A stretch of DNA of 62,879 bases, counting the filler, from Stramenopiles sp. TOSAG23-2 (lineage: Eukaryota), in the NCBI GenBank assembly GCA_900128395.1. It is 19 parts of 19 records of this genome, joined end to end, with 100 filler letters (N's around TTAATTAATTAA, not from the genome) between each part and the next. Parts side by side here need not be neighbours in the genome. Positions count along the whole stretch, not along the records: positions 3,452 to 6,801 come from LT651246.1; 18 more parts are not named here. One strand, written 5' to 3'. The position numbers and the translations under genes are program-made. Within the stretch, counting starts at the first letter, position 1. Each line of letters begins with the position of its first letter. Below are positions 1 to 62,879 of the stretch, one piece after another. The notes below the pieces were generated by a model. That model made no database searches. It had not been told where the DNA came from and worked only from the letters and a program-made list of their open reading frames with translations.

Positions 1-2
1 TC

Positions 3-1355
3 ATGAGGAAAGAGCCATATCATAAATGGCTTGGACATAGAAATCATATACTAGAACATCACCTTGAGCAGGCATATCATCTAAAAAAGCCTGTATCCGT
101 GCAACTGACAAATGCAGTGTATCATAATCAGCATGGGCAAACGACTGTTACAAACGTTGCAATTGTACCACGATTTTCAATAGGGCTCGATCTCGACGGT
201 GTTATAGTAACAATGACACAAATTAAAAGGCATGCTACTTTATCAATCATGGAAGGTAGATTTCGAACCGATGTTAACCGCATACCATGGCCACAAGAGA
301 AGACGTTACCGTACCGTTATATGTATCAATCAAGCGAAGTCCCGGCGGAACCGTTACATTGTGACGATAAGCAAGTACAACGCAAGTACTTAGAACCGGA
401 AACAGGTATCTTATGCATTGCAATTGATTTAACATTCGACGAATATCCGCCAACATCCGGTGGCCATGATTCCCAGGAAGCAACAATAGGAAGTCATCAT
501 ATATTACGTGATATTAAACGCAGCACATTTCATCCAAAGGAAGAAGATTATGACATTTCAGATGCAAATGGAAGTACGTCTAATGAAACTTCTATGACTC
601 GTTTATCTGCCCAAGACTTTCTTAAAAAGTTTATTTTTGATGTTACATGTATGGTTAATGAAAGTAAAGGCGTCATGGACCGAGTGTATAATACAAATGT
701 CTTGATTGCTGCATTTGGCGTCCAACAGGGAGGGAAAGCAGATGCATATGTAGACTCTACATGCCAAATGGCAATCAAAGTAACCGATTTAGCACATGCA
801 TTTCAGTCTGAATTAACGCAATATTATGATACTCATTATAGTGGCAAAATAAAACCATGGTTGAACGTGCGTTGTGGGGTCCATAGTTGCATTGCGCAAT
901 TTACACAGCCAGTGGAGGACGAAGAAACCGATGATATTGACGAAGATAAGGAGGAAGATGCACCACAAATATATCGATTGATGGATGAAGATATAGACTT
1001 AAGCATGGAAATGATAATTGCTGCATCAAAATTGGGTATCAGCCGTGTTGTTTCCCCTCATGCCGCTGCATTGTTTAAAGAAAAATTGAATCAAAATGAA
1101 TTGATTATGAGAAAAATAGACACCGTTCATTCAATGACTTTAAACAGTAATTCCAATGTGTATGAATTAGTTGCTTATAAGGAATTAGGATTTCATCAAC
1201 CTGGCTTTTTGAGAAGTATAAAATATTTCGAAAATGGGTTAGATTCATACGAAAATAAAGAATACCCTGTTGCAATACATTTCTTTAATCAAGCTTATGC
1301 ATTATCAAAAGATTCTTTGACATTGTTGTATATTGAGAGGTGTAAAACTGAATAA
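3..1355 (+). CDS. PAS/PAC-like + class III adenylate/guanylate cyclase-like domain + C-terminal TPR-like helix pair (5' partial; probably catalytically degenerate)
   Basis: VTNVAIVPRFSIGLDLDGVIVTMTQI resembles a PAC motif. CIAIDL, GVMDRV..LIAAFG, VRCGVHS, MRKIDTV and VYELV follow the cyclase motif order. FENGLDSY...DSLTLLYIERC resembles the tail of bacterial-type cyclases. Confidence 0.65.
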   Translation: MRKEPYHKWLGHRNHILEHHLEQAYHLKKPVSVQLTNAVYHNQHGQTTVTNVAIVPRFSIGLDLDGVIVTMTQIKRHATLSIMEGRFRTDVNRIPWPQEKTLPYRYMYQSSEVPAEPLHCDDKQVQRKYLEPETGILCIAIDLTFDEYPPTSGGHDSQEATIGSHHILRDIKRSTFHPKEEDYDISDANGSTSNETSMTRLSAQDFLKKFIFDVTCMVNESKGVMDRVYNTNVLIAAFGVQQGGKADAYVDSTCQMAIKVTDLAHAFQSELTQYYDTHYSGKIKPWLNVRCGVHSCIAQFTQPVEDEETDDIDEDKEEDAPQIYRLMDEDIDLSMEMIIAASKLGISRVVSPHAAALFKEKLNQNELIMRKIDTVHSMTLNSNSNVYELVAYKELGFHQPGFLRSIKYFENGLDSYENKEYPVAIHFFNQAYALSKDSLTLLYIERCKTE

Positions 1356-2004
1356 TCAAAAAAAGAGTTTTTTGTAAAATTCCTCCTGCTGTGTGAGAAA
1401 TACGAGTAATAAATCAAAAAATATTACGAGAGAAGTTAATATATTTTGATCTCCGTATATATTTAATTGGAGAGTAGGAATTATCATTTGAGTAAGTTAA
1501 AAAATAAGTTATGCATTGCATTAATTTTATACTATTATTCGTACACCGAGTATATTTAATCAAATATATATACTCGTATATTACGAATATTAAAATTCAC
1601 GCGAAAATAAATATGTTTTATTAAAAATTAATGTATTTTATGAGCGTATCATACTTTACATATGATATCTCCCTCTAACTTCTTGCCTGAGAATCTCACA
1701 AAAAGAAAATCACATGGGGAACGACCAAAACCATGTGTACAATAAAACATATTTTACAAGAACACAGACACACATACACACATAACACACCATATACAAA
1801 TTTTTATATTATTATTTTTTCGAACTAAATTTTATCGTTTTTTTTATATTTACGACGTACTTTTTATATTTACGACGTACTTTTTTTCACAGGGTATATA
1901 CAGTATTCATATATATACGCCTCGTTATGATGTCCATATTACTAAATGTATGCATACGCATATTTTAATTTTATATATATACGAACCCGTATCATATTTA
2001 CATT

Positions 2005-3351
2005 TTACACCACACCACCTGGTGGGGCAACCATATGTTCACCGTCTTCATCATCACCATCAACATGATTTGCATTGTATTCGGTCAGCAATTCAACACA
2101 TGCATCATGATTATTTCGCTGCGCTAATTCAATAGCTGAAAAACCACCTCCTTCTAATAAAATCCCATTCTCAGAAGTATCGGCAAATTCCAATAACAAA
2201 GTTAAACATTCATGATGTCCAAATTCAGCAGCTTTTAACAACGCAGTTTTCCTTACAATATCATGTGCATTAACATCAATATTTTCATTTCCCAATAGTA
2301 TCTCTACTATTTCACTGTAACCCTTTCTAGATGCAATCATTAGTGGGGTATCACCATATTGATCTGCAGCGTTTACATTCAACTTGGTCCCAGCACCATC
2401 ACATAATGCCGCCACACACTTTCGATAACGCGCACGAGTTGCAATTAATAATGCATTGTTTTTTACATAATTGGATGCATTTATGTCTATATCCTTATGC
2501 GTCAATAGTATCGAGACGCAATCGGAATGCCCATTTTTACAAGCTTCCATCAATGCTGTGTGACCTTTTCGCTCTACCCTTCCTACATTTCTTGACATGA
2601 AACCATTGATTCGTTCAGTCCATAGCCCGGCTGATCCCGAAAAGCCGATGGAAGATTCATTTACCTTCAAACCATTTGCATGCAATAATTTGCGTACAAA
2701 TTCCGTATTACCTTTTTGACTTGCAATAATCAAAGCTGTTAATCCTTTACGATTGCGATGGTTGATCAAATTGACATTAAATGCTTGATCAGCATTTTCG
2801 CCATTATTTCCTGTATCATCCTCTGTTACAGCGTTCCATTTAATTAACAAATCAAGACATTCAACATTACCGGACATACTTGCATTTATCAATGGTGTAT
2901 GCCCAAAATGTTTATCAATTGTGTTTATTATTTTATTTGAATCCTTTTGGTTGGAAGTTAAAATATATTCTGCAATTTCATAGACGCCGTATACCAGCGC
3001 AACCATAAATGTGTCACCTGGTTTACAATACACACTTCGTGGTATAGCAGTTTTCTCATACCATTGCTTAAACGTTTCCCACACCCCTTCCATGTAAAGC
3101 ACGCCACGCCCGTAGAATAAATGTTGTGGCCTGCGCTCTGGCACCAATCCTAAAATACGTATATACATTTCTACATTTAATGTTCCTCCAAAACCTAACT
3201 TTTGTTGTTGTGCTTTGTTCCAACTGTCACAAATACCATTAACATGCTTTGCAAATTCATTCCCATACAGATACGTATTGAGTAAACGCTGTAAGTCAGG
3301 CACGCAAACTGGATTTGAATAGGATGGTGTACAAAAGCTTGTTGCTGCCTT
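2005..3351 (-). CDS. Ankyrin-repeat protein (5' partial; frame open to contig end)
   Basis: Repeated ankyrin motifs: GHTPLINAS, GLTALIIAS, GHTALMEAC, GDTPLMIAS, KTALLKAA. Confidence 0.9.
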   Translation of the reverse strand, partial: KAATSFCTPSYSNPVCVPDLQRLLNTYLYGNEFAKHVNGICDSWNKAQQQKLGFGGTLNVEMYIRILGLVPERRPQHLFYGRGVLYMEGVWETFKQWYEKTAIPRSVYCKPGDTFMVALVYGVYEIAEYILTSNQKDSNKIINTIDKHFGHTPLINASMSGNVECLDLLIKWNAVTEDDTGNNGENADQAFNVNLINHRNRKGLTALIIASQKGNTEFVRKLLHANGLKVNESSIGFSGSAGLWTERINGFMSRNVGRVERKGHTALMEACKNGHSDCVSILLTHKDIDINASNYVKNNALLIATRARYRKCVAALCDGAGTKLNVNAADQYGDTPLMIASRKGYSEIVEILLGNENIDVNAHDIVRKTALLKAAEFGHHECLTLLLEFADTSENGILLEGGGFSAIELAQRNNHDACVELLTEYNANHVDGDDEDGEHMVAPPGGVV

Positions 3352-3451
3352 NNNNNNNNNNNNNNNNNNNNNNNNNNNNNNNNNNNNNNNNNNNNTTAAT
3401 TAATTAANNNNNNNNNNNNNNNNNNNNNNNNNNNNNNNNNNNNNNNNNNNN
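3352..3451. other. Artificial contig linker N44-TTAATTAATTAA-N44 (also at 6802, 10251, 13698, 17142, 20586, 24024, 27461, 30896, 34331, 37764, 41195, 44621, 48045, 51467, 54887, 58307, 61727)
   Basis: Identical 100-nt spacer with stops in all six frames. Contig lengths never increase, falling from 3351 to 3320. Confidence 0.99.
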
Positions 3452-3512
3452 AATTGACTATTTTCACTATCTTCAATATCATCAATTGAAGGAGGCAGTT
3501 GAAGAACACCCA
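3452..3512 (-). CDS. 5' start of an unknown gene (MGVLQLPPSIDDIEDSENSQ...), cut by linker
   Basis: ATG at 3512 after an AT-rich leader; frame open to contig end. Confidence 0.4.
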
Positions 3513-3980
3513 TATATATATATTTATGAGTAAATAAAATATCTTTTTAAATTTGAGTAAGAGAATTTTTTATATTTTTTATAAAAAAATATACATGTAC
3601 GCGTCGTATTTTTTTATGACTATATATAAATTATTATATATATTAAAAATATTAATACCTCTCTAAATATAAACTTCTAAATAGATTTTTTACCAACATA
3701 TTTTATACCCTGGTATCATACTCTAAATTTAAAGGCCCGTGTACGTATTATTTTTTTTCGGCGGTAAATTTAAAATTGTTTTGATTTTTTTTAAATATCA
3801 TATTACACTCTATCAGTAGATGATACGACAACAAATTACACACAAACTATTGAATATGCAATTACGATATTTAATATATATGTACACATGAACGTTTTTG
3901 TATTCACATAATGTTAGATAAATTTTCAGTATTATTATGTACTATGATATGTAAAGGCGTATGATATATATATAAATATG

Positions 3981-4206
3981 TATAAATATAATTTTGTACG
4001 GGTGCGTAGCGCTCGCTGGCCATTGACAAGGCCATGGAGCGACTCTAAAAGACAACCGGTTTATCTTGCATCCGTACAAACCCTGTAAATCAGTATAAAT
4101 ATAATTTTGTACGGGTGCGTAGCGCTCGCTGGCCATTGACAAGGCCATGGAGCGACTCTAAAAGACAACCGGTTTATCTTGCATCCGTACAAACCCTGTA
4201 AATCAG
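3981..4206. repeat. Exact 113-bp tandem duplication (3981-4093 / 4094-4206), probably an assembly artefact
   Basis: Two identical copies; similar ~100-bp duplications occur at 5761 and 19445. Confidence 0.9.
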
Positions 4207-4248
4207 AGGATAAATCCGTCATTACAAGGCTCTAGACGTTGCTGAATT
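4100..4248 (-). ncRNA. Unclassified structured RNA (K-turn-like hairpin followed by a three-way junction)
   Basis: GC-rich island in AT-rich DNA. Stems: GCCUUGUAA/UUACAGGGU enclosing AUGACGG...CUGA; UUUGUACGGAUGC/GCACCCGUACAAA; AAGAUAA/UUGUCUU; CGCUC-UGGCC/GGCCA-GAGCG. Confidence 0.55.
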
Positions 4249-4352
4249 TATTTATTAAAAGATATATATATATGTACTGATATATTTGTATCTGCCCAGA
4301 TATATATATCCAATTGTAAACATTATTACATGCAACAACAACAAAAATAAAA

Positions 4353-4428
4353 GCCATCAAGAAAAAAGTTCCGGATCATTCTTTTACGTCACACGAAAGA
4401 TGGTTGAAAAATATTTTCATCATATGGC
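4353..4428 (-). ncRNA. Box C/D snoRNA guiding 28S 2'-O-methylation at the yeast Am807-equivalent site (snR39/snR59-, U32/U51-type function)
   Basis: Terminal stem GCCA/UGGC, box C AUGAUGA, D' GUGA, D UUGA. The guide ACCAUCUUUCG is complementary to conserved 28S CGAAAGAUGGU, and the +5 rule points to the second A after the G. Confidence 0.85.
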
Positions 4429-4515
4429 ATTTTTTGTATAGCAGTATATATATGTATATATATATGTTTTAAAAAGCAGAATCCAGCAGTTATATATATT
4501 TTTGTATCTAGAAAA

Positions 4516-4694
4516 TTGTCCTAAGTTCTCATAATCCTTTAATGTGGCATGGGAGCCTCGTGGGTAATGTTCAAAGTCTTTCTCGCCAATCGATTCATCA
4601 ATAATATAACTAAATATAATATATCAAAAACTACAAAGGCTTACAGTGTTTTGTCAACCCGCTCCTTAACTATAAAATCTTCATCACTGGACAA
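4516..4694 (-). ncRNA. Long box C/D snoRNA, candidate snR4-like 18S helix-34 acetylation guide
   Basis: Terminal stem UUGUCC/GGACAA; C GUGAUGA (4687-4681), D' UUGA (4627-4624), C' UUGAUGA (4601-4595), D AUGA (4532-4529). CCAUGCCACAUU can pair with 18S GGUGGUGGUGCAUGG with bulges. Confidence 0.65.
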
Positions 4695-5006
4695 AATTTA
4701 TATATATAGACTATACCAGAATTTCATTATGTTGTATATATATATATATATGTAAAATGATAGTACTTACAACATTAGTATCACTTCATATTATTCAATT
4801 TTTTATTATCCTTCTACTTATTCATTAGATCATGTAATCGGTAACTCGAATATAATTATATATATTGCTAATTATAATATTAAAATGTTAGATGTAAAAA
4901 TTATTACTGAAAATAGGGGGTATCATATATATGAATGTATATGTTTGTGTGTTTGTATATATCTATATATATATGTATTTTATATTTATCAAAGATAAAT
5001 ATAAAA

Positions 5007-5197
5007 AAATGTAACTAGCCCATTAGTAGGTAAAGAAAGGTGTTTCCTTAATCTACCTGTAAAGTGACAGACAGTCTAGAGTTGTCTGGCTCCTGTATAA
5101 CTTTATTCAAGATATACATTTATTCTTGGCAACATTAGTTAAAAGTCTACCCATAATAATTCCATTACAGAGGGGATGCTTTAGGCAAAGTCGCCGC
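5007..5197 (-). ncRNA. Box H/ACA snoRNA candidate with three hairpins
   Basis: 5' hairpin GGCGAC/GUUGCC followed by H box AGAAUA; middle hairpin UGUAUA/UAUACA; second ANANNA (AGACAA); 3' hairpin CUAG/CUAG with upper stem AGGUAGA/UUUACCU 15 nt from ACA; ACA followed by a U-run. Confidence 0.7.
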
Positions 5198-5270
5198 GTA
5201 TGTGTGATATATTTCAACTCAAAATATTTCACATCGGTATATATATATATATATTTATATTAAACAAGAT

Positions 5271-5386
5271 GAGCTCAGACATCCAAGGAAGTATTCGTCC
5301 TACACAAATTTACGGTATGGCTAACCTTATCACTTTAAGGGATGTACTGCGAATGGTTGGGAAACCGGTTTTTTCTATCATCGCTC
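5271..5386 (-). ncRNA. U14: U14 (SNORD14/snR128) box C/D snoRNA
   Basis: Terminal stem GAGC/GCUC, C-like GAUGAUA, domain A CAUUCGCAGU and domain B CUUCCUUGGAUGUCUGA. These are the diagnostic U14 18S-antisense elements. Confidence 0.95.
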
Positions 5387-5523
5387 TTGTTTAATAAATG
5401 CATATATATATATATATATATATAGGTGTTTGTATGTGTGTTTATATGATGATGTATGTAGTTTTGTGTAATATATATCGTATTTTTTCTTTTGCAATTT
5501 GTGTTACTTTAAAAAAAAAAAAA

Positions 5524-5641
5524 AGAGTCAGAAAAGGAGTGCGAGTCCTGTATTTTTAGAACTGATTTCTTCATATGGCATCTAGTGGGTAGAAATACCT
5601 AAGAAGCAAAACTGGCATGTTCATGACGTTCATCATTCTCT
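5524..5641 (-). ncRNA. Orphan box C/D snoRNA (118 nt)
   Basis: AGAG/CUCU terminal stem, perfect C box AUGAUGA (5636-5630), D box CUGA (5531-5528), internal AUGAAGA C'-like motif. Confidence 0.8.
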
Positions 5642-5760
5642 AATTTGTTTTTTTTTTTTAGCAATATACAATATATATGTATGTCTGTCTGTATGTAAAA
5701 AGATGTATATATATATATATATATAGAATCTGTATGAATGTAAAACTTACTTTTAAATTT

Positions 5761-5970
5761 CTTGTAATTAACACTATAATAGTAGTAAAATATTGTTTTT
5801 ATTCAAACTATATTTGTTCGTGGTAATTGATTTCTTATCATTGTTGCTTCTAACATTAGATAATGCTTGTAATTAACACTATAATAGTAGTAAAATATTG
5901 TTTTTATTCAAACTATATTTGTTCGTGGTAATTGATTTCTTATCATTGTTGCTTCTAACATTAGATAATG
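5761..5970. repeat. Exact 105-bp tandem duplication, probably an assembly artefact
   Basis: 5761-5865 is identical to 5866-5970. Confidence 0.85.
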
Positions 5971-6142
5971 TTATCAAACAATATGAATAGCTGTGTCAAC
6001 AGATGTAGGAGATATATATCGATCTCTTTGTTTCTGCCATACATGTGTGTGTGTGTGTCACTCTGTGTATATCCAATTTGGATGGGATTTAGATTTGGTT
6101 GGTTCTCAAAGAAAGGACGTCTTACAGACTACAGTATGAAAC

Positions 6143-6770
6143 CGCATGGCATCAATGGCATGGCAATGGCATTACGATGGCATTGTCATGGCATCTCAAT
6201 GGCATTGTAATGGCATTTTACAGGTACTTTTTATCCTAAACTCCAACGACAGTTCCCCCATTGTATTTCCTGTTAAATCATTTCCCCCTATATTTGGTGC
6301 ACATATCACCTTAATTCTAAAAATGGTAAATATATAATGGCATTTTAATGGCATTTTCCGATTCTAATTTTCCCTTAGACTACTCCTATATATGCAAACA
6401 GAGACCATTCCTAAGGAGAACAGTAAAACATGTATGTATAAACTATAATGTACTTCAATATCTACTGTTACATCAGCAATTGACCTATATAATCATCTTT
6501 CAATAGAAAATCACCAAAAGATTGAATATAAAAAGTTTTTTCAAAAATATATTCAAAAACTCAAGTTTGGTGTAATTGCAATGCCATTGCAATGCCATTG
6601 CAATGCCAATAGAAAGCCATATAAAAAAACAAAATTGGTGCCACCATGATGCCATCACACTGCCAAAACAATGCCAATACAATGCCATTTTAATGCCAAT
6701 ATGGTATAGCAAAGATCAATTTTTGAAATGCCATCATGCTGCCAAGCTGATGCCATTGCAATGCCATATT
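6143..6770. mobile_element. Putative foldback/MITE-like element with inverted arrays of an 11-bp unit (AATGGCATTGC-like)
   Basis: ATGGCA units at ~11-bp spacing at 6143-6220 and 6335-6356; reverse-complement TGCCAT arrays at 6576-6612, 6648-6700 and 6727-6768. Confidence 0.5.
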
Positions 6771-6901
6771 GTAAATATACCTTAATAATACCTTAAACAA
6801 TNNNNNNNNNNNNNNNNNNNNNNNNNNNNNNNNNNNNNNNNNNNNTTAATTAATTAANNNNNNNNNNNNNNNNNNNNNNNNNNNNNNNNNNNNNNNNNNN
6901 N

Positions 6902-8800
6902 AATCAAAAGTATTAATAACCAACCGGAAACCAAACTTACAGCTCTGCTACTATTACTCAAGCCGTCACTAGTCTCTTCGCCAATTTTTTTCTTCCTTCC
7001 TGCAGGATACTCTTCAATAGCATTATCATTTTGACATTCCGTATCATCTTCCGCACATTCAGTAACATCTTGTGCCGCGTAGGTACTAGTTGTTGAAACA
7101 TCACCAAGTAAACGACGACGGCGTGAAGTTTTATAACTCAAACCAGACAACGCGGTACCAATCTCAGAAGTTACTGTATCATAATCTTCTTTGGTAGTTA
7201 AATCTTTTGTATCAACATCTGTATTATATTCAGCTTTAGCATCAACTACACGGCAATTTGGTTCTGCTACACCGTCCAATTTTTTCAACTGAGCACTTGC
7301 TGCAGCATTTTGGCTTACTTCCTTGATCTTATTTTTGAACTCAGCTTTGACATTATCATTGCATGTGGAACCAGATGTTTCAATTGTCACGACGACTTTT
7401 TTCTTTTCATAAAATTTTGTTATTGCTCCATCTTTAATAGCTTTTCCCATTTTTCGGACGCGCTCTTTAACAGTTTGTTTTGTACTTGGCGTAAATTTTT
7501 CGTCATAAGCTTTAGCATCAGAACCACTGATTTCAACAAATTTTTCCTTTCCCAGTTCATCGCATTCTGCATCTGTGCTACCACCTTCTGAACACGCGGC
7601 CCATGTTTCTGCAGAACCCTTCACTTCCGCACGTTTTTTTGTTTGCATATATTCTTTTTCTGGTAATCCTAATTCTATTGCCTTTGCTTTTGCCTCTTGC
7701 CTGCATGTTTTTATGTCATCACCATCGCATGCTTCAGCTGGTTCTAAAAGTATGTTTGCTTGGGATAGTCGTATAATTGTATCTGCATCTTCAGTATCAC
7801 CTAAATCGTTTTGATTTTCTTTTAATTTATCTTTACATACTTTTTTTTTGGTTTTATCGGAACCAGCTACTTTCATACATTCACCAAATACATTACCCAA
7901 CACTTCAACATTAGCTTCTCTTTCAACTGCTTTTTGTTTTTTCTCTCGCTTTGTTGAATCTTCTCCAGGCTTCAAGATTTTTGCAACTTCCTCTTGATCT
8001 GCCTTTGCCTCGTTTAAACATGCAGTTTTTTCATTTTTGCTTTCTTTCTTTAAGCAAAGTTTACGTGATTCTACCGCTGCATCAATTAATGCTGCTTTTT
8101 TCACTTTTTCCTCTGCTGTTTTTTTCTTCTTTTCGTCCGCTGAAGCTGTTTTACCTTGGACTTTTTGAAATGCTTCAAATGGATCCTTACACGTAGCGCT
8201 TGCATTATCTTTACGAGCTTTATAACAATCTCTAGCATTTTCCAGAGCTGCTGATACACCAGCTTTTCGTTCAATTTCTTTGAATTCCAATTTTGTAACT
8301 TCACTTTCCTCCTTCCCTAATGACTCCGCGATAGTTTTCTTTGCCAATGCATCGCATACACTTTTCGAATCTTCACATGAATTTCTTACATCCTTCAGAG
8401 CTTCTTTAGATACCTCTTTTAAAAACTCTTTCACTTCAGTGTCTGATGGTTCTTTGCCATCTACACTATTTTCTTTCATCGTTTTCTTCGCTTCTTCATC
8501 TTTGCATTTCTTCAATTTTTGTTTATCGGATCCAGCAAGTTTTACACATGCTTGCATTGCACTTGCTACTTTTGATTTTTTACCTTTTTCTACAAAGTGT
8601 TCAAATTCATAATCACTAATATCATCTTTATCTTTTCCCAATGAGTCAGCCATTGCTTTTTTACCATCTTTAGCACACCTTTTACGGTCTACAACATCAG
8701 TTGAGTTGCATAAACCGATTGTATTCATTATAGCTTTCGTAGCACCTTTCTTGATTACTTCCTGTACTTCGCTATCTTTAATATTCTCTTTAGTATTAAA
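6902..8800 (-). CDS. Lys/Glu/Cys-rich helical-repeat surface protein with RRRRLL motif and C-terminal hydrophobic tail (partial at both ends)
   Basis: Repeated C-x(9-12)-C helical units (ACVKLAGSDKQKLKKC, ECMKVAGSDKTKKKVC); SRRRRLLG; C-terminal LVSGWLLILLI. Confidence 0.75.
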
Positions 8801-9325
8801 GCAAATAGTAGTAATAATAATAATAATCGAAATTATAACAATCAATCGCATATACGAAAAAATATAATGAGATTCAATCATTCAACTTCACGTAGGAATA
8901 AGAAAAAAGATCATATGGATAGTAGTTATATCAATAAATATTACAATATATTGCCAAGTAGTAAAGAAACTACACCATCACCAGCTGCTTTAATGCAATC
9001 CATTGCTCAATCTCAAGCACATCGAATTGATAGAATTAGGCCTGCAACAACAACAGCAAATCCAGTTAATGATCGTAATAAAAATGATATGTTATCACGA
9101 CTTAGAAAACGTTTTGGAAGACCAGATATAACACCAATCAGGCCTTTATCCAAATCAGCTGCACATCCAAGGAGGCGTAAGCCATTATCACGAAAATTAT
9201 ACCAAGAATTGGAACAAGTACCGAAATCACCATATAAAGAATGGCTGAGAGTATTGAATGATGAAGACGGAGCAAAGAAAGGTGAAAAAACTCAACATGC
9301 ATATTATGTACCTATGTATGCGTAA
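8801..9325 (+). CDS. Hypothetical basic protein, 3' part (frame open upstream with a poly-Asn run)
   Basis: The frame of 8867 continues upstream as ANSSNNNNNRNYNNQSHIRKNI, typical of this genome's low-complexity coding. Confidence 0.55.
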   Translation, partial: ANSSNNNNNRNYNNQSHIRKNIMRFNHSTSRRNKKKDHMDSSYINKYYNILPSSKETTPSPAALMQSIAQSQAHRIDRIRPATTTANPVNDRNKNDMLSRLRKRFGRPDITPIRPLSKSAAHPRRRKPLSRKLYQELEQVPKSPYKEWLRVLNDEDGAKKGEKTQHAYYVPMYA

Positions 9326-9475
9326 ATAAATATCATATTTTTTGACGAACACGTGTATTTTAGTTTTTTTATAAATAATAAAAAAAGCTTTTATTTACAC
9401 ACGTAGACTCTTATATACGAAGTTCGTATATATTATATAATATACGGTATATATTCCAACACATCATATACATAT

Positions 9476-9847
9476 TTATGGCTCTTCCCACATACGACCA
9501 TTAACATATTTTGGTATTAAAGATAATTCATCATTAGCCATTGATAGTAGTTCTTCTATATGACCCAGACCTACAGTTTCCTCAATTTGTTTAATATCAG
9601 TTTGATCTTTGCATACTTGTAAACGATATTTATAGATTGCTTCCACATTTTGTCGGTAAGTAGCATCTTCTGGTATTCCTTGCACCTCTGTTAAAATGTT
9701 TTCGCATGCAGCCATAAGCTTTTCCCTAGGTTCTGATTGCACTGGTAGACCTACCAAACCTGTCGTTTGTTTAGTATACGTAGAAAAATAATTATTAATT
9801 TGACGATTATTTTGCTGTCTTGCTATTTTTACAATATTCCTAAACAT
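9476..9847 (-). CDS. NDUFA5: Mitochondrial complex I subunit B13 / NDUFA5
   Basis: TTGLVGLPV..PRE.L, IPEDATYRQNVE, GLGHIEELLSMANDEL and MWEE motifs; presequence-like N-terminus. Confidence 0.92.
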   Translation of the reverse strand: MFRNIVKIARQQNNRQINNYFSTYTKQTTGLVGLPVQSEPREKLMAACENILTEVQGIPEDATYRQNVEAIYKYRLQVCKDQTDIKQIEETVGLGHIEELLSMANDELSLIPKYVNGRMWEEP

Positions 9848-10350
9848 GATGTTGATTATAAATTTTTTTCCAATTTACAAAAAAAATAACAAATATATAT
9901 ATATATAAATACTAATATTTCAACACTAAAAAAAATTCAATTAGATGAATACAAAATACAACGGAAGATTGATCTTATATATATTATATATTATATATTC
10001 AATGTACCTTGATTGTATTGTTTCAATTTAAATTATATACATATATATATTCTATTTATTCATTTTGTGTGCCTTGTAATTTTAAAAAATAATTCCACCC
10101 TCTTCCCTTTATTTATACTTGGAAGGTAAATTAGTATATGATTGTATGCAGATCACCTATCAAATAAAGATGATTACGAATTATTACGAATTACTACCAA
10201 TGAAGGTAAAATAAAAATAAAATAAAAAATAATCTAATAATATGAATATTNNNNNNNNNNNNNNNNNNNNNNNNNNNNNNNNNNNNNNNNNNNNTTAATT
10301 AATTAANNNNNNNNNNNNNNNNNNNNNNNNNNNNNNNNNNNNNNNNNNNN

Positions 10351-12545
10351 ATATTAGGATCAGCTTCACCTTGTTCAATCAAATATTTAACTATTTGGAA
10401 ATGTTTGTTCCCTGCAGCTGCTATTAAAGGTGTATATCCATCATAACCACGACTATTTGTACCGACTTGATTCACGTATTCTTCCAATGTCATATTATTA
10501 TTATTACCATTACTACCATTCACATTATTACGCCCTGTAATCAATAATTTCACATCCTCAAAACGTCCTTTTTCATATGCACATACTATTGGCGTACCGC
10601 GTGGAAACTTTTCTTTATATTTTTCGTGAATACTCGCTACTACGTACTCTTCACGTGTAGTAAACCCACCACGTCGTGCTTTCATCATTTCACTTTTTGA
10701 TGTAAAATTACCATTTAAATAGTATTGATAATCATTCCAATGATCGTTTGAATTAAACCCGCAACGTTTAAATTCTTCATAATCATTAAACGTTGTAACA
10801 CCACAATTTCTAGCTTGCATCATTTCACTTTTTGATGTAAAATTACCATTAACACATACATTATAATCATCAATTTCATTATAATTTTGAAATCCTAAAT
10901 TTGTATATGAAATATATACTGCACGTGTAGTAAACCCACCACGTCGTGCTTTCATCATTTCACTTCTTGATGTAAATTTACCATTTAAATAATATTGATA
11001 ATCATTCCAATCATCATTTGAATTAAACCCGCAACGTTTAAATTCTTCATAATCATTATACGTTGTAACACCACAATTTCTTGCATCAATTGTTTCTTTT
11101 CTCGACTTAAAATTACCAGCACGAAAGTATTTATACAACTCCCATGTATCTTCTCCAAGTTTAAATTTGTAAATTAAAAATATACAATCATCTCGATTTT
11201 TTAATTGAGTAATAACATTTTCAACACGATTAAACAAAGCTTGTAAAAGATTACCTTCTGCAATATTTACATCTTGTGCTGCACGATCTAACAATTTCTT
11301 AATCTTACTTTGAAGTTTTGTAGCATCTTGGAATACCACATACGCATATCCAATTTCTTGCATTCTACGTTTTAATGTTTGTTTTTCTTGTTCGAGCAAT
11401 GGTTTTATCCTACTAATTTCATTAAAATTATGTTGATTTTGTGCATTTTTAAAATTATTTTGTAATGTATTCACGCTTATCTGAAGAGTAATTAATTGAG
11501 GTTGTGCTTCATGTAATCGTAAATGCACATCACTTAAATTTCCAACTTTTGTCTCTAACGTTTGAACTTGTTCTTGAAGGTTATTACGGGGAGATATTAC
11601 ATTTGTACGTATTTGTTGCCATTCAACTACTTGTTGAAATAAATGTGGAAAACTTGCTTGTAAATTATGATAAGATTCACTTCCTTGTGGAAAATTTAAA
11701 TTTAATAATTGATACATAGTTTGTATTGCATTATATTGTGAACTATCTCTTGTAAATGTCGCAGCAATTGTATTTTGTAATACAGATGGAACGGATGTAT
11801 TATTGGTCGTAACATCAAAATTTAATTGGATATAATCATGTATTGCTTTGCCAATAACAAACATACATGCTGCTACTTTTGGACGATCTCGTAATTGTAA
11901 ATCTGCAGCATTACTATGCCTTTTATTACCATATTTACGTAATCTATCCAATGCATTGGTAATATGTTCCGGTACAATATTTTTTTGTGATACTAAAAAT
12001 TTAATTTGGGCATCGAGAGAATCAACCCATGCTGGATTACCAGTAAAATCATTTCCCCAAACTTTAATTTTGTAAACATATTGATCGCCATTTGCTTTTT
12101 GCCGATACACATACTTTACACTTTTCTTCGATTGACCATCATCTAGTGGTAAAAATATTTGTGCAGCTGCTTCTGCGCATTTACCAGAGGCACCAATGCA
12201 AACATCTTTACATACAGTTGCATTTGGAAATGAATAAATATCTTGTAACGCATTCATTTGCATAGAAAAACGATATGCTTTTTCACACATAAAAGTATCT
12301 TTTTGTTGTTTCAATGCAAATAAATTATTTCTTAATTGTATCCATTCGTTATGTGTAAACATTATTTCCCGATCGTTTGCTCCAAGATAATGTGTAGGTG
12401 GATATTGTGTATCGTTCCACATATTTGCAGTGCTTGAGGGGCGTTCAACATTTGAGTTGGCATTATTTCCCCCATTGTCACTTTTTGTTTCGTCATCATT
12501 ATTATCATTATTTTGTTGATCCATACCATTAACAAATGAAGACAT
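10351..12545 (-). CDS. HEPN/DUF4145-like domain + coiled coil + GF-repeat region + ankyrin repeats (3' partial)
   Basis: ALDRLRKYGNKRHSN (Rx6H); coiled-coil heptads; 90-aa-period duplication; GTPIVCAYEKGRFEDVKLLI and GYTPLIAAA ankyrin motifs. Confidence 0.75.
10652..11084. repeat. In-frame intragenic duplication with 270-bp period
   Basis: 10652-10814 is nearly identical to 10922-11084, with several substitutions, so it is probably a real duplication. Confidence 0.9.
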
Positions 12546-13395
12546 ATTTTTATTCGGTTTGTTTGATTATTAATTGGTTCACAATGTACTTTTAAATATT
12601 ACTTGTTTAATAGAATTAGGTACAACGAACGAAATATTTTTGTTTCTCTTTCTTATATCACAAATATTATAATAAATAAAACTGACAATTTTACAAGAAA
12701 ATTAGCTTATTTAATTTTGTTTAAATCAATTGATTGACTAATAACGATGAACTATTTTTTTGTTTTATCACAAATACTATACGACTTTAAATCTTACGAT
12801 TAATATTTTTTAACTTTGATTCTCAATTGTTGAATGATAACTGAACGACTAATGAGTTATGTTTTGTTTCTTCTATGTTTCTCATTTCCACTGAGTAATT
12901 TCGTGTTCTGTGATATATATATTACCGAGTTTTATCGATATGTTAAGGAATATGTGTTTTTATTCTTCTATTTTCTCAGACTTTAGCAATCATAAATGAA
13001 ATATTATAGAATAATCAAAATCAATTACTAAACTTTATTCCCTTAACCAATATCCACCGCTCTTACGTGCGTTTGGTGAAGATCTTGTCGATGTCATCGA
13101 GAGTTGTGAACATTTTCCCCTTTTTTCCATTTGATTGTATATTTTTATGTCAATAAACATAAGATATACTTAATAGTATTCCATATTAATTTTACCACCT
13201 TTGAAAACCTCACTAAATCGGATATTTCTTTCAAATTCTATATTGGATCTTACCGCATCATCATCATGTATATACATATTTCCTTACATGATAAACAGTG
13301 TTATTTCTGGATATGCAATCTTTTACATTAACTATGTCTTATAATAATAAATTGGAAAAATAGGATTATCTGAATTTCTACCTCATTTCTGCTTC

Positions 13396-13697
13396 AGACT
13401 ATTGTAAGTCGTACTTAAATATTTCTCAACATACCCAATTAAAATTATTTATATTTTGGTATAAGACTACCATATATTGTACTTCATATTCCTGAATAAT
13501 AATTATACCGATTTAAAATATGATTTTGCTATAAGACTATGGTTTATCGTATTTAAATATTCCTAAATAATACCGATTTTAAACTATGATTTTGCTCTAA
13601 GACTATGTTTTCTCGTACTTAAACATTCCTAAATAATAATACCGATTTAAAGTTGAAATTTAGGTAAAAGACTATTATATATCATACTTCCATATTC
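13396..13697. repeat. Diverged ~68-bp tandem satellite (at least 4.5 units, runs into contig end)
   Basis: AGACT-anchored units start at 13396, 13464, 13534, 13600 and 13669 and share tcgtacttaaatattcctaaataataccgattt-like cores. Confidence 0.85.
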
Positions 13698-14481
13698 NNN
13701 NNNNNNNNNNNNNNNNNNNNNNNNNNNNNNNNNNNNNNNNNTTAATTAATTAANNNNNNNNNNNNNNNNNNNNNNNNNNNNNNNNNNNNNNNNNNNNGAT
13801 TAACTGATGTTGAGTCGCCTGCATATTTCGAAGAATTTAAGCAATTAAACGAATAATCGTTAGCATTAACAATGCAAATTGCATTAATAAATGATAAAAT
13901 AATGAAAACAACTTTTGACATGGTGCCTGTTTGAAAGTGTTGGTATTTCGTGTTGTATAAATATATTGTATGTAAATGTATATCTATGTGTATCTACATA
14001 TATTGGTATTTCGTGTTGTATAAATATATTGTAAAGGACACGAAAATAAGAAGTCAATTTACAAGGTGAATAGGCCTGGAAATTGATTTTATTTTTGTTC
14101 AACTTAAAGTGAAAAACTTATCACACTTGGCTAAATTATGAAAAATAAACGATGTGTTGCGCACGATGCGACGTCGAAAATTTACCATAATTTTACAGAA
14201 TCTCATTTGATTTTAAGTTGTATAGCACTAGGCACCTGCGACCTCGGACACGTTCAGAGTATTATATATCTGAGTATAGTCATAGCACTACAAACATATA
14301 TTAAATTTACGAAAAATGACATAAATTATTTGGAATTCTTATAAATATAAAAAACAACAACGGCAATCTATAAATCATCTCTTTTCAAGTTATTTTTAGG
14401 ATACACATGTGTACATGTACATGGCATTCATCGATATGGTATGGTTGAATGCATAAAGAACAATAAGTAATCAAATGCAAG

Positions 14482-15408
14482 ATGGGAAACATATTGAATG
14501 TTGTAAATAATGATAATAATAAAAAACCAAAGCCGGATGCAGTTTTATTGGAGGAAGTACAAATGTTAACGGATATGAGTGAATCAAATATAAATAGATT
14601 GTATGAAATTTGGATTTCCTATGACACGGATTTTGATGGGGAGATGAGCCAGGAAGAATTTTTATCCATACCTGAAATTGCAGCAAGTCCATTAAAGGAT
14701 CGATTAATGTTGTTACTAAACATGGCGTCTACAGAAACTGGTTCTGATCGTGTCACATTTAATGCATTTGCTATACTCCTTTCAGTCATGTCAATTGTAT
14801 GTAACATTTAATATATATTATAAATCCCATCCATCTAAAAAAAAAAAAATAATAAATATTTCTAACAATAAAATACATTTTTTTTCCTGAACTACATAAA
14901 ATAGGACGGCCCACTTGATAAAAAGATGACATATGCATTTCGTGTTATGGATATGAATAATGATGGTCGTCTTGATAGAAAAGATTTATTAGAATATATG
15001 AAATTGATAACAAAATTTGATGTGAACCAAGTTCCAGAGGAAACGCAACAAGAGTATTTAGAATATTCAGTTGCATCAACATTAAATGAATGCTCTCAGA
15101 ATGGTATATTTATAACATTAGAAGATTTTCAAAAAGCAATGTATGGGTGTGATGATTTTGCTCAGCGGTTTACATTGAATGTCAAAAAAAGAAAAGAAAA
15201 GAAAAAAGGAAAGAAAGGAAAAAAAGAAGACGATGACGATATAGAGGAAGAAGAACAGAAGAAAAACAAACATGTAGAAGAAGATGAGAATGATGATGAA
15301 GTTAAAGTCGAAATAGAAGACAATAATGAACTTATGTCTTCATCCTCAAAATTTGCAAAGTTAGCACGGAAAAGTAAGGCTATGAATAAAGCTTTTCAAT
15401 TAGAATAA
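14482..15408 (+). CDS. Calcineurin B / CHP / CIB-like EF-hand protein; exons 14482-14796 and 14905-15408, intron 14797-14904
   Basis: MGN N-myristoylation-type start; EF-hands DTDFDGEMSQEE and DMNNDGRLDRKD. The GTATGT...ATAG intron joins LSVMSI to DGPLDKKMTYAFRV in frame. Confidence 0.9.
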
Positions 15409-15770
15409 AAATGTGGAGAGAGGAAATATGAATCTTTCTGTGTGCGTGTACCTTTTGAACATTTGACGCACTATTTCAATTAAAAAAAAAAATTGACGAA
15501 TATACAACGCGAAAGTTTTTTTAAAAAAAATATAATTTTTATTTCAATAAAATACGCGTATCATAAAAATGTTAATTTAATTAAAATATTTACCATCATT
15601 ATTTAAATACGTATAATACGGCGTAATAAAAAATAAAAAATATTTTTATTTTATTTTTTTTATGATATATCTCTCATACTCTTTTTTTTTATAAATACCT
15701 CGCTTAAAATATTAACGCGGGTACTCCACCTCACCACACACTCCCCCCACTCGCACACATGTTTGTTTTT

Positions 15771-17141
15771 TTAACACAATGACAAATTCTCAATCGCACT
15801 ATTCAAATCATCTGTAGTAGTAGTTGTTGTTGTTGTACTTTCTAAATTTCCGACAACAGCAGCATCATTTTTAGTTGTATAATTAAAAACTTCACTTTCA
15901 TCAACATCTTCTAGATCTGAATCATAATCACTGTCATCAAGAGCATTTTCTGCTATTATAATCGAACGACGTTTTTGCTTTGCGCGATTTCTTGCTTTTA
16001 TCATTGCATCAATGTCCATCGCATTATCACTTTCATTATTGTTGTTATTGTTGTTATTATCATTAGTATTCGTACTACTATTCCCAGCTTCGTTTACTTC
16101 TTCTTTTTTGCTCGAATTATTAATGTTAAAAAATTCTTCCTCTGTTTTAATATCATTTGTGATATCATCATCTTCATATTCTTCATCATCAGATGCTTCA
16201 GAATCATTATCACTAAAAGAACCAAATTCAACGAAACTTTCCATTGACTTAATATATTGATCCTGTATCAAAGCCATACTTTCAGACGATATGCGATTAC
16301 CATTTAACAACACTTTTGTCTTGTCATTGTTGTCATTATTATTGTTATCATTGCTACTATCATCTTTTTTATTATTATTTAACAACACATCACATATTGC
16401 ATTAACACCATTACGTTTAATGTCACATGTCACCATAGCTAAATGATTTAATTTCTTACTATTTTTTGCAATTGCTCTTGCTACTCGCATGGATCCACGA
16501 CTTCCAATTTCATTATCATCTAAAATTAATTTTTCTAATTGAAGATTGTTTCTAAAAACCAATCCCAATGATAACAATCCTTCATATGTCAAATCATTGC
16601 AACTTATATCCAATTCAATTAAATTTGTACATGTTCCCGTACCAAGCGATAAAAGCAAAGCAGACATACCTTCATCTTCTAATCCTATATCGCTTACCTT
16701 TAAATATTTTAATTTAGTTTTATTTTTCAATACTTGAGCCAAAATTTTACCAGATTCAATACCAAATGTATTATCGCCAACATTGATTGATTCAATATTT
16801 GGGCAAAATTCAAATGCTGCACATAATGCTTCCCCACCATCTCTACCACATCGTGTTGATGATAATTCAAACAGCTGTAAGGATGGTGAATTTTTAACTA
16901 CATCTGCAATGGCAATAGCACCACCACTACCACTCATATTATTATGAAAGCGTAAATGGGTTAAACTTGTTGGCATATTTGCACCACGAAATAATAATAA
17001 ATCGCGAATGGATTCGCATGCCTCTGCACTTAGACCATCATTGCAAAACGATATCCGAGCAAGCGTTTCTTTCGATGCTAATAATGGTTTACAAGCTTCA
17101 ATTCCTCTTGGCCCCAATGCATTTTCCGATACATCTAGTAT
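15771..17141 (-). CDS. RANGAP1: Ran GTPase-activating protein (LRR + acidic tail), 5' partial
   Basis: NDGLSAEAC, LRFHNNMSGSGGAIAI, SSTRCGRDGGEAL and DNTFG match RanGAP LRRs; acidic DDEEYEDDD region. Confidence 0.88.
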   Translation of the reverse strand: MLDVSENALGPRGIEACKPLLASKETLARISFCNDGLSAEACESIRDLLLFRGANMPTSLTHLRFHNNMSGSGGAIAIADVVKNSPSLQLFELSSTRCGRDGGEALCAAFEFCPNIESINVGDNTFGIESGKILAQVLKNKTKLKYLKVSDIGLEDEGMSALLLSLGTGTCTNLIELDISCNDLTYEGLLSLGLVFRNNLQLEKLILDDNEIGSRGSMRVARAIAKNSKKLNHLAMVTCDIKRNGVNAICDVLLNNNKKDDSSNDNNNNDNNDKTKVLLNGNRISSESMALIQDQYIKSMESFVEFGSFSDNDSEASDDEEYEDDDITNDIKTEEEFFNINNSSKKEEVNEAGNSSTNTNDNNNNNNNNESDNAMDIDAMIKARNRAKQKRRSIIIAENALDDSDYDSDLEDVDESEVFNYTTKNDAAVVGNLESTTTTTTTTDDLNSAIENLSLC

Positions 17142-17920
17142 NNNNNNNNNNNNNNNNNNNNNNNNNNNNNNNNNNNNNNNNNNNNTTAATTAATTAANNN
17201 NNNNNNNNNNNNNNNNNNNNNNNNNNNNNNNNNNNNNNNNNTTGTATGAGATAATTTGTAGTTGATCTGTTTGTCTATCGATAATGATTATATGTATCGT
17301 TTTATATAAATACTTCACTATTTTACTATATCAGGTGTCTAATGATATCCCTTCGTTCCATCCAACTACGTTTTTCTAAATACGATGTGATATAAATATA
17401 AATATATGTATCTATGTATCTATGTATGTATTGTATCTATATATTTTATATATATTTTATTGATTTTTATGTTATTTTAATGAAAAAAGTAAAAAAATGT
17501 AAAAATGCGTGTGCGTGTGCGTGCGTGTGGGGGGGGCACCGCCGGTTTTCGTGGATGATCTTTTTTGCAAGTTACTGTAGCACCGCAACCTGGCACTCCC
17601 CAACATATACTATACTATTTTTAATAATAATTCTTAAGAGCTATACGGTACCGTTGTACTGGTACCACGTATACTCCTCTCTTGTTGTTTGTTATTATTA
17701 TATATTACTACCTGTATGTGGTTATTATATGAATAAATACTCGTCGAATAATAACTGTAAAAAAGAACCAACATATGTACCAGTAAAAAATCAACAATCA
17801 TATTCTTTTTCAGACATTTATTTCATTAAGTATTTAAACAATTTTAGATCAACGCGTATTCGCACACACACATACACATATATAGATAAAAATTGCATAC
17901 ACGATAAAATAATTATCAAT

Positions 17921-19973
17921 ATGATCAACAACCGTAGACTTATTCCATTAACGGTTTTAACAGTGTTTTACACAATAATACCCTTCTTTCTTATTACACA
18001 GTGTAATAAATTAGCACAAGCAAGAATAGTAGATCGTGAGATTAACACAGCTGAATCGTTTTACTATGTAGATAGTTTCTGTTTTAATAAACAGGAAGAT
18101 CAAACATATAGTAACGAGAACAACACGTATGGAGCTGTTTATCGCAACGGTATCTTCAGGGTTGAAATGACATACAGCAGGAATGTGAGTTACGGTTTAG
18201 TATTTTATAAATATTTCAATACAACAGGAACGTGGGAACTTTTTAACGAACAATCAAATTGCCTTTCAAGAATTGCTAAATCCGCCACCAACTATTTCCG
18301 AACAAGTTCATTTATTACAGAGCCAGTAACAGCTCTAAAGGGCGGCAAGAATGATAAAGACGGCCAGTATATTAAAGCTATACAAGAGTTTGAATTTAAG
18401 TTGAACGGACCAACTTGGTTTCTTATTGTGTTAACAAACTGCGACTGGAAAGAAGAATATAGCAAGTGGGAACAACAAGATTTAGATGCGATTGTCTCAA
18501 ATTCTAATCAAGGTTCAATTCATACTGACTTTAGGTTAACGATGCTAAATGGAAACGGCCCCTTCAGGCATTTTTCATATAATGAATTTGACGATTTGCC
18601 AATTGCCACTGTATTTTTTTTGGTTTATATAATTTTATTTGGTATTTATGTGGTTATAAGTACCTGTTTATCGAAAAAAACTACATCAAATGGGTCAGAT
18701 TCACCTAGCAGTATAAATCACGCAGTAAATAATAATTATGGATATAGATTATTAAGTCAGCATAAAACGGTGAATTTTCTTGGGTTCTCTATATTATTAA
18801 AATTAATTGGTAATTTCATAGATCTAGTACGTTTAAACGACTATAGCACTATCGAAACCGCTTCAGGGCATGAAGGGAATGGAGGTATCCAAGATTACAA
18901 CTTCTACACAGCTGAAATGATCGGTTTGGTATTTCATCATATGTCAGATGTTGTATTTGTATTAGACATCATGTTAATTGCAAAAGGATGGACGGTAATA
19001 AGACGTAAAATAAGTGCAAAAGGCAGGATTAAATTAGCAATTGTGATGACATTATACTGGTGTGCTGGAATGTTTGCTGTAATTATCTACTCGGAAGGGG
19101 GGCGGCACGGAATAGACCGTATTGAGAATACTTCATATTATACAGGACGTAGTGGTGCGTTTCTTGTATGGATGCGTTTTGGCATTTTAGCTTGGTTTAT
19201 GTTTTCAGCATATACAACATTTACTAAGCCATCATTTAAACGAAAAAGAAAATTTTACAAGATTTATTTTACGCTTGGTCTCTTATATTTACTTATTATC
19301 CCTGTGATTGCCGTATTGTCAACAAATTTTGGTGTAGGTTCTCGTAAAAAATGGGTCAGTTGGACAAGTAATATTTTTATCACATTAGGTCATATGTCAT
19401 TTTTATATATATTTTGGCCATCTAATTATAATGGTTATTTTCCATTTGCATTTGAAACAAAAGAGCAAGAGATGGCACGTATGGATGCATTTAAAAGACA
19501 GTCAGAGACTTTGTTCAATAGACAAGGTGGAGTTACTACTAGTAATTTTTGCATTTGAAACAAAAGAGCAAGAGATGGCACGTATGGATGCATTTAAAAG
19601 ACGGTCAGAGACTTTGTTCAATAGACAAGGTGGAGTTACTACTAGTAATTCCAACGGAAGAGAAGATGCTGGTATTTTCAATGGTAATGACAAGAGTGAA
19701 GTTGAAAATGGTTTTGGACCTCAATATAATACTACTACTACTAATAATAATAATTCTACGAAAAATATTCGAAAAAGAAGTAGTCACCGAGTGTCACGCG
19801 CATCTATTAGTGGTGGTAGCCAAAATGTATCGCCACGTGCAAATATAACAAGTTTAAGTCAAAGTTTAAAAAGCAAAATCAAAGTAATATATGATTATAG
19901 TGAAGATTTGGATGAAGCAATTTCATTATTTTTTGATGAGGAGGAAGATGTAAATATGCATCAGAAAGAATGA
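17921..19973 (+). CDS. TMEM145/GPR180-like (GOST family) 7TM protein; apparent frameshift caused by the 103-bp duplication at 19445-19650
   Basis: Signal-like N-terminus, FYYVDSFCF, WFLIVLTNC, HFSYNE, MLIAKGWTVIRRKIS and FWPS motifs; seven hydrophobic segments. Confidence 0.88.
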
Positions 19974-21202
19974 TTTTCATTTAAATAATTTAATTATAAA
20001 AATACATACACTGATTATACACACATTTAACAAAAAAAACCCACATATTTTACACGGAACGTATAATATGTGCGCGTATTTATTATACGAAGTACGTATA
20101 TATTAATATATTTTAAAATTAAAATACCGTACATATAATTTATATGATACTATCATATCATACTGCGCATAATATGTTCATATGACATCATACTCATGTG
20201 ATAATTTATAATATGATACTCCTTCAAAATACGGGGGTACGAAGTATAACATACGAGTATAAAAAATATTTTTATACGAAGTATTATATTTTTTTAATTT
20301 AATTATAGAAGAGAGAGCAGACGTGCATTAGAGCGCTTTATTAATAGTAGGACAGACTGACTGACGACCATTATTTTCTGAGATAGAGAGTAATATATTT
20401 TGATATATTTTTGAGCTTATGTGCATATATGCATATGCATAGTATTTACCACGGAAAGTAAAATTATAATATATATATGACCCGATTTTTCTGAGAGAGG
20501 ACTTTTCTGGCCGATATTGTCAAATAACATATTATATAGGTAAATATTTCTAGTATACAACTACTCCGTACTTAGACCAGAGATTNNNNNNNNNNNNNNN
20601 NNNNNNNNNNNNNNNNNNNNNNNNNNNNNTTAATTAATTAANNNNNNNNNNNNNNNNNNNNNNNNNNNNNNNNNNNNNNNNNNNNTGAGCATATTATTTA
20701 CCATGAGAAGTAAAACTATTATAACTTAGATTTTAACCAATAATAATAATTATTAAATATAATATAATATAATATATTATACGAACCTTTTGTTCGTATA
20801 CTGCATATAAACGAATATTTTTAATTTTTATTTATTTTTTAAAAATAATATATAATACGAAGTCGTCTTCGTATAAATATAATATACGTGCGCGGATATA
20901 TATATTATATTTATCATTTACTCTCGTATATGATATGCATATTATTAAATATTTTAAATATCATATACGTAAAATTAAAAAAAAATAATAATTGATTCGT
21001 AATAAAATTTATTTTTTATTTTAAAATATAAATAAATTAAATATAGCCAATAGGATCCACTTTTTAAATTTAATACGTAAAAAATTAACGAAGTGCCGAA
21101 CGTCGTTAATAATTTTTATCTTCTCATCCTTTACTTATTAATAGAGCTCTCATGCGCCGCCGCAAGCTAATACTAAATCATAATGCCCCCCCTCCCATGT
21201 TT

Positions 21203-22166
21203 TTATTGCTTTGTAGCACTGGTTTTATTTATGTTGTGTGTATGATTATAAAAGCCGGGTATTACATTCGGTTTATTCATCCACAATGCATCTTTACCAA
21301 CATAATTTGGAGCTGTGTAAGGTCCCATTGGCTGTATATCGAAGCAAAACCCTTTTTCATTTGCATTGTATAATTCAAAACCAACAGGACACTGATGCTT
21401 TGGTGGGCAATAATGGCCTGGAATACAAATATGAGACGTAGATAAATATTCATCATGCTGCGTTGGCATGAATGCGCAATAATCTTCGATCTTCTTTGTA
21501 CCTTCAGGGCATTTGCCTTGTTTGCAGTAATATCCCAATTTACAAACTTCATATTTAGGATGAGATAGCAAAGGTGGTGCAGGTGGTCTATAGCAATCTA
21601 AGTGCTTGCAAAATTCATTATCTTCATTTTCACTTGCAAATTCCGCAGGAAGAACTTCAGCAACAACATCAATTGGCTCATAGAGAAGAGCATCTACACG
21701 CTCTTTCGTCAATCTACAGACGTGGTTGCCATTAATGACAGTGATTATTTGGCCTTTTAATTTCTCAAATGGAGTATTCCTAACTCTAGCAGTCAATGAT
21801 TTTATAATTGGAAAGTCCCCACATAGAGTTACTCAAATCAGTTTGTGTGCCATTGATGCTGCTATTATTACTATCGCCATTAGTTTTATTTAACACATCA
21901 TCAAGGGTTGGTATGATAGTAGTTATATTTTTACCTGATATTGGCTTTGTTGCGTTTGTTGATGTACCTGTTTGCTTATCATCATTGCGACTATCCGTTC
22001 CTGTTGCATTTGCTGTTTGTGATGCTGCAGGTCCTGTTGCATTTCCTGTTTGTGATGCTGCAGGCCCGGTTGCATTTGCTGTTTGCGATGCTGCAGGTTC
22101 TGTTGCATTTGCTGTTTGTGATGCTGCAGGTCCTGTCGTTTCTGGTACATCGTCATGAGATGCAAA
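21203..22166 (-). CDS. Probable secreted protein with 10-aa repeats (GPAASQTANAT) and Cys-rich C-terminus; 5' partial, frameshift near 21790-21835
   Basis: 30-bp tandem repeats at ~22000-22135. The upstream frame ends at a TAG that overlaps the downstream frame carrying CKLGYYC/CIPGHYCP motifs. Confidence 0.6.
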
Positions 22167-23016
22167 TTACAGGCTCGATCATATTTTATCATATAAAAAT
22201 AGTTCAATTGAAGACAATAGTACGAAAATATACGAAAATGCTATTCCTGTTAAAAGAAAAAATATTGTAAGCAATAGTAGTTCTAATGAAGAAGAGAAGA
22301 AAGAGGAAAATAAGACAGACGATACGGAAGGTAAAAAGTCAGAATCTCAAGAAGAAGAGGTAAAAAAAGAAGTTGTGCCTTCACCGGAACCAATTGGTAC
22401 TTTGAATATTTCATGGACGGCATTACCACCTAGATCTAATGGAGAAACTGAATTTGATCCTGAAAATGACTTGCCAGAAATAACAGAAGAAACCCCGTTG
22501 CTTGGACAGGCGTGTACGTATAAACTTGAAATTATAGGTGGTAAACAATTTAGTAGAGGTGTGAAAGGTGCATATTGTCAATATAAATTTAATGGGGCCA
22601 CATATCAAACTGACAGAATCCAATTAACTGAAAAAGAAGAGAAAAACGGTACGAATAATCCAATGTTCAATTTCATGAAAATTCACCACGTAGAGTCTGT
22701 CGATCAGCAATTTCTTGATTCATTGAATAGTGGGTTAGAAGTACAAATATTTATTGTTGATATTGACAAATTGCCTGATATTAGTGCACCTGTAATTACT
22801 AAATTTGTAAAGGAAAATTGGAAAAAAATTGCAAACGAAACAAAAAGTGAAAACGAAATGTTAAGTTTCAGACAATATCAAATCTTAAGATTGGATGAAG
22901 GTGTTGATACAGAACCACAAGAAAGAGAATGGTTAAATTACATTGCATTAATGGATGGTGGATATGCAGAATGGTTATCGACAGAAATTTACAAGACTGT
23001 TGGTAAGAAAAAATGA
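22159..23016 (+). CDS. C2-like domain fragment resembling kinesin-3 (KIF13/KIF28-type) tails, 5' partial
   Basis: IGTLNISW, LLGQACTYKLEII, AYCQYKF, TNNPMFNFMKIHHVESVDQQFLDSL. The frame is open from 22159 to the track's GTG start at 22375 with no ATG. Confidence 0.6.
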   Translation, partial: DANYRLDHILSYKNSSIEDNSTKIYENAIPVKRKNIVSNSSSNEEEKKEENKTDDTEGKKSESQEEEVKKEVVPSPEPIGTLNISWTALPPRSNGETEFDPENDLPEITEETPLLGQACTYKLEIIGGKQFSRGVKGAYCQYKFNGATYQTDRIQLTEKEEKNGTNNPMFNFMKIHHVESVDQQFLDSLNSGLEVQIFIVDIDKLPDISAPVITKFVKENWKKIANETKSENEMLSFRQYQILRLDEGVDTEPQEREWLNYIALMDGGYAEWLSTEIYKTVGKKK

Positions 23017-23397
23017 GAAGGCGCGTTGTGATTTTAATACAGGTAAGAGAGATTGAAACCCATAAAAAAAATACCACAACACTCAAAATTACTAAAAAAA
23101 TGACGCTTTCGTAAATGCGTTAATAATTTGACAGTGTGTACGTTTCGTAAAAGAAAAATATATATATACGACTACGCGTACTTTTTAAAATATGTGTAAT
23201 TTTAAATCATCTAACTTTTTCCATAAAAAAAGATGTTCGCACACACACACCATACTGTACACACACACACACACCATACTGTACACACATACACAATGTA
23301 TTTTTTGTGGTATTTTATACGTATTATATTTCTTTAAGTATAATAAAACTTATTTAAATCATATATTATTATTTACATACATATATATAATATTCTA

Positions 23398-23697
23398 TTA
23401 ACTTGTAGTATGATTTCTTCTATGATGTGAACGTTTAGAAGCAGATATTGAGGATGAAGATGAACTATACTTTGTATACTTTGTGGATTTTTTAGATGAT
23501 GATCCTTTTGCTAAATTATTCAATGGCAAATAGACAAAAAATAAATACATTAAAATGATACATGCAATGGCAGCAAAAAAAATATCTTTCCTTTTTAAGA
23601 CTAAATGCTTTTGATACACCGTGGATAAAAACGTCCACGTGAATTGTTGTGAAAACAATGCACCTAATATTAATAACAATATCTCTCTTATATACAT
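23398..23697 (-). CDS. Small two-TM membrane protein with Ser/Lys-rich tail
   Basis: MYIREILLLILGALF... and DIFFAAIACIILMYLFFVYL hydrophobic segments. Confidence 0.55.
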   Translation of the reverse strand: MYIREILLLILGALFSQQFTWTFLSTVYQKHLVLKRKDIFFAAIACIILMYLFFVYLPLNNLAKGSSSKKSTKYTKYSSSSSSISASKRSHHRRNHTTS

Positions 23698-24123
23698 TTT
23701 TTTTATTTTACGTTTCTTTCTACATCTATGTATTTCGATATATTTCAATGTCGTCAAAAAGGAGAGGATATATATATATATCCCTTTACGGGACATCGAT
23801 AAGTGCCGCGGGGGCGGCTGTTATAGCCATATAAATATCATTAGTACCCCTATTCCCTGTAACCTCTATAATTTTTATGAATTTATGCATATAATGCATT
23901 TTATTTATCATATTTAATAGTTTTGTTGTATTTTTACTCCTATATAATTGTACTATTAGTATATAAAATTAATATGAATATAAAATCGGATATTTATTTC
24001 TTGACTGTCGATATGCAACAGCGNNNNNNNNNNNNNNNNNNNNNNNNNNNNNNNNNNNNNNNNNNNNTTAATTAATTAANNNNNNNNNNNNNNNNNNNNN
24101 NNNNNNNNNNNNNNNNNNNNNNN

Positions 24124-25907
24124 GTTAGGCCCTGTGCTAATTTTCTCCTCGATCGATTGCTCCACCACGAATCCTCCTTTAATAGACCATTTCTCCGTCT
24201 TATATCTTCCATGACACCTTCTGGTGAACACCGATATTGAATTTTTTCTAAATGGGTTTTTAATTTAATTTTTTCTGCAAACTTTGAATTATCTAGTTGA
24301 GATACCCGGGTAGCATGTTCCTTCTTCAACCGTCGTTCCTCGACACATTTATGGAACTCAAACTCCTCCTCGGCAAATTTATGTAATTTATCCATTATTA
24401 TTGGTTTTTGTAACAGTTTTACTAATGGCTCCCATACTTTCATAGCACGCTTGCCGGATGCATCACCTCTTACAATGTGTATTTGGTGTGGTTGAAGAAT
24501 TTTGATCGTACCATCTTTTGCACATGCAACATGTTTAGGTTGGAAAAATGGACGGCCCAATGATATCGGGACGGTAGATGGACGTTTGCCGTTACTATTT
24601 ACATGTTGCGGCTGTTGATTTTTAGACAAGAGTGATGACAATAGCATATCTGCTGCTTTGAATTTTTTGCTAATGTCTCTTGATTGACGCAAACGAGACA
24701 TTAATTCATAATCTTTAGGTTCAAAATTTTTGACTAATTGGTACGCTGCTAATTGGGATGGAGTGCCTTCAAATCTTGGCACTCCTTGAGTCAATTTGAT
24801 CTTTTTTAATTTTTGTAATTGTTTATTTCTGCCACCCATTACTAAGATTGCAACTTCTAAAACTCTACTACGGATCAATGCGGGGCGGTTTTTTGGAAGC
24901 TTTGCAAGGATATCAAGTGACTGGAAAGCAACTCGCTGCGCACGTAAGATGTATCGGGATAATAACGGTGATGCTTTGGCTAATTTATGTCCACCAATTC
25001 TCCTCGATGGTTTCATCCCAATATTACTCCCGTCATTATGTTTATTGTTTTTCATGTTATTATTTTTCCACTGTGGCAAAAATGTATCTGCTTCATTATT
25101 ATTGTACTTTATTTGATTTAATGGCGAAAAAAGATCTGCACATGCTGCTCGTACCAAGACCGATAAACCGTTTTGTTTATATATTAATCCATTATTACCG
25201 CCGCTGTAACCTCGACGTGTACTTGCTTGTAAAAGATTTTTTATACTTATTGCAACAGAATGGATATGTTTCCACATTTGCAAACTCCATGTTTTTGAGG
25301 AATTTATAAAATCGGCTGCATATTGAAGCAGGCGATATTGCAATATATCAAAATGATTATCAACATCATCAGACAATACTTCTAATATCAATAAAGCATT
25401 ATATACATCTACTTTACTTTTTTCTGATAGCTTGTTTTTTAATTTGTTATAAAATGCGCGTTTGGCGTTTCCATGAATAATACCACTTCTTGTTTCCATA
25501 TCCAATTTTTCCATTGCAGCTTGTCCTCTTTTCTTCTCTTTTTTCGCTAAATCATTATCAATTTTTTGTTCTCTTTTCTCAGCTTTAAAAAATTTTGATC
25601 GTTCTCTTGCCAAGCCAGTCTTACTATGTACAGTGCTGGGTCTTGTTCTCTGTGCTTTGGAGGTTCTTGAATGTTGTACTGATTTTGGTCGAGCAATTTT
25701 TAATTTTCTTTTTGGTATTTGACTAGAAGTATCAACATCAATATTATCACTTTGATCTGTTTTTTCTTTTTCCTCCACAACTAATACATCATTTGTTTCG
25801 TCAGCGCTATTTAGTATACTTTCTTCGTCAAATTTATTTATAACATTGTCATTGTTGCTTCTACTATCCATAATATCGATATTCTCATCTTGTATAATAT
25901 GTGACAT
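24124..25907 (-). CDS. Hypothetical basic protein with ARM-like helical segments (3' partial)
   Basis: ORF of about 590 codons; RPST motifs; AFQSLDILAKLPKNRPALIRSRVLEVAI is ARM-like. Confidence 0.75.
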
Positions 25908-26592
25908 TGGTGTTTAATCGTGTAATTTGTAATTGAATGTAGTATTGTTGTATGAAAAAAAAGTCTAAGTACTAGTATGAAGAGGCTATGATTTAATATA
26001 TTTATTTATTAGGAATGCCTGGAATGCCAGAATGGAATGCATTTGTTGGTTTGTTGTTATACCAGTATACCTACAGTAGGTATAGCTGTAGTATTAATAC
26101 CAGTGGTATGTATTATAGTATAATAGTATAATACAGTATGGTTGTATTAGTATGTTTTGTAGCTAGAGCTTACCAGCTTATACTGTATAATACCTAGCCC
26201 TGGCTAGCGGAAAATCCAACTGGGTTTTAGTTTTTTCTATTCCTGAAAAAAAGCGCAAACTGGCAAAAATATCAAGCAACTCAACGAACAAAAAAAAAAG
26301 AAGCAAAAAAAATATTATCTCCTCTAGCCAGCTAGCCTGGCTAGCATTATACTGGATTACATACAGTACGAGGTAGTAGCTACGCGTACAAGGATAATGT
26401 AGCAATAATAATAATAATTTTTAATAATAAGACAGACTATTTTAAATAAAACAGACTATTTTATATACTCATGAATAGACAAACTACTTAAAGTGCTACT
26501 TCAAACATATTTGATCTGTAAATTTAATTCTTTAGACGCAAGGAGAGGTTGTTATAATAAGTGAAATTGGATCATAATATATACTCTGCAAG

Positions 26593-27460
26593 ATGAGTAG
26601 TGGTGTCGGGGGTGCCGAAAATGGTTCCCACGAGATTAGTGACCATCTAGTCGAAAAAACCTTGTTATCACAAGATCAATTACAGAAGTTATTTTATATT
26701 AGAAGAAAAGGTTGGGTAACGCAACAACATGTAAAGGAATTTGTAGCTGCGTATGATAATCGACTTGTTCAAGCTAGTAAAGGTAGTAACCTGAAATTAC
26801 TATTACCAGAAAATTTTTTAGAAAATGCTTTAAAAGAGGTAAAGGATGGCGAACTTAAATATGGAATATTAGAGTTAAGAAAAATTACAAATAGTAAGGT
26901 TTTCACAGTAAGACATTTCGCCAATTTTTTAGATATTTTGGTAGATTTCCCCATATTAAGACAGATAGATCTGGCGGCATTTCCTACTTTTAGCGTAGAT
27001 AAAGTTGCTATGGCTATATTAAATACATTAAGAAGAACATTAAAGCTATATACACCAGCTTTATTGCCAGAAGAAAAAAGAGCAATTATACGCCGCGCAC
27101 AAACAAAAAGAAATATTCGCGAGAAAACCCAGAGAAGATTACTTGAAGATGCCAAAAAAAATCATAGTAAAAAAAGCAATAGAAACGATATTGACGGCAA
27201 ACGAAGTTCAAAGTATCAAGTATTAATTGCTGAACAAAAACTTGAACGAGGCGTGGAGCCAAACGAAGGCGAGGACAAAGATAAAATAAAACATATACCA
27301 TGGAAATTAAAGGAAGATGGATCGCCATTATTTTTATTACAACGAATTCTTTTTCATGTGACTCCCAAAATCTCAACTATGGAAATGGGAGAAAGCAAAA
27401 ATGACAACGCCCCATCAAAGAAAGGCAAAAATAAAGCACAAATAGAAGCAAGATCCATAC
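26593..27460 (+). CDS. Hypothetical protein, possible LRR segment (3' partial)
   Basis: Long ORF divergent from the 25907 gene; FPILRQIDL is LRR-like. Confidence 0.7.
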
Positions 27461-27561
27461 NNNNNNNNNNNNNNNNNNNNNNNNNNNNNNNNNNNNNNNN
27501 NNNNTTAATTAATTAANNNNNNNNNNNNNNNNNNNNNNNNNNNNNNNNNNNNNNNNNNNNT

Positions 27562-29684
27562 GGTTATTCAGGTAAAATAAGGTATCAATGTAGAGAATGT
27601 GAAGTAGACGCTATTGATAATTTAAAGGATGCAAAACATATTTTAAATGATTGTTTTGAATTCATAGAAAATAAAATAGGACTGACCTTTCCTACTCGAA
27701 ATGTAAAACTAGCTTTTTCTGATGTTATTGGAGATGATACGCACTCTTGTGCATTTCAAGGAGATGGGCAATGTAGTACGCGGGTATCAAGGAAAGAATT
27801 AGAAGATGGATGGATAGAACATATACGAGAATTAGTTGAAATAAAAGTATTACGAGGTTTGCATTATATATATTTATGTCGAACATTATGTCATGAATTG
27901 ATTCATTATTGGCTAGGAATCCATAGAGGAAATCCGTGTATGCGACAGAAACAAAATCATAATAAACATGATACATTTCGTCGAAATAATAGTAATGAAT
28001 TTCAAGCGAACCGTTTGAGTAGTTCTAGGCAATGTCGTATATGTCCAAGTAAACCTTTAAATGAAAAAGTTGCTGAAGGAATCTGTGAATTATCAGCACT
28101 ACTTTATTTACAACATTATATTTTTGAAAAGACTAATAATAATAATAATAATAATAATCGTGGTAATACAAAATATTTTAATGATAAATATTATACTAAA
28201 CATGATAATCACAACCATCAAGTATCCGTTGCAAATACTGCACTAGATGTTTTATTGAATAATAAAATTGCAGAATATGCAGAAGGTATTAAACTTGTAC
28301 AAAACCAATTAATTGCTTTCGAAAAAGATTTTAACAATAATAATTATAATAAAAATCAATATGGGACTAATAATAATAATACATTTATTAATAATGCATT
28401 ACTACCTTATTTTTTTTTTCATGTGGTAATATATGGTAATTTATATAACGCAGGTTCACGATTGGAATTATTAGATTTAAAACATGAAAATATGTTTTGT
28501 CCATGTGTAGTCTGCGGGACGTTGGTTGAACCAATATCAAATATAGAAATGAGAAACGAAATATCTAGATCATCCTTCACATTTATAGTTAAAGATTTGC
28601 AAGTATGCCATCCATCTTGTTTTCAAAATAATATTGCTAAAAATGTGAAATATGCAATAAAAATTTAATGGGTAGCAGTGTTATTGATGGTAAAAATGTA
28701 CATGAGGAATGTTTTTTAAAAGTATCGGAAAGGTGTGCCAGATGTGGCGAGCCATTGTGGGAAAAAGAGGAAATAGAAATGAGAGGTAATACTAAATATA
28801 ATAACAACAATAATAAAAATAGTCGTCGTTCTGGTTCGTTTGTGAAACGTACATCATTAACTGATCGTGGTGAAAAAGTCCATTTACGATGCAGTGATAA
28901 GTGTAAATATTGTGCGAAACCTTTAGGTGAATACCCAAGTGTCAAAGGGAAACAATTGCATCAACAATGTTTTCTTAAATATCAAAAAGAAATTATTGGT
29001 GATGTATGCAAAATTTGCAATGATACATTATGGGTAAAAAACGAATCAAATGGTGGATTAGCAAGGCGAACATATTATAGTGATCTGCATGGGGGTGAAG
29101 TCCATTATTCCTGTTTAAAATGTGTTGTTTGCAATATAGGCTTGGATGATAATGATAATACCAGCTTCATGGCGAAAGAGATGTGTCATCGAGATTGTTT
29201 TATACGTCTATCAGAAATGAAAGGTGAAGTTTGTTTTTATTGTAATCGTTCATTATGGAATCGTACAAAAGATGGTTTCAATAGAAGTGGGATTATAAAA
29301 GAACCTAAAAGTAATCGGTTGATACATGCAAAGTGTGGGCCGAAGTGTAACTATTGTCTCAAGCCATTATATTTAGAAGAATTTTTGGATAATGAAGAGA
29401 ACAAAGTCCATATGAAATGTTTTGTTAATTATAGAGCTGATGTACATGGTGAGATATGTGGAATATGTTCTCGTCCATTATGGGAGGAGAAACTGGATAT
29501 AGCAAATACCAATAATGGCAATGGGCGTCGAAAAAGTACAGGATTTAAACGTCGATCTAGTTTTTCTAAAGATTACAATGCTGATGTACATATTCATTGC
29601 CTGGAGGAAGCTAAACGTATAATGCCTAATCAAGGAAATGGAAGTATTCATAGTAGTAGTCGTCGTCGGAATACATACATGTAA
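27562..29684 (+). CDS. DA1-like (DUF3633) HExxH zinc peptidase followed by a LIM-like CxxC/HxxC finger array; 5' partial, one frameshift at A5 run 28639-28643
   Basis: CRECEVDAID, IKVLRGL, LCHELIHYWL, VAEGICEL and EYAEG match DA1 peptidase motifs. A -1 shift restores KKCEICNKNLMGS..VHEEC. Confidence 0.75.
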
Positions 29685-30492
29685 TAAAAAACGAGCAAGA
29701 ATTTTTAGAATAATACATATGGTGTATTATATATATATTTAAATACACATATATATATGATATATTAATAGATTGTTAAAAGCAAGAATGTTGTAGTTGT
29801 CGTCGTCTAGAGACCTAAAAGTAGTGTCGTCTTCTAAAATTAATTCGTAAAAAAAAACAAAAACGTACTTATATATTATTAAAACAAATAATAAGTTATG
29901 CCTTTAATTATATTATTATTTTGTTATTATTTATGCGCTTATGCATTCTGGCTACTCTGGCAAGTTGGCAAGCGCAGAGTCTTCCCAGCTGAGATTTCCA
30001 GCTTGCCATATTCATACCATTATTCATATATACAATTTAGAACAATATAAACATACCATTGTAGATATAATTTGATAATTATAATGTACCTGTAATAAAT
30101 TGATGATCGTAAATCGGTAGTAAAATCCACACCTCTACGAGGACTCGTATTATTAGCGCAGAACACATTTATCGAGATTGAAAACAAATTTTACATGCAA
30201 TTTATATCAATAAAGACGACTTAACGACACGACTGTACAAAGTAAACAAACCAATCGTGACTTGTCGCGCAATGTTAAGTCTGTCATTTCTTTAAAGCGA
30301 CTAGACATATCGGGATACTTTTTATTTGTTACATCCACTATTTCCTGAGAATCATTTTATTTAATTTCATTAATATATATATGATTAATATTAAATACGA
30401 TAAAAATATAATGAAGCTTTTAAAACTCTCTTATGTTATCAACTATGATATAGAGAGGATCCTCTCTATTATCAACTTCCTGCCCCACATCG

Positions 30493-30895
30493 TTGCTGCA
30501 AAAGACCATAGCTCAAGCAAACGAAATCTGGCACTCTGTTGCAAAAACAGGTAAAGCTGAATTTAAGTATACGAACGAACATAATGGCAAAGTCATGTCC
30601 GAAACGATTTACTTGACAATAAAAGAAAAGAAAAATCATCTAAGACTAGCAACCTATGCTGGCCTAAATTATCGGCACTTGGCCCGCTACGTCACAGGAA
30701 TGCACTTAAAGGACATTATAAGCTACTTAAAGCATGGTATCCCAGACACAGGGGTCATAATGCAGTTGGACTCCTACTCGTCTCAATTACAAAGAGAAGA
30801 ATCACATGTCTCGAAGAACGCGATCAATACCTATGACTGTTTCAAGAAAACTATTTATGAACCGTTCACAAGATTAGCAAAAAATACGGAGATGA
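30493..30895 (+). CDS. Hypothetical ORF, 3' partial
   Basis: About 134 open codons with higher GC than the flanks; no recognisable motif. Confidence 0.35.
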
Positions 30896-31233
30896 NNNNN
30901 NNNNNNNNNNNNNNNNNNNNNNNNNNNNNNNNNNNNNNNTTAATTAATTAANNNNNNNNNNNNNNNNNNNNNNNNNNNNNNNNNNNNNNNNNNNNTTAGG
31001 TTTAAGTATGATATATTTATAAATCGAACATTATTGTTTTCCTATATATGTGCAAATCCAGTCTCACGTCGTTAAATAATAATTGAAATAATAATACTAG
31101 TTTTAAGTTGTTTATAGATATAGAATATTTATATCTACGATGATAACACAAGAATGGGAATTTGTTTTTATTCATTTATAGAAAAGAAGAAATTTCAAAC
31201 AATTCAATATATATAATAAAAAATAGTATCAAC

Positions 31234-31571
31234 ATGTCGCGCTTTGCAATGCGATGGAATGAGGAGCCAAATGGTATAGTTGCTGCGCGTAAAGCAGCGA
31301 TAGAAAAACTGAAAATGAGAAATAAGAATATATTAAATGATGATAATAATAATAATAATAATACGATGCAAACAAATAATCCACCAAACCCTAACCTTCG
31401 GCGTAGACCCAAACGTCGGCCACCACCAAGACCTCCATCACCGACACAATATGATCAATCGAAAAAATATGTTCCAGAAGTTATTGATGTTAATAAAAAT
31501 AATGATAATGATACCATACCTCAACAAATACCATTAAATGATAATAATAATGAAGTGGAGAAAAAACAACC

Positions 31572-31603
<32 letters not shown>

Positions 31604-32994
31604 GAAGAAGAAGAAGATTGACGATGAAACAAAAATTTTTTCAATCAATGAAGACAGAACTCGCATTTGATGCTGGAGCATCACCTCCACCACCTATTCG
31701 TGTCGCAAAAGGTCGAAAGCAACGACTGCAACAACGTCAACAACGAGAAGCATCATTACGGAGATATCAAAAACGTAGTAGTTGGATGTCTACTTATAAT
31801 TGGAAACCAGTGAAGGAAAAAAAATATGTTGGTGATAGTAACCAAAATATTATAAATAATAGATATGTTAAAGGTAGAAATAACAGGACTTTAATTAATA
31901 AAAATAATAAAAGAGGAACAAATAATAATAATAGGCAGGGGGGAAATCGTCCAGGAAGAGCGGCTGGAAGAAGAAGCAAAAGGCCATCAACAACTAGTAG
32001 TAGTAATAATAATAATAACGTCGATATTGCAACTATTATTACGGATAAACGTGGAGAAGCAAATATTGAAAAATATAAGAAAATCATTAAAGAAAAAGAT
32101 GAAGCAATTCAAAAATTGAAAGCTAATTACGATAGTGAACAACTGAATAAAAAGAAGAAAAAAAGAAAGGAGAAGATGTATAGTAAAACAAGACATGAAC
32201 GTAATGATGTAGGATCATCACCACCACGAGGAACATCATTATATGAACAAGTTTTATTAGAAAATACAGTTGGTAGAAATAATAATAATAATAAAAGTTA
32301 TGAGAATGTTAGCAATAGTAGCGACGACAGTAGTAGTAGTAGTAGCAGCGACAGCAGCAGCAGCAGCAGTAATAGTGATACTTCAAGTGATGATGATCAA
32401 GAAGAAGAACAAACATTTGAATCACCTCGGTCGTCATGGAAACGTCAATTACCACCTGGTTCACCATCAGATATAGCTATTTTAAGACGATGTGATACAT
32501 TAGCAGAATATGTACAATATTTAGAAAATAAATATGGGGTAGATATGACAGAGAGTCATTGGAAACAAATCAAACAAGTAGATCTACAAAGAAATAATAA
32601 TAAGAATAGTGGTGGTATTACTGTTGGTGAGCCAGCACCATTAACACCAACAAAAGAATATGATGCACCTGAGATTTCATCATTGGAATATACTGGTGGT
32701 GATGAAAATGAACAAAAACGAGTGCGTGCTATGATTAAAGCACGCGTTGCAGCAGACGTAGAAGCAGAAAGACGGCGTAGACGGGAAGAAGAATTAGAAG
32801 AAATAGAACAAGTAGAGAAGATAACAAAAAAGGAATATGTAGATGGAGCAATTGAAAGTGAAAGGATACGTCGAATAAACGATACAACTGGAGAAACTGC
32901 TAAACAACGTGGAGCTCGTAGATTAAGTTTAAATTTCATCAATGATTTGATACAAAAAGATCCAACTTTCATTACAAAAACGTGGGGTTATTGA
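31234..32994 (+). CDS. Low-complexity Asn/Arg/Ser-rich protein with coiled coils
   Basis: Long ORF; likely start MSRFAMRW at 31234. Confidence 0.8.
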
Positions 32995-33267
32995 GAGAGT
33001 GTGGTGTACAGTATGTACGAAGTACATATTTTTAAATGGATGTACACATGATAGACGTCTATTAATATTAATATTTTTTATTTCGTAATGCATTACAAAA
33101 ATATATAACATATAATATCATATATAAAATGTTCTCTTACTCATACGTACGAATATATTATAGAAATTTCTTTTACTCCCGTTCATGATATCATAATATA
33201 TATAAAATTAAAACACACACACACATATTTTTTATTATTAATATCTCTCAATCATGTATACGTAGAA

Positions 33268-34050
33268 TCATACCTCTCTAAAATTAGAAAGTCGTAATTT
33301 ATTATCAGAAGACATACCATTCTCATTAAAAGCAACAAATGAAAATGAAAGAAGTGTACGATTTTGATTTGATGTATTAGCACTTCCACAATGCCATGTA
33401 GTTGAATCCATTAGCACAGCACTCCCAGCAACCATTTTGAACCATATTGGATTTCTATTTGCAACTAAATTTTCCATTGGTGGTATCCATTTATTATTTG
33501 GAAAACAATTGGGCATATGTGTTTTTGGACAAAATCGAGTTGGACCCATAGCTTCATCTAGAATGTCATGCATGGCTAAAAAAACTGTAATAATACGAGG
33601 TTCATATTCACTCCAATTCCCATCACTATGAAATGTTTGTGAAGTTACACCAGGTTCACTTGTAATTGCAGTAATTTCACGCAATTCTGCATTGCCAATT
33701 AAATTTTGGATTACCTCCCCTGGTGTTCCAGATAAAAATGATTTTAATACATTTTTAACTGGTGGATCTATTGGTAGCATAAAGCCAGTTCTGTGATACG
33801 GGTCTTCTTTAACAGTAAATCCTGGTGTTGTTGAGAATCTTAAAAAATGTCGCTTTGAAGCTGCTGCATTCATTGAAGCTGGTAATGATAAATATATTTT
33901 TAATTTCTCATTAAGATAATGAAAACAAGATGTAATCATTTCTTTTTCACATGCTGCTTTATATAGACTGACACCATTTGCCTGGTGCTCTTTTACAATG
34001 GATGACATTGTTACATTAGGGAAGCAAGTGAGTTTTTTCTGATTCCTCAC
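33268..34050 (-). CDS. PhyH-family Fe(II)/2-oxoglutarate dioxygenase
   Basis: SEPG..QTFHSD (HxD), MGPTRFCPKTH and WHCGSANTS..RTLLSFSF motifs. Confidence 0.9.
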   Translation of the reverse strand: MRNQKKLTCFPNVTMSSIVKEHQANGVSLYKAACEKEMITSCFHYLNEKLKIYLSLPASMNAAASKRHFLRFSTTPGFTVKEDPYHRTGFMLPIDPPVKNVLKSFLSGTPGEVIQNLIGNAELREITAITSEPGVTSQTFHSDGNWSEYEPRIITVFLAMHDILDEAMGPTRFCPKTHMPNCFPNNKWIPPMENLVANRNPIWFKMVAGSAVLMDSTTWHCGSANTSNQNRTLLSFSFVAFNENGMSSDNKLRLSNFREV

Positions 34051-34479
34051 AAAAGGGTTCTGTTGTCGTTACATACTGGAAAAGTTTGCAATGGTGCACT
34101 TTTCCAGTACGTAACAGACGACGAAGATGGTGTATATATTACTGAACAATTCAAAACAATCTAGGCTAGCTGGGCTAGCCCGCTAGCCCAGCTAGGTTTA
34201 GGTTAATTTTACTGTTTTTATTATTGGTGATATTATAGCAGCAGTACCAGAGGTATTAGATCTGCACATCTGTGCATCTGCAATATCATTTATACTATTA
34301 CTAAAACAAAAAAGAAAGAATTAATATATANNNNNNNNNNNNNNNNNNNNNNNNNNNNNNNNNNNNNNNNNNNNTTAATTAATTAANNNNNNNNNNNNNN
34401 NNNNNNNNNNNNNNNNNNNNNNNNNNNNNNTAATTCCTTGATAGATAAATATTAGTAACACAATACAGAATATTTGGAC

Positions 34480-36825
34480 ATGGAAGATATTAATAATGGA
34501 AGCAAGAGGTTAAGGCAAGTTGTACCCTCCTTTAACGAAAACAATAAAAATGATGTGGAAAGCAATAAAAATGAAGACGAATATGATAGCTTGGATTTAT
34601 TTGAAGTACTTGAAGATAGGTATGCATACGAAGGATGCAATCGATTTATGTTTGTTTTTTTTTATTTTATATTTATATATTATCTCATAGCTTCACTGAC
34701 TTACAATGTTGATGTAGCGGGGGAAAAAGTGAAGTTGAAACGTAAACTAATTCCCAGTGACAATCATTTTGAACGTATAGACTATCATTCTTGGGCTTTA
34801 TCAACAATTGAAAAAATGATTCAAGATCCTAATTATTTTGGCGATAAAATGGTTTTAATGCGTATAGGTTTGCTTGTTAGCCCTGCTCTTTGCAATAACA
34901 CGGCAAAGCATCCAATTTTTGTCGGTGATAAGTCCAAGTATATAAATTACGTCCACAAATGGTCGTACGCACAATCGTATGAGTTAAATACAATATGTAA
35001 AGAAGTTTCGTCAGCGGATACAGATACTGGTACTATTAAGTTGCGCTCCATCTTAAGCACAAAATACAACCTTCATGTGTTACAACAATTACCATACATT
35101 CCAATTTATTCAGCAGAGTACCACCCTGACAATAGTTCCCAGATTGTTAACAAACAAATAAAGAATCTTAAAATAGCGTTAAACCAAGAGGCAAAATCAC
35201 TTCGAATTGAGGAAATATACATTGAAACTATAGATGCATTTGATCACATATGGTATTTTGCAGGCATGAAATTGAAAGATGAAGTAACTAAAACTTTCAC
35301 CCTTACTTCAAAATGTATTGGACTAATACCAGAAACCGACAATTATTTCTTTTTAATATATTATTTTATTGTCGTCATTTTTCATGTAGTATATTCATAT
35401 CGGCAAATAAAAGAAATATTGCGGTTAAAATCGTGTACTTCAACTACATGGTCAACAGTCGAATTTATAATTATGATTTGTGGCGCAATATTCTATACAG
35501 CCGTATTTGTATTGTTTTATGCAATACCATTTCCTGATAAGTTTTTGATGAAAAATGAATTTGGGAGTATCCACAAAATTGAGGAATCAACAACAATACC
35601 ATACCATGGGTTTACTCAATGGTATATTATTAATCGTGTTATGGCAGCACAAATTGGAGGTGCGTTTGCATTAGTATGTTTAATGATGTTAATGATTAAG
35701 GAAATATCGTGGCATAGCGGAGCCGGTGTGCTTACAAGCACGTTGGGGCAAGCGTATGGAGATATAATAGATACAATGTTTGTTGTCTTCATCATTTTAA
35801 TGGGAGTAGGATCGTATGAAAGTCTTAATTTTGGTTATTACGGGGGAAGTCCAGATTTTAATGGGATCGTTGCCAGTGTTTCAACCACTGCACGGTTGGC
35901 GTTTGGGATGTATGATTACGATAATTATCTTTCAGATGGTATGGGAGATGGATTTGAAGGTATTGGCTTAGGAAATGGATCCGCGTTTAAATATGCTACA
36001 CTGTGGGTTACATTTTTAATATTGGCCATTTGTATTGTCAATATTCTAATAGCTGTGGTATCAGATGGTTATGAAATTCATAAAGATAATCAACGATTGC
36101 GCACCAAAAGTGGAGAGACCATAATTCAATATGGCTGGCATCGCTTTCTTTATCACACAAGGTATCATTTTATCCCTTGGTTAAAAAAACACATATTTCG
36201 TATGGTGCAGAGCTCCAAGGAACCACTTTGGGCAAGGAAAATGCGATTTACTTCTTCGGAAGATGCCAGGATATTATTAGAGCATTGCGATTTAAGACCG
36301 GAGGATTATTTAATATTTGATAAAGCATTGCAATATAGAGTTTATCAAGAACTTGTAAGAACAAAAGATGAAGAAAAGATACAAGAGGTTAGCGGGCTAG
36401 AAAGACAAAATGTACTAGTGAGAAGCATTGATGAGGATGATCCATATTTTGAAAAAAAAGTAAGATTGTTCTTCTCCACAATTGAATCTGTTGAAATGTT
36501 AACGAAAATCATCAAAATAATATTTTCCGAGGACAAATCAAAAGCACATGTATTGAAAGATTCTTGGTCCAAACCAATTGATCAAAACGGGGAAAACGTG
36601 TATGAGAAAATTTGGAATTTATACAAACATAATAAAGAGGAGAAAGAGGAAAAAGAAGCAAAAAAAGTCGCAGGTAATCACGTGCGGAAAGTGGTTCAAC
36701 ATCTTGAAGACAAAATTACTCGTTTGGAGGAAAGACAGGAGGAATTACAAGCAGCTACAAATACAAAATTGGACGAAATGAACGCAAAAATGGCACAACT
36801 ATTAAAAATTTTACAGGAGAGTTGA
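34480..36825 (+). CDS. Polycystin-2/TRP-like cation channel
   Basis: S1, large extracellular loop, five further TMs, pore-like ARLAFGMYDY, S6 IVNILIAVVSDGYE and a C-terminal coiled coil. Confidence 0.8.
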   Translation: MEDINNGSKRLRQVVPSFNENNKNDVESNKNEDEYDSLDLFEVLEDRYAYEGCNRFMFVFFYFIFIYYLIASLTYNVDVAGEKVKLKRKLIPSDNHFERIDYHSWALSTIEKMIQDPNYFGDKMVLMRIGLLVSPALCNNTAKHPIFVGDKSKYINYVHKWSYAQSYELNTICKEVSSADTDTGTIKLRSILSTKYNLHVLQQLPYIPIYSAEYHPDNSSQIVNKQIKNLKIALNQEAKSLRIEEIYIETIDAFDHIWYFAGMKLKDEVTKTFTLTSKCIGLIPETDNYFFLIYYFIVVIFHVVYSYRQIKEILRLKSCTSTTWSTVEFIIMICGAIFYTAVFVLFYAIPFPDKFLMKNEFGSIHKIEESTTIPYHGFTQWYIINRVMAAQIGGAFALVCLMMLMIKEISWHSGAGVLTSTLGQAYGDIIDTMFVVFIILMGVGSYESLNFGYYGGSPDFNGIVASVSTTARLAFGMYDYDNYLSDGMGDGFEGIGLGNGSAFKYATLWVTFLILAICIVNILIAVVSDGYEIHKDNQRLRTKSGETIIQYGWHRFLYHTRYHFIPWLKKHIFRMVQSSKEPLWARKMRFTSSEDARILLEHCDLRPEDYLIFDKALQYRVYQELVRTKDEEKIQEVSGLERQNVLVRSIDEDDPYFEKKVRLFFSTIESVEMLTKIIKIIFSEDKSKAHVLKDSWSKPIDQNGENVYEKIWNLYKHNKEEKEEKEAKKVAGNHVRKVVQHLEDKITRLEERQEELQAATNTKLDEMNAKMAQLLKILQES

Positions 36826-37295
36826 AATATATTCGTAAGAAAAAAAAGAAAGAGACATGAAATACAACTATTATAATTTAATATGAAGCCATTCTTTTTA
36901 TCATTTATACCCTAACTAATCCATTTCAGAAGCACCACGTTAATCTTAAATTCACTTTTACCCGCAACCTTTACATTATGTATTACTATTTTACACTACT
37001 AAATTTCATAGCAAAAGAAATGGCGCCTAAGTATACTAAATATCATTGGTGTTTTGGTGTTAGCAGGTAGCAGGTAGCAGGCAATAATTCCTAAATAGAC
37101 GACTACCCACCCACAAGACTACAATCAACTACGAACTCGATCTTTAGAAGTATTTCTGCCGTGAAGATGAGGGGCGTTAGGATGGGGTAGCATTGGATTA
37201 TTTTTTGGAGGAGTTGTGTTTGATGGTGTTTTGATGCTAGAACCACAATTCATTAATTATTTGTTGTTGTATGTATGTAAATGATTCTGTGATGC

Positions 37296-37616
37296 TTAAA
37301 TGCCTGTAATAATAAATACAAATTCACCATTTATTGTCGAACAAAATTTCTTGACACTACTGCTTCTTGCACCAAACTCTTTCAAGAATAATGCGTCATT
37401 TGCCTCACGAAAAGCTTTTCTATCTCTCCATTCTTGATTAAGTTCATTGATACGTGTCGAGAATAACTTGACGTTGTTCATTTTGTTGTGAAAATATACT
37501 TCGATACGGGTTGGCTCTGACAATGGTTTCCCATAGCCACTTTCAGCATGTTTCAAACTGGTTGCTTTTTTGTTCCCAATCTTTGCATGTTTGGCCGTAA
37601 ACCATATTACTATCAT
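37296..37616 (-). CDS. Hypothetical small protein
   Basis: 106-codon ORF with coding-like composition; no motif recognised. Confidence 0.3.
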   Translation of the reverse strand: MIVIWFTAKHAKIGNKKATSLKHAESGYGKPLSEPTRIEVYFHNKMNNVKLFSTRINELNQEWRDRKAFREANDALFLKEFGARSSSVKKFCSTINGEFVFIITGI

Positions 37617-38391
37617 TGAGGAGTCTTCTGTACAAATAAAAATTTAGACTATAGCACACTACCGGTATTGTATATAGAAGGCGGCTACAAATCACCGCCA
37701 CCACCTTGTTCATTATTATTATTAAATTGTTCAGCCATTAATGCTTGTAAACGTTTCATTTCANNNNNNNNNNNNNNNNNNNNNNNNNNNNNNNNNNNNN
37801 NNNNNNNTTAATTAATTAANNNNNNNNNNNNNNNNNNNNNNNNNNNNNNNNNNNNNNNNNNNNTTTCTTCATGAAAATATTTTTTTTTAACATTTATTAC
37901 TTTTACGCTGTAATAGGCCTGAAAATATTTATATCATAGGACTTGTTAGAGTATGAATTGTGATGATTCGCCAGGTTTAGCATGGACATAGCAAGATCTC
38001 TACATACCTCAGCCGAGTACTTTAACCAGGTATAATAATTTGAAATACCTTAAAAAGTAAATATTGCAATATGTGCATACCTACGTACTATACCTGGTAC
38101 CTGGTACCACCAGTGGTATGCCAGAGAGAATTAGCTGTGCTTTTTTTTTGTTTTTTGATGGTGGTGGTTGTTGTTTTTTGTTGTTGCCCTTGGTTGACCA
38201 ACAAACGACGTGATGCAAAATGCAAAGCACCAAAGCAACCAAACCATAATTAAATATAATAATAAATAAACTGAATTAATTATATCGATACACGTGGATA
38301 TATATATTACATACATATACACATTAAAAAGAAACATTGCTAGTATAGATAGCATATTAATTATTTATAAAAACTTGTTGAGATATATGAT

Positions 38392-40575
38392 ATGAGTAGA
38401 GCTCAATTAGCAAAAGCTTTGGAGTTGTCGAAAAACAATGTTCCAAAACATGTAAATCCTTTAATACCTATTGCATCATCATCTGATGCATGGGAATGTG
38501 ACGGTTGCTCCGAACATCAACCAATCCATAGTGAAAGATATAATGATAATAAATTAGATTTTGATTATTGTAGAAAATGTGTTGAGAAATCTGGTACAGC
38601 TGTAATAGGTGGTTTGTTGCCATTGAAGCAAAATACAAGTAATAATTTAGCCAGTAGCACGGGGAAGAAAGTAAAGACAAAAAATATCGTGAAAAAAATG
38701 CCAATAGTAGAAGAACCAACCTGCCCGATAACAACACCTAGAGGTCCATTTTTATTTTTTGCAAGCAAAGCATTTCAACGTTTAATTAGTGGTGGTACAC
38801 CGTTAACATCAGTCTTAAAAGTTCTATATGCTCGATGGATAGCTTTGGCATCCAAAGAAAAAAGTGAATTTATAAAAATGTCAAAACAAGACGAAATACG
38901 ATTCAATAAAATTGAAAATACAGATAGTTATATTACTTACAAAGAAAAGGCTAAATTATTTTTATTTCCTCAAGGTATTGAAGTTTTAGAAAAAGATGTT
39001 GAAAATATTGGTGTATGGCAACATGATCATAATAGCTTGTGTGAAAAATGCGGTGAAAGTGGAGAATTATTGTTATGCGATGGTTGCAACGTAGTTTACC
39101 ACGCCCATTGTTTAAAACCAAAGTTAAAAGATGTACCTGATGAAGCATGGTTATGTCCTGAATGTTCAGAACAATTACTAACAGTATGGAATAAACAAGG
39201 TGGTACACCGAAAGCTACTAAATATGTAAAAGCGTTAACAAATGATAGTGATTACGAGGAGGAGGAGGAAGAAATATCTGAAGAGGAAAGTAGTGAAGAT
39301 GAAAAAATTAAGAAAAAAAAGAAGAAGAAAAAAAAGAAGAAGAAAGATAAGAAAGCAAAGAAGAAAAAGAAGAAGAAAAAACATAAACGACTTAAACGAA
39401 TTGAAAGTAGTGATGATGATGAAGAGATAGAAGATGAGGAAGAAGATGATGTTATTAATAATAATAATAATAATAAAAAAATAGATAGTAAACCTGCAAA
39501 GCCGCCTGTTGTTGTTGTACCGGGAAAAAAAGTTGCTATTCCTCTTGCTAAAAAGATGAAAAGTTCTTCCGCGTCTGCTCCTCTTTCCCGAAAAGTAATC
39601 AATCCACCACCTGTTTTAAATTATATCCACAATTATCCTGTAAGTCGGCCAAAGTCTATTTATGAAATTAGGATTGGTCAATACGTGACTGGGTATGTAC
39701 ACAATATTCAAGAGTTTGGCATTTTTATTGATTTTGGAGTTGGAAAACATGGATTGCTTCATAACAAGGAGGTTCCACCTACTGTAATGCCTACAATCAA
39801 ACGGAATGTCAAATTAAATGTCTTTGTTATATCGTGTGATATTAAAAATGGTAAGGCTAGAATTGGATTGAGCTTTACGCAAACCCCTCGCGATCGTAGA
39901 AGTCATTCGCGTTCAAGAGAACGAGCGCAAAATCAAATGTTTGTACAACAACCCTTAGGTGCCTTACCACGCCAAAATACATCGTTCGTGGGAGGGGGAC
40001 AACAGGGTATTTTAAAAAGAAGCAGACCCGTAGGGGGAAATAATGGTTTGTATCAACAACAACAACCTGAATTTAAACGTCGTCAAGTAGTTGGGCAGCC
40101 ACCAGCTGCCGAGGTATTAAAACCTATCATGATGCCCTCAAATCCTGCACCACCTGGCGTTGACCCACAATTGCAACAAATGTTACAGCAAATGTCGCAA
40201 TCGCAACAACATGGATTACCGCCACGTCAACAACAACAACAAATGCAATATCAACCACCAAGAGGTGTCATGCCTCCACAAATGCATGGAATGGCTCGTG
40301 GAAGAGGCCGTGACGCTAATAATATGCCAGCGTGGATGATGATGCAGCAACAAACAGCACCACCAGCGGCACCACCCATTATGCAACAACAACAACAACA
40401 GATGAATCCGGTTGTAAACAACGGTAGAGGACGTGGAAGAGGTAACAATATGCCGGCTTGGATGATACAACAACAGCAGCAGCAACAACAATTACAACCG
40501 ATAGCACAACAACAACCAACAAACGTTGACTCGCAAGTACTTGGACTATTAGATATGATTGCTGGTGGGAAATAA
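38392..40575 (+). CDS. Chromatin/RNA-binding protein: ZZ-like finger + HMG box + PHD finger + S1 domain + Gln/RGRG-rich tail
   Basis: WECDGC..DFDYCRKC; PRGPFLFF..W..L...EKSEF...SKQDEIRF; CEKCGESGELLLCDGCNVVYHAHCL..WLCPEC; GYVHNIQEFGIFIDFGVGKHGLLH. Confidence 0.9.
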   Translation: MSRAQLAKALELSKNNVPKHVNPLIPIASSSDAWECDGCSEHQPIHSERYNDNKLDFDYCRKCVEKSGTAVIGGLLPLKQNTSNNLASSTGKKVKTKNIVKKMPIVEEPTCPITTPRGPFLFFASKAFQRLISGGTPLTSVLKVLYARWIALASKEKSEFIKMSKQDEIRFNKIENTDSYITYKEKAKLFLFPQGIEVLEKDVENIGVWQHDHNSLCEKCGESGELLLCDGCNVVYHAHCLKPKLKDVPDEAWLCPECSEQLLTVWNKQGGTPKATKYVKALTNDSDYEEEEEEISEEESSEDEKIKKKKKKKKKKKKDKKAKKKKKKKKHKRLKRIESSDDDEEIEDEEEDDVINNNNNNKKIDSKPAKPPVVVVPGKKVAIPLAKKMKSSSASAPLSRKVINPPPVLNYIHNYPVSRPKSIYEIRIGQYVTGYVHNIQEFGIFIDFGVGKHGLLHNKEVPPTVMPTIKRNVKLNVFVISCDIKNGKARIGLSFTQTPRDRRSHSRSRERAQNQMFVQQPLGALPRQNTSFVGGGQQGILKRSRPVGGNNGLYQQQQPEFKRRQVVGQPPAAEVLKPIMMPSNPAPPGVDPQLQQMLQQMSQSQQHGLPPRQQQQQMQYQPPRGVMPPQMHGMARGRGRDANNMPAWMMMQQQTAPPAAPPIMQQQQQQMNPVVNNGRGRGRGNNMPAWMIQQQQQQQQLQPIAQQQPTNVDSQVLGLLDMIAGGK

Positions 40576-41296
40576 AAAAGATCAATGTTTGACGTTTATT
40601 GTTGAACAAGATTAAGCTTAATTAAAGGGAAGTTTCGGAGAGATTATTTAAAAAGATGTACGAAGTATAATATTATATATATATATGTATATATATATAT
40701 ATAATTATATAAACTTTACGTACATCAAGCTAAAGCTGGAACGCCTAATTAGAAAAAGTTTTTTATCGGGGTGTAAAATAACGCTTCTACTGTACCTCGT
40801 AAATTCTACTTTCTATAGGGCTTTCCGGCTTGGCTTTCCAGGCTTTCAGTTTTTATATAGGGTTTCCCGCAGTTATATACGTACTTTAAAATATAGTAGC
40901 TCTGTACTGATAGTTAAGTGGGAACGTTGGAACACACGAACCACGAACCACGAACACACGACGTATTATTATACATGTACAGTACCTATTTCCTCGTACT
41001 GTACAGTAGTACGCTCGACGCGGCGGTGGCGTTAGCTCTATAGCTCTATTCCAGGTATACTCTCATATTATACTCTCGTACGAGGAGTCGTACGCTCACT
41101 ATACGCTATGCTTTCCTTTTGGATTTTAAAATAAGCTTCAAACTCCCCTTACGCTAATCTTGCCCAACAATACAGTCCTAGTACTCTAATATATNNNNNN
41201 NNNNNNNNNNNNNNNNNNNNNNNNNNNNNNNNNNNNNNTTAATTAATTAANNNNNNNNNNNNNNNNNNNNNNNNNNNNNNNNNNNNNNNNNNNNCT

Positions 41297-43219
41297 GGTA
41301 AAGAAGAGAAAGCTGGCACTGTTGGTGTTGCCTCGAAAGAAAGACAAGAACCGAAAACGACCTTGGAATATGCGGAGGAATTAATGCACTTTTTACGTCG
41401 TATGCACACGTCATTGGTTTTTGAAATCGAAGCATTTTTGGAAGAATTGATTGTTAAATTTAAACCAGGGCCAGAAGAGGAACTGCTATGTGGCATTTAT
41501 GCTTTGCATCACAAATGTTTAGTATACAAACCGGAAAAGAAGATGGACGAAGAATTGTTACCGGCACATGTTGTTTCCGTTTTGGAAAGGATTAACAAAC
41601 GTTTTTTTACAAAAGATGATAAAGATGGAACCCCATCATCAATTGATGAAAAATATGCGGAATTCCGTGAATTATACAGCAGAAAATTTACACAAGATTT
41701 TTCTATAAACAAACGCCCATATTTAACTGTTGCGGTCCTGCTACGCCGTCTAGTCAAGTGGAAGCATTTGTTGAATGCTCGATTGGATTTAAGATTGAAC
41801 AGAAACAAGGAGACGGTGCGTTTAGAAGATTACAGCCCACGGTTGACATCGTTTTCAAGCGAAAAGATGGAAATTCCTGGTCAATACGTTGGTATGGATA
41901 GTGAACCGACGCAAATACAACATATAAAAATCAATTCCATTAATGCGGATTACGAAATTTTAAGAAGGCCAGGGTTGTCCCATACCCATCAATGCAGGCT
42001 GTCTATTTTAGGGGATGATGGAAGTTCAACTGATTTTTTAATACAATTCGCTGTACCAGATATTACCTTGTCGGACTTACGCATGTCGCAAATGTTCGAT
42101 TTATTAAATAGTGTTGCTGCATCGCACAAAATGTGTAGACAGAAAAACATCACAGTGTCAATACCCGTTGTAGTGCCAATTACGCCGCGAATACGTTTGT
42201 TGAAAGAATCCAAAACGTTCGTCACGTTATCCAGCATATACGATAAATTTTGTATGAGAAATGGCCGAGATGAATTAGAACCATTTTTCAAGTTGCAAAA
42301 TGCATCGATCGTAGATACTCAACCTGAATTTTTAGCCCCAGTTCCGAGGGAGGTAATTTCGAGGAAACAACGTATAGATGCATTTCAGGAGATACGTTAT
42401 AGTAAGTTACAAAGTTATGAGTCATATTGGCATGTTAGAAAGCAATTTACAGTGCAAACAGGCATTATCGGGTATTTGTCTTATTTATTGTCGATGGGAA
42501 AGCAAGATCCACATAAAATAAGCATAAACATGTCATCTGGTTTAATTCAATATGCAGATTTAAGACCAAATTACCAAACAAATGCAGAGGCAAATGACAA
42601 AAAAACTGATGTTGAATTAGGGACCGATGAGAGCGTTCCATTTAGGCTTACTCCAAATATCTCCCACTTCATTAGCCCACCAGGCATTAAAGGTGTTTTG
42701 GCCTCGACTATGATGGGAATAAGCAATGCACTGAAAGAAAACGAATCATTTGTAGAGGATTACTTGCATCTCTTTTTTAGGGACGATATACAAGCTTTCC
42801 AGAAAAAGCAAAGTAAATTGAACAGTGTAAGTGGTGCCAATAATAATCAAAATGCAAATGCGGATAAATTAAACCCTCCATCAAAAAAACAAAAAACATC
42901 AAAATTTTCATCAAATGATACAAGCAATGATACTAAATCAAATAAGGAAAGTCTTAGTGAGAATAGAGAAATGGAGAATACAGTTGATATTGGCTTTCAA
43001 AAATGTATATCAAAGAATGTGACTACAGTTTTGAATCGTATAAATTTGACTACTCCAGTCCATATGCCTCCAAAGTATGACCGGAGCACATGCATGACTA
43101 GCGGTAGACCATTAAATAAAGGAACAAAAACAAATAGTAATATCAGAGTATTGATTGACTGTGCCATGGATCATAAACAATTAGCACAAATGCCTGCTAA
43201 TTGGCAAAGTTGGTTGTAA
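41297..43219 (+). CDS. TRRAP: TRRAP/Tra1 C-terminus (FAT end, pseudo-PI3K domain, FATC), 5' partial
   Basis: FKPGPEEEL, MEIPGQY, VPITPRIRL, VPFRLTPNI and FATC LAQMPANWQSWL; lacks the active-kinase DRH/DFG motifs. Confidence 0.92.
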   Translation, partial: GKEEKAGTVGVASKERQEPKTTLEYAEELMHFLRRMHTSLVFEIEAFLEELIVKFKPGPEEELLCGIYALHHKCLVYKPEKKMDEELLPAHVVSVLERINKRFFTKDDKDGTPSSIDEKYAEFRELYSRKFTQDFSINKRPYLTVAVLLRRLVKWKHLLNARLDLRLNRNKETVRLEDYSPRLTSFSSEKMEIPGQYVGMDSEPTQIQHIKINSINADYEILRRPGLSHTHQCRLSILGDDGSSTDFLIQFAVPDITLSDLRMSQMFDLLNSVAASHKMCRQKNITVSIPVVVPITPRIRLLKESKTFVTLSSIYDKFCMRNGRDELEPFFKLQNASIVDTQPEFLAPVPREVISRKQRIDAFQEIRYSKLQSYESYWHVRKQFTVQTGIIGYLSYLLSMGKQDPHKISINMSSGLIQYADLRPNYQTNAEANDKKTDVELGTDESVPFRLTPNISHFISPPGIKGVLASTMMGISNALKENESFVEDYLHLFFRDDIQAFQKKQSKLNSVSGANNNQNANADKLNPPSKKQKTSKFSSNDTSNDTKSNKESLSENREMENTVDIGFQKCISKNVTTVLNRINLTTPVHMPPKYDRSTCMTSGRPLNKGTKTNSNIRVLIDCAMDHKQLAQMPANWQSWL

Positions 43220-43405
43220 ACAGAGAGAAGAGGAGAAGAGAGAGATAGCACTCAGCACTCTACTGTATCATATGCATACATATCATATGATATTATAATG
43301 GTGGTTAAAATCTAAGTTATATCATAATATCATCTGAAATAGATATATATTTAAACACACTATAAAATACTAATTTTATTAAAAAAAAACACGACATAGA
43401 AACAC

Positions 43406-44062
43406 TTAATCTTGAGTTGTTATTTTGTCTCCAGCCATACCTTTCTTAGCAAGTTCCATACCAACTTTACCTTTTTGTGAATTCATATCTTCTCTTGCAT
43501 GTTTTTCGTTTTGCGTATTTTCGTCTGTAGCGCCCATAGGGTCGATCTTTTTCATCGTCTCAGGGGTAACTCCACAAAATAAGGAGCATCCGTCAACACA
43601 TAACTGTCTATGAAGTTCTACTTCATTCGTTCCTTGTGCACATTTTTCAGCACACGATAACGCACATGGTGGAACTACCCAATCACAAGTTGGTTTTGCA
43701 TCTTTAACAGTGCAAGTACTCTCACATTGCAACGGGCCTAATGCACTATATGAACCTTTAATTGTTTGTATAACCTTATAGCTTAATTCTTTCCCTGGGT
43801 TCGTTGGGTTCGAGCTTCGTGGAGCTGTTTTACTAGAGATGGTTGGTGCTGGCATAAATTCAGCTTTCTTTTCTACTTTTGCGCCTACTTTTGCACCAGG
43901 CTCTAACATGCCACCGTGTGCCGCTGCCTTGTGAAACTTTTGTAAAAATTCTGTTGGTATTGTTTCATCTACCGAAACAACTCGACTTGGTTGTTTACTA
44001 ACAGGGACTGATGTACAGCTACCTACTAACAATATAACTAACAAACCTACAATTTTTTGCAT
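43406..44062 (-). CDS. Secreted Cys-rich small protein
   Basis: Signal peptide MQKIVGLLVILLVGSC; Cys cluster CESTC..CDW..CALSCAEKC..CVDGCSLFC. Confidence 0.8.
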   Translation of the reverse strand: MQKIVGLLVILLVGSCTSVPVSKQPSRVVSVDETIPTEFLQKFHKAAAHGGMLEPGAKVGAKVEKKAEFMPAPTISSKTAPRSSNPTNPGKELSYKVIQTIKGSYSALGPLQCESTCTVKDAKPTCDWVVPPCALSCAEKCAQGTNEVELHRQLCVDGCSLFCGVTPETMKKIDPMGATDENTQNEKHAREDMNSQKGKVGMELAKKGMAGDKITTQD

Positions 44063-45440
44063 GATTACTATAACACTTTCTTTTACGAAATATATTTATA
44101 CCTTGTTTCTGTTTTTTATACAATTATTATGCGATTATAGATTATCTATATATATATATAGATAGGTAGATAACATAACTTCTCTTGCTACATATCGTAT
44201 TTTTTTATCTATGCCGCCTCACTTTTTAGTTGTTAATTGGTAGGATCCATTTTTTTTTCTTCCTCATTTTTGATTTTCTGGATAATGCTATGTGTATGCT
44301 AAGTGGGGATATTTTTTAGGTATTAAAATACCATTTTTAAATAACGCATCAAATCCAGGGAAAACAATACCTATACAATACTAAACTATATTTGATTAAT
44401 TAATTACTTAATTTATAAAAATATTTATATTAATAAAAAATATCCGCAAAGCTATTAGCATAGGAATAGCATTATACTAGAGTTGTAGAGTAGGGAATTT
44501 TTTTCCAAAATTAGGCCCAGCCCGCTAGCACGCTGGCACGCCCAGCCCGGCTAGCAGGCCCACAGCATAAGAACGAATTAGAAAATTTTCTTCGAATAAT
44601 AATATTACTTGGTACAATAANNNNNNNNNNNNNNNNNNNNNNNNNNNNNNNNNNNNNNNNNNNNTTAATTAATTAANNNNNNNNNNNNNNNNNNNNNNNN
44701 NNNNNNNNNNNNNNNNNNNNTTTCATATTTATTTTTACGAAGTCGATTATTATTTTTCTTTTTTTTTTTTTAATAATAAACATCATCATAATAATCCTCA
44801 TCATCGTCTTGAACTTTATTCGATTTGTTAGGCGGTGTAATTGTACAATTCGATGCAGGTAATAAAAACAATATTAGTCCACAAATGCGATTTCAAATGT
44901 TTTCAGGAGGAACACAAGTTAGTCCAGCATAGGTAAAAAACATAAGATGATATTATACGTATAAATGATAAGGAGTGGATGTACATAAATACAAATTGAG
45001 GGTTTAAGGTGTGTCGTTTGAAAGAAGGGAATAAAATGAACATACATATATATATATAATACATACATTTGTACATACAAAAATTTATAAATGATTTATT
45101 AGTACTATTTTATCATACCATATTCATTTTATCCCGATGGTATTATTTAGAGTACCCAGGAGTACTGTAATTATGTACTTAACTGCATCAACATGCTGTG
45201 ACCATACTATATCCCCCCAAAATCCAATCTCACCCCGCGGGAGCCGGGAGTCGGGAGTGCGTCGAAAAACATTGAATGTGTAGTATCTTTTTCACCAGGA
45301 AAAAAAAAAGTAGAAAATACATTTAGAAAGGCATAGCAAAAATTCATATATATATATATATATATAATACATATTCTATTGTTAGATTATAGATACAGAC
45401 GTACATAGAATTACTATTAATAATATTATTATATATAAAA

Positions 45441-46529
45441 ATGTCAGAACCATCATTGAAAAAACAGAAAACAACCACCACGACATCTTCCTCCTCAACA
45501 TCAACAGTGGAAAAAATTGCTGTATTAGGTGCTGGAAGTTACGGGACTGCAATTGCATTTGTATTAGCAAAATATAAACGTGCAGAGCAAGTTGTATTGT
45601 ATTGTCGTAATGAAAAGCAAGCTGAAAGTATAACAAATGAACATAAGAATCCAAAACGTTTTACAGGTTGCATATTGCCTGATAATATAGTTGGCTCATC
45701 AAATGTAGAAGAAGCTGTTAAAAATGCATCTTTAATTGTATTGGCAATACCTACACAACACTTACCAAGTTTTGTGAAGAAAAATTTATCTTACTTTAAA
45801 GATAATGTACCGCTAGTTTCTACAGCAAAGGGTATACACGTGAAATCACATAAATTGATTAGCAATGCATTGGAGGAAGTATTAGGGGATCGTGTTAAAA
45901 ATATTCCTTTGGCATATTTATCTGGACCATCATTTGCAAAGGAAATGGTTAATGGACATCCAATGGCATTAATTATAGCATCGCATACAATGGAAATTGC
46001 TAGGAAATGCCAAGAAATAATGTCATGTTTGCATTTTCGTTTATATATTTCATTAGATGTAACTGGTGTTGAATGTGGTGGTGCATTGAAAAATCCTGCT
46101 GCCATTGGAAGCGGTATAGCACAAGGTTTAGGATATGGTCAAAGTACAGTAGCTGGTATTGTTACTCGAAGTTGTAAAGAAATGCGTGAGTTAGCAGTTG
46201 CATTAGGTGGAAAACCTGAAACATTAGTAGGCTTGTCTGGCTTTGGTGATTTAATGTTAACATGTTTTAGTTCACAAAGTCGTAACAATCGTTTAGGTGG
46301 AATGATAGCAAAAGGCATGACGGTTGAAGAAGCGTTTGTTGAAATTGGCGAAGTAGTTGAAGGTGTTCCAACAGCAAATGAAATTGTAAGATTAGCAGAT
46401 ATACATAAATTACGTATGCCTTTATTTCGTGCAGTTGCTGCAATATTAGCTGGTAAAATTAAGCCGGAGGATGGATTAATGATGATTAATCAAAGACAAC
46501 CTGGATTAGAAAGGTTTTTATCGTCTTGA
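45441..46529 (+). CDS. gpsA: NAD(P)H-dependent glycerol-3-phosphate dehydrogenase (GpsA type)
   Basis: VLGAGSYGTA, STAKGI, LSGPSFAKE, GGALKN, GLSGFGDLMLTC..SRN and VVEGV motifs. Confidence 0.95.
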   Translation: MSEPSLKKQKTTTTTSSSSTSTVEKIAVLGAGSYGTAIAFVLAKYKRAEQVVLYCRNEKQAESITNEHKNPKRFTGCILPDNIVGSSNVEEAVKNASLIVLAIPTQHLPSFVKKNLSYFKDNVPLVSTAKGIHVKSHKLISNALEEVLGDRVKNIPLAYLSGPSFAKEMVNGHPMALIIASHTMEIARKCQEIMSCLHFRLYISLDVTGVECGGALKNPAAIGSGIAQGLGYGQSTVAGIVTRSCKEMRELAVALGGKPETLVGLSGFGDLMLTCFSSQSRNNRLGGMIAKGMTVEEAFVEIGEVVEGVPTANEIVRLADIHKLRMPLFRAVAAILAGKIKPEDGLMMINQRQPGLERFLSS

Positions 46530-47089
46530 TTTTGATTGTGTTAATTACAAAATATGAAAAAGCGCGCTATTTAATAACGTGTAATAAAATATGGACATTT
46601 AAGTACATATATTATATATATATATAGTTATACAAAACACACAAAATATTACGAACACATTACTTCAATTATACGATATATTTATATATTTTTCACCACA
46701 CTGTGGCACTACTTGGTCCTGGTACATTCTTACATAATATTATTATCTACTTCTTAGTATACTACATTCCAGTAAATATAATAGGACTGATGTGACAGCA
46801 TTTCGATTCGGCGAACCCTCACACCTCACACACATGACGTTGTTGTGATTAAATTATTACATGATGATGAATAATTCCAGAATTACTATATAGCACACTA
46901 TAATGTATGCTATATATTTAATATATCAACAAATATATATATATATTTATAGAGGGAACTAAATGTCATATTAAAAGAAACAATAATATCATCAAGTAAG
47001 AAAAAAGAGAAGAGCAATCATTACATGATTACTATTGCATACACACATATAAATACATACATATATACATACACATATTTTATACAATA

Positions 47090-47815
47090 ATGCAATCATC
47101 TAGGATATTATATGCATTAGTTGCACGGGGCCGTGTTGTCCTTGCAGAATATACTAGTACTAGTGGTAATTTTCCTACAGTTACTAGGATGTTATTAAAT
47201 AAAATACCAACAGATATGGATAATAAAATGAGTTATAAATACGACGATCATGTGTTTCATTACATGGTATCGGATGAAATTACATATCTATGCATGGCGG
47301 ATCTATCATGTAAGCGTCGTGTACCTTTTGGCTTTTTAAGTGATGTTAGTGATCGTTTTAAAGCAACATATGGGGATCAAGCAAAAACAGCAATAGCATT
47401 TGCTATGAATGAAGATTTTTCTAGAGTTCTACAAAAGCAAATGGACTACTTCAACGGAAGCCCACGTGAAGATGCATTAGGTAGAGTACAAGAACAAATA
47501 TCAGAAGTCAAAGATGTTGCAATGAAAAACATTGAACGTGTTTTGCAACGAGGGGATAAAATTGAATTATTAGTTGATAAGACAGATCGTATGAAGAATA
47601 CAGCTCATAAATTTCATAAAACATCAAAACGATTGAAAAATACAATGTGGTGGCAAAATGTGAAAATGTGGTTAATGATTATATTAATTGTTGCTGTAGT
47701 TGTATTTTTTCTTGCATCATTATTTTGTGGTGGAATGTCATTTCCGGAATGTCAATCAAAATCAAATAGTGGTGGTGGTAGTGATAGTGGTGGTGGTAGT
47801 GGTAAACAACCATGA
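47090..47815 (+). CDS. VAMP7: Longin R-SNARE VAMP7/VAMP71
   Basis: ILYALVARG.VVLAE longin domain, NIERVLQRGDKIELLVDKT R-SNARE core, MWWQNVK plus TM. Confidence 0.95.
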   Translation: MQSSRILYALVARGRVVLAEYTSTSGNFPTVTRMLLNKIPTDMDNKMSYKYDDHVFHYMVSDEITYLCMADLSCKRRVPFGFLSDVSDRFKATYGDQAKTAIAFAMNEDFSRVLQKQMDYFNGSPREDALGRVQEQISEVKDVAMKNIERVLQRGDKIELLVDKTDRMKNTAHKFHKTSKRLKNTMWWQNVKMWLMIILIVAVVVFFLASLFCGGMSFPECQSKSNSGGGSDSGGGSGKQP

Positions 47816-48361
47816 GAAATATTAAATACAAAATAAATATAATATTTAAAATTTTATTTTAAAAATAAAAAAAATAAAAAAATACATTTTTTTATTTATA
47901 TTTTATTATAAAAAATAACACACATACTCCGTGTAATAATTTTTTTTGTGTGAAAATATTTTTTTTTATTTTTTTTTAAAATATTATAAATGTTTTTAAC
48001 GAGCTTTACCCCAAGCCATTTTTGGCTTTGCAGCTTCAGCGTACNNNNNNNNNNNNNNNNNNNNNNNNNNNNNNNNNNNNNNNNNNNNTTAATTAATTAA
48101 NNNNNNNNNNNNNNNNNNNNNNNNNNNNNNNNNNNNNNNNNNNNAATATCTGTACACCGAGAACACCAGCTAAATTTTTTAATTTTGAAGTACCAGATAT
48201 ATATTATTATTATATCGCTTTTATAAAAACGCGCCCCCTTTTTCAATTTTTTCTCCCTTTTCCAAAATACAAAGAAATACGGGACACACCTTTATTACGA
48301 CACACACACACACCTTTTTTTTTTCATTTTATCAAAATATCTCACAGAAATATTTCTTTTT

Positions 48362-49807
48362 TTAATCTTTGGATGATTTCTTCTTCTTCTTCTTTTTCTT
48401 TTTTTTATCTTTCTTTTCTTTCTTTTTTTTCTTTGCTTTCGGTTCATCGTCTGAATCATCATTATCTACATCCATAGCACTACTAGATCTTTTTAAACTT
48501 TTACCAACTTCATTCATACAATCTATGTTTTTCCTTGGTGCATCACCTGTGTCGTAAAACTTTAAACGTTCTTCCACTTGTGATTTCATCATTTCCCCAT
48601 ATTCTTTCGTAGCAACTTCAGAAAATGCATCAATTCTTGAAGCAATTGAACATTTATTAGCTAAATATCTTGAAATTCTACCTTTATTCTTTGCACCTGC
48701 ACGACCAATAAAACTGGAATGAAAGATCAAACCATATTTAGGAGTATTGCCACGGGTTTTCAATGCACGGAACAATGCTTTTTCTGCCCCTAAAATTTGA
48801 ACAGTAGATGCAGGAGCTTTTGCTAAATTTGTTAAACTTCCAGCATGTGATATTAAACGTGCGCCAACTACTTCCCCAATTAAAGCTTTTAAATTTGGTG
48901 CAACACGATCCATACGATCATTTAAATATTCATACAATTGATGTCTATATTTCGTCAACGAGATTACACGATCCGCAAAACTTTTGACGTTGAACATATC
49001 GACAACTGAAATGTCCATCCCCATCGATGTTTTCAATGCATTTGCCACTTGATCTGCAAGGCCATCATCATCTTCATCATTGTCCATTAAAATATCTTTT
49101 AATTCATTTAATTTAGCTTCATCAAATGAACTGCGCATTTGGATAAGCGATGCACAACGGCAGAATAAAAAATTATCTTTCACAATTTTATTCATTTCTG
49201 GGAAATGCCATGAATACCATTCCCGGCAACGCATGGAGAACGTATTAATGTCTTTGTCCAATTGATCCAACAACGAGATTGCTTGTATGATCATATTGTC
49301 ATTACGATTTACATTAAATTTCACTTTGCAACGGGAATAACTATGACCTAAACCAAGTTGTGCACGTTCTTGATTACCACCATCTAACTCTTTTACAAAA
49401 CGATGAAAATGGTTCCTTACACCTCTTAAAAGCTCTTTTGTAATCTCTTCGCATTTACATGGAAATCCTAAGCCTTCGTTAATGGAATTGCCTAATTTTG
49501 CATCGGATACACCAACCCAAAACTTAGCTTTTTTACCTTCTTTCACTTTTGGTAAATTTAGTTCCAAAAAGTCTTTTAATGTATCGTTAACAATACCTTC
49601 CGAGATATCATTAATGTTACTTAGAGCATCTTGTGCATCTTTGAATGGAACGAAACTAACGTATTTCACAAATTTACTGAATAGTTTTAAATCATTGATA
49701 GCCTCTTCCACTTCTGGTACCTTCGCACCAATTTCTTCTGCTTCAATTACTTCAAATAATGAATATCCAGCAGCAGCTTCATATAATAAATAAGCACCTT
49801 TTGGCAT
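48362..49807 (-). CDS. NOP56: Nucleolar protein 56 (box C/D snoRNP core)
   Basis: [54 protein letters not shown] and a KKE/D tail. Confidence 0.97.
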
Positions 49808-50395
49808 GATATTTTATATAATTATATTTATTTTATTTTATTATTATTGCGTAGATTAGCGTTGGTTAATATATATATATATATATGTATATATATGTAT
49901 GTATATTCTTCAACTTCTTCAACTTTAAATGAAAAAATATAATTTGTTACTTTCTAGTATAAATTCTGTCTGATTCTCTGTGTATGTATATCTTGTACCT
50001 TCCAACAGACAGGACAGGACAGTATAGTAAGTAGATGTATATACAGTAAATCTGGATATATTACATGTATTATACATATACATATAATTTATTAATATTA
50101 TTTATTTAATACATGGCACCATTGGTGTTGTGTTCTGCATCTTCCCTTTTCGTCCTAATAAGAGTGTCGTGCTGTCGACCATCCAATCTTTGGAACATTG
50201 GTTTTAACATTACACAGTATTGAAAAAGAGGCAAATCCCACCAAATACTGGAATATGATCTATCGATAGGGCTCTAGCTATATATAGTCGTCTATAGTGC
50301 TATCTATAATAGACTACCACACACCATGGTGGTAGATCTATAGTATTTATTTTTATGGTCGATTCCTCGTATAAGAAATTAATTAATTTGTGACA

Positions 50396-50859
50396 ATTTT
50401 AGACGGGAATCCTTAAATATTATTCCATTTTGATAGGTGTATGTACTAATTACAATAAGAACAAAAATAATCCTTTGTAGACTTGCAAGGGTAAGATCCC
50501 ATTAAAAAGTGGAAAAACACTATTATACTAATAAATATGAAAAAAATAACACTATTCATTATTAATGGAAGTTGGCGTTATTATGGACCAGATTGTCATT
50601 CAGGAGGATTCAGGCCCCTCTCTGTCTGATTCAGGGTACTCTGGACACCAGAGATTTTCCTTGCCAGTAGAAAACCTCTGGTCCAGAACGCCAACATCCA
50701 TTATGAATAGTGTTAGTTTTTTCATATTTTTTAGTGTTTTTCCACTTTTTAAATAGGATCTTAGGCTTGGCAGTCTACAAAGGATTATTTTTGTTCTTAT
50801 TGTAATTAGTATAGACACCTATCAAAATGAAATAATATTTAAGGATTCTCGTCTAAAAT
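50396..50859. mobile_element. Foldback/MITE-like element with ~190-bp imperfect inverted arms (50396-50592 / 50677-50859)
   Basis: The arms are reverse complements over their length with substitutions and indels, e.g. actaattacaataagaacaaaaataatcctttgtagact / agtctacaaaggattatttttgttcttattgtaattagt. Confidence 0.8.
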
Positions 50860-51567
50860 GCCATGAAAACATAAACGTTCAGAAAAACAACATATATTTC
50901 AGATACAAACACATATACAAAAATATATATAGATACATAGACAGATATATTATAGAATATGATTAATTTAAATTAGATACTCTATGAGATAATTGTTTAT
51001 ATCATGATTTTTATTATTAATATGTTATATATAATAATAAAAATCCATTTATTGAAGACAACTGTTTATAAATTAAATAATACAAGATAAAATTGAACAG
51101 TTGCAAATGTTATTTATAAGATATATATATACTGCTATTAATAATAATATATGTATAATTAGATGTTAATTATGAAAATGTAATTGGTTATGTATTGTAA
51201 AAAGTTATTCAAACTGTCTCCAAATTATTGTTTCATTTGGTAGGAAATAATAAATCCTACCAAACAAGCTAAAAATTTCCAGACAGTTTGTACAACTTGT
51301 TACAAACCATAATAAAGTCTGTGTGTATAAATCTACATTTAAAATTTTCATATCTATATATATACATCAATAAATATAAATACTGACATTCTTTGTCAAT
51401 AAAATAGATATGTAAAAGTTTCTATTAGTGTTCAATGCTATTCCCATACTATTCGCATTCTCAATANNNNNNNNNNNNNNNNNNNNNNNNNNNNNNNNNN
51501 NNNNNNNNNNTTAATTAATTAANNNNNNNNNNNNNNNNNNNNNNNNNNNNNNNNNNNNNNNNNNNNA

Positions 51568-51951
51568 TCACAAAATAAATATGATGAAGCATTAGAATAT
51601 TATAATAAATCATTAGATATTGATATAAATAAATTAGGTAAAGATCATACTGATGTTGCAGGATCATATAATAATATAGCAAATGTTTATCAATCACAAA
51701 ATAAATATGATGAAGCATTAGAATATTATAATAAATCATTAGATATTTATATAAATAAATTAGGTAAAGATCATACTTATGTTACAACATCATATATGAA
51801 TTTAGGTAAATTAAACGAAGAAAACCTTCACAATTATAAAGTTGCATTGGAATATTATCAAAAAGCAAAACCTATATACACTAAATCACACAATGGACAA
51901 TACGATGCATATTTCGATGGAAGAATCCAATTTTGTAAAGATAAAATATAA
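51568..51951 (+). CDS. Kinesin-light-chain-type TPR protein, 3' fragment (not in the ORF track)
   Basis: 42-aa repeats SQNKYDEALEYYNKSLDI.INKLGKDH..VA.SYNNIA; stop TAA at 51949-51951. Confidence 0.9.
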   Translation, partial: SQNKYDEALEYYNKSLDIDINKLGKDHTDVAGSYNNIANVYQSQNKYDEALEYYNKSLDIYINKLGKDHTYVTTSYMNLGKLNEENLHNYKVALEYYQKAKPIYTKSHNGQYDAYFDGRIQFCKDKI

Positions 51952-52055
51952 ATATTTTATCATATCTTATGAGAGTGGAAAATGCCAAATAAAAAAAAAT
52001 ATAAATTTTACTGCATTGTCTATACACATCACTACACATGCACAAAGATTTCAAC

Positions 52056-54449
52056 CTATTGAAAAACCATTTTAACAACTTCTTCATCTTTTTCAAATGT
52101 AACAGTTTTGCATGATAATTGATGAGAATCCATCTCATCATTGGATGCATTTGCTATCATCACAATGCACACTTCAACATTTTCGCTTTTCATACCAACA
52201 ACTTCAACATGCAATTCTTCATTTCCACTAACATTAACAGAAATGACTGATTGAAATCGAATTGTTGCACCTGTTACATATTTATTACGTTCACCAATAA
52301 ATGCAAATTTATCCCCCATAATTGGTGATACAATTGCATAAATATGGTCTTCATATCCAGGAGATAATTTATTAGTTGCGTCTTTATTTAAATCGATGAC
52401 TTCACCTGTATACCAATTATAAATAATATATTCCATACCACTATGTTCATCATCACCATGATTAAAAACCATATTTGATGTCATCATACTATTGGGATCA
52501 TCATTATAATAATAATAAAGACGTCCATATTCTTTTACATCAGAATATGTGTTATAAACATAACATCCTCCAGGATCTTCTGCCGCATCATCATTATTAT
52601 TAGTAGTAGTATTATCATTCAGAAAACATGAATCGGATATTGATACCGGTTTATCTGGTTTTAATATTGTACCATCGCTTCTACACGATGTCATAACACG
52701 AGTTTTATTTAATAAATTAATACCATCCATTGGACCAACCATTGCACATGATAAAGTTGCCATTAAACATTCACGATCTGGATTCAATTCTGGACCAACT
52801 GTTTGTCCACCTATCTGTTTATTTGTACTACTATAAAAACCATCTTTAAATGGCAATATACCAATAGCCCAATAAAACAATGATGTTGATCCGATTGCCC
52901 AATTTGTGTGATTTGTGGCATGGAAATAATCATTTGTAGCACGTGCATTTGTTACAGCTTTATATGCACTTGCAGACAAAACATCATGTGCATATGGCAT
53001 GCAATATTGTTGTGTACGATTCGACGATTCAACACCTAATGCCATTCCTTCAAGCCATAAATCTCCCATTGAAATATTGGTTTGCAATGCTTCAACCTCA
53101 TCATATTCTTTACACATCCAATCTTGCTCGTACATTGTTAATCCCCACCCTTCTTGTTGTTTAAAAAACCAATTAAAAAATGCTTTAGGATCTTTAGGAA
53201 CTGCTGCCTCTTTTGAAATATACCATTCAAATTTCAAATTTTTTATATAATCACTTCGAGTAGACCATTGGCGATTATGCATAACAATCGGAAGTTGAAG
53301 TTTATTTTGTATCTCCACCATTCCATTAACACCAGTTATATTGTCATCGGGAAATACACTTTCCATATTTGTCCAATTTGTGACAGCACCACCACCACCA
53401 CCTGGTCCGACACCACCATCTTTTGGATAAAACCATGAATCAAATTGCCAATGTTTAAATGGAATACCAATTTTATCATGGTATGCTTTCACTTCTGGTA
53501 AAACTTCCATGTATGTTTTTGATTTATCAACCCCTGTACTATAATGATAGTACCCACCATTATCGGTCCAAAATCCTATTGTCGAATGCGTTGCATCTAA
53601 ATACATATTGGCACGTGGTTTCCCAGTGTATTTTAACATTTGATCCCCCCATGCCATCATCCCTTGATTGATACCAGTAGATCCAATTAACATGAAGATT
53701 TGTTTATATCCTTCTGGAATTTCTGTTACTGTACTTTTAATCCCAGCACCAAAGAACGAGTCATCACTTGCCATATGAAATGCTTTAGGCATATTCAATG
53801 GTGAAAAGACTGACATTGGTAAACTTTCATTTCTGCTATCATAAATAATTAACGGAACTCCACCTTGGTGAGTTTCCACATAAGTTGACATGGTACAACT
53901 TTTTACTTGTGGAAATATTCCATGATATGAAAAACAATCCAAATCTTTTCCGTCTTCTTGATGCATATTAATCGATGATTTGCGATCAAATGCTGGGAAG
54001 ATTGTATTTGCTGATAAGTTGCTATTTTTTGTTTTTGAAGATGATGAAAATAATTCTTTACTATTTATCGTTTTATGGAAATATTGTTCAAATAAAATTA
54101 AGTCATGCATTTCATATGTACGAAAAGTGGTAGTGAACATTACTGTTTCTGGATCTTCGCTTTTTGCATAGTCAATACTTATGGCAGAATAATGCCCAAG
54201 CTTATCTGCACCAATCGTATTATTATGTGTACCAACTTGTACTAACGTTCCATCTTTTGTTGAATATTGTCCAACTTGCACAAATTTCCCACCGGATAAC
54301 CATGTATTTGTATCATGTAAAATGGTAAACTCATTATTTTCTTCTACTTGTAATGTTAACGTACCAGCATTTACATTTGCAACAAGTGTTGTTATTATTA
54401 TTGCTGCTAATGCTATTGTTGGTGTAAAATGGTATTTATTTACTTTCAT
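52056..54449 (-). CDS. Secreted uncharacterised glycoside-hydrolase-like protein (probably a clan GH-D-like TIM barrel)
   Basis: Signal peptide; FWTDNGGYY, WQFDSWFY, YEQDWM, QYCM and ARATNDY motifs resemble GH27/36-type barrels. Confidence 0.7.
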   Translation of the reverse strand: MKVNKYHFTPTIALAAIIITTLVANVNAGTLTLQVEENNEFTILHDTNTWLSGGKFVQVGQYSTKDGTLVQVGTHNNTIGADKLGHYSAISIDYAKSEDPETVMFTTTFRTYEMHDLILFEQYFHKTINSKELFSSSSKTKNSNLSANTIFPAFDRKSSINMHQEDGKDLDCFSYHGIFPQVKSCTMSTYVETHQGGVPLIIYDSRNESLPMSVFSPLNMPKAFHMASDDSFFGAGIKSTVTEIPEGYKQIFMLIGSTGINQGMMAWGDQMLKYTGKPRANMYLDATHSTIGFWTDNGGYYHYSTGVDKSKTYMEVLPEVKAYHDKIGIPFKHWQFDSWFYPKDGGVGPGGGGGAVTNWTNMESVFPDDNITGVNGMVEIQNKLQLPIVMHNRQWSTRSDYIKNLKFEWYISKEAAVPKDPKAFFNWFFKQQEGWGLTMYEQDWMCKEYDEVEALQTNISMGDLWLEGMALGVESSNRTQQYCMPYAHDVLSASAYKAVTNARATNDYFHATNHTNWAIGSTSLFYWAIGILPFKDGFYSSTNKQIGGQTVGPELNPDRECLMATLSCAMVGPMDGINLLNKTRVMTSCRSDGTILKPDKPVSISDSCFLNDNTTTNNNDDAAEDPGGCYVYNTYSDVKEYGRLYYYYNDDPNSMMTSNMVFNHGDDEHSGMEYIIYNWYTGEVIDLNKDATNKLSPGYEDHIYAIVSPIMGDKFAFIGERNKYVTGATIRFQSVISVNVSGNEELHVEVVGMKSENVEVCIVMIANASNDEMDSHQLSCKTVTFEKDEEVVKMVFQ

Positions 54450-55695
54450 CCTCTTTTGTGTGAATCTGTTTTTTAATTTGTATATATTTTATATATGTAC
54501 TTTCACTTGTTTGTATTTCAATAATCGGGACTAGTTGTTGTATTTATAGTTTGATGAATTAAATTTGATGTTTTTAATAATAAATAAATAATAAATAAAA
54601 ATACCAAGTGCCGTGAAAGGCAAGGACCCCTGCCCTGAATTTATGTAAAAACGATGGAAATGTTGTTAAACAAGGAGAAAGTTAAGGAGGAAATTTGAAT
54701 TTACACGAGCGGGTATAATGGTAATAAATTCTTATTCGTGTAAATTGAGTTTTAATGTGGCTGGAAGTGCGGTATAGCAGGGTGATAGGTTGTATTGAGA
54801 GTATCAGAAAAGCGGAGGTTTGTTTTTTTGTTATGTAAGAATCGTTTTTTACGGTGGAAGTTTTCCCTATACTATGTCTATGGTAANNNNNNNNNNNNNN
54901 NNNNNNNNNNNNNNNNNNNNNNNNNNNNNNTTAATTAATTAANNNNNNNNNNNNNNNNNNNNNNNNNNNNNNNNNNNNNNNNNNNNTTCATAGCAACCAT
55001 TGTCTTGGATGACAATAGGTTGTGGTTGCAATGCACAAAATATAATTTTACAATTTACATTTTTTATATTTTTATATTTTTATATAAATAAATAAAAAAA
55101 AATACCGTCGTCGCGTTTATAGCTGAAAGGAAAGTGTTTTTATAAAAAGCATTATTAATACACAGCATTGCAATTTTTTTGGATTAGACGCATGATGTAT
55201 TATAAAAATATATAGAGCTACCTGATGTATAAAATAATTTAAGTTTACCATACACAACACACAATTTATTAAATTATTTTTTTTATTAATTTACTCGTAC
55301 ATATTATATCAAATTATTTCAGTTATTTTATTCTTTTGAAGAGTAGGAATTATCATGAGTAAATTAANNNNNNNNNNNNNNNNNNNNNNNNNNNNNNNNN
55401 NNNNNNNNNNNNNNNNNNNNNNNNNNNNNNNNNNNNNNNNNNNNNNNNNNNNNNNNNNNNNNNNNNNNNNNNNNNNNNNNNNNNNNTGAAGAGTAGGAAT
55501 TATCATGAGTAAATTAAAAATAAATTATGCGTAAATTAAATTATATCAAATAAATACGAAGTACGAAGTATGATATTATATTGGATAAATCTATCTCATT
55601 CGCCCTCCTTTAATTATTTGCACACAGCATCATACAAAACGTATATCTTCGACGTACGATAATATTAACACGCCATTTCTATCATACTATGACTA

Positions 55696-58077
55696 TTATA
55701 TATTTCGTTGGTTGTTATTTTGGGTTATATGTGTAGCTTGAACAATCGGTACCGGCTGGGCGCCTCCGGGATGTTGCATTATTTGTGGTTGTACCATCAT
55801 TCCTTGTTGTTGCATCATTCCTTGTTGTGCCTGTGGTTGCATGCTAAAGCTACCGCGGTTCATATTAAAGCTGCCGCGTTGCATATTGGGATGATTTTGT
55901 GGTACCATCTGAACATTAGTGGCAGCTTGTACACCAATTGGTTTGTTTCTATCATGTACATGTCTCCCTTTCGATCGTTGACGAAACACCATAACACCAA
56001 CCACACAACAACAGCAAAATAAAATTGGAAGGATTATTGCTAATATCAACCCGCCTGAATTCCCTTTACAATGATCCATATACACTTGCTCAATAGTGGC
56101 ACCTGTTGGAATATATGGTGCTTCACTATTAATGGGTGTAATTTGACAATACTTTTCTGAAGCCTTTGGAGAAATAACTTTTCCTGAAGTATCACCTTGT
56201 TGAGTAAAATCGTATTTAACACATTGGCTAGATCGTTTTTGTAACCTAACAGCTAATACTGAATCATCTAAACTTGCACCAAAATCAGCAGCTAATACAT
56301 CAATTCCAACAACGCCGTGAAACACACGTTTGTTGGTTTTTGCATCATTCGCATATACAGGCACTGCAACAGTTGTCATTTTACCCTGCCCACTTGAATC
56401 CATATAAAATTCTGACCACCTAGGTGTCGATGAGGCATTGCCAAGAGGAATTTTATCTGAAAAATATTCAAAATATCGTATCATAGCATGTTTCAATGCC
56501 GCTGGATCTCCATCCTCGACCTTTGCAAACCATCCATCATTTTCGCATGCCAATTGGGCAGGAATAGTCTCATCGGCGCCATTTCCTAATGCATATGTAA
56601 ATATGTGTGGAGATGGATTGCCTAATGCAGTTTTTTGATCATCCATCCAATCCTTCCACTGATCCCATTCATTATCATTCATTTTACCATCTGTTAAGAA
56701 AGATATAATACGTTCACAACCCGCTGAGTTTTGCGCGCCTCCTGCGTCAGAATTCTGTGATTTTCTAAATATCTCAAATGCTTTCTGTATCCCACATTGA
56801 CCACATGTACTACCTTGTGCTTTAATTTCCTGAATATACTCTTTCAATTTGTTTTTATTTTCATCGGTACCTCTTACCACTGTTGATTAATTAAATTATG
56901 TATTTATGTATGTATGTGTGTGTGTGTGGGTGTTTATGTCTATGTTAGAAAATTATAAGTCAATTGACACATATGAGTGTTTGTATGTGTGTGTAGGTAC
57001 CAAATATAAGTATAAAACTTACATGTTCCACTGTTGGATCGAGCACCTGTGCTGTAAACTACAACCTGAATAAAATCAGAAAATGTAGCAGTGTTTAATT
57101 GTGCTATAGCAGCCTCTTTCATAATTTCTAGACGTTCTTTTTCAACTACTTCCTCTTCTCCGTTCTCGTTTATTTCCTTCACTTCCTCTCTCTCTCTCTA
57201 NNNNNNNNNNNNNNNNNNNNNNNNNNNNNNNNNNNNNNNNNNNNNNNNNNNNNNNNNNNNNNNNNNNNNNNNNNNNNNNNNNNNNNNNNNNNNNNNNNNN
57301 NNNNNNNNNNNNNNNNNNNNNNNNNNNNNNNGGCATACCATGGTCTATATCTAGGATCATATGTATCACACCAACACATCGTCTTAATGGATGCAGGATA
57401 TTGAGCAAACAGACCGGTCTCTTGCCCACCAAAATACTGCCAAGAAGTAGTGGCTGCTAAGTCACCGTAAATTGTATCCCCTTTCGCACTTCTATCAAAA
57501 GCCTTTCCAGCCATTGATGCTGCGCATACTTCTGCGCGAACTTTGTCGTTCTGTGGTGTATCTGGTTGGATTTTATATCCCGTATAATCGCCTGTACGTG
57601 CCCCTTTAAATTTTTCATTCTTCTCTAATTTTTGTGGTGTATTCTTACCATCTGTTGGGCGCGTATCCTCGTAAGTAACTTCGTACGTGTTACCTTCTTC
57701 TTCACTGTGTACATACTTTCCTCCTTGTTNNNNNNNNNNNNNNNNNNNNNNNNNNNNNNNNNNNNNNNNNNNNNNNNNNNNNNNNNNNNNNNNNNNNNNN
57801 NNNNNNNNNCTTCGTCACTCTTTACATACTTTCCTCCTTGTTCTTCGTCTGGCATACACATATCGGGAAATTTATAGTCACTGATTCCATCGCAAATAGA
57901 AGCACTTAAACCCTGTGCATCGATTGTTTGGAATGCTTTAATTATTTCGTTAGCAGCATCCATAGCCATCAATTCCCTGGTAGACATTGCATCTCCACTT
58001 GTATCGCAGTACGAAAATGGCACAATGTTTGATAAAATAAGTATCGTAGTGGTTACAAAATGAATAATACTAACCAT
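55696..58077 (-). CDS. Alpha2-delta/CACHD1-like VWA-Cache membrane protein; intron 56880-57022; two internal N gaps
   Basis: Signal peptide, WQYFG..TG.F..YPA, YDPRYRPWY, FLTDG, IFTYALG, WSEFYMDSSGQG, GVVGIDV, TM plus CCCC. The GTAAGT...ACAG intron restores SGTLVRGT. Confidence 0.88.
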
Positions 58078-58407
58078 CTTCTTCTTTTCTAATTTTCTAT
58101 TTTTCCTGTTACGTCTACTTAATGAATATGATTATATCGTTTTATATATCTAATTATATAATATATATATATATAAGTATATTATCTATTATGTATATTC
58201 CCATCTCATCCATTTTATTAATTAATATTTTTTTATTTTTTTTCATCAATTTTCATTTTTTAGTCTATTTTTTAATACAACAACTAAAATTTTAATGATG
58301 TGCATANNNNNNNNNNNNNNNNNNNNNNNNNNNNNNNNNNNNNNNNNNNNTTAATTAATTAANNNNNNNNNNNNNNNNNNNNNNNNNNNNNNNNNNNNNN
58401 NNNNNNT

Positions 58408-60198
58408 ATCAAGCAAGCTACGTCAACTTTTGTGAATGATTCTGGCAGCTATGACGACAACGATGAGATTAGCGATGAAGTGAAAGACAACGATAGCTTT
58501 GAATTAAATAATGGAATGGTGGACAGGAAAAAAAGCGTGGTTCAAAATAGAATAAAACAGTATGATCGCGATGCAGAATCCGTTTCGAAGAAGCAAGGAA
58601 CTTCAAATTTTATCAATAATTTTGAGAAATACAATAATGAAAATGGAATTAGTAGTGAGATGAAAGTTGGAGAAAGACAGCCCTTGAAAAAGGAAAAACA
58701 CGGAGGAAAAATAAGTCTAGTTCAAAGCCGAATTGAACAATATGACCGCCCACTGGAGCATGATGATGAAGATTTTTTCATACGGATGGAAAATGATGAA
58801 GAAGAAATCGTTGAAAATTCGAAGTCAACAACTTTTATGACAAATAATTTGGATGCTGCTGCTGCGGTAAAGGCACTACATGGTTTCCCAAACCGACCAA
58901 ATCGCACTCCGCCTAAATTAAAGCATATTGAAGAGCAAAATTCTAAAAGCAACTCTTCTTCTGGTCCTCTAAGACGCAGCGCGCCAAAATCACAACAATA
59001 CAAAGACGGACACGTTCTTCGACACGAAAATATCGAAAGTCGAAATTCAGAACAGCAGCAAGAAGCAGCGGGGACATCAGGAGAAGAAGAACAACAAAGC
59101 AAGAAAATAGAGATTGAACGACAGCGGAGTGATAGATCTATAAAGAAAGAAAATTTAGCCAATCGTATTGCTGCGATATCAAATAAATTTGTAGAAATCC
59201 AACGAGTTGTTAAACCATCAAAATTCCCTGTTGATCGTAACAATGATACTTTCGATGGTCTTTTAGATAGCCCAACGGAAAGACGAATAATAGAAGCGGA
59301 GGTATTAAAATACGAACAACAATTGGAAAATGGCTTACAATCACCTAAGAAGATCGGGAAAACACCGTCGCCAAAAGTTGAGAAAATAAATAACATTAAG
59401 AAAGAGGAGCTTGGAACATACATGCATGGATCGAACCGCATTGTATCATCAACAAAAGGCCAAAAGGTAAATTCCATTCTCGTACAGCCAAAAGAAAATC
59501 CAATTCCTTCTCCACTGCCTACAGGCATGAGAACTTCAACCACGCTAGTCGTAAAAGATCTTGTAGAAAGCCTTGAAAACATGGGCAACGTAAGTCCTAT
59601 AATTATCGCTTCAGCCGTCCCTGATGACGTCAATGATGAAGAAATAGAAAGAATATTAAATATGGATACAGAAGAGAACATTGAAAATCAAACTATTAAC
59701 GATGCTGATTTAAATGCCCAGAAACCAGAATGGAAACGAACGTTATACAAGCGTGATACGGTATTGCCTTTTTCGTCAATGTTGTCAACAATGAGTTCCA
59801 GGCATGGGACTGGTGTGAGGGAAGTACCCGATAACGTGATCGATAGAAGTTCTCCACTAAATGAAGTTGATTCGACATACCTGATCCAAGAAATACACCG
59901 TTTCATCGGGCAAAGCAAAAAAAGCATGAACAGTAATGAAGAACAAAGCCATGGTGTAAGAAAGTCTAAGAAGAAGAAAAATGGAAAAAAAAAGAAAAGG
60001 AAGAAAGCAAAAAAGCAAAAACGGAACCAGCCTCACCCAGTAGAGGCACATCAAGGAAATAGACTAACACCAAAGAGGCACCAACAGCAATCACGAAGGG
60101 TCAGACAAAAATATAGGAACCCACTGTTGAGAAATAGCACTAGCATAAAGGAAGAACAAAAAACATATATGGAACAAAATCTTGCGTCCTGGTACTAG
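58408..60198 (+). CDS. Hydrophilic low-complexity protein, 5' partial
   Basis: About 596 open codons; repeated VQ(N/S)RI(K/E)QYDR motif. Confidence 0.8.
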   Translation: MKQATSTFVNDSGSYDDNDEISDEVKDNDSFELNNGMVDRKKSVVQNRIKQYDRDAESVSKKQGTSNFINNFEKYNNENGISSEMKVGERQPLKKEKHGGKISLVQSRIEQYDRPLEHDDEDFFIRMENDEEEIVENSKSTTFMTNNLDAAAAVKALHGFPNRPNRTPPKLKHIEEQNSKSNSSSGPLRRSAPKSQQYKDGHVLRHENIESRNSEQQQEAAGTSGEEEQQSKKIEIERQRSDRSIKKENLANRIAAISNKFVEIQRVVKPSKFPVDRNNDTFDGLLDSPTERRIIEAEVLKYEQQLENGLQSPKKIGKTPSPKVEKINNIKKEELGTYMHGSNRIVSSTKGQKVNSILVQPKENPIPSPLPTGMRTSTTLVVKDLVESLENMGNVSPIIIASAVPDDVNDEEIERILNMDTEENIENQTINDADLNAQKPEWKRTLYKRDTVLPFSSMLSTMSSRHGTGVREVPDNVIDRSSPLNEVDSTYLIQEIHRFIGQSKKSMNSNEEQSHGVRKSKKKKNGKKKKRKKAKKQKRNQPHPVEAHQGNRLTPKRHQQQSRRVRQKYRNPLLRNSTSIKEEQKTYMEQNLASWY

Positions 60199-60635
60199 AG
60201 AAAAAAGAGAGAGGAGAGAATAAAAAGGAAGATTAAAAAATTTAAAACCCCTGTTCGTGTACGCGCATTCGTACGAGTATTAATTTATCATGTATATATC
60301 ACACATATTTATATCATTTTAGGATTTTCTTGGATGTATTTTTAATGATATCATACGACGTATGATACCTGGTACACTCAAATTGTTATTTTGAGAGATA
60401 TATTCATTTTTTATTTTTATTTATTTTAAAATATATATCATATATATATGCATCATATATAAAAAAACAATAATATTTTTTTCAAATTTTTTTTAAAGAA
60501 AAAGATAAAAACACATACCTTCCTTTCCTGCGGACAAAGAAGTTTTTTCTCTTTTTTCTCTTTTTTTTCAGAAATACTTTACATCCATTTCACCCTTTTT
60601 TTTTATGAGCTTTTATCCATTTTGAATCAACATGA

Positions 60636-61726
60636 CTACTGACTTCTATCTTGCCTGTTCTTTCCCCCAACTTTATAATATTTACTTGCTTTAACAATTG
60701 GTTTATTTATATCTAATGGACTTTTTCTTCTTAAACGTTTTACGGCACTACTATACACTTGATGAGGTGGTCTATATGCCCCAGGACCTGGTACAGCATC
60801 TACAGTGGATTGTTCCCCACCACTTTTGCCTGAAAAGATTTTTATTACTGTGGAATTTCTCATGGTTGATAGCACTTGTGGCCCGATGGTAGATCTACCA
60901 ACATATTGAGGCCCAGGTGATTCTGTCCCCAATGCATCAGATGGTGCACCTGGAAAGTACCATTTTTTCCTTGCATCTCTGCCAGCGGTGGCAAATACTA
61001 AACTTGGTGCACTGCGTATAGAGGATAGTGGCGATTTTCCCTGTACAGGCACAGGTTTATATTCATTTGGTGCTGGCAAACGACTTGCTCGTAACATAAC
61101 CCATTCCACATCGTCCATTGGAAATGCCGTACTAAATCTAACACCACCATCTGTATCAAGTCCCCGCCCAGCGACATTGTAAGATCCAGGACCTGGATTA
61201 TCTAATGTAGCCATTGGATTTACTTTCATATTTGGCTGGTGCATTTTACGGGAATCTTCTCGCGTGCCCAGTGCCATGCAAACAGAGCCTGGAGTTTTTA
61301 CACGTGGATCAGCTCCATATTTCATACTAATAACATCCCTTGCTGGTTGATTTAATCGGTTGGCTTCTCGATTAATTCGATGCATTTGTCGCTGTATGGA
61401 AATATAATCTGCTTGACACTGTTGATATTCAAGCTTTGCACTTTTTAAACTCCTTTTTTCCAATGATATACTTCTAACATTGCTTTGAATTTTTCGCTGC
61501 AAATCATCGATTTCAATTTCTAATGGAGTCATTTCTTCATCATCTTCTTCATCATCCACTTTTGGTATCTTCAATCCTAATTTTATGGCTTTCTTTTCCT
61601 CTTTCCTTTTCCTCTTTGCCTTTGCAGCATCTAATTTCCTTTTCCTTTCTTCTGCTTTCACTTGCTTTTCATTTAAATCAATCATTTGATTGTCATACGT
61701 GTTCACATCTTTTTCCAATTGAACAA
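60636..61726 (-). CDS. ODF3/SHIPPO PG-rich-repeat flagellar protein with N-terminal coiled coil, 5' partial
   Basis: NPGPGSY, PAPNEY, SPGPQY and PGPGAY repeats. Confidence 0.85.
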
Positions 61727-62111
61727 NNNNNNNNNNNNNNNNNNNNNNNNNNNNNNNNNNNNNNNNNNNNTTAATTAATTAANNNNNNNNNNNNNNNNNN
61801 NNNNNNNNNNNNNNNNNNNNNNNNNNTTTTCACAAATAGCATAGAAATAGCATTAATGAAATTAAACAATTTCAAAAAAGAAGGAAATTAGCATTAGTTC
61901 AATTAGTTAAATGATGATGTCCAGTAGTGCTCCTCCAATTCAAATATTTTTGCTGGTTAATTTGCATTTTTTATGTGCAAGGCACAGTGTTTTGATACAT
62001 ATATAAATTCTATGTACAAAACGAAAATATACTTTTTCAAATAAAAAGATACCATCGTGATAATTATATATATACTACATTTGAAAATACCAACAGAGAT
62101 ATCAATCTATA

Positions 62112-62879
62112 ATGGAGAAAGGATCGTCGTCATCATCTTCTAAAAAACTGTCATTAATTAACGAATATTTACAAAGCACTCAAGAGCAATTAAGAAGTGT
62201 GAAATATCCTAACAACATAACACGGTTAAAAGTATTGCAACGAGCATTTATTAATGAGTGTATAAGATTGAATGAAGACGAGATAACACTATCTGAATAT
62301 ATTAAAAAGTTGGAAAATGATGCTTCTACTATTGTAAAAATTCTTGAAACTCGTAGAAAAGAAAAGAAGAGAAAAGCCAAATTACTTAAAAGGAATGAAA
62401 ACAACAACGTTGATAATAATAATAATAATAATAGTGGAAGCAATGCATATGGTGACAATAGTAGTACTGGAAACGTTGATTATAGCAAACCTCATCAGAG
62501 CCAAGATAATAATAATAATAATCAAATGCATAATATGAAAAACCCACGTGCAATGTTAAAGGCCCAAGGAGAAGAAACTTCTGTAACTGTAGTGCATAGT
62601 AATAATACTTCATATCAAATGGTTCTTCCACAAACTAAAAATAATAATAATCGTAGTAATAATAATAGGGGAATACATTTATCAAAAAATACAAATAACA
62701 CGGTACATGAAAAAGGTCCTAAAAAGAAAAAGAAGAAAAAGAAAATTCTAAATGATAATAATAATTATGTAATACCAAACACAAATTCAACAACAACAAC
62801 GACAACAACTACTACTACTTTTGGTAGTAGTAGTACTACTGCTTCTATTAATGGTATTATTAATACCACAGAATTAAAT
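62112..62879 (+). CDS. Asn-rich hypothetical protein, 3' partial (not in the ORF track)
   Basis: ATG at 62112 (MEKGSSSSSSKKLSLINEY...); frame open to window end. Confidence 0.8.
   Translation, partial: MEKGSSSSSSKKLSLINEYLQSTQEQLRSVKYPNNITRLKVLQRAFINECIRLNEDEITLSEYIKKLENDASTIVKILETRRKEKKRKAKLLKRNENNNVDNNNNNNSGSNAYGDNSSTGNVDYSKPHQSQDNNNNNQMHNMKNPRAMLKAQGEETSVTVVHSNNTSYQMVLPQTKNNNNRSNNNRGIHLSKNTNNTVHEKGPKKKKKKKKILNDNNNYVIPNTNSTTTTTTTTTTFGSSSTTASINGIINTTELN

Follow-up and report, generated by a model that had tools for sequence, protein, structure and literature searches.

Six small nucleolar RNAs clustered in a stramenopile genome: a predicted spliced non-coding host and a candidate guide for the wobble cytidine of elongator tRNA-Met

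Does a stretch of stramenopile DNA in which no protein-coding frame can be seen encode a cluster of small nucleolar RNAs (snoRNAs), and if so, how might these RNAs be released and on which molecules might they act? The question arose from a sequence-only reading of the window, i.e., the whole stretch of 62,879 nucleotides (filler included) from Stramenopiles sp. TOSAG23-2, an uncultured marine protist, that was analysed here. The window consists of unrelated contigs strung together via N linkers, and the cluster lies entirely within positions 3452-6801, corresponding to contig G000:C5502. The reading had placed at least six co-oriented islands on the minus strand, free of credible open reading frames, and had taken them for a polycistronic snoRNA cluster. 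We find the islands at about these coordinates; they represent six snoRNA genes, whose order is conserved in related metagenome contigs. The features of the locus are the following:

5761..5970, no strand assigned: 105-nt perfect tandem duplication upstream of donor 1, a probable assembly artefact
5745..5750, minus strand: donor 1, GTAAGT, found 91-167 nt before the RNA1 guide in 5/5 lineages
5750-4868, minus strand: predicted intron 1, 883 nt, between donor 1 and the acceptor TAG at 4870-4868
5524..5641, minus strand: RNA1, box C/D, snR61/U38 type; predicted target A1214 (own numbering) of the large subunit (LSU) rRNA, the yeast Am1133 site
5271..5386, minus strand: RNA2, U14 (SNORD14/snR128), with domains B and A; Rfam RF00016
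5007..5197, minus strand: RNA3, H/ACA, snR83 type with an extra middle hairpin; pockets fitting U1425 and U1300 of the small subunit (SSU) rRNA
4868..4891, minus strand: branch motif CTAAC (4891-4887) and acceptor TAG (4870-4868) of predicted intron 1, the motif kept in 5/5 lineages
4771..4867, minus strand: predicted non-coding middle exon, 97 nt, with 4, 4 and 5 stops across the three frames
4765..4770, minus strand: donor 2, GTAAGT, of predicted intron 2; GTAAGT, GTAAGA or GTGAGT stands ahead of RNA4 in 5/5 lineages
4516..4694, minus strand: RNA4, long box C/D, SNORD97/SCARNA97-like; predicted guide for wobble C34 of elongator tRNA-Met
4353..4428, minus strand: RNA5, box C/D, snR39/U51 type; predicted target LSU A890 (yeast Am807 site)
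4105..4242, minus strand: RNA6, two-hairpin H/ACA, snR11 type; 3' pocket fitting LSU U2489 (yeast Psi2416)
3973..4085, minus strand: 113-nt tandem copy of the 3' part of RNA6, a 98% identical repeat
3847..3917, minus strand: branch motif CTAAC (3917-3913) and uncertain acceptor TAG (3849-3847) of predicted intron 2, in 4/4 lineages reaching that far

That a snoRNA cluster exists at this locus is virtually certain. Five lineages were compared (this genome, L019, L051, L033 and L020), which are kin rather than independent draws; all six RNAs are present in L019/L024, L051 and L033, and five of them in L020. The RNAs are 88-100% identical to those of L019 and 78-95% to those of L051, whereas the six spacers reach 46-58% and 21-45%, respectively. 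Since shuffled L019 controls gave 41-54% identity, the spacers stand at about shuffle level and the conservation of the cluster exceeds chance. Even between the most distant lineage pairs, 54-58% identical over four aligned RNA segments, the guides are invariant. In the synteny check proposed with the sequence-only reading, order and sequence are kept at 7 of 37 metagenome U14 loci (4 of 25 distinct U14 cores); at the other 30 (21 of the distinct cores), many of them on short contigs, none of three guides was seen. The accompanying Rfam check was answered in part. No match in the whole window attains its gathering score, and RNA3, the RNA4 guide and RNA6 match no family at E values up to 10; U14 nevertheless reaches 48.4 bits (RF00016, E 2.2e-8; cut-off 64), and weak matches to snR61/Z223 and snoMe28S-Am982/SNORD51 were found. 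The (TA)n spacers are not confirmed as a feature of the cluster: runs of 10-22 nt occur in 4/4 intra-intron spacers here and in none of those of L051, L033 and L020; microRNA matches to (TA)n were dropped. At least 24 sequencing runs (17 studies; 20 runs recorded as RNA, 3 guessed to be RNA) contain 11-33% of the sampled words, an observation that is not evidence of expression, splicing or habitat.

The predicted targets lie in the SSU for U14 and RNA3, in the LSU for RNA1, RNA5 and RNA6, and in a tRNA for RNA4, so that the theme of 40S maturation under which the RNAs had been grouped does not hold for three LSU guides and one tRNA guide. The conversion from own to yeast site numbering presupposes the yeast sequence contexts of these sites, and its offsets are steady (SSU +10 at three sites; LSU +83, +81 and +73). 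Within the genome's own rRNA, the predicted sites follow the D+5 and pocket-distance rules and coincide with sites that are modified in yeast (site table of PMC8307265). Each modification named below is a prediction from such pairing.

Among the box C/D RNAs, RNA1 carries box C at 5636-5630, a D' guide at 5617-5604, a box D' CUUA (CUGA in L033 and L020) and a terminal box D CUGA. Its D' guide forms a 14-bp duplex with LSU 1210-1223, including 2 G-U pairs and setting A1214 at +5, and its relatives weakly match Rfam snR61 (L033; 29.6 bits, E 0.4) and Z223 (L020; 28.9 bits, E 0.045); the label of orphan which RNA1 had been given can therefore be withdrawn. The 3' part of RNA1 is a small hairpin that varies between lineages and not a guide, and its apparent match to SSU 1175-1187 was discarded. 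RNA2, already recognized as U14 near 5386, has boxes C and D as well as domains A and B complementary to the genome's own 18S rRNA: 5356-5346 pairs with SSU 86-96 over 11 bp and 5291-5279 with SSU 416-428 over 13 bp, both without G-U pairs. RNA5 (box D UUGA) was likewise correctly read as an Am807 guide near 4428. Its D' guide at 4404-4394, invariant in 5/5 lineages, forms an 11-bp duplex with LSU 887-897 that places A890 at +5, and weak Rfam matches fall in clan CL00054 (snoMe28S-Am982, E 1.3; SNORD51, E 1.4 in L020). Its D guide at 4372-4361 can form 12 bp, 2 of them G-U, with LSU 1567-1578 and possibly targets A1571; this element is less well conserved in L051, L033 and L020.

Two of the RNAs are of H/ACA type. 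RNA3, announced as an H/ACA RNA at 5197, indeed bears an H box (5126-5121) and an ACA (5012-5010); the z-score of its fold is -1.2. Its 3' pocket points to SSU U1300 (yeast Psi1290), the best among 1750 U positions with 10+5 bp and a score of 31 vs 13 for the next, but under the strict rule this site is not ranked in L033 and L020. The 5' pocket favours SSU U1425 (yeast Psi1415) in 5/5 lineages if the right strand starts 13-14 nt before the H box; LSU U1072 is best instead if the strand is one base longer. The two target sites lie 125 nt apart, as in yeast, which places RNA3 with snR83. A reading as snR30 or snR10, considered from the features of those RNAs, was dropped once the H/ACA boxes and pockets fitted. 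RNA6 (H box 4179-4174, imperfect in L033; ACA 4110-4108) folds with a z-score of -3.74, none of 200 shuffles being equally stable, and 5 of 34 pairs in its two-hairpin consensus of four sequences are changed on both sides; this consensus supersedes a three-way fold. In 3/3 lineages tested, U2489 is the best of 1750 U positions for the 3' pocket (8+3 bp), as is characteristic of snR11. No clear target emerged for the 5' pocket, and the yeast Psi2129 site was rejected as the own U2032 mismatches that numbering and the table of PMC8307265 lists Psi2129 under snR5. Assignments to U4, SRP, RNase MRP, telomerase RNA or snR30, likewise considered from the features of those RNAs, gave way to the boxes and pockets. 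The "structured RNA" reported at 4248 is thus structured and of snR11 type, but it ends at about 4105, and 4085-3973 is the tandem copy.

RNA4 is the one member of the cluster whose predicted target is a tRNA. It combines a canonical box C (4687-4681), a 6-bp terminal stem and a box D CUUA (4525-4522) with an 11-nt guide (4537-4527), which is invariant in 5/5 lineages and stands one base ahead of box D and the terminal stem. Once three predicted introns are removed in silico, a condition on which the intact target depends, this guide matches the anticodon loop of the genome's own elongator tRNA-Met (L103) with 11 Watson-Crick pairs. The duplex is predicted at -16.4 kcal/mol, and none of 23 other targets does better than -10.3; the initiator tRNA-Met, at -6.6 kcal/mol only, fails as a target. 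A perfect 11-mer is expected by chance at about 0.002 in the 7584 nt tested, and SSU, LSU, spacers, U2 and U6 offer the invariant 11-mer no good partner. The fifth base from box D stands opposite the anticodon C, which according to the D+5 rule designates wobble C34. The anticodon-loop block is the invariant SNORD97 target listed in Fig. S4 of Vitali and Kiss (2019; PMC6601510). RNA4 has no Rfam match of SNORD97 type at E values up to 10, the likeness being known from the guide; a weak ceN111 match at its 5' end, not conserved in relatives, was dropped. Altogether, this pairing makes it very probable that RNA4 binds elongator tRNA-Met, and it suggests with somewhat lower, though still reasonable, confidence that it directs C34 methylation.

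The reason for this difference is box D, which is not CUGA in any of the five lineages: this genome and L019 have CUUA, L051 has CUAA, and L033 and L020 share AUGA. As CUUA and CUAA are devoid of the kink-turn G, methylation may be weakened or abolished, and RNA4 might bind elongator tRNA-Met or its precursor without methylating it, as a chaperone or fading guide with a worn box D; any Cm34 would then be made by a Trm7/FTSJ1-like enzyme that consists of protein only. The CUUA and CUAA boxes of 3/5 lineages speak for such a role, as does the finding that the unspliced precursor can accommodate 10/11 pairs (-15.4 vs -16.8 kcal/mol), which cover 10/16 nt of a tRNA micro-exon; moreover, yeast snR190 has a guide for which no methylation is reported (PMC5464676). 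We nevertheless consider this unlikely, because 5/5 lineages retain the one-base spacing by which C34 comes to lie at +5, AUGA counts among the accepted variants of box D (PMC3596301), and CUUA next to the conserved-site guide of RNA1, where relatives have CUGA, suggests that this variant may be tolerated in the lineage.

The target gene itself is unusual. The elongator tRNA-Met gene, located on contig G000:C806, is split into four predicted exons by three predicted spliceosomal-type introns, one of them within the RNA4 guide site, and the anticodon resides on a micro-exon of 16 nt. Four further tRNA genes of this genome contain spliceosomal-type introns, which would hide such genes from tRNA scanners. 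Pattern searches for the elongator tRNA-Met missed the gene; a search for the complement of the RNA4 guide gave 12 matches, one being the guide itself, none in a tRNA and none followed by CUGA; and among 63 of 1468 candidates scored against the Rfam tRNA model, 21 matched, with the initiator as the only tRNA-Met. A pattern allowing for a splice donor gave 2 matches, both in tRNA genes (control 1), and thereby found the gene. Our searches of the freely accessible literature, PMC13149111 included, turned up no publication that describes spliceosomal introns within tRNA genes.

Beyond the six RNAs, the locus contains two duplications. The 113-nt copy is missing from L019, L051 and L033, relatives possess a single RNA6, and contig C3364 starts inside this copy; contig C4377 starts inside the 105-nt duplication and extends as far as the beginning of a gene resembling aspartyl-tRNA synthetase. 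Both are probably assembly artefacts. Second copies of both flanks are 84-89% identical, a high divergence for alleles, and the upstream flanks diverge after about 250 nt, which would suit a real partial RNA6 duplicate at 4085-3973 and two paralogous clusters instead of two alleles. This seems rather improbable, given that the core was found once, that relatives have one RNA6, and that both duplications lie exactly where other contigs begin, a pattern that a collapsed core would be likely to leave at its margins. A seventh hairpin-ACA RNA had been suspected at 3968-3878; the second flank copy (L003, 89% identical) shows indels there and lacks that ACA, and by eye there is no match in relatives, so we do not retain it.

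How the RNAs might be produced is indicated by splice motifs. As had been noted, GTAAGT occurs at 5750 and 4770, the only two instances on the minus strand of the 3350-nt contig, and the former stands in the context GTAAGTTTTA, shared with an intron at 57022 on a different contig. The acceptor, in turn, needs revision: in place of the CTAAT and TAG at 4828-4814, which would define a 43-nt exon, relatives keep the CTAAC at 4891-4887 that leads to the acceptor at 4870-4868 and to the exon at 4867-4771. The branch motif between RNA3 and donor 2 is CTAAC in four lineages and CTGAC in L033, with the first YAG 19-43 nt past it in all five; the exon measures 55-120 nt in relatives and aligns poorly. 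The branch CTAAC of intron 2 lies 97-245 nt past the RNA6 pocket in 4/4 lineages reaching that far, and its distance to the first YAG (66 nt here, 27-76 in relatives) exceeds that in the genome's other introns. Per 200 nt, a donor is expected by chance at 0.12-0.17 and a branch motif at 0.25-0.37, under a motif rule that was fixed after the sequences had been seen. The protein genes on either side of the L019 cluster are both encoded on the opposite strand, which speaks against a protein-coding host in that lineage. The locus looks like a non-coding exon, about 97 nt long, flanked by two predicted introns that hold three RNAs apiece, and the recurrence of these motifs at equal places in 5/5 lineages renders the intron-containing non-coding host gene proposed earlier likely; its splicing, and its transcription as a single unit, would follow from this arrangement.

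The distant acceptor of intron 2 might instead speak for an unspliced polycistron of plant or yeast type with its own promoter, or for several small units, with the splice motifs as chance occurrences or relics, and Ostreococcus provides a precedent of independent clusters including U14 (PMC7671301). Against this stand the persistence of donor and branch motifs at four places amid spacers at shuffle level, the absence of GTRAGW from the four intra-intron spacers in every lineage, and the clear branch-pyrimidine-TAG acceptors of L033 and L020; we regard it as quite improbable and continue with the spliced host. The cut that would release the individual RNAs is left unexplained by the spacers, in which conserved structure is absent (z falls below -2 in 1 of 19), and by the stems flanking U14, which are significant in 3/5 lineages only. 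One gene with an RNase III domain was found.

Finally, the earlier view of RNA4 as snR4-like, i.e., as an RNA that directs acetylation of the cytidine in helix 34 (own SSU C1290), is highly implausible: the helix-34 CCG is present and short stretches of the window copy can pair nearby at the GS2 target (7/8 positions, 5 of them Watson-Crick), but of the two elements that snR4 needs (Sharma 2017, PMC5464676), GS1, ahead of box C and pairing 6-10 nt after the target C, is not conserved (2-4/5 pairs at best, the bases before box C being lineage-variable and used in the terminal stem), the best stretch resembling GS2, which should lie in the loop past C' and pair 9-16 nt before the target C, shifts its place and retains 1-3 Watson-Crick pairs of 8 in four relatives, no Rfam snR4 match exists, and the longest invariant element fits tRNA-Met. 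RNA4 does share with yeast snR4 its length, its atypical box C/D and the lack of an rRNA methylation target (PMC5464676, PMC9226516).

RNAs guiding modification of the tRNA-Met anticodon have been described previously in animals, plants and archaea. Like human SNORD97/SCARNA97, RNA4 is a long box C/D RNA, predicted to be intron-encoded, with an invariant box-D guide whose fifth base falls on C34 (PMC6601510). It differs in its non-canonical box D, in having two rRNA guides as neighbours within one predicted intron of a non-coding host, in having no visible pyrimidine-rich Cajal-body signal, and in a target gene with spliceosomal-type introns; any claim of common descent is limited to the likeness of the guides. 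The homologues listed by Vitali and Kiss (2019; PMC6601510) comprise vertebrates, insects, a tunicate and flowering plants, without a protist; the Ostreococcus paper names SNORD97 as a human example only (PMC7671301), and our search, with the coverage given above, found no protist SNORD97/SCARNA97 report.

Regarding the cluster as a whole, SNHG/GAS5 hosts usually carry one snoRNA per intron. The earlier comparison with SNHG/GAS5 or plant polycistrons thus stands for the non-coding host and the polycistron and not for that pattern, since three RNAs share each predicted intron. As in fungal clusters (snR78-72, snR57-55-61, snR41-70-51) and mammalian hosts of UHG/GAS5 type (PMC3596301), the host is non-coding, with tiny, poorly conserved exons without frames and with conserved splice signals, and snR61 is a member as in fungi; unlike these, it mixes C/D and H/ACA RNAs, three per intron, includes U14 and a tRNA guide, and has an otherwise different gene set. 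With plant and algal clusters, independent or intronic, it shares several snoRNAs per precursor that need cutting (PMC7671301, PMC10557570) and the inclusion of U14, as in Ostreococcus cluster 1 (PMC7671301), but it belongs to a stramenopile and no conserved RNase III-type stems were found in its spacers. The predicted rRNA sites equal those of yeast snR61, snR39/59, snR83, snR11 and U14, both snR83 sites belonging to a single RNA; the sequences are too distant for Rfam cut-offs, RNA3 has an additional middle hairpin, and the possible second guide of RNA5 has no counterpart found in the available part of PMC8307265. The human names for snR61, snR39/59, snR83 and snR11 are U38, U51, ACA4 and ACA3.

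In the model that we favour, a standalone non-coding gene would be transcribed on the minus strand, and splicing would remove two introns of roughly 0.9 kb each from its transcript, the first yielding snR61/U38, U14 and snR83 and the second the tRNA-Met guide, snR39/U51 and snR11. Debranching, followed by cuts between the RNAs by a postulated nuclease and exonucleolytic trimming, would give six snoRNPs. For five of these the substrate may be pre-rRNA: U14 would take part in 18S processing, two guides would direct ribose methylation and a third pseudouridylation of the large subunit, and a double guide would specify two pseudouridines in 18S. RNA4 would pair with the anticodon loop of elongator tRNA-Met so that fibrillarin 2'-O-methylates wobble C34, as with SNORD97/SCARNA97 in human cells. 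Taken as a whole, this explanation (spliced host, six snoRNPs, C34 methylation by RNA4) is the best available and appears fairly likely.

Clusters of this kind are already known, and the arrangement by itself is ordinary. A C34 guide of tRNA-Met in a stramenopile would add a third eukaryotic supergroup to animals and plants and would favour an origin no later than the last eukaryotic common ancestor. As Rfam misses RNA4, the 11-nt guide together with the box pattern offers a direct means of surveying protists. If the tRNA introns are spliced, a polymerase III tRNA would depend on the spliceosome, and the order of splicing and guided methylation could be tested on one substrate. We speculate, tentatively, that RNA-guided methylation of wobble C34 is ancestral in eukaryotes and reaches the stramenopiles, where guide and substrate would both be tied to the spliceosome, the guide by excision from a spliceosomal intron and the tRNA by assembly from four exons with one junction in the guide's site, and where a snoRNP engaging the micro-exon may couple splicing to C34 methylation or define the exon.

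The same cluster recurs beyond the source genome. Relatives were sought among metagenome contigs carrying two U14 antisense motifs, which gave 37 loci; the cluster was present in 7 of them (4 of 25 distinct U14 cores) with its order kept, so that the co-oriented snoRNA cluster proposed by the sequence-only reading holds. All six RNAs (RNA1 to RNA6, numbered 5' to 3' on the minus strand; RNA2 is U14) occur in order in the related loci L019/L024, L051 and L033, while L020 has the first five and its shorter twin L027 fewer. The window RNAs share 88-100% identity with L019 and 78-95% with L051; the spacers share 46-58% and 21-45% respectively, the level of shuffled controls. The (TA)n runs once taken for a feature of the cluster's spacers are a trait of the source genome. 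L033 and L020 share 54-58% identity with the other lineages over four aligned RNA segments, and it is because of this divergence that invariant guides stand out. A check against Rfam recognized U14 (E 2.2e-8), although below the gathering score, which no match in the window reached.

RNA4 is a box C/D RNA. Its earlier label, "snR4-like", has to be dropped: snR4 is described by Sharma et al. (2017, PMC5464676) as having GS1 ahead of box C and GS2 in a loop past C', and neither is conserved here. The longest invariant block is instead an 11-mer one base ahead of box D (5/5 lineages), for which no good partner was found in the genome's own rRNA, spacers, U2 or U6. It is the complement of the SNORD97/SCARNA97 target block in elongator tRNA-Met, as printed by Vitali and Kiss (2019, PMC6601510). 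With the source genome's own elongator tRNA-Met, introns removed in silico, the guide forms 11 Watson-Crick pairs (-16.4 kcal/mol); among 23 other targets the best value is -10.3 kcal/mol, and initiator tRNA-Met gives -6.6 kcal/mol. The anticodon C is faced by the fifth base from box D. The chance of a perfect 11-mer match within the 7584 nt tested is about 0.002. The weak point of RNA4 is box D, which reads CUUA in the window and L019, CUAA in L051 and AUGA in L033 and L020. AUGA is known as a box D variant (PMC3596301), and RNA1 has CUUA where its relatives have CUGA. The RNA4 guide matches no Rfam family. As a predicted tRNA-Met guide RNA4 would work like SNORD97, and its membership in that kind by descent is likely, as evidenced for the guide only. 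The homologues in L033 (1078-1422) and L020 (1262-1582), in cluster orientation, reach 320-345 nt with a large internal hairpin, compared with about 180 nt in the window; they recall the long internal region of SCARNA97, but theirs is not pyrimidine-only. A second perfect copy of the guide, with the same five bases after it, lies in apparent coding sequence without a terminal stem (L088, G000:C815:4851-4861) and is probably due to chance.

The elongator tRNA-Met gene itself was found with a pattern allowing a splice donor. It has four exons separated by predicted introns of 75, 62 and 70 nt, all of the form GTAAGT...YTAAC...AG; taking these three out yields a full tRNA-Met(CAU) in ARAGORN. Five tRNA genes have predicted introns of this spliceosomal type (GTAAGT/GTATGT/GTACGT, YTAAC, AG; 62-75 nt):

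tRNA genes with predicted spliceosomal-type introns
L103, G000:C806 ~9120-8840, minus strand: elongator Met, 3 introns
L102, C50:71-345: Ile-UAU, 3 introns
L077, C6323:185-328: Gly-UCC, 1 intron
L079, C2785:26-236: Thr-UGU, 2 introns
L080, C636:20100-19960, minus strand: Thr-CGU, 1 intron

Removing the predicted introns in silico restores a full cloverleaf in 5/5 genes; for the first Ile-UAU donor, six candidates were tried and two worked, one of which was taken. Since the intron-split kind makes up 3 of 21 Rfam tRNA matches and many isotypes were unfound, more such genes are possible.

Guide targets were tested throughout against the genome's own SSU, LSU, U2 and U6. RNA1, whose relatives give weak Rfam matches to snR61 and Z223, pairs with LSU 1210-1223, placing A1214 five bases from D', and U14 retains both 18S-pairing domains. 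RNA5 places LSU A890 at +5. A second candidate guide in RNA5 (window 4372-4361) points to LSU A1571, possibly a lineage-specific methylation; no yeast modification was found at the matching site in the portion of published yeast site data covered. RNA6 folds much more stably than shuffles (z -3.74), its consensus is a two-hairpin fold carrying H and ACA boxes, and its 3' pocket selects LSU U2489 in 3/3 lineages tested, by offset the predicted snR11 site; no single target stood out for its 5' pocket. Among 1750 U positions, the 3' and 5' pockets of the H/ACA RNA3 select SSU U1300 and U1425, with the same 125-nt spacing as the sites 1290 and 1415 ascribed to yeast snR83 (PMC8307265), and with a +10 offset that matches the helix-34 cytidine offset. 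Two results count against the snR83 assignment: LSU U1072 ranks top when the right strand of the 5' pocket is one base longer, and U1300 is unranked under the strict rule for the 3' pocket in L033 and L020.

The cluster appears to belong to a spliced host gene, with three RNAs in each of two predicted introns. A donor lies 91-167 nt ahead of the RNA1 guide and a second ahead of RNA4, both in 5/5 lineages; a CTRAC branch motif stands ahead of the middle exon in 5/5 and after RNA6 in the 4/4 lineages reaching so far. GTRAGW is absent from the four intra-intron spacers in any lineage. Chance expectations per 200 nt are 0.12-0.17 (donor) and 0.25-0.37 (branch motif), under a rule fixed after the sequences were seen and for five lineages that are kin. 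Because the branch motif is conserved at 4891, the predicted middle exon spans 97 nt (4867-4771) rather than the 43 nt first supposed; its reading frames are all interrupted by stops, and it is only slightly similar to the counterpart exons of 55-120 nt. The predicted acceptor of intron 2 is uncertain in position. In L019 the genes on either side of the cluster are a class II tRNA synthetase gene (OB-fold and WHEP domains; by our reading of aspartyl type), which diverges from it, and an HhH-GPD glycosylase gene, which converges on it. Since both are on the strand opposite to the cluster, the host is read as a stand-alone non-coding gene, with splicing and expression predicted. The synthetase gene (L019 4613-6079) stands head to head with the cluster, about 1.2 kb upstream. 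In the source genome, contig C4377, a second upstream-flank copy (L004), ends in the same first nine synthetase residues (1169-1197), probably in the same layout, and a bidirectional promoter common to both genes is possible. Across lineages the cluster spacers have no conserved stems, U14 flanks pair beyond chance in 3/5 lineages, and one RNase III-domain gene was found in the source genome, in a 2168-codon frame.

The cluster sits between two tandem duplications (113 and 105 nt). A further two contigs have their starts within these and are 84-89% copies of the cluster flanks; we take the locus to be a core that was collapsed between two haplotypes or copies. The suggested seventh RNA at 3968-3878 is unsupported: the second flank copy has indels there and lacks the ACA. 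Upstream (window 6155-6770), two inverted blocks of a ATGGCATT-like 11-nt repeat lie 360-520 nt apart; they are absent from L004, where another tandem repeat occurs, and might be a foldback element carried by one haplotype. An AT-rich element of 60-80 nt at window 3511-3595 is a small dispersed repeat, with about 35 matches elsewhere in the genome (81-94% identity), often at contig ends.

The cluster lies wholly within one contig (3452-6801, G000:C5502) of about 3.3 kb, like the others in the window; as these are unrelated and joined by N linkers, genes past the linkers are not its neighbours. The gene for the box C/D core protein Nop56 (48365-49813) is on such a contig, its proximity an accident of concatenation. 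The source genome, 32.8 Mb in 9146 contigs, belongs to a eukaryote, and the best named matches of its Nop56 are from oomycetes (~65%). A tree of 32 proteins hand-picked from 120 listed, with no named alveolate or rhizarian among them, places it on the stramenopile side (100/99), within an environmental clade outside oomycetes and Ectocarpus. We call the source organism an uncultured, deep-branching stramenopile.

In fungi, plants and green algae, snoRNA clusters are known both as polycistrons and within spliced non-coding hosts (PMC3596301, PMC7671301, PMC10557570), and the arrangement here is therefore of a known type. The homologue list published for SNORD97/SCARNA97 (PMC6601510) comprises animals and flowering plants; in the literature searched, which excluded most subscription journals and preprint supplements, no protist report of such a guide was found. 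Ordinary as the cluster is in kind, a predicted tRNA guide in a third supergroup, together with its intron-split target, would be new and is testable.

What the first reader, a model, noticed from the sequence alone, without database searches (positions are those of the whole stretch)
4516..4735. Candidate snR4-type C/D guide for 18S helix-34 cytidine acetylation in a non-fungal protist
Seen: a ~180-nt minus-strand RNA with C, D', C' and D boxes and a UUGUCC/GGACAA terminal stem, but no obvious methylation guide abutting D or D'. An internal element CCAUGCCACAUU (4552-4541) can pair with bulges to 18S GGUGGUGGUGCAUGG. An element upstream of box C, CAACAUAAUGAA (4734-4723), can pair more weakly to 18S UUCUUAGUUG. 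These targets flank the CCG of helix 34. Established: yeast snR4 uses two split guides on these flanks to direct Kre33/NAT10 acetylation of C1280. To my knowledge it is characterised in fungi, and the equivalent guide is not established in most other eukaryotes. Inference: this is an snR4 homologue. Blocks such as UUAUAGU..UAAG, GGGUYGA, UUGGYGA.AAAGACU, AUUACCC and GCCACAUUAA resemble my unverified recollection of yeast snR4.
Basis: partly seen in the sequence, partly recalled or inferred. Interest (0 to 1): 0.88.

Follow-up and report, generated by a model that had tools for sequence, protein, structure and literature searches.

The report
Long atypical box C/D snoRNA, maybe acetylation guide
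A 179-base small nucleolar RNA gene sits in a cluster of such genes in a marine microbial eukaryote, and one of its hairpin loops could pair next to the acetylated cytidine of 18S rRNA helix 34, but the two guide elements first proposed are no better than chance and kinship with yeast snR4 is unproven.

Summary
The minus-strand element 4694-4516 is very probably a real box C/D-type snoRNA. It has a canonical box C, a C' box and a 6-bp terminal stem. It lies in a one-strand cluster that includes U14 (Rfam E 1.9e-8). It has no CUGA anywhere: D is at best AUGA, and D' is CUGU or UUGA.

The upstream one (4734-4723) is weak (-2.8 kcal/mol) and no better than shuffles (P 0.62). The internal one (4552-4541) is the 3' strand of a predicted hairpin.

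A different element fits the published yeast snR4 layout. The 11-nt loop of that hairpin (4571-4561) forms 9 bp with 18S 1262-1270; the yeast GS2 target is 1264-1271. This site is the loop's best target in all 3 full 18S and better than anything in 5 partial 28S sequences.

Shuffled whole molecules match the helix 34 flanks about as well. No GS1 was found, and Rfam gives no snR4-like hit. Similarity to published yeast snR4 fragments is marginal (p 0.014-0.04). No divergent homologue or read evidence could be obtained.

Verdict: real atypical snoRNA (about 0.85); snR4-like function plausible (about 0.4); family membership not shown.

The parts
4516..4694 (-). Whole candidate RNA, about 179 nt. 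RNA nt n corresponds to window coordinate 4694-n.
   Evidence: Sequence read. G+C island. Lies in a snoRNA cluster with U14. A near-identical copy in metagenome locus L019 has 0 differences in the 164 overlapping positions. The fold is no more stable than shuffles (z -0.52), which is usual for snoRNAs (my own knowledge).
4689..4694 (-). 5' strand of the terminal stem, UUGUCC. It pairs with GGACAA at 4521-4516.
   Evidence: The MFE and centroid structures pair 5 of the 6 positions.
4681..4687 (-). Box C, GUGAUGA (canonical RUGAUGA)
   Evidence: Weak Rfam alignments to C/D families start here.
4667..4680 (-). Block after box C, AGAUUUUAUAGUUA. It resembles the yeast snR4 fragment complementary to probe snR4-3, and Rfam families ceN111 and snoR130.
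   Evidence: the fragment aligns to nt 5-24, p 0.014 against 1000 shuffles, and the alignment includes the box C letters; ceN111 22.9 bits, E 0.091; snoR130 17 bits, E 1.8; both far below their gathering scores.
4654..4660 (-). GGGUUGA. It could form 4 bp (GGGU with ACCC) with the guide loop, the kind of pseudoknot described for yeast snR4. The yeast probe fragment has GGGUCGA.
   Evidence: Sequence. Yeast fragment from PMC12848939 section 20. Pseudoknot description in PMC5464676 section 8. This is inference only.
4602..4626 (-). A+U-rich hairpin between a D'-like UUGA (4627-4624) and box C'
   Evidence: RNAfold. It corresponds in position to the 'variable helical region that bridges D' and C'' of the yeast model.
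4595..4600 (-). Box C', UGAUGA
4545..4588 (-). Predicted hairpin downstream of C' (nt 106-149).
   Evidence: The same hairpin appears in the MFE and centroid structures of the full RNA and of nt 100-161 alone.
4561..4571 (-). 11-nt hairpin loop AACAUUACCCA, the proposed guide (GS2-like). CAUUACCCA pairs with 18S UGGGUGGUG (yeast numbering 1262-1270): 9 bp including 2 G-U, -13.2 kcal/mol.
   Evidence: A random 11-mer of the same composition does as well with probability 0.0028 (20000 trials). The site is the best target in 3 of 3 full 18S, and no site in 5 of 5 28S 5' pieces comes within 3.3 kcal/mol.
4541..4552 (-). More likely structural (helix strand) than a guide.
4529..4532 (-). AUGA, the only D-like motif near the 3' end. 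It starts 39 nt after the loop begins; in yeast the conserved region starts at nt 146 and box D at nt 184, a distance of 38 nt.
   Evidence: Yeast positions from PMC6171561 passages.
4723..4734 (-). Not supported as a guide.
   Evidence: -2.8 kcal/mol. The upstream stretch is no better than 62% of 2000 shuffles.
5271..5386 (-). U14 snoRNA in the same cluster (context, not part of the candidate)
   Evidence: RF00016, 48.4 bits, E 1.9e-8, full model length

Best explanation

Its most likely specific job is to work like yeast snR4. Box C, box C' and the terminal stem assemble the core C/D proteins. The 11-nt loop (4571-4561) of the hairpin downstream of C' pairs with the 5' strand of 18S helix 34 (yeast numbering 1262-1270), 9 nt upstream of the CCG. 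This holds that strand open so that the acetyltransferase NAT10/Kre33 can acetylate the middle C.

A second element pairing 3' of the CCG was not found. The RNA may therefore act through one antisense element, as reported for Drosophila SNORD13.

Shown: the boxes, the stem, the cluster context and the complementarity. Inferred: expression, the hairpin, the pairing in vivo, any link to NAT10, and acetylation of helix 34 in this organism.
For: Real snoRNA:
- Canonical box C, box C' and a 6-bp terminal stem.
- A G+C island in A+T-rich spacer.
- A same-strand cluster with U14 at E 1.9e-8 and other C/D-like and H/ACA-like units, each preceded by a (TA)n tract.

The layout matches the published yeast snR4 description:
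- Yeast: length 194 nt (PMC5934358 passage); box C conserved, C' conserved, no clear D', a conserved 10-nt region between C' and D (PMC6171561 passages).
- Here: 179 nt, C and C' present, no clear D'. A hairpin downstream of C' has an 11-nt loop that pairs with 18S 1262-1270.
- Loop start to the D-like motif is 39 nt here and 38 nt in yeast.

Specificity of the loop:
- A random 11-mer reaches this match with probability 0.0028.
- The helix 34 5' strand is its best target (-13.2 kcal/mol) in 3 of 3 full 18S rRNAs. Nothing better than -9.9 occurs there or in 5 of 5 28S 5' pieces.
- A shuffled loop reaches -13.2 anywhere in 4.1 kb of rRNA in 5 of 100 trials.

No significant canonical methylation guide abuts any D-like or D'-like motif in the rRNA available (P 0.35, 0.35 and 0.10).

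There is weak collinear similarity to yeast snR4 fragments from published probes: p 0.014 for the box C fragment and p 0.04 for the region after the box.

One antisense element suffices for Drosophila SNORD13 (PMC9226516 discussion passage).
Against: - If any position in the RNA is allowed, complementarity to the helix 34 flanks is ordinary: P 0.20 and 0.49, 0.45 and 0.37. The loop is significant only because its position was taken from the literature, after I had already seen the match.
- No GS1-like element lies within 47 nt upstream of box C. In yeast, disrupting GS1 abolishes acetylation.
- Box D is not CUGA, and it lies 7 nt from the stem.
- No Rfam hit to any acetylation guide.
- Yeast fragments F1 and F2 do not align significantly.
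- No divergent homologue was found, so there is no conservation or covariation test. The only relative, L019, is identical over the 164 candidate positions it overlaps.
- The organism's own rRNA was not available. The rRNAs used come from unrelated eukaryotes, and the last third of 28S was not covered.
- The hairpin rests on single-sequence folding, and the whole fold is not unusually stable (z -0.52).
- Yeast, vertebrate and plant acetylation guides are independently transcribed and capped. This one sits in a cluster.
Confidence: 0.4

Rival explanations
1. It is a real box C/D snoRNA, but a 2'-O-methylation guide or a composite one. Its target would lie in RNA I could not test: this organism's own rRNA, the 3' third of 28S, or snRNAs. 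The degenerate AUGA or UUGA would serve as D or D'.
For: - It sits among ordinary modification guides.
- nt 19-27 form 9 bp with the conserved 28S site UAACUAUGA, just before AGGA, in L028. L057 has a variant of the site. The other three 28S pieces end before it.
- nt 53-65 form 13 bp with one bulge and 2 G-U to 18S AACUGCGAAUGGCU, one nt before UUGA. This is the site bound by U14 domain A (my own knowledge). Seen in 2 of 2 18S tested.
- nt 147-161, before AUGA, reach -14.4 kcal/mol in one 18S.
Against: - None of these beats shuffles: P 0.35, 0.35 and 0.10 (100 shuffles each).
- No contiguous Watson-Crick run of 10 or more next to a D-like box was found in 3 18S and 5 partial 28S sequences.
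- There is no CUGA at all.
- 179 nt is about twice the usual length of a methylation guide (my own knowledge).
Confidence: 0.25
2. It is a real box C/D snoRNA that modifies nothing. It would act as an rRNA-folding or processing chaperone (as U3, U14 domain A, U8 or snR190 do), pairing with pre-rRNA through one or more of its single-stranded segments.
For: - Long, with degenerate D and D' and no convincing methylation guide.
- It has possible pairings with two 18S regions that matter in early assembly: 18S 83-96 and the helix 34 5' strand.
- It is clustered with U14.
Against: - No similarity to any Rfam processing snoRNA at E up to 10.
- The pairings other than the loop are at chance level.
- This reading overlaps with the acetylation-guide reading, which also needs helix 34 pairing.
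Confidence: 0.2
3. It is not a functional RNA. The box-like motifs and the stem arose by chance, or it is a decayed snoRNA pseudogene within the cluster.
For: - No CUGA.
- The fold is not more stable than shuffles (58 of 200 fold as well).
- No Rfam family.
- No expression data.
- The cluster shows recent tandem duplications, so gene turnover occurs.
Against: - G+C island.
- A perfect RUGAUGA followed 87 nt later by UGAUGA, bracketed by a 6-bp stem.
- The spacing and the (TA)n flanks are like those of its neighbours.
- 0 of 164 positions differ in L019, against 6 of 430 outside the candidate. This is only a weak signal; I estimate P about 0.1.
Confidence: 0.12

Closest known systems
Saccharomyces cerevisiae snR4 (box C/D guide for Kre33 acetylation of 18S C1280, helix 34)
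   Same: - Length class: 179 nt here, 194 nt in yeast.
- Boxes C and C' present, no clear D'.
- A long variable A+U-rich helix before C'.
- A hairpin after C' whose loop is complementary to the 5' strand of helix 34: 1262-1270 here, 1264-1271 in yeast.
- Similar loop-to-D distance (39 nt against 38 nt).
- CAGU before the box, then UUAUAG, UAAG and GGGUYGA after box C, also occur in published yeast probe-derived fragments.
   Different: - No GS1 before box C.
- D is AUGA, not CUGA, and is set 7 nt from the stem.
- It sits in a multi-gene cluster rather than being a lone capped gene.
- No significant overall sequence similarity could be shown; only 89 nt of yeast sequence were available, and only as probes.
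- No Rfam hit.
SNORD13 / U13 / snR45 (helix 45 acetylation guides)
   Same: - The same kind of mechanism: a box C/D scaffold with imperfect antisense pairing beside a CCG.
- Little sequence conservation between lineages.
- The Drosophila form works with a single antisense element.
   Different: - No antisense run of 10 nt or more to the 18S 3' end lies in the candidate; the hits found elsewhere in the window are scattered in other pieces.
- The loop's best target is helix 34, not helix 45.
Canonical box C/D methylation guides (for example the neighbouring U14 box D guide)
   Same: Box C, box C', a terminal stem, and cluster organisation.
   Different: - No CUGA.
- No complement of 10-20 nt abutting D or D' in the rRNA tested.
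- About twice the usual length (my own knowledge).
Rfam ceN111 (nematode) and snoR130 (plant) C/D families
   Same: They share box C plus the following GAUUUUAUAGUU or AUUUUA stretch.
   Different: - Scores are 22.9 and 17 bits against gathering scores of 43 and 40.
- Only the first 25-27 and last 4-5 model positions align, with the interior shown as local-alignment gaps.
- E values of 0.09-1.8 in a 451-nt search, so the matches are not significant.

Membership tests
snR4-type helix 34 acetylation guide | Box C/D scaffold: box C, box D and a terminal stem | tested here: inconclusive
   Box C GUGAUGA and a 6-bp stem are present. There is no CUGA. The only D-like motif is AUGA, 7 nt from the stem.
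snR4-type helix 34 acetylation guide | Conserved C' with no clear D', and a long variable helix between them (PMC6171561, PMC5464676) | tested here: met
   UGAUGA at nt 94-99. Only CUGU or UUGA could serve as D'. An A+U-rich hairpin spans nt 68-92.
snR4-type helix 34 acetylation guide | GS2: a loop abutting a helix downstream of C', complementary to 18S 1264-1271 | tested here: met
   Loop nt 123-133 of hairpin 106-149 forms 9 bp with 18S 1262-1270, -13.2 kcal/mol. This is the top target in 3 of 3 18S. It is in silico only, and the structure comes from one sequence.
snR4-type helix 34 acetylation guide | GS1: a conserved 5' end before box C, complementary to 18S 1286-1290. Essential in yeast. 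| tested here: not met
The 47 nt upstream plus the stem give -5.1 kcal/mol against the 3' flank; 62% of 2000 shuffles do as well. The RNA's true 5' end is unknown.
snR4-type helix 34 acetylation guide | Pseudoknot between the GS2 loop and nucleotides downstream of box C | tested here: inconclusive
   Only 4 bp are possible (GGGU at nt 34-37 with ACCC at nt 129-132). There are no homologues with which to test covariation.
snR4-type helix 34 acetylation guide | Sequence homology to fungal snR4 | tested here: inconclusive
   - No Rfam hit at E up to 10; I do not know whether Rfam has an snR4 model.
- Three probe-derived yeast fragments were aligned: p 0.014 (includes the box C letters), 0.63 and 0.99.
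- Combined test of the region after the box: p 0.04.
- The fourth fragment was compared by eye only.
- The full yeast sequence and the published alignments (supplementary figures) were not available.
snR4-type helix 34 acetylation guide | Binds Kre33/NAT10 and is required for ac4C at the helix 34 CCG | not testable with these tools
   Needs cross-linking, ac4C mapping and a knock-out.
snR4-type helix 34 acetylation guide | Independent Pol II gene with a capped 5' extension | not testable with these tools
   The gene lies in a cluster with (TA)n tracts before each unit. These tracts could be TATA promoters or processing stems.
Canonical 2'-O-methylation guide snoRNA | Antisense of 10-20 nt ending within 2 nt of D or D', to rRNA or snRNA | tested here: not met
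   Tested against 3 full 18S and 5 28S 5' pieces from unrelated eukaryotes. The best segments are at chance level (P 0.35, 0.35, 0.10). The 3' third of 28S, the snRNAs and the organism's own rRNA were not tested.
SNORD13/snR45 helix 45 guide | Antisense elements to the 18S 3' end flanking C1773 | tested here: not met
   No perfect antisense run of 10 nt or more to the last 47 nt of an 18S lies in the candidate.

The most novel reading that the evidence does not exclude
This is the first helix 34 acetylation guide outside fungi. It would be an snR4 counterpart in a marine protist that keeps the C, C', hairpin-loop and D layout and the same 18S target strand, but has lost or never had the 5' guide, and is made from a snoRNA cluster. 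RNA-guided acetylation of helix 34 would then predate the split of opisthokonts from this lineage. The conserved loop-in-hairpin signature could be used to find the still-unknown guide in animals and plants.
Probability: 0.35. Interest if true: 0.75.

Novelty: new variant of a known kind. Interest (0 to 1): 0.5.

Why it matters
Helix 34 of 18S rRNA is acetylated in yeast, plants and humans. Its guide RNA is known only in fungi. [quoted passage not shown] My two literature searches on the subject listed no paper reporting a non-fungal helix 34 guide.

A verified counterpart in a distant protist would show that the mechanism is ancient. It would also give a structural search signature: box C', a hairpin, a loop antisense to GGGUGGUGG, and box D about 38 nt later.

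If the pairing is coincidental, this is one more orphan box C/D snoRNA in a protist cluster, which is ordinary.

Tried and rejected
- Whole genome: none is held.
One search was a format error.
- Supplementary files of papers were not opened. The snR4 alignments of PMC5464676 (S2 Fig) and PMC6171561 (Suppl. Fig. 6) may bear directly on homology.

**Expression**
- The look-up of sequencing runs listed 24 runs. Of these, 20 hold part of the 1.7-kb cluster, and 6 are marine metatranscriptomes holding 0.20-0.47 of the 157 sampled words.
This is therefore no evidence of expression.

**Homologue hunt**
- Viral-contig scans with candidate or U14 patterns gave one chance hit in a giant-virus bin (L001) and two empty results.
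- The single metagenome scan gave 17 loci. One is real and near-identical (L019); the other 16 are unrelated matches, including a repeat family carried by four loci.
- There is no paralogue in the window.

**Getting yeast snR4**
- The genome search control genomes contain no U14, so I infer they hold no eukaryote.
- Only four probe or primer sequences from papers were available.

**rRNA**
- Four viral-contig scans with universal rRNA motifs were empty.
- A helix 34 motif gave two partial 18S sequences.
- The genome-contig scan gave 62 loci, which I take to be eukaryotic rDNA contaminants in bacterial assemblies; 16 are 1.5 kb or longer.

**Analyses that gave nothing usable**
- Whole-RNA RNAduplex scans against 18S give many -17 to -20 kcal/mol solutions with large loops. 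Helix 34 does not stand out, so that approach was dropped.
- nt 38-49 pair with 18S 1296-1306 in L002 (-10.7 kcal/mol). The target has C instead of U in L003 and in 3 of 3 full 18S, so this was not pursued.
- nt 109-117 against 18S 1247-1255 has the wrong polarity to extend the loop duplex.
- timed out and was rerun.
- The snoR130 lead: the name is absent from PMC2875012 (0 occurrences).

Full report
**What is there**

On the minus strand, 4694-4516 reads as follows (RNA nt n = coordinate 4694-n):
- UUGUCC (5' stem), then A, then GUGAUGA (box C, 4687-4681).
- 80 nt of mostly A+U-rich sequence.
- UGAUGA (box C', 4600-4595).
- A G+C-richer 3' domain.
- AUGA (4532-4529), then GAACUUA, then GGACAA (3' stem).

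There is no CUGA in the RNA or in the spacer that follows it. Box D is at best AUGA. D' is at best CUGU (4646-4643) or UUGA (4627-4624).

**Context**

The window is made of about 3.35-kb pieces joined by N-TTAATTAATTAA-N linkers. The candidate's piece is 3452-6801.

Its minus strand carries a row of G+C islands separated by (TA)n tracts:
- A C/D-like unit at 5641-5524 (AUGAUGA ... CUGA, with an AGAG/CUCU stem).
- U14 at 5386-5271 (RF00016, 48.4 bits, E 1.9e-8, full length).
- An H/ACA-like unit at about 5225-5015.
- The candidate.
- A 76-nt C/D-like unit at 4428-4353.
- Two tandem copies of a 113-nt H/ACA-like unit at 3973-4206.

This context is the main reason to accept the candidate as a real snoRNA gene. 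At its curated thresholds, Rfam finds nothing in the whole window.

*Rfam.* At E up to 10, the stretch 4400-4850 gives 9 weak matches. None is to an acetylation guide. The best are ceN111 (22.9 bits, E 0.091) and snoR130 (17 bits), and both align only over box C and the following GAUUUUAUAGUU.

*The upstream element CAACAUAAUGAA (4734-4723).*
- It pairs with UUCUUAGUUG at only -2.8 kcal/mol.
- The whole 53-nt upstream stretch reaches -5.1 kcal/mol, matched by 62% of 2000 shuffles.

*The internal element CCAUGCCACAUU (4552-4541).*
- It gives -11.6 kcal/mol with a 2x2 internal loop.
- In both the MFE and centroid folds it is the 3' strand of a hairpin spanning nt 106-149.

*The whole 178-nt RNA.* Complementarity to either flank of the CCG is ordinary.
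- Best contiguous helix: P 0.20 (5' flank) and 0.49 (3' flank).
- Best 14-nt window energy: P 0.45 and 0.37, joint 0.21.

The observation 'antisense to both flanks' is real but not beyond chance.

**What fits instead**

The published description of yeast snR4 is as follows:
- Length 194 nt (PMC5934358 passage).
- Box C at nt 15-21, box C' at 123-129, no clear D', box D at 184-187, and a conserved region at 146-155 that is not in a methylation-guide position (PMC6171561 passages).
- GS1 is nts 1-5, before box C, pairing with 18S 1286-1290.
- A pseudoknot forms between that loop and nucleotides downstream of box C.
- A variable helical region bridges D' and C' (PMC5464676 section 8).

In the candidate, the hairpin downstream of C' has an 11-nt loop, AACAUUACCCA (4571-4561).
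- CAUUACCCA forms 9 contiguous pairs (2 of them G-U, -13.2 kcal/mol) with UGGGUGGUG.
- That is 18S 1262-1270 when the middle C of CCG is numbered 1280. The numbering agrees with the primer-extension targets Um1269 and Gm1271 named in PMC5464676.
- The loop starts 39 nt before AUGA. In yeast the conserved region starts 38 nt before box D.
- GGGU at nt 34-37 could pair with ACCC in the loop.

How specific is the loop match?
- A random 11-mer of the RNA's composition does as well with probability 0.0028.
- The helix 34 5' strand is the loop's best target in one partial 18S and in 3 of 3 complete 18S rRNAs. The next best site anywhere in those, or in 5 of 5 28S 5' pieces of about 2.2 kb, is -9.9 kcal/mol or weaker.
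- A shuffled loop reaches -13.2 somewhere in 4.1 kb of rRNA in 5 of 100 trials.

These rRNAs come from unrelated eukaryotes that I take to be contaminants in public assemblies. The helix 34 sequence is identical in all five 18S sequences seen.

One caveat matters. I chose the loop after seeing the match. The literature position narrows the search to perhaps 15-20 nt, so my own estimate is that a fair P is a few per cent, not 0.003.

**Homology to yeast snR4**

Four oligonucleotides complementary to snR4 are printed in papers (PMC12848939 section 20; PMC5464676 methods).
- The reverse complement of probe snR4-3 aligns to candidate nt 5-24 (CAGU-GAUGA.GAU--UUAUAG), p 0.014 against 1000 shuffles. 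The alignment includes the box C letters themselves.
- The reverse complements of probes snR4-1 and snR4-2 are not significant, p 0.63 and 0.99.
- An order-constrained test of the region after the box gives p 0.04. Three neighbouring C/D units score lower: 16-20 against 25.
- A metagenome pattern built from two other recalled blocks found no fungal or other divergent sequence. Of the 17 loci, 1 is real, and it is identical over the 164 candidate positions it overlaps.

Homology is therefore neither shown nor excluded.

**Rival functions**

Segments next to D-like motifs have their best rRNA matches at chance level: P 0.35, 0.35 and 0.10. Two are worth noting.
- nt 19-27 against the conserved 28S site UAACUAUGA.
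- nt 53-65 against 18S AACUGCGAAUGGCU, 13 bp with a bulge. This is the site bound by U14 domain A (my own knowledge).

Neither excludes a methylation or chaperone role. The organism's own rRNA, the 3' third of 28S and the snRNAs were not tested.

**What is missing**

- GS1, which is essential in yeast. Drosophila SNORD13, however, works with one antisense element (PMC9226516 passage).
- A canonical box D.
- Any divergent homologue.
- The lineage of the organism. The runs that hold the DNA are marine; 'stramenopile' was not checked.

**Comparison with the known, and novelty**

The element works most like snR4 in layout and in target strand. It cannot be filed as a member of that family. One defining feature (GS1) was tested and not met, and sequence homology is inconclusive.

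No paper listed by my two searches on the subject reports a helix 34 guide outside fungi. PMC9670809 says none is known in humans. PMC9226516 has no occurrence of 'stramenopil' or 'protist' in its main text.

**Verdict**

- Real atypical box C/D snoRNA: about 0.85.
- snR4-like acetylation guide acting through the loop 4571-4561: about 0.4.

Noticed in passing
window 3973-5641, minus strand: A one-strand snoRNA gene cluster. Members:
- C/D-like unit at 5641-5524.
- U14 at 5386-5271.
- H/ACA-like unit at about 5225-5015 (ends ...ACAUUU).
- The candidate.
- C/D-like unit at 4428-4353 (GCCAU/AUGGC stem, D-like UUGA; weak Rfam hit to snoMe28S-Am982, E 1.1).
- Two tandem H/ACA-like copies at 3973-4206.

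Each unit is preceded by a (TA)n tract. These tracts could be TATA promoters or self-pairing processing stems.
   Followed up: partly
window 5761-5970: A perfect tandem duplication: period 105, 2.0 copies, 100% identity. The unit contains AAUGAUAAG and UUUGAAU motifs, so it may be a recently duplicated small C/D-like gene.
   Followed up: no
window 6146-6217, 6335-6357, 6575-6701: Arrays of an 11-nt period motif built on AATGGCATT or ATGCCATT, in 3-6 copies each, lie at one end of the snoRNA cluster. AAUGCCAU also sits at the very start of the C/D unit at 4428. This could be a repeated protein-binding site, for instance a promoter or enhancer of the cluster.
   Followed up: no
window, every ~3.4 kb (e.g. 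3352-3451, 6802-6901): The window is not one contiguous stretch. About 18 pieces of about 3.35 kb are joined by N44-TTAATTAATTAA-N44 linkers, with further N runs at 55368-57809. Neighbouring pieces need not be adjacent in the genome.
   Followed up: partly
L019:1-772 vs window 4679-3787: A metagenome contig carries the same locus at 99% identity. It has one copy instead of two of the 113-nt H/ACA-like unit, and unrelated sequence beyond window 3787. One of its 6 differences (window 4427, C to T) turns a G-C pair of the 4428-4353 snoRNA stem into G-U.
   Followed up: partly
window 48362-49813, minus strand: An uninterrupted ORF of 483 aa with a lysine-rich tail. By eye it looks like a Nop56/Nop58-type core C/D snoRNP protein. 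No family search was run.
   Followed up: no
They sit in assemblies labelled as bacteria (Streptomyces, Granulicella, Collinsella MAGs and others). This suggests that eukaryotic rDNA contamination of prokaryote assemblies is common.
   Followed up: partly
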